A DNA stretch of 13,430 nt from Promethearchaeati archaeon (GCA_013166775.1 JABLTJ010000048.1:1-13430); one strand, 5' to 3'; shown: positions 1 through 13,430, counted from the first letter of the stretch. A program made the numbers and translations. Notes: generated by a model not told the origin, from the sequence alone.

Positions 1-1
1 G

Positions 2-244
2 GATCAAGATGGTCTATCAGATGGTGTCGAAGTCTATATTTATGGAACATCACCTTTCACATCCGATACAGATGGTGATAAATACGATGATTTTCTAGAA
101 ATTCTTATGGGAAGAGATCCTCTTATTAAGAACCATGATAGGCAGCTTCTTTTTGGTTTATATTTACTTCCAGTTTATATAGTAGTAGTTTCTGTACCAC
201 CAGTTACAATTTTAATTATCAAAAAAAGAAGAAAGAAAAAATAA
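2..244 (+). CDS. 3' end of a membrane-anchored protein with bacterial-type thrombospondin type 3 (TSP3) Ca-binding repeats (5' truncated by window)
   Basis: Manual translation of frame 2: DQDGLSDGVEVYIYGTSPFTSDTDGDKYDDFLEILMGRDPLIKNHDRQLLFGLYLLPVYIVVVSVPPVTILIIKKRRKKK*. DxDGLSDGxE / DTDGDxxxDxxE repeats, C-terminal hydrophobic helix, basic tail, TAA at 242-244. Confidence 0.85.
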   Translation, partial: DQDGLSDGVEVYIYGTSPFTSDTDGDKYDDFLEILMGRDPLIKNHDRQLLFGLYLLPVYIVVVSVPPVTILIIKKRRKKK

Positions 245-276
245 ATGATGCCTCAGGACTCACACTTCCTCTTTAA
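241..276 (+). repeat. Dispersed repeat copy R1 (left arm + core)
   Basis: ATAAATGATGCCTCAGGACTCACACTTCCTCTTTAA aligns with 5438-5472 and 3306-3340. It overlaps the stop codon of the TSP3 gene. Confidence 0.9.
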
Positions 277-345
277 TGAATACGAATTCTCAGAAAAAAA
301 TCCATTTGTGAAAAAGATAGAAAAATTGAGTTAAATTCAACTCAA

Positions 346-1833
346 TTACATTTGATACCCACATTCCGGGCAGTGTTTATACCCAGCATCTATTTCTTTT
401 CCACAACTAGGACAGAAAACAGTTCCTTCTTGCTTTTCCTGTTGTCTTTCTTGCGTTACCTCAGTTAATCTTTTAGTACTGGTATCTGTTGGTGCTACAA
501 TTGGTCTTCTCCTCGCTTGGACAACGATCCAAGTAATTAATGGAACTAGACATAAAACTGCAATACTAATAGGTCCCAATGATAAGCAAATGGGGAATCC
601 CGTCCAGAAATCCCAACTTTGAACTCCTATGATTATTGCTATTGATACGACAAAGAAGATAATACTCGCTATTAATGAGATTTTCACAGCTTTATGCATA
701 CCCCCCGAATAGGATTGAGGAGAAGCTGCACGACGAGCTCTATTGCGTTCCATTCGGTCTTTTATTTGGTCTCTTCTCCAAACTATTAAACCAACAGAAG
801 TTGAGACTACTACGATAGCTAATACACCTAAGATAATATTTCTTATAAGAGTACCAGGTAGGACAATCTTTGTTGTACTAATTCGATTAGGAGCTTGGGG
901 TGTAGAAACATCAAATATGATTAAATCATAAAGCGAGAAGTAGGCTCTATCATTATCAACAAACATGCTATGATATCTACCACCAATATTACTTAGAGAT
1001 CGATCAATAGGAGAACTAGTGTGAAAATCAACGATATTCAGACTAGAACCATATATAATAAACAATTGATTATTATAAACAGTAAACTCATCGATGTAAC
1101 CATAACCAGAATAATTTCCAGAATAAGTCATGTTTGCAGGATTAGCTATATTAACTCGAGTAAAAATATTTGATGAATAAAGATAAGCATATGTACCTTC
1201 AACTTCAAGATCATAACCTTCTACACTTGTCAATTCACCAAGATCAGATGGTGAGCTTGGGTTGCTAACATCAATAGCATGTATTCCTGTATCACCTATG
1301 GTTACATAAGCAATAGTTCCAACAACACGTACACCATAAATTGTCCAGGGAGAATAATTATTCAATAAAACAGGACTTCCAGGATTAGCAACGTTAATGA
1401 TTTTTAGAACATAGTTAACTACAATATATAAAACACCGCCAGAGATAACCAGATCATTAGCAAAATGAGTGGTACTGTACGAGTAAAAACCAACTTGCAC
1501 AGGATCATTAGGATCACTTACATCTATAATATAAATCTCAAATTCTGCAGAACTGATTTCAGATTGGACAGAAACATAAACGTAATCCCCTTCAGCAACA
1601 ATAAGATTACATGAATAAGCAGCCAATTTTAAGTAACCAGCAGATTGAGGATTATTTTCATCACTGATATCCATAATAAATAATCCAACGTCTTGAGTCA
1701 TTAAGAAATAAGCATAATTTCCCATAACACAAAGATCGGAAGCACGAGCTTTACTTTCAACATTTCTTACAGAAATAAATAATGGAATCATTAATAATAG
1801 TAGTAATAGAAGAGTGGATTTTCGGTTTTTCAC
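346..1833 (-). CDS. LVIVD-repeat beta-propeller membrane protein with three C-terminal TM segments and a zinc ribbon
   Basis: Seven LVIVD-like blades (e.g. GLFIMDISDENNP, IYIIDVSDPNDP, IHAIDVSNPSSP, LIIFDVSTPQAP), N-terminal signal-like segment, three hydrophobic helices, CPSC-x10-CPEC tail. ORF track starts at 1851, but GGAGGGAG before GTG at 1833 suggests this start. Confidence 0.85.
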   Translation of the reverse strand: MKNRKSTLLLLLLLMIPLFISVRNVESKARASDLCVMGNYAYFLMTQDVGLFIMDISDENNPQSAGYLKLAAYSCNLIVAEGDYVYVSVQSEISSAEFEIYIIDVSDPNDPVQVGFYSYSTTHFANDLVISGGVLYIVVNYVLKIINVANPGSPVLLNNYSPWTIYGVRVVGTIAYVTIGDTGIHAIDVSNPSSPSDLGELTSVEGYDLEVEGTYAYLYSSNIFTRVNIANPANMTYSGNYSGYGYIDEFTVYNNQLFIIYGSSLNIVDFHTSSPIDRSLSNIGGRYHSMFVDNDRAYFSLYDLIIFDVSTPQAPNRISTTKIVLPGTLIRNIILGVLAIVVVSTSVGLIVWRRDQIKDRMERNRARRAASPQSYSGGMHKAVKISLIASIIFFVVSIAIIIGVQSWDFWTGFPICLSLGPISIAVLCLVPLITWIVVQARRRPIVAPTDTSTKRLTEVTQERQQEKQEGTVFCPSCGKEIDAGYKHCPECGYQM

Positions 1834-1897
1834 AGAAATTGCTCCCTCCAAACTATTATTGCTTTATCTATTTTTTAAAGTTATTTCACAAATTAAA

Positions 1898-2270
1898 TCA
1901 ATAAGCTGTTTGACGTTCAACAGCAAGATTAGATAAACGTCTTCTACTGACATCATTTGGTGGAGGAGCGGGACCTTTTGATATTCTACCTACAACATAA
2001 AATCTTACAATAATTATGGTGATGAGAAGAACGAAGGAAATTGGAACTGTTATTAGGCTCATTAAGCAAAGATAAAACCAAGAAGACGGGGGAGATATCT
2101 TTGACTGGTAGGATCCTTCTTTCTCGAACATATAGAACTATTGTCCAAATTAGTAATCCAAGCAAAATAGGTGAGGTAATAAGAAAGACTAAATGCAAAA
2201 CATTACAAGCATACTAAGGGTCATAGACAATATTGTTAGGAGAAACATAATCAAGTATAATATCTAACAA
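1898..2270 (-). pseudogene. Disrupted small membrane protein locus: two fragments resembling the C-terminal TM module of the LVIVD protein
   Basis: AAGGAG then TTG at 2270: MLDIILDYVSPNNIVYDP*YACNVLHLVFLITSPILLGLLIWTIVLYVRERRILPVKDIS (in-frame TAG 2214-2216). Near 2090-2100 a different frame continues ISPPSSWFYLCLMSLITVPISFVLLITIIIVRFYVVGRISKGPAPPPNDVSRRRLSNLAVERQTAY*. Confidence 0.55.
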
Positions 2271-2291
2271 AAGGATACTCTCCTTTTACTT

Positions 2292-2330
2292 ACAATCATA
2301 ATTGATACCTCCGGACTCACACTTCTTCAA
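2292..2330 (+). repeat. Dispersed repeat copy R2 (left arm + core)
   Basis: ACAATCATAATTGATACCTCCGGACTCACACTTCTTC closely matches 5432-5467. Similarity stops right after the core, where the orphan gene stop codon (2327-2329) lies. Confidence 0.9.
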
Positions 2331-3190
2331 AATTTCTTATTTATTAATTGTTCCAGTTTTTCATTAAGAGTGAATTCATCTAATTCTAGTTCTGAACCTA
2401 ATGAAGAATAAAAACTTAGAGCATTTAAAAAACAATAATAAACTATTTTTCTATTTCTTGATAAATTGTCAGGTTCCTCAATTTCAGCTATAATTTTACA
2501 TGCAAAATCTCTTACAGGTTTGAGATGATTTAGAAAACAGAGCAAACGAATCCCACCATGAAAAGCTACCTCGTATGGTGTAAGTGATTTTGAGAGTAAC
2601 TCATCCCTCAAATAAAGTAAATAATTATGACCAAAATGAGCCAATCTATGGTAATGTTCGCCATAAGACTTGTAATGATATGGATGAAAGGTAGAAGTAA
2701 TATTAGTATCCTCAAATGAGATTTTTGAATCATAAAAGTATAAGCGATCATTAGTTAAAATATTGGAAAAAATGAGAAAAGCTTCTTTCGCTGTTAGATT
2801 TATTGGTTCAAACTCAAGTCGTTTTTGATGATTTTTATAGTAGATATTGTACAAAATAACGGGAGCAAATAATTGTTCATTAATTTCTGTTTCTAAACTG
2901 ACAACATGGTGGAAATAATCATTGAGGTCTCCAATTAAAAAACTGTTATGAAAATCTGGCGGAAGGTCAGAGGATTCTGTAAAAAATCTAAGAAGTTGCT
3001 TAGGAAAAACTTTTCGAGTAATTGGTTTGTCAAATAATCGATGAAGCTGATAAAAGGCATTGAAAGGATAATGACCGGCCCAACCACCCATTCGATAACC
3101 AACTATTTGATTGTTAATGATATAGCATTGGTTTTGGTTATCCATTACAATAAATAATGGGAGATTGTCTTCCTTGATTTTAAGTAACAA
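2327..3190 (-). CDS. Hypothetical protein (no recognisable family)
   Basis: Long open frame (303 aa in the ORF track from 3238) in AT-rich DNA. GTGAGG before TTG at 3190 suggests a later start. His/Tyr/Phe-rich, no motif recognised. Confidence 0.7.
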   Translation of the reverse strand: MLLKIKEDNLPLFIVMDNQNQCYIINNQIVGYRMGGWAGHYPFNAFYQLHRLFDKPITRKVFPKQLLRFFTESSDLPPDFHNSFLIGDLNDYFHHVVSLETEINEQLFAPVILYNIYYKNHQKRLEFEPINLTAKEAFLIFSNILTNDRLYFYDSKISFEDTNITSTFHPYHYKSYGEHYHRLAHFGHNYLLYLRDELLSKSLTPYEVAFHGGIRLLCFLNHLKPVRDFACKIIAEIEEPDNLSRNRKIVYYCFLNALSFYSSLGSELELDEFTLNEKLEQLINKKF

Positions 3191-3215
3191 ATACCTCACT
3201 TCTTTATAACACTTT

Positions 3216-3252
3216 AACAAATAAATGATATATAACACTTACACTTCTTCAA
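3216..3252 (+). repeat. Degenerate repeat copy R2b (left box + core)
   Basis: ATAAATGAT-N7-ACTTACACTTCTTCAA has the same box spacing as R4 (ATAATTGAT-N7-ACTCACACTTCTTC). 3237-3252 matches 2315-2330 at 15/16. Confidence 0.75.
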
Positions 3253-3300
3253 TTAAAAAAAATCATAGGATCAACTGATTCATATAAAAAACAAAAGAAA

Positions 3301-3402
3301 AAACAATAATTGATGCTTCGGTCTCACACTTCCTCTTTAAGGTCTAGAAGTCCATTTCGGTAATGACACGCTTAAGTGGTAAGTATCTGCTGGCTGAGCA
3401 TC
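3301..3402 (+). repeat. Dispersed repeat copy R3 (full length)
   Basis: 3312-3402 aligns without gaps to 5444-5534 (72/91 identical by hand count). Ends GATGCT...AGCATC are inverted complements. Confidence 0.95.
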
Positions 3403-3551
3403 TCGCCCGAAGATTCAATGCAAATTTTTTGATTCTTATCTTACTGAGTTTATATTTTTAGGAAAATACTTCTGTAGAATTTAATTTTATAGAGAGACAA
3501 TTTATTAGGCACGTTGTTTATAAAATAATCAATCAACCATATAAAACTACA

Positions 3552-4085
3552 TTGAAGAAGAAAAAATATGAATGGATGGAAACAACTATGGCATTTGATA
3601 TCAATAATTTATTTCAAGAATTAAAAAATCTCAAGGCAATAGAATTCCCACGAAGAGAAATAACACCAATTTCAGATGATACTCCTTTAATTGAAATCTT
3701 GAACAAATTAGGGGCATCTGATCTTCCAATAATACCTGTAATAAACAAGAAGGATGAATATATTGGAATTATTACTTTACGTGATTTACTATTTCTTTTT
3801 CAAAGAAAACATACTTCCTTACATGAAGCTTTTCATCTGCAACATATGACTGAAGGATACATAGCAGGCGAGTTAATCAACATCAATCTTCCAGTTATCT
3901 ACGACGATGATTCATTTGAAAGAATTATTGAAAGCATGGCAAAGTTCCAATCCTCTGTTCTACCGCGTGCACCTAATAGGAAGGAGCAAATATCAGGTCT
4001 GATTTATCTGAAGGATATCTTCACTGAAATAAGAAACACTTTACGAAAATTAATTAGTATGGAGAAGGAGGAATCCAACGAATGA
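3552..4085 (+). CDS. CBS-domain pair protein
   Basis: ISDDTPLIEILNKL...IPVINKKDEYIGIITLRDLL and IYDDDSFERIIESM...ISGLIYLKDIF are typical CBS repeats. Alternative ATG starts at 3576/3588. Stop overlaps the next start (ATGA, 4082-4085). Confidence 0.85.
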   Translation: MKKKKYEWMETTMAFDINNLFQELKNLKAIEFPRREITPISDDTPLIEILNKLGASDLPIIPVINKKDEYIGIITLRDLLFLFQRKHTSLHEAFHLQHMTEGYIAGELININLPVIYDDDSFERIIESMAKFQSSVLPRAPNRKEQISGLIYLKDIFTEIRNTLRKLISMEKEESNE

Positions 4086-5368
4086 GTTTAGGAGAAGCTG
4101 CTTCTGAACCTCTTCAAATTTTTCTATATCTTGGAGTAGCACTTATTTCTGCAAGAATTCTTGGAGAAATCTTTGAACGTATCAAACTCTCCTCAATTAT
4201 TGGTGAGATTTTAGCAGGAATAATCTTTGGTGGACCATTCTTAGGATTGATTGGTAGAGATCCAAATTTATTTGTTAATATTGATGTTTTAACACAGTTT
4301 TCTCAAATAGGAATTATTATTTTATTATTCATAATTGGATTAGAAGTTAGTCCTAAAAGTCTAAAGAGTGCAGGCAAACAGAGTATTTTCATTTCATTAA
4401 TTGAAGTTTTCATAGCTTTAGTTGGCGGATTTCTAACTGGATACTTCTTGTTAAAATTAACAATGGCACAGGCCATATTTTTCGGAACGATGTTCACAGC
4501 AACTAGTATTGGGGTAACTGTAAGAGCTTTAAATGATATAGGGAAATTAAATACAAAAGTGGGAGAAATCTTATTGTCTACAGCAATTTTCGATGATATT
4601 ATTGCGTTATTTCTAGTGTTGATATTCTCTTATGCACTCTTCCCAGAACCAGGCTCAGTATGGTACATAACCTTGCTTATTAACCTTGGAATCTTAATTG
4701 CATTGATAATTGGCATCATCTTTGTAATTCCTTTTATTCTGAGATTCAGTGAAAGAAGATTTAGAATTTTCTCAGATTCTAGAACTAACTATTTCACTTT
4801 AGGAATAATATTTGGTGTATTAGCACTTTTAGTTTATTTTGCAGAATCGCTGGGAATTTCAGGAGCAATAATTGCTTTTCTTTTTGGATTCTCAATTCAA
4901 AACAATAAAGTGCTCATAGGTGATATAAAAGAAGCGTTCATTAAAATGGGAGAAGGAATATTCCTCCCATTATTTTTCTTCGCAGTAGGAGCTAATTTCT
5001 TGCTTGATTTCACAGCATTCTCACCATTATTACTGCTAATTGTACCAATAGCAATTCTGGCAAAAGGTCTCGGAACTTTTGCAGGTTCATCAATAATGAA
5101 ATTTAAACCGAAAGAGGCACTAAAGATAACAGTAGGGATGATCCCCAGAGCAGAAATCATTTTAGTCATTGCTGAAATAGGTTTAATTCAAGGTATCTTT
5201 TCTCAAAGTATCTTCTCAATGGCAGTCTTATTGGTTTTCATTTCAGTAATCATTACACCTATTGGATTAAAATTATTATTTAGAGAACCAAAACCATCAC
5301 TACCAGCTCTTGAATATAGTCAGAAAGAACTGGATAAAACAGAAAATGGGCTTACGGAAATTGGTTAA
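4082..5368 (+). CDS. Cation:proton antiporter, CPA2 (KefB/NapA-like) family
   Basis: Many TM helices. Motifs GEILAGIIFG, IGIIILLFIIGLE, ATSIGVTVRAL, AIFDD, FLPLFFFAVG, GMIPRAE. Confidence 0.93.
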   Translation: MSLGEAASEPLQIFLYLGVALISARILGEIFERIKLSSIIGEILAGIIFGGPFLGLIGRDPNLFVNIDVLTQFSQIGIIILLFIIGLEVSPKSLKSAGKQSIFISLIEVFIALVGGFLTGYFLLKLTMAQAIFFGTMFTATSIGVTVRALNDIGKLNTKVGEILLSTAIFDDIIALFLVLIFSYALFPEPGSVWYITLLINLGILIALIIGIIFVIPFILRFSERRFRIFSDSRTNYFTLGIIFGVLALLVYFAESLGISGAIIAFLFGFSIQNNKVLIGDIKEAFIKMGEGIFLPLFFFAVGANFLLDFTAFSPLLLLIVPIAILAKGLGTFAGSSIMKFKPKEALKITVGMIPRAEIILVIAEIGLIQGIFSQSIFSMAVLLVFISVIITPIGLKLLFREPKPSLPALEYSQKELDKTENGLTEIG

Positions 5369-5390
5369 GCTAATGAAATATTAGCTTAAC
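5364..5390 (+). terminator. Perfect 11-bp inverted repeat at antiporter stop, terminator-like
   Basis: GTTAAGCTAAT-GAAAT-ATTAGCTTAAC overlapping TAA 5366-5368, followed by T-rich ATTCTTTATT. Confidence 0.5.
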
Positions 5391-5428
5391 ATTCTTTATT
5401 CATTAAACAAGAATCCTAAATGGTTGAT

Positions 5429-5534
5429 AAAACAATCATAATTGATGCTCAGGACTCACACTTCTTCTTTTAGGTCTAGCAGTCCGGTTCGGGAAGGACA
5501 CGCGGAATTGAAAAGTACCTGCTGACAGAGCATT
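5429..5534 (+). repeat. Dispersed repeat copy R4 (full length)
   Basis: Ungapped homolog of R3. Shares ACAATCATAATTGAT with R2 and a 28-nt identical block (5476-5503) with R5. ATGCTC...GAGCAT terminal inverted complement. Confidence 0.95.
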
Positions 5535-5688
5535 GCAAAGAAGTATTAATGATTTAGAGAAGATTTTTTAGGAAATTTACTTGTTGTATTTTATTGGAGG
5601 ATAATTTTACCGCCTACTAAAAGATAGGATGGACATTAGTCACATTATTAATGATAAAGATGAAAATGCTTGTTTTCTTATTTCATGT

Positions 5689-7059
5689 TTATTTTATATA
5701 GATCGTTTTGATATTTACGAACTCCTTGATACCATAATAAGACAATTCTCGACCATAACCACTTTGTTTTATCCCACCAAATGGTAACCTAGGATCAGAT
5801 CTAACAAACGTATTGATGAAACAACTTCCTGCTTCAATTTCCTCAACAGCTAATCTTTCTCCTCTAGCAAGATCTTTTGTGAAAATAGCTGATCCTAAAC
5901 CAAAAACTGAATCATTTGCTATGGAGATCGCTTCCTCCGAATCTTTTGCTGTAATGATACTTGCAACTGGACCAAAAAGTTCTTCGTCGTAAGCTGGCAT
6001 ACCCTTCTTTACATTATCAAGAACTGTTGGAGGATAAAAAGCACCAGATCCTTCAGGAATGAAACCACCCAAAAGCAGTTCAGCTCCCATTTCTATACTT
6101 TTTTGAACTTGTTTATGAAGTTCATCCCTTAAGTCATGTCTCGCTTGAGGACCTACATTAGTTGAAGGATTAAATGGGTCACCCATTTCCATAAATTTCA
6201 TGGATTCTACAAATCTTTCCACAAAACTATCTTTCTTTGATTCTACAATAATAAATCTTTTAGCAGCAATACAACTTTGTCCGGCATTAACTAATCGGCT
6301 ATTTACACAAGTCATAACAGCTCCTTCATTTTCCGCATCTTCAAGAATAATATAGGGATCACTACCGCCCAATTCCAGAACAGTTTTTTTGAGCATTTCA
6401 CCTGCTTTTGATGCTACTGCTTTTCCTGCAGGAGTACTTCCAGTCAGAGTAACAGCCTTTACAATATCATTTTCTATAACTGCTGCAACTTGTTTACTGC
6501 CAATAAGTAATGTTTTGAATGCATATTCAGGAAAACCTGCTTTTCTAAAAACCTCTTCAATTATTAAAGCGGAACCAGGAACATTAGAAGCATGTTTTAA
6601 CACACCGACATTTCCAGCCATAAGAGCAGGTGCAGCAAATCTGAATACTTGCCAATACGGAAAATTCCAAGGCATAACTGCAAGAATTACTCCCAGGGGT
6701 TGAAATGCCACATAACTCTTTGTTGCTTCTGTTTTAACAATTTCGGGTTTTAGAATCTCTTCAGCATTTTCAGCATAGTATTCACAAACCCAAGCACATT
6801 TTTCAACTTCACCGATAGCATCTTTGAAGATTTTTCCCATTTCTAAAGTAAGCATTTTAGCATACGAATCTTTGTTTTCTCGTAAGATTTTAGCTGCTTG
6901 TAACATCAATTTCTTTCTTTCACTAAAAGGAACTTTTCTCCATTTCTTAAACTCTACATGACATTTCTCTAATATTTTTGAAACTTCTTCTGGTGTCATT
7001 TCTTTATATTCTTTGATTTTCTCACCAGTAGTGGGATTTATCGAAACAATTGCCAACAT
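5689..7059 (-). CDS. gabD: NAD(P)-dependent aldehyde dehydrogenase, succinate-semialdehyde dehydrogenase (Sad/GabD1-like)
   Basis: MPWNFP, LKHASNVP, LTGS, ELGGSD (catalytic Glu), NAGQSCIAAKR (catalytic Cys), EELFGP, PFGGIKQSGYGREL. AGGTGA RBS precedes ATG 7059/TTG 7056 (ORF track start 7065). Confidence 0.9.
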   Translation of the reverse strand: MLAIVSINPTTGEKIKEYKEMTPEEVSKILEKCHVEFKKWRKVPFSERKKLMLQAAKILRENKDSYAKMLTLEMGKIFKDAIGEVEKCAWVCEYYAENAEEILKPEIVKTEATKSYVAFQPLGVILAVMPWNFPYWQVFRFAAPALMAGNVGVLKHASNVPGSALIIEEVFRKAGFPEYAFKTLLIGSKQVAAVIENDIVKAVTLTGSTPAGKAVASKAGEMLKKTVLELGGSDPYIILEDAENEGAVMTCVNSRLVNAGQSCIAAKRFIIVESKKDSFVERFVESMKFMEMGDPFNPSTNVGPQARHDLRDELHKQVQKSIEMGAELLLGGFIPEGSGAFYPPTVLDNVKKGMPAYDEELFGPVASIITAKDSEEAISIANDSVFGLGSAIFTKDLARGERLAVEEIEAGSCFINTFVRSDPRLPFGGIKQSGYGRELSYYGIKEFVNIKTIYIK

Positions 7060-7132
7060 CTTCACCTTTGCTTTATACTATCTACTTAGAATGCTGTTCT
7101 ATATAATTGTACGGTTTTACAAATTTGTAGTT

Positions 7133-8821
7133 TTATAAGTGATACTTAAATTCCATCTCTTTTGTAAGATCTACTGATGGATCTATTATACAAACCAATT
7201 TGAACAACTCATCAATAAGGACTTTAACGTTTTCAGAATAGTCAATAAGTAGATCAATTACATGTACTCCTTTGGAGTTCAGACATTTTTGTAAAAGTGG
7301 CAATAATTCTTCAGTCTTCAGTACTCTATGCCCCTTTGCTCCATAACTTTCTGCATATTTTACGAAATCCGGATTTGTGAAATCCAATCCCCAATCCTCA
7401 AATTTCATGATTTTTTGCTTCCATTTTATCATACCATAAGCGCTATCATTAACGATTAAAACAGTTAAATCAAGATTTAATCTCACTGCTGTTTCTAATT
7501 CTTGTGAATTCATAAGAAATCCTCCATCACCACAAATAGCTAGAACTTTCTTCTTTGGATAAACAATCTTTGCTGCTATTGCTGATGGTAAACCTGCACC
7601 CATGGATGCTAAAGCATTATCTAGGATAATAGAATTCGGTTTATAAGCGTGATAATTTCTGGCAAACCATATCTTGTATATTCCATTATCTAATGTAATA
7701 ATTCCATCTTCGGGAACAGCTGTTCTAACATCCGAGATTAATCTCTGCGGTTTGACAGGAAAGTCATTACAATCTTGGCCTTGATGAGTATGTTTATCAA
7801 CTTCTTCCTTAACTTTTTTGAAATATCTAAAATCCCACTTTTGATTAACAGTAATTTTTTTAGCTATTTTTGAAACAGAATTTGCGATATCTCCAATGAC
7901 TTCAATTTGAGGAAAATAGACATCATCTATGTGAGCTTTGAAGAAATTTACATGAATAACAGTTGTCTCACCATGATGCATAAAGAAAGGAGGTTTTTCA
8001 ATAATATCATGACCAACATTGATAATTAAATCAGATTTTCGAATTGCACAATGAAGATAATCATTATCCGATAAAGCTGCAGTACCTAAAAAAAGAGGGT
8101 GTCTTTCATCCACTGCACCTTTAGCCATTTGAGTATTGAAAAAAGGTATCCCTGTTTTATCTATAAAATCATCTAAAGCATTCTGTACTCTCTTCCTATT
8201 GGCTCCTGCGCCTATTAGTAACAAGGGGTATTTAGCTGATTCGATCTTCTTTATAGCAGAAGCAATAGCTTGTTTATCAGCTGTTGGACGTCTAATATCA
8301 TGTTTCTCAAAAAGAGTAGCAGAGGTTTCTTCCCTAGCTATATCTTCAGGTAATTCTATATGAACAGCTCCAGGTCTTTCTTCTTCAGCTAATCTGAATG
8401 CTTCTCTAACTACAGAAGGGATTGCATTACCATTTACTATTTGTTTAGTGAAATAAGTTAAAGGCTTCATCATATTGACAATATCAACGATTTGAAATCT
8501 GCCTTGTTTGCTACTTTTTATCGGTTTCTGCCCTGTAATCATCACTAAGGGCATACCACCCAATTGAGCATAGGCAGCTGCTGTTACAAGATTTGTTGCT
8601 CCTGGACCTAATGTTGATAAACAGACACCTGCTTTACCTGTAAACCTTCCATAAGTTGCCGCCATAAAACCAGCAGCTTGTTCGTGTCTTGTGAGAATCA
8701 ATTTGATTGAAGATTTTCTGATTGACTCAAGAAAATCTAGATTCTCTTCTCCAGGAATACCAAAGATATATTCCACTCCCTCATTTTCTAGAGCCTTTAC
8801 AAAAAGATCTGACGCTTTCAT
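7133..8821 (-). CDS. ThDP-dependent acetolactate-synthase-large-subunit-like enzyme (possible 2-oxoacid decarboxylase)
   Basis: FGIPGEEN, RHEQ (catalytic Glu), STLGPGATN, ThDP-binding GDGGFLMNSQELET...VND motif, 562 aa. Confidence 0.9.
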   Translation of the reverse strand: MKASDLFVKALENEGVEYIFGIPGEENLDFLESIRKSSIKLILTRHEQAAGFMAATYGRFTGKAGVCLSTLGPGATNLVTAAAYAQLGGMPLVMITGQKPIKSSKQGRFQIVDIVNMMKPLTYFTKQIVNGNAIPSVVREAFRLAEEERPGAVHIELPEDIAREETSATLFEKHDIRRPTADKQAIASAIKKIESAKYPLLLIGAGANRKRVQNALDDFIDKTGIPFFNTQMAKGAVDERHPLFLGTAALSDNDYLHCAIRKSDLIINVGHDIIEKPPFFMHHGETTVIHVNFFKAHIDDVYFPQIEVIGDIANSVSKIAKKITVNQKWDFRYFKKVKEEVDKHTHQGQDCNDFPVKPQRLISDVRTAVPEDGIITLDNGIYKIWFARNYHAYKPNSIILDNALASMGAGLPSAIAAKIVYPKKKVLAICGDGGFLMNSQELETAVRLNLDLTVLIVNDSAYGMIKWKQKIMKFEDWGLDFTNPDFVKYAESYGAKGHRVLKTEELLPLLQKCLNSKGVHVIDLLIDYSENVKVLIDELFKLVCIIDPSVDLTKEMEFKYHL

Positions 8822-8943
8822 TTTTTATCAACAACATTAACTAATATATTATTTATCTACTAATTTATTATTATAGCTGATTTTAGACAAAATATTATGA
8901 ATCGATTGAACATGATCTAAACCAGGGGAATTTATTTAATCCT

Positions 8944-8985
8944 CAATTCTTCTTGAAAGGCGAGAAGGTCAGGTCGATTATGATA
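8944..8985 (+). repeat. Highly degenerate repeat copy Rx (core + right arm)
   Basis: CAATTCTTCTTGAAAGGCGAGAAGGTCAGGTCGATTATGATA aligns ungapped to R3 3327-3368 at 29/42 positions (hand count), same orientation. Confidence 0.6.
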
Positions 8986-9005
8986 TTGAAAGGTTATTTC
9001 TATTT

Positions 9006-9039
9006 TTTATAGCTGTTTAATTTTATCGACAGCTATAAA
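9006..9039. repeat. 11-bp perfect inverted repeat (terminator or operator)
   Basis: TTTATAGCTGT (9006-9016) / ACAGCTATAAA (9029-9039), 12-nt spacer. An extra half-site TTATAGCTG lies at 8871-8879. Confidence 0.6.
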
Positions 9040-9149
9040 GAATGCTGATTATTGTAAATTTAGGTTCTTCTTAGATTCAAAAGTATAATCAAATATGTAT
9101 TTTAATTAGTATTAAAACAATTTTTGAGCAATACTCGAAGAGTAATATA

Positions 9150-11186
9150 TTATGCAGCAGCTCCGTTCTTTGAAGTCATTTCTTTCTCTTGTTTTACTTT
9201 TGCTAATATTTCAGGAGTTATTTTTCCTTCAGCTATCAATTTGTTGAGAGCTTCATCATCAAGTAAACCTCGTTCAAGCAAAGCTAAAGGAGTTAACTCA
9301 ACTTCTTCTTGTTCATCCACAAATTTCTGAAGATCAATTTTTTCAAGTCCTTGAAAAGCGTAATATGTTCTGTAAACATCAGCATAGATTCCATCTAATT
9401 TCATCAACTCTGTGTGATTACCTTCTTCGATCAGTTTTCCATGATCAAGAACGATTATCTTATCTGCATTATGAATTGTTGATAATCGGTGTGCTATGAC
9501 AAATGTTGTCCTGTTTTTGAACAATTTTTCTTGAGCTTCTTGTATTAAAGATTCTGTATATGTATCCAATCTAGATGTGGCTTCATCTAGTATGAGTATT
9601 TCAGGATCCGCTAACATAGTTCGTGCAATAGTGATCATTTGTCTTTGTCCAGCAGAGAGTTGTTTTCCGCCTTCATTTACGATTGTGCTATATCCATTAG
9701 GTAAGGCTTCAATGAAAGCATCTGCTCCTATTAGCTTACAAATTTCAAATACTTCATTATCTGAAGCATCAGGTTTCCCGTAGCGAATATTCTCTATAAT
9801 TGATGATGAGAATAGATATGGTTCTTGAGGAATAAGGCCAAGAGTATTTCGTAGTGATGTTTGGGTAATATCTCTTATATCTTGGTCACCAATTTTTATT
9901 GATCCTTTTTGTATATCAAAAAATCTTGGGATAAGCATACTCGCAATCGTTGTTTTTCCAGCTCCTGTTTCTCCTACTAATGCAACGATTTCTCCATTAT
10001 TTGCGGTAAAACTAATATCTTTTAGAACCCAGTTATCATCATTGTACGCAAACCAAACACTGTCAAAAGTTACTGATCTATCTTCCGACTTTATAGGAAC
10101 TGCAGTCTTTTTATCAGATATAGCTGAAGTAGCCTCTAAAACATCAATAACCCGATCCAAAGAACCTAATGCTGATTGTAATTGTGGAAATGAGAATGAC
10201 AATATAATTACTGGTAGTAAGAATAGATTTGCCAATGTTACTCCAAGGAAGATTTCTCCAGGACTTAGATTTATAGCTCCCCCAGCTAATAAAATTGCTG
10301 CGGTAGCAATTGAAGCTATCATGCCAATTAATGGAAAAACAATGTTTACCATTAGACCAAATTTTATGTTCATTTTATAATGAGTTTCATTTAGTACCCG
10401 CATTTGTTGTGCTTGACCTCCTTCTTGAACAAAGGATTTACTTACGGCTATTCCAGAGATACTTTCAGCCATTTTACCAGAAACTTCACCAAAAGCTTGG
10501 CGAATATTAAGAATGATCCTTCTGCCTATTTTACTAAAAACGAGACTTAGAATGAGTGCTGCTGGTACTGTTCCAATTGTTATAAGTAATATTTGCCAAC
10601 CAGTTCTAACTATTAGAACAATTAATGTTGCAATCAATACCATGAATTGTATACCAACATTGACAATTACTTGGATGCCTGATCCAATTTCTTCTGTATC
10701 ACTAGTTATTCTAGCAGTTATATTACCACTTTGCTCTTTCTTCAAATAAGACATAGAGGAATTTATCAGCTTATGGTAGACATCTTCTCGAATATTTTTA
10801 ATCATATTAGCACGAGCTCTAGCAAGAAAACGAGTACTAATAGATTGCAATATAAATCCAATTAAACCTAACCCAATAAAAATTCCAGCAAATATTCCAA
10901 TAACTGATAATAACGGAAGTGATTGTCCTTCTATTATCTCAACAAAAATTTTACCATCTTCTATAGTTATTGTATCAGGATTTATTGAATCAATTCCTTG
11001 CGAAAGAATGAGAGGGTTTACAAGCTGAATTGCGGCATACAATATACTAATTACGCCTGTACCAATTAATAAACCAGAAAATCCTTTCAGATATTTTAAT
11101 AATTCCCGAGTTAGTTGGCCAATAGGTCTAGTATTCTTCTTTTCTTTGGATGCAATTCGGCTAACAGATGATCCTTCACGACTCAT
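9150..11186 (-). CDS. ABC exporter, fused TMD-NBD, consensus-catalytic subunit of a heterodimer
   Basis: TM domain, Walker A GETGAGKT, signature LSAGQRQ, Walker B ILILDE, switch IAHR. Start directly follows the upstream stop (TAAATG) with GGAGGAG RBS. Confidence 0.95.
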   Translation of the reverse strand: MSREGSSVSRIASKEKKNTRPIGQLTRELLKYLKGFSGLLIGTGVISILYAAIQLVNPLILSQGIDSINPDTITIEDGKIFVEIIEGQSLPLLSVIGIFAGIFIGLGLIGFILQSISTRFLARARANMIKNIREDVYHKLINSSMSYLKKEQSGNITARITSDTEEIGSGIQVIVNVGIQFMVLIATLIVLIVRTGWQILLITIGTVPAALILSLVFSKIGRRIILNIRQAFGEVSGKMAESISGIAVSKSFVQEGGQAQQMRVLNETHYKMNIKFGLMVNIVFPLIGMIASIATAAILLAGGAINLSPGEIFLGVTLANLFLLPVIILSFSFPQLQSALGSLDRVIDVLEATSAISDKKTAVPIKSEDRSVTFDSVWFAYNDDNWVLKDISFTANNGEIVALVGETGAGKTTIASMLIPRFFDIQKGSIKIGDQDIRDITQTSLRNTLGLIPQEPYLFSSSIIENIRYGKPDASDNEVFEICKLIGADAFIEALPNGYSTIVNEGGKQLSAGQRQMITIARTMLADPEILILDEATSRLDTYTESLIQEAQEKLFKNRTTFVIAHRLSTIHNADKIIVLDHGKLIEEGNHTELMKLDGIYADVYRTYYAFQGLEKIDLQKFVDEQEEVELTPLALLERGLLDDEALNKLIAEGKITPEILAKVKQEKEMTSKNGAAA

Positions 11187-13067
11187 TTAATTTACTCCTC
11201 CAGATTTTAATATATCATTCACTTGCGAATCGCTTGGAAGATGACTTAGCATGTACTGGTATTTAATACAGCGACCCAACAATTCTTGATGAGTTCCAAA
11301 ATCAAGAATTTCCCCTTTTTCTAAGAAAATAATCAAATCTGATTCAACTAGAGTGGATAATCTTTGTGTAACGATGATAGAAGTTCTACCTTTTATGAGC
11401 TCTTCCATTGCTAAACGTAAACGAGCTTCAGTTTTTATATCAACAGCACTTGTCGAATCATCCAGTAAAAGCAGCTTAGGATCTGCTAATAAAGCTCGAG
11501 CAATAGCAATTCTTTGCTTCTGTCCACCAGACAGTGAAACACCTCGTTCACTAATAGGAGTATCAAAACCTTCTGGAGATGCTTCAATGAAGCTTAAAGC
11601 TTGAGCTCTTCTTGCTGCTGTTCGTAACTCTTCAAAAGTAGCATCGGGTTTTGAGAATAAAATGTTATCTTTAATCGATGCTGAAAATAAAAAGATGTCT
11701 TGTTCAACGAGTGTAACATCTCTCCTTACATCTTCTGTAGCCATATCTTTAATGGCACATCCATTTAGAAAAATTTCACCTTCAGTGGGATCATATAAAC
11801 GTAACAATAATTTGAGAATACTACTCTTACCAGAACCAGGACCACCAATGATAGCTACTCGAGACCCAGGAGGAATTGTAATATTAATGTTTTTTAGAAC
11901 AAATTTCTCAGTATTAGGATAATTAAAATAAACATTTTTGAAAACGATATTCTTATCCCAATCAGCAACAAGAGGCATTGAAGGTTCCTCTAACCAATCA
12001 TCATATGATAAAATATCCCAGATTCTTTGAGCATTAACTAGTCCGGCTTGTAACATTAGAAGACGCATAGGAACCATGAAATTAAATGTAAGTAGGCTGA
12101 AAAGTAAAGTGAGCATAGCAGCAAGATCACCAGAAGTAATAACCCCTTGAGGTATAAGATAAATTCCAAATCCAAACGAAATACCCATTGCTATTATAAT
12201 CAGCAATGATGGCCAATAAAAAGAACCTAAAAAACCTTCTTTCTTAACATAACCAGCATAATTTTCATTTATTACTCTAAACTTGTTTTCTTCGGTGTTT
12301 TCATTATTAAATGAACGGACAACTTCAATCCCTCGGAATACTTCTTGTGAAGAAGAAGAAATCTTTCCTAATTCTGTAGATAGTTTTCTTCTTACTGGAC
12401 CAATTTTGGAAGCATATCTCCAAGCTAGAAGCACATAGAGGACAAAGCTTACAGTTACACCAACACCTATTTGCCAAACCCCAACTCCAATGTACCTGGT
12501 TCCAATTGGTATTTTAACAAAGAAGTAAACACAAGTTAATGCGATGCTAAGAAAAGTACTTAATAACAATCGGAATGCGGGTTGGTATGCAAGACGAATT
12601 TGAGTAACCTCATTCATCCCCATAGATAATAAAACACCAGAGTCTTTTTCATCATGAAAAGCCATAGAATGCTCCTGGATAACTTCGAAGAATTCCTGAC
12701 GAATATCCCGTTCAATTCTAAAAGCAGCTACAGACCAAATATAAGAACCGAAAAAGCTCACAGCCCAATTAATTACAGCAGCAATTATAACTGATAAGCC
12801 AATCCACAGAAATATACTTGAGAATCCTTCTTTAGTAAAAATATCAATCCCCCAACCTACAAAAATACTAGGAACTAGGCCCAATATACTCGAAATAAGT
12901 AGAAAAAATATAGAAACAAGAAATATACCTGGATATCTTCTTAAGCCTGACCAAAACCAATGGTTAGCTGATCGATATTTTTCTGTTAATAATTTTTGTT
13001 TTGATAAGCCAATAATAGTGTCAGAGACATCACATTGCTCCCCTTCTATGACCAAATACATCACCAT
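11187..13067 (-). CDS. ABC exporter, fused TMD-NBD, degenerate subunit of a heterodimer
   Basis: Walker A GGPGSGKS, signature LSGGQKQ, Walker B LLLLDD (Asp for catalytic Glu), switch VTQR (Gln for His). Exact start uncertain. Confidence 0.95.
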   Translation of the reverse strand: MVMYLVIEGEQCDVSDTIIGLSKQKLLTEKYRSANHWFWSGLRRYPGIFLVSIFFLLISSILGLVPSIFVGWGIDIFTKEGFSSIFLWIGLSVIIAAVINWAVSFFGSYIWSVAAFRIERDIRQEFFEVIQEHSMAFHDEKDSGVLLSMGMNEVTQIRLAYQPAFRLLLSTFLSIALTCVYFFVKIPIGTRYIGVGVWQIGVGVTVSFVLYVLLAWRYASKIGPVRRKLSTELGKISSSSQEVFRGIEVVRSFNNENTEENKFRVINENYAGYVKKEGFLGSFYWPSLLIIIAMGISFGFGIYLIPQGVITSGDLAAMLTLLFSLLTFNFMVPMRLLMLQAGLVNAQRIWDILSYDDWLEEPSMPLVADWDKNIVFKNVYFNYPNTEKFVLKNINITIPPGSRVAIIGGPGSGKSSILKLLLRLYDPTEGEIFLNGCAIKDMATEDVRRDVTLVEQDIFLFSASIKDNILFSKPDATFEELRTAARRAQALSFIEASPEGFDTPISERGVSLSGGQKQRIAIARALLADPKLLLLDDSTSAVDIKTEARLRLAMEELIKGRTSIIVTQRLSTLVESDLIIFLEKGEILDFGTHQELLGRCIKYQYMLSHLPSDSQVNDILKSGGVN

Positions 13068-13248
13068 CTAATCTTAGCTAAAGATACAAATCAATAATAT
13101 TAATACTTATTATATAGAAAATTAGGAAATTAAGACAAAAAATAGCAATTTATTAAATTCATTAGAAAATGCAGAAACTAAAAATTCAAATAAATTTCAT
13201 TTTCACAAAAGAAAATAAAAGATTAATCAAAAAGGTAGTCTCTGCACC

Positions 13249-13309
13249 CACTTCTTCTTTCCGGGCTAGCAGTCCGGTTCGGGAAGGACACGCATAAGTG
13301 AGATGCATT
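13249..13309 (+). repeat. Dispersed repeat copy R5 (core + right arm, divergent left arm)
   Basis: CACTTCTTCTTT at 13249-13260. CTAGCAGTCCGGTTCGGGAAGGACACGC (13266-13293) is identical to 5476-5503. The following ATAAGTG resembles R3 TTAAGTG. Confidence 0.92.
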
Positions 13310-13430
13310 AATCTCTTCACTAAAAAATAGATGAATTTTGAAGTACTACAATATACACTTTAGTATTCTTATTTTTAGAAAAAACTAACTTATGTCTTTA
13401 CTTTTCCTCCTTTTAATGATGAAATAAAGT

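Follow-up and report, generated by a model that had tools for sequence, protein, structure and literature searches.

Genomic islands that sit in tandem at tRNA and tmRNA 3′ ends are inserted by an integrase, with the 3′ part of the gene duplicated as attL/attR. In eukaryotes, the ribosomal DNA is the home of specific elements of its own, the R1 and R2 non-LTR retrotransposons and Pokey. Asgard archaea, and Heimdall especially, are studied for their uptake of bacterial genes. Integron cassette arrays and CALINs, both delimited by attC sites, have been reported in Archaea (Ghaly et al. 2022, PMC9668308). And in SAR11, the hypervariable region HVR2 lies between the 16S-23S and the 5S rRNA genes (PMC4053759). 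Here we describe 23S-tail arrays, in which dozens of tails of the 23S rRNA gene divide reshuffled accessory genes in one Heimdall (Asgard) group. Searching the literature, we found no paper describing an accessory array that is divided by 23S tails and sits behind a 23S gene.

The window, by which we mean the whole stretch of 13,430 nucleotides from a Promethearchaeati archaeon (contig C88 of the assembly we call G000), is a fragment of one such large array of accessory-gene cassettes. An earlier note, written from the sequence alone, had claimed that co-oriented repeats stand at the boundaries between unrelated gene modules and are absent within modules. A profile HMM built from long copies and run with nhmmer against the whole 3.85-Mb assembly confirms it. 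In the window the HMM matches 242-276, 2299-2328, 3306-3402, 5438-5534, 8941-8983, and 13246-13317, all on the plus strand, and all seven copies listed earlier are either real or backed by orthologous copies. The copies keep to a single strand throughout, with none inside a module; the within-module junctions give no match even at E ≤ 1. The 11-nt core CACACTTCTTC occurs with at most one mismatch six times in the window, always on the plus strand, where 0.28 occurrences are expected, and none of 200 shuffles reaches six.

What is this repeat? Reverse-complemented, it reads as the end of a Heimdallarchaeal 23S rRNA gene followed by the 3′ trailer, a 5′-truncated pseudo-copy that we call a tail. 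In the sense of the 23S, a tail opens with 0-280 nt of 23S and continues with the trailer strand of the processing stem, which has a BHB-like region, the 11-nt helix strand GAAGAAGTGTG (the core), one of two alternative distal arms (A or A2), and a T-run. The copies match the 3′ ends of archaeal LSU genes located by Rfam. In genome G041, the hit to the Rfam LSU model (RF02540) ends at position 14769 of L072, and the terminal copy of the repeat, on the minus strand of the model at L072 14725-14823, spans that end; a copy also spans the LSU end in G043 (L059), MAG_147 (L067), and G042 (L097). Scored against a profile of real 23S ends, the best tails reach E-values of about 1e-33 in the window and 5e-82 on contig C8. 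In co-folds of the G041, G042, and G043 sequences, the processing stem forms between the 23S leader on one side and the trailer, core, and arm on the other. Rfam is silent on the tails themselves, with no relevant family in the window at E ≤ 1 and no match at the gathering score for longer copies (C8, C69, L044), because the fragments are too short.

The distal end of a tail is fixed, and the retained 23S part varies continuously from 0 to 283 nt; in the window a repeat holds the last 20-60 nt of the 23S and about 55 nt of trailer, which is one strand of the processing stem. The real trailers carry arm A in G041 and G043 and arm A2 in G042. Both arms coexist within single arrays, which points to exchange between lineages. 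A family of small RNA genes with its own promoter (Yfr-like) was considered and abandoned once the 23S identity was clear. An RNA or DNA hairpin element was rejected too, as the copies fold no better than shuffles: on either strand the folding energy gives z-scores from −1.36 to +1.07, with no excess of hairpin or inverted-repeat structure, and a consensus fold of the copies has 9 pairs only.

These results bear on several readings of the repeat as a familiar element: a selfish MITE- or REPIN-like repeat, a motif polarized along the replichore, or an array of canonical type, whether integron attC or pdif. Such readings ask for short, repeated, intergenic elements, which these are, and nothing else speaks for them. 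The window's assembly has 28 copies, all on 7 short contigs that make up 47 kb of 3.85 Mb, with one strand per contig and none of the random genome-wide orientation or two-orientation scatter of a dispersed repeat; in G041 too the copies are confined to the array contigs. There are no terminal inverted repeats, no palindrome, and no significant fold. The attC boxes R''-L''...L'-R' (RYYYAAC / GTTRRRY) are missing from the alignment of the copies. The copies are all direct, not alternating as in pdif modules, and G000 has no Xer-type recombinase. And the sequence is plainly a 23S 3′ end. Confinement, absence of a fold, and 23S identity together refute these readings, to which we give next to no credence. 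The earlier note was right to set the repeats apart from attC, CRISPR, and dif, the first by boxes and fold and the last by direct orientation and the lack of a Xer-type recombinase in G000, and its polar, repeat-delimited array of unrelated cargo is supported. It lacked the 23S 3′-end identity and the location of the arrays behind the 23S gene, each of which alters how the mechanism is to be read.

Along the window, the tails (minus strand in 23S sense) alternate with cassettes on either strand. The first tail, at 242-276, is truncated to arm A and the 11-nt core (model positions 3-36), and is identified by nhmmer (E-value 9e-5), by its core, and by alignment with real 23S ends. An ORF at 2-244 has its stop codon inside the arm of this copy. 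Next comes a minus-strand cassette (346-2131) with an LVIVD beta-propeller protein ending in a C-terminal zinc ribbon (346-1851) and a 77-aa ORF (1898-2131). The second tail, at 2299-2328, again arm A plus core (model positions 3-31), is weak by HMM and has 92% identity over 36 nt by BLAST (E-value 2e-7); its core and the alignment with real 23S ends support it too. It is followed by an orphan 303-aa ORF (2327-3238, minus strand), with a 73% homolog in the G041 array (L075 8408-9224) in equal polarity relative to the tails; the stop codon of this ORF (2327-2329) adjoins the core of the tail. A doublet follows, which consists of a degenerate arm-plus-core copy at 3221-3255 (3216-3252 in the earlier note; 71% to arm and core, with a core match) and a full tail at 3305-3421. 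The full tail has the last 62 nt of the 23S, the trailer with its BHB-like region, the core, arm A, and the T-run; it aligns with the real 23S ends of G041, G042, and G043, and an HMM made from those three ends finds it with an E-value of 1.4e-33. The doublet is kept on contig C8, where 2609-2465 matches 3237-3383 of the window contig at 82%.

A plus-strand cassette (3552-5368) encodes a CBS-domain protein and a CPA2-type Na+/H+ exchanger, and a second copy, 86% identical and with both bounding tails, lies in another neighborhood on C69. The full tail at 5437-5534 (42 nt of 23S, trailer, core, and arm A, by profile HMMs) separates it from a minus-strand cassette with an aldehyde dehydrogenase and a ThDP-dependent enzyme (5689-8821). 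That cassette has copies on C12 (92%, with a different neighbor) and in G043 (93%), as well as a paralog at 75-77% on C100, a core contig. A decayed tail at 8941-8983 (model positions 20-62, E-value 0.32) parts the gene of the ThDP enzyme from the next cassette and has orthologous copies at C12 2148-2227 (well kept, E-value 1e-16) and at G043 L087 6883-6927. Two fused ABC exporter genes (TMD-NBD) make up the last cassette (9150-13067, minus strand), colinear with G043:C18 at 93%. The last tail, at 13228-13317, also found by profile HMMs, has A2 (GGTAGTCTCTGCA) as its arm and CCCACTTCTTC as its core, along with the trailer and some 21 nt of 23S. The cassettes named here were annotated with Pfam, which upholds the earlier assignments of LVIVD, CBS, Na/H exchanger, aldehyde dehydrogenase, ThDP enzyme, and two ABC exporters, but leaves a TSP3 assignment weak (E-value 0.0015, below the cut-off). 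A search for tRNAs in the window found none.

Over 32 loci in 8 assemblies, our survey counts 119 copies, placed between accessory genes that are unrelated to one another, with a median spacing of 1177 bp, and not one locus has copies on mixed strands. In this lineage the arrays are anchored at a single real 23S gene and extend downstream from it, and behind every cassette comes one tail in 23S orientation. All the sequence data are fragmented MAGs, and the joins between array contigs are inferred from shared ends. In two related MAGs, G041, with 54 copies, and G042, the 23S gene is the starting point of an array that proceeds downstream in the 23S orientation; in G043, the 6 kb that follow the real 23S gene contain no further tail. 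The 23S flanks of G000 (C52) and G041 share no synteny. Ordinary genes (clostripain-like, alpha/beta-hydrolase, HD-associated) flank the array ends, and a LAGLIDADG ORF near the edge of the G041 array was set aside as a candidate, being explained by its location inside a 23S intron. The cassettes are compact, often with 1-2 intact genes and a tail 17-50 nt past the stop codon, and the cargo is heterogeneous, with 108 Pfam families in 136 array ORFs.

Could the tails act as RNA? They might be a borrowed terminator of the rRNA operon, an EndA/BHB processing signal, or both, in a static array of old duplications. A T-run follows every arm in the 23S sense (on the model strand, the 14 nt before arm A have a mean of 7 A), the conserved blocks are strands of the processing helix, and 60% of the array ORFs are in the 23S sense (89, versus 60 antisense). 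But the other 40% are antisense, and a BHB has no means of forming locally, since the leader, which is the partner strand, has no repeated copies. Near-identical relatives also differ in the order of their cassettes, and cassettes recur in different genomes, so the array is not static. An explanation mainly by RNA function seems to us improbable.

The cassettes in fact re-assort at the tails and keep their polarity. G043:C18 is 93% identical to positions 5680-13143 of the window, and the synteny is lost exactly at the tail at 5438-5534. The breaks that had been predicted to fall at the repeats, with modules found in other contexts, are seen on C69, C12, and G043:C18. Cassettes common to G000, G041, G044, and CSMAG_1338 break at model positions 20-25, shared cassettes recur across genomes in differing neighborhoods, and polarity relative to the tails is kept in 27 of 28 shared segments. 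In Logan contigs, neither a circle nor an empty site was seen; the depth at tails is 10-20 times that of the cargo, and almost every joint or loose end is in a tail, where joint sides of 21-51 nt are ambiguous between circles, deletions, and other tail copies.

From this we infer a homology-driven mechanism with a circular intermediate, in which cassettes would move by recombination of one tail with another. Two direct tails would recombine and release a circle with one tail aboard. The circle, or an imported fragment bearing a tail, could then enter any resident tail by a single, Campbell-type crossover, and the real 23S end could be used as a target too. Such an insertion would duplicate the tail and preserve polarity. 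The engine is most likely general homologous recombination, for which the strongly conserved end of the 23S would serve as anchor. Along the whole repeat, and not in the core only, variable positions lose their linkage within 10-20 nt, so that the copies are mosaics, although the analysis is a rough locator of crossovers because the copies are related by descent. Homology-driven recombination accounts for the variable 23S part and the mosaic copies no less well than a dedicated capture machine does. A 23S-anchored cassette array moved by homology-driven recombination is the best explanation overall, and the one we lean towards. How a new gene first acquires its tail is not explained by homologous recombination alone.

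An integron-like, site-specific system is possible but on the doubtful side. Here a recombinase encoded outside the array, for example a tyrosine recombinase, would exchange strands in the core CACACTTCTTC, and circles of arm, cargo, tail, and core would be excised and inserted. The start positions of the copies on the model strand are bimodal and sharp at the border of arm and core (53 at positions 2-5, 43 at 18-22), but this sharpness is partly forced because A and A2 are non-homologous. There are at least 5 cases of one unit of core, trailer, and cargo standing behind either arm, A or A2, and in the L065/L055 pair, 97% identical, the arm switches within the core. At least 19 copies retain just arm and core; these, like the small, dense, integron-like cassettes, would also be compatible with a site-specific system for which that part suffices. 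On the other hand, if exchange took place at the core only, no 23S sequence would ever be carried into the array, and almost all copies carry a piece of 23S of variable length. The decay of linkage is spread along the repeat, not placed at a single point, and no hairpin or inverted-repeat architecture rises above shuffled controls (z about −1.4 to +1.1).

As for the enzyme, tyrosine recombinases are encoded in all five array-bearing genomes searched (G041-G045), with 1-6 per genome, which suits this alternative, but no array or tail has a linked recombinase. The array contigs of G041 carry none of these genes, no tail has one within 4-16 kb, and their loci contain no tails or cores. More generally, over 150 kb of arrays, with what adjoins them, are free of genes for tyrosine recombinases, serine recombinases, and reverse transcriptases. 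No PF00589 match was found in G000, and RVT_1 (PF00078) has none in G000, G041, G043, G044, or G045. Of the four array-bearing genomes searched for serine recombinases, three have none, and no resolvase is in the arrays; there is no integrase among the 25 commonest of the 108 Pfam families of the array ORFs. Of the earlier proposal of an undescribed capture and shuffling array, the array and the re-assortment at repeats stand, whereas the recombinase encoded elsewhere is not supported, and the linked tyrosine or serine recombinase that it proposed to look for was not found.

A search of 40 relatives by GTDB placement (24 of the same genus) found no copy of the repeat, a result that reflects a probable mis-binning of the window contig, which would come from a relative of G043, and not rarity of the repeat. 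Tails break assemblies and cause mis-binning, probably that of the window contig too; they can also pass for new structured RNAs, and may yield false partial 23S matches. They define by sequence a concrete locus at which accessory genes pile up and are exchanged, with up to at least 54 cassettes behind a single 23S gene, each with a fossil 23S end. And since the two arm types mark the source 23S gene, tails could serve as provenance tags for horizontal transfer between species.

How do these arrays compare with the systems we started from? Like HVR2, they are a strain-variable accessory island directly behind the 23S, with conserved rRNA genes as obvious homology anchors; HVR2, however, is a single island between two rRNA genes, with no internal 23S tail copies described. 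With R1, R2, and Pokey they share the LSU rRNA region as a safe harbor and a variable 5′ truncation with a fixed 3′ end, but here the truncated unit is the target sequence and not the element, the insertions are behind the gene and not in it, and five genomes gave no match to a reverse transcriptase.

The likeness to integrons is in the long one-directional array of small, unrelated, often single-gene cassettes with one repeat each, in toxin-antitoxin-like pairs (DUF433/DUF5615), and in arrays that are fragmented in MAGs and have cassettes common to several genomes. In contrast with integrons, the tail is a 23S pseudo-copy and not an attC hairpin with R and L boxes, the anchor is the 23S gene and not attI/intI, there is no IntI (no PF00589 tyrosine recombinase adjoins an array), and only 60% of the genes are co-oriented, where in an integron almost all are. 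Tentatively, one may still imagine a dedicated Heimdall cassette system on the 23S processing stem, with a putative unlinked recombinase acting at the core and the terminator and processing signals of the rRNA reused. If true, it would be an rDNA-anchored functional analog of the integron in archaea, through which foreign genes would enter the closest relatives that eukaryotes have.

The tandem islands at tRNA and tmRNA genes differ in that the target here is the 23S rRNA gene with its trailer, and in that 23S-tail units are 0.3-10 kb, come by the dozens per array without an integrase, and duplicate a part of the gene that is widely variable in length. The likeness is insertion by a conserved stable-RNA gene, with a direct repeat of its 3′ end bounding the units, and successive insertions that leave co-oriented partial copies of the gene. 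In G041 and G042, the repeat is indeed the co-oriented 3′ end of the target, and the first unit abuts the gene.

Copies of the repeat were mapped by repeat finding together with a profile HMM, trained on the long copies and searched against the complete G000 assembly (GCA_013166775.1; archaeal, 3.85 Mb, 115 contigs, 33% GC, 88.7% complete), of which the window is the entire contig C88. The copies that an earlier note had placed at the boundaries between gene modules were recovered at 242-276, 2299-2328, 3306-3402, 5438-5534 and 13246-13317. At 8941-8983 the match is weak taken alone (E-value 0.32), and the orthologous position on contig C12 has a well-kept copy; a relative has a degenerate copy there too. 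Degenerate as well is the copy at 3221-3255, whose doublet with the following copy is also kept on contig C8. The 11-nt core, CACACTTCTTC, occurs six times in the window with at most one mismatch, always on the + strand, where 0.28 occurrences are expected. The junctions within modules are free of any copy, as the note claimed, and Pfam backs its module labels, that of TSP3 only weakly. The 28 copies in the G000 assembly are confined to seven short contigs (C8, C12, C40, C57, C69, C88 and C89; 47 kb in total), each with copies on a single strand, and the overlaps of contig ends preserve this polarity.

What is this repeat? It matches no Rfam family, and on both strands it folds no better than shuffled controls. 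When species-representative genomes were scanned for the exact pattern, several Heimdallarchaeota MAGs proved to carry it. One of them, 12F4_9 (G041), has 54 copies on six contigs, in one orientation per contig save for one weak stray match far from the array, which on the 130-kb contig C98 begins at about 102.7 kb. By the Rfam model, the archaeal LSU rRNA gene of G041 occupies 10488-14769 of locus L072, and the terminal repeat copy (L072 14725-14823, opposite to the model strand) straddles its 3′ end. This identifies the repeat: its reverse complement consists of the final ~45 nt of the 23S gene followed by ~55 nt of trailer. A copy overlaps the end of the real 23S gene in the same way in G043, MAG_147 and G042. 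A profile trained on three real 23S genes (their final 600 nt and the trailer) matches the full tails, as we call the copies, at 3305-3421 (E-value 1e-33, 62 nt of 23S retained) and 5437-5533 (42 nt retained), the tail at 13243-13302 (21 nt), and a copy on C8 that retains 283 nt; the identity between window copies and real 23S ends is directly visible in the sequence alignment. In leader-trailer co-folds of the real genes, the trailer portion forms one side of the 23S processing stem, where the core supplies the trailer strand to a perfect 11-bp helix. The unpaired stretches adjoining this helix we read as a relaxed BHB-like motif, and the distal arm pairs with the leader further out in the co-fold. 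The 23S gene spans 4.28 kb in G041 versus ~3.3-3.4 kb in G000, G042 and G043; a LAGLIDADG homing-endonuclease ORF within the G041 gene (L072 12717-13274, on G041 contig C98) is most likely an rRNA intron.

Across eight assemblies we mapped 119 copies at 32 loci, none of them mixed-strand, with a median spacing of 1177 bp. In the 23S sense, the tails share a fixed distal (3′) end and vary at the proximal (5′) end: the 23S portion kept ranges continuously from 0 to ~63 nt, with a few copies up to 283 nt, and some tails are reduced to barely more than arm and core. Seemingly armless copies, and also the window's last copy, have a second conserved arm, A2, AAAATGTAGAATCACTGCA (window + strand). 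The real 23S gene of G042 natively has a trailer of the A2 type, and those of G041 and G043 have one with arm A; both types coexist within single arrays.

The cargo is heterogeneous (136 ORFs, 108 Pfam families, 60% of array ORFs in the 23S sense), and includes TPR and beta-propeller proteins, hydrolases, transporters, methyltransferases and DUF433/DUF5615 pairs. These toxin-antitoxin-like pairs, of a kind typical of large cassette arrays, occur twice among the G041 array ORFs (L072-L080). The LVIVD beta-propeller protein of the window (346-1851, − strand) has a terminal zinc-ribbon at residues 476-500, and the G043 array holds a second LVIVD cassette (L087 809-1972). A perfect 12-bp hairpin with a T-rich stretch behind it (5364-5390, + strand) directly follows the CPA2 stop codon; it is kept in the C69 copy and may be the cassette's own terminator.

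The proposal that modules are re-assorted at the repeats is confirmed by cassettes that recur in other contexts with breaks at the tails. CBS-CPA2 and both its flanking tails are found again on C69, 86% identical and among different neighbours; the tail on the right of that copy is mosaic, resembling the window tail at 5438 in its left part and that at 3306 in the right part and the flank. A second copy of ALDH-ThDP lies on C12 (92%), where the sequence beyond the tail differs. Window positions 5680-13143 are colinear with contig C18 of G043 (93% identical), which across the tail has an alpha/beta-hydrolase and an LVIVD gene in place of CBS-CPA2. Cassettes common to G000, G041, G044 and CSMAG_1338 are 77-97% identical, and polarity relative to the tails is conserved in 27 of 28 shared segments. 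The sole shared segments without conserved orientation, L061 1-1250 and L073 14164-16323, are array ORFs that resemble repetitive surface-protein genes, with units of ~135 nt repeated in tandem inside them. The ALDH-ThDP pair (5689-8821) also has a paralogous pair, 75-77% identical, on G000 contig C100 (7812-10942), which is without a tail copy; this operon thus occurs at an ordinary locus as well as in cassette form.

Any model must account for a tail duplicated at every unit, strict polarity, 23S anchoring, and tails of mixed origin. Recombination between tails accounts for all four: two direct tails would recombine into a circle bearing one tail, and one crossover could then insert that circle at any tail. 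We lean, by a little, towards an exchange driven by homology, on the conserved 23S end. A dedicated site-specific enzyme recombining at the core seems doubtful to us. It would fit the sharp arm/core border (model positions 20-25), which is the endpoint of many shared-cassette alignments, the swapping of arms between cassettes that are nearly identical elsewhere, and the persistence of stubs made of arm plus core; but core exchange is unable to put 23S sequence of variable length inside an array, the site has no hairpin or inverted repeat, and the linkage of variable positions falls off along the entire repeat. Nor do the arrays (more than 150 kb) have recombinase genes in them or beside them, and none lies near a tail; we also count against such an enzyme that no reverse transcriptase was found in five genomes. 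That the tails serve mainly a role at the RNA level we consider very improbable.

To which genome do the arrays belong? The 23S gene of G000 itself (C52 4985-8366, + strand) has a different 3′ end, is followed by no array, and differs strongly from those of G041, G043 and MAG_147; it is unlinked to and divergent from the 16S gene (C52 99-1611, − strand), 3.4 kb away. Orthologues of one core region of the MAG exist in 24 of 24 same-genus genomes and in none of G041-G045. The best match of the window is G043, at 93%, versus at most ~70% within the genus, and the repeat-free portion of C57 matches G041-G045 only. The tails match the 23S type of the G041-G045 lineage, not that of C52, and the repeat is found in 0 of 40 relatives by placement. 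The seven array contigs thus probably come from a co-occurring relative of G043 and were mis-binned; the alternative is recent transfer between lineages.

The array is not an integron by the defining tests of attC, IntI and ORF polarity, and it likewise fails those of a MITE, a pdif module or an rDNA retroelement. We found no description in the papers searched, including those on archaeal integrons (PMC9668308), the Heimdallarchaeum mobilome (PMC8813620) and archaeal 23S circularisation (PMC12918454). Its location recalls that of SAR11 HVR2, which sits behind the 23S gene (PMC4053759). In architecture, the 23S-tail array works like an integron array and like the serial islands at tRNA genes.
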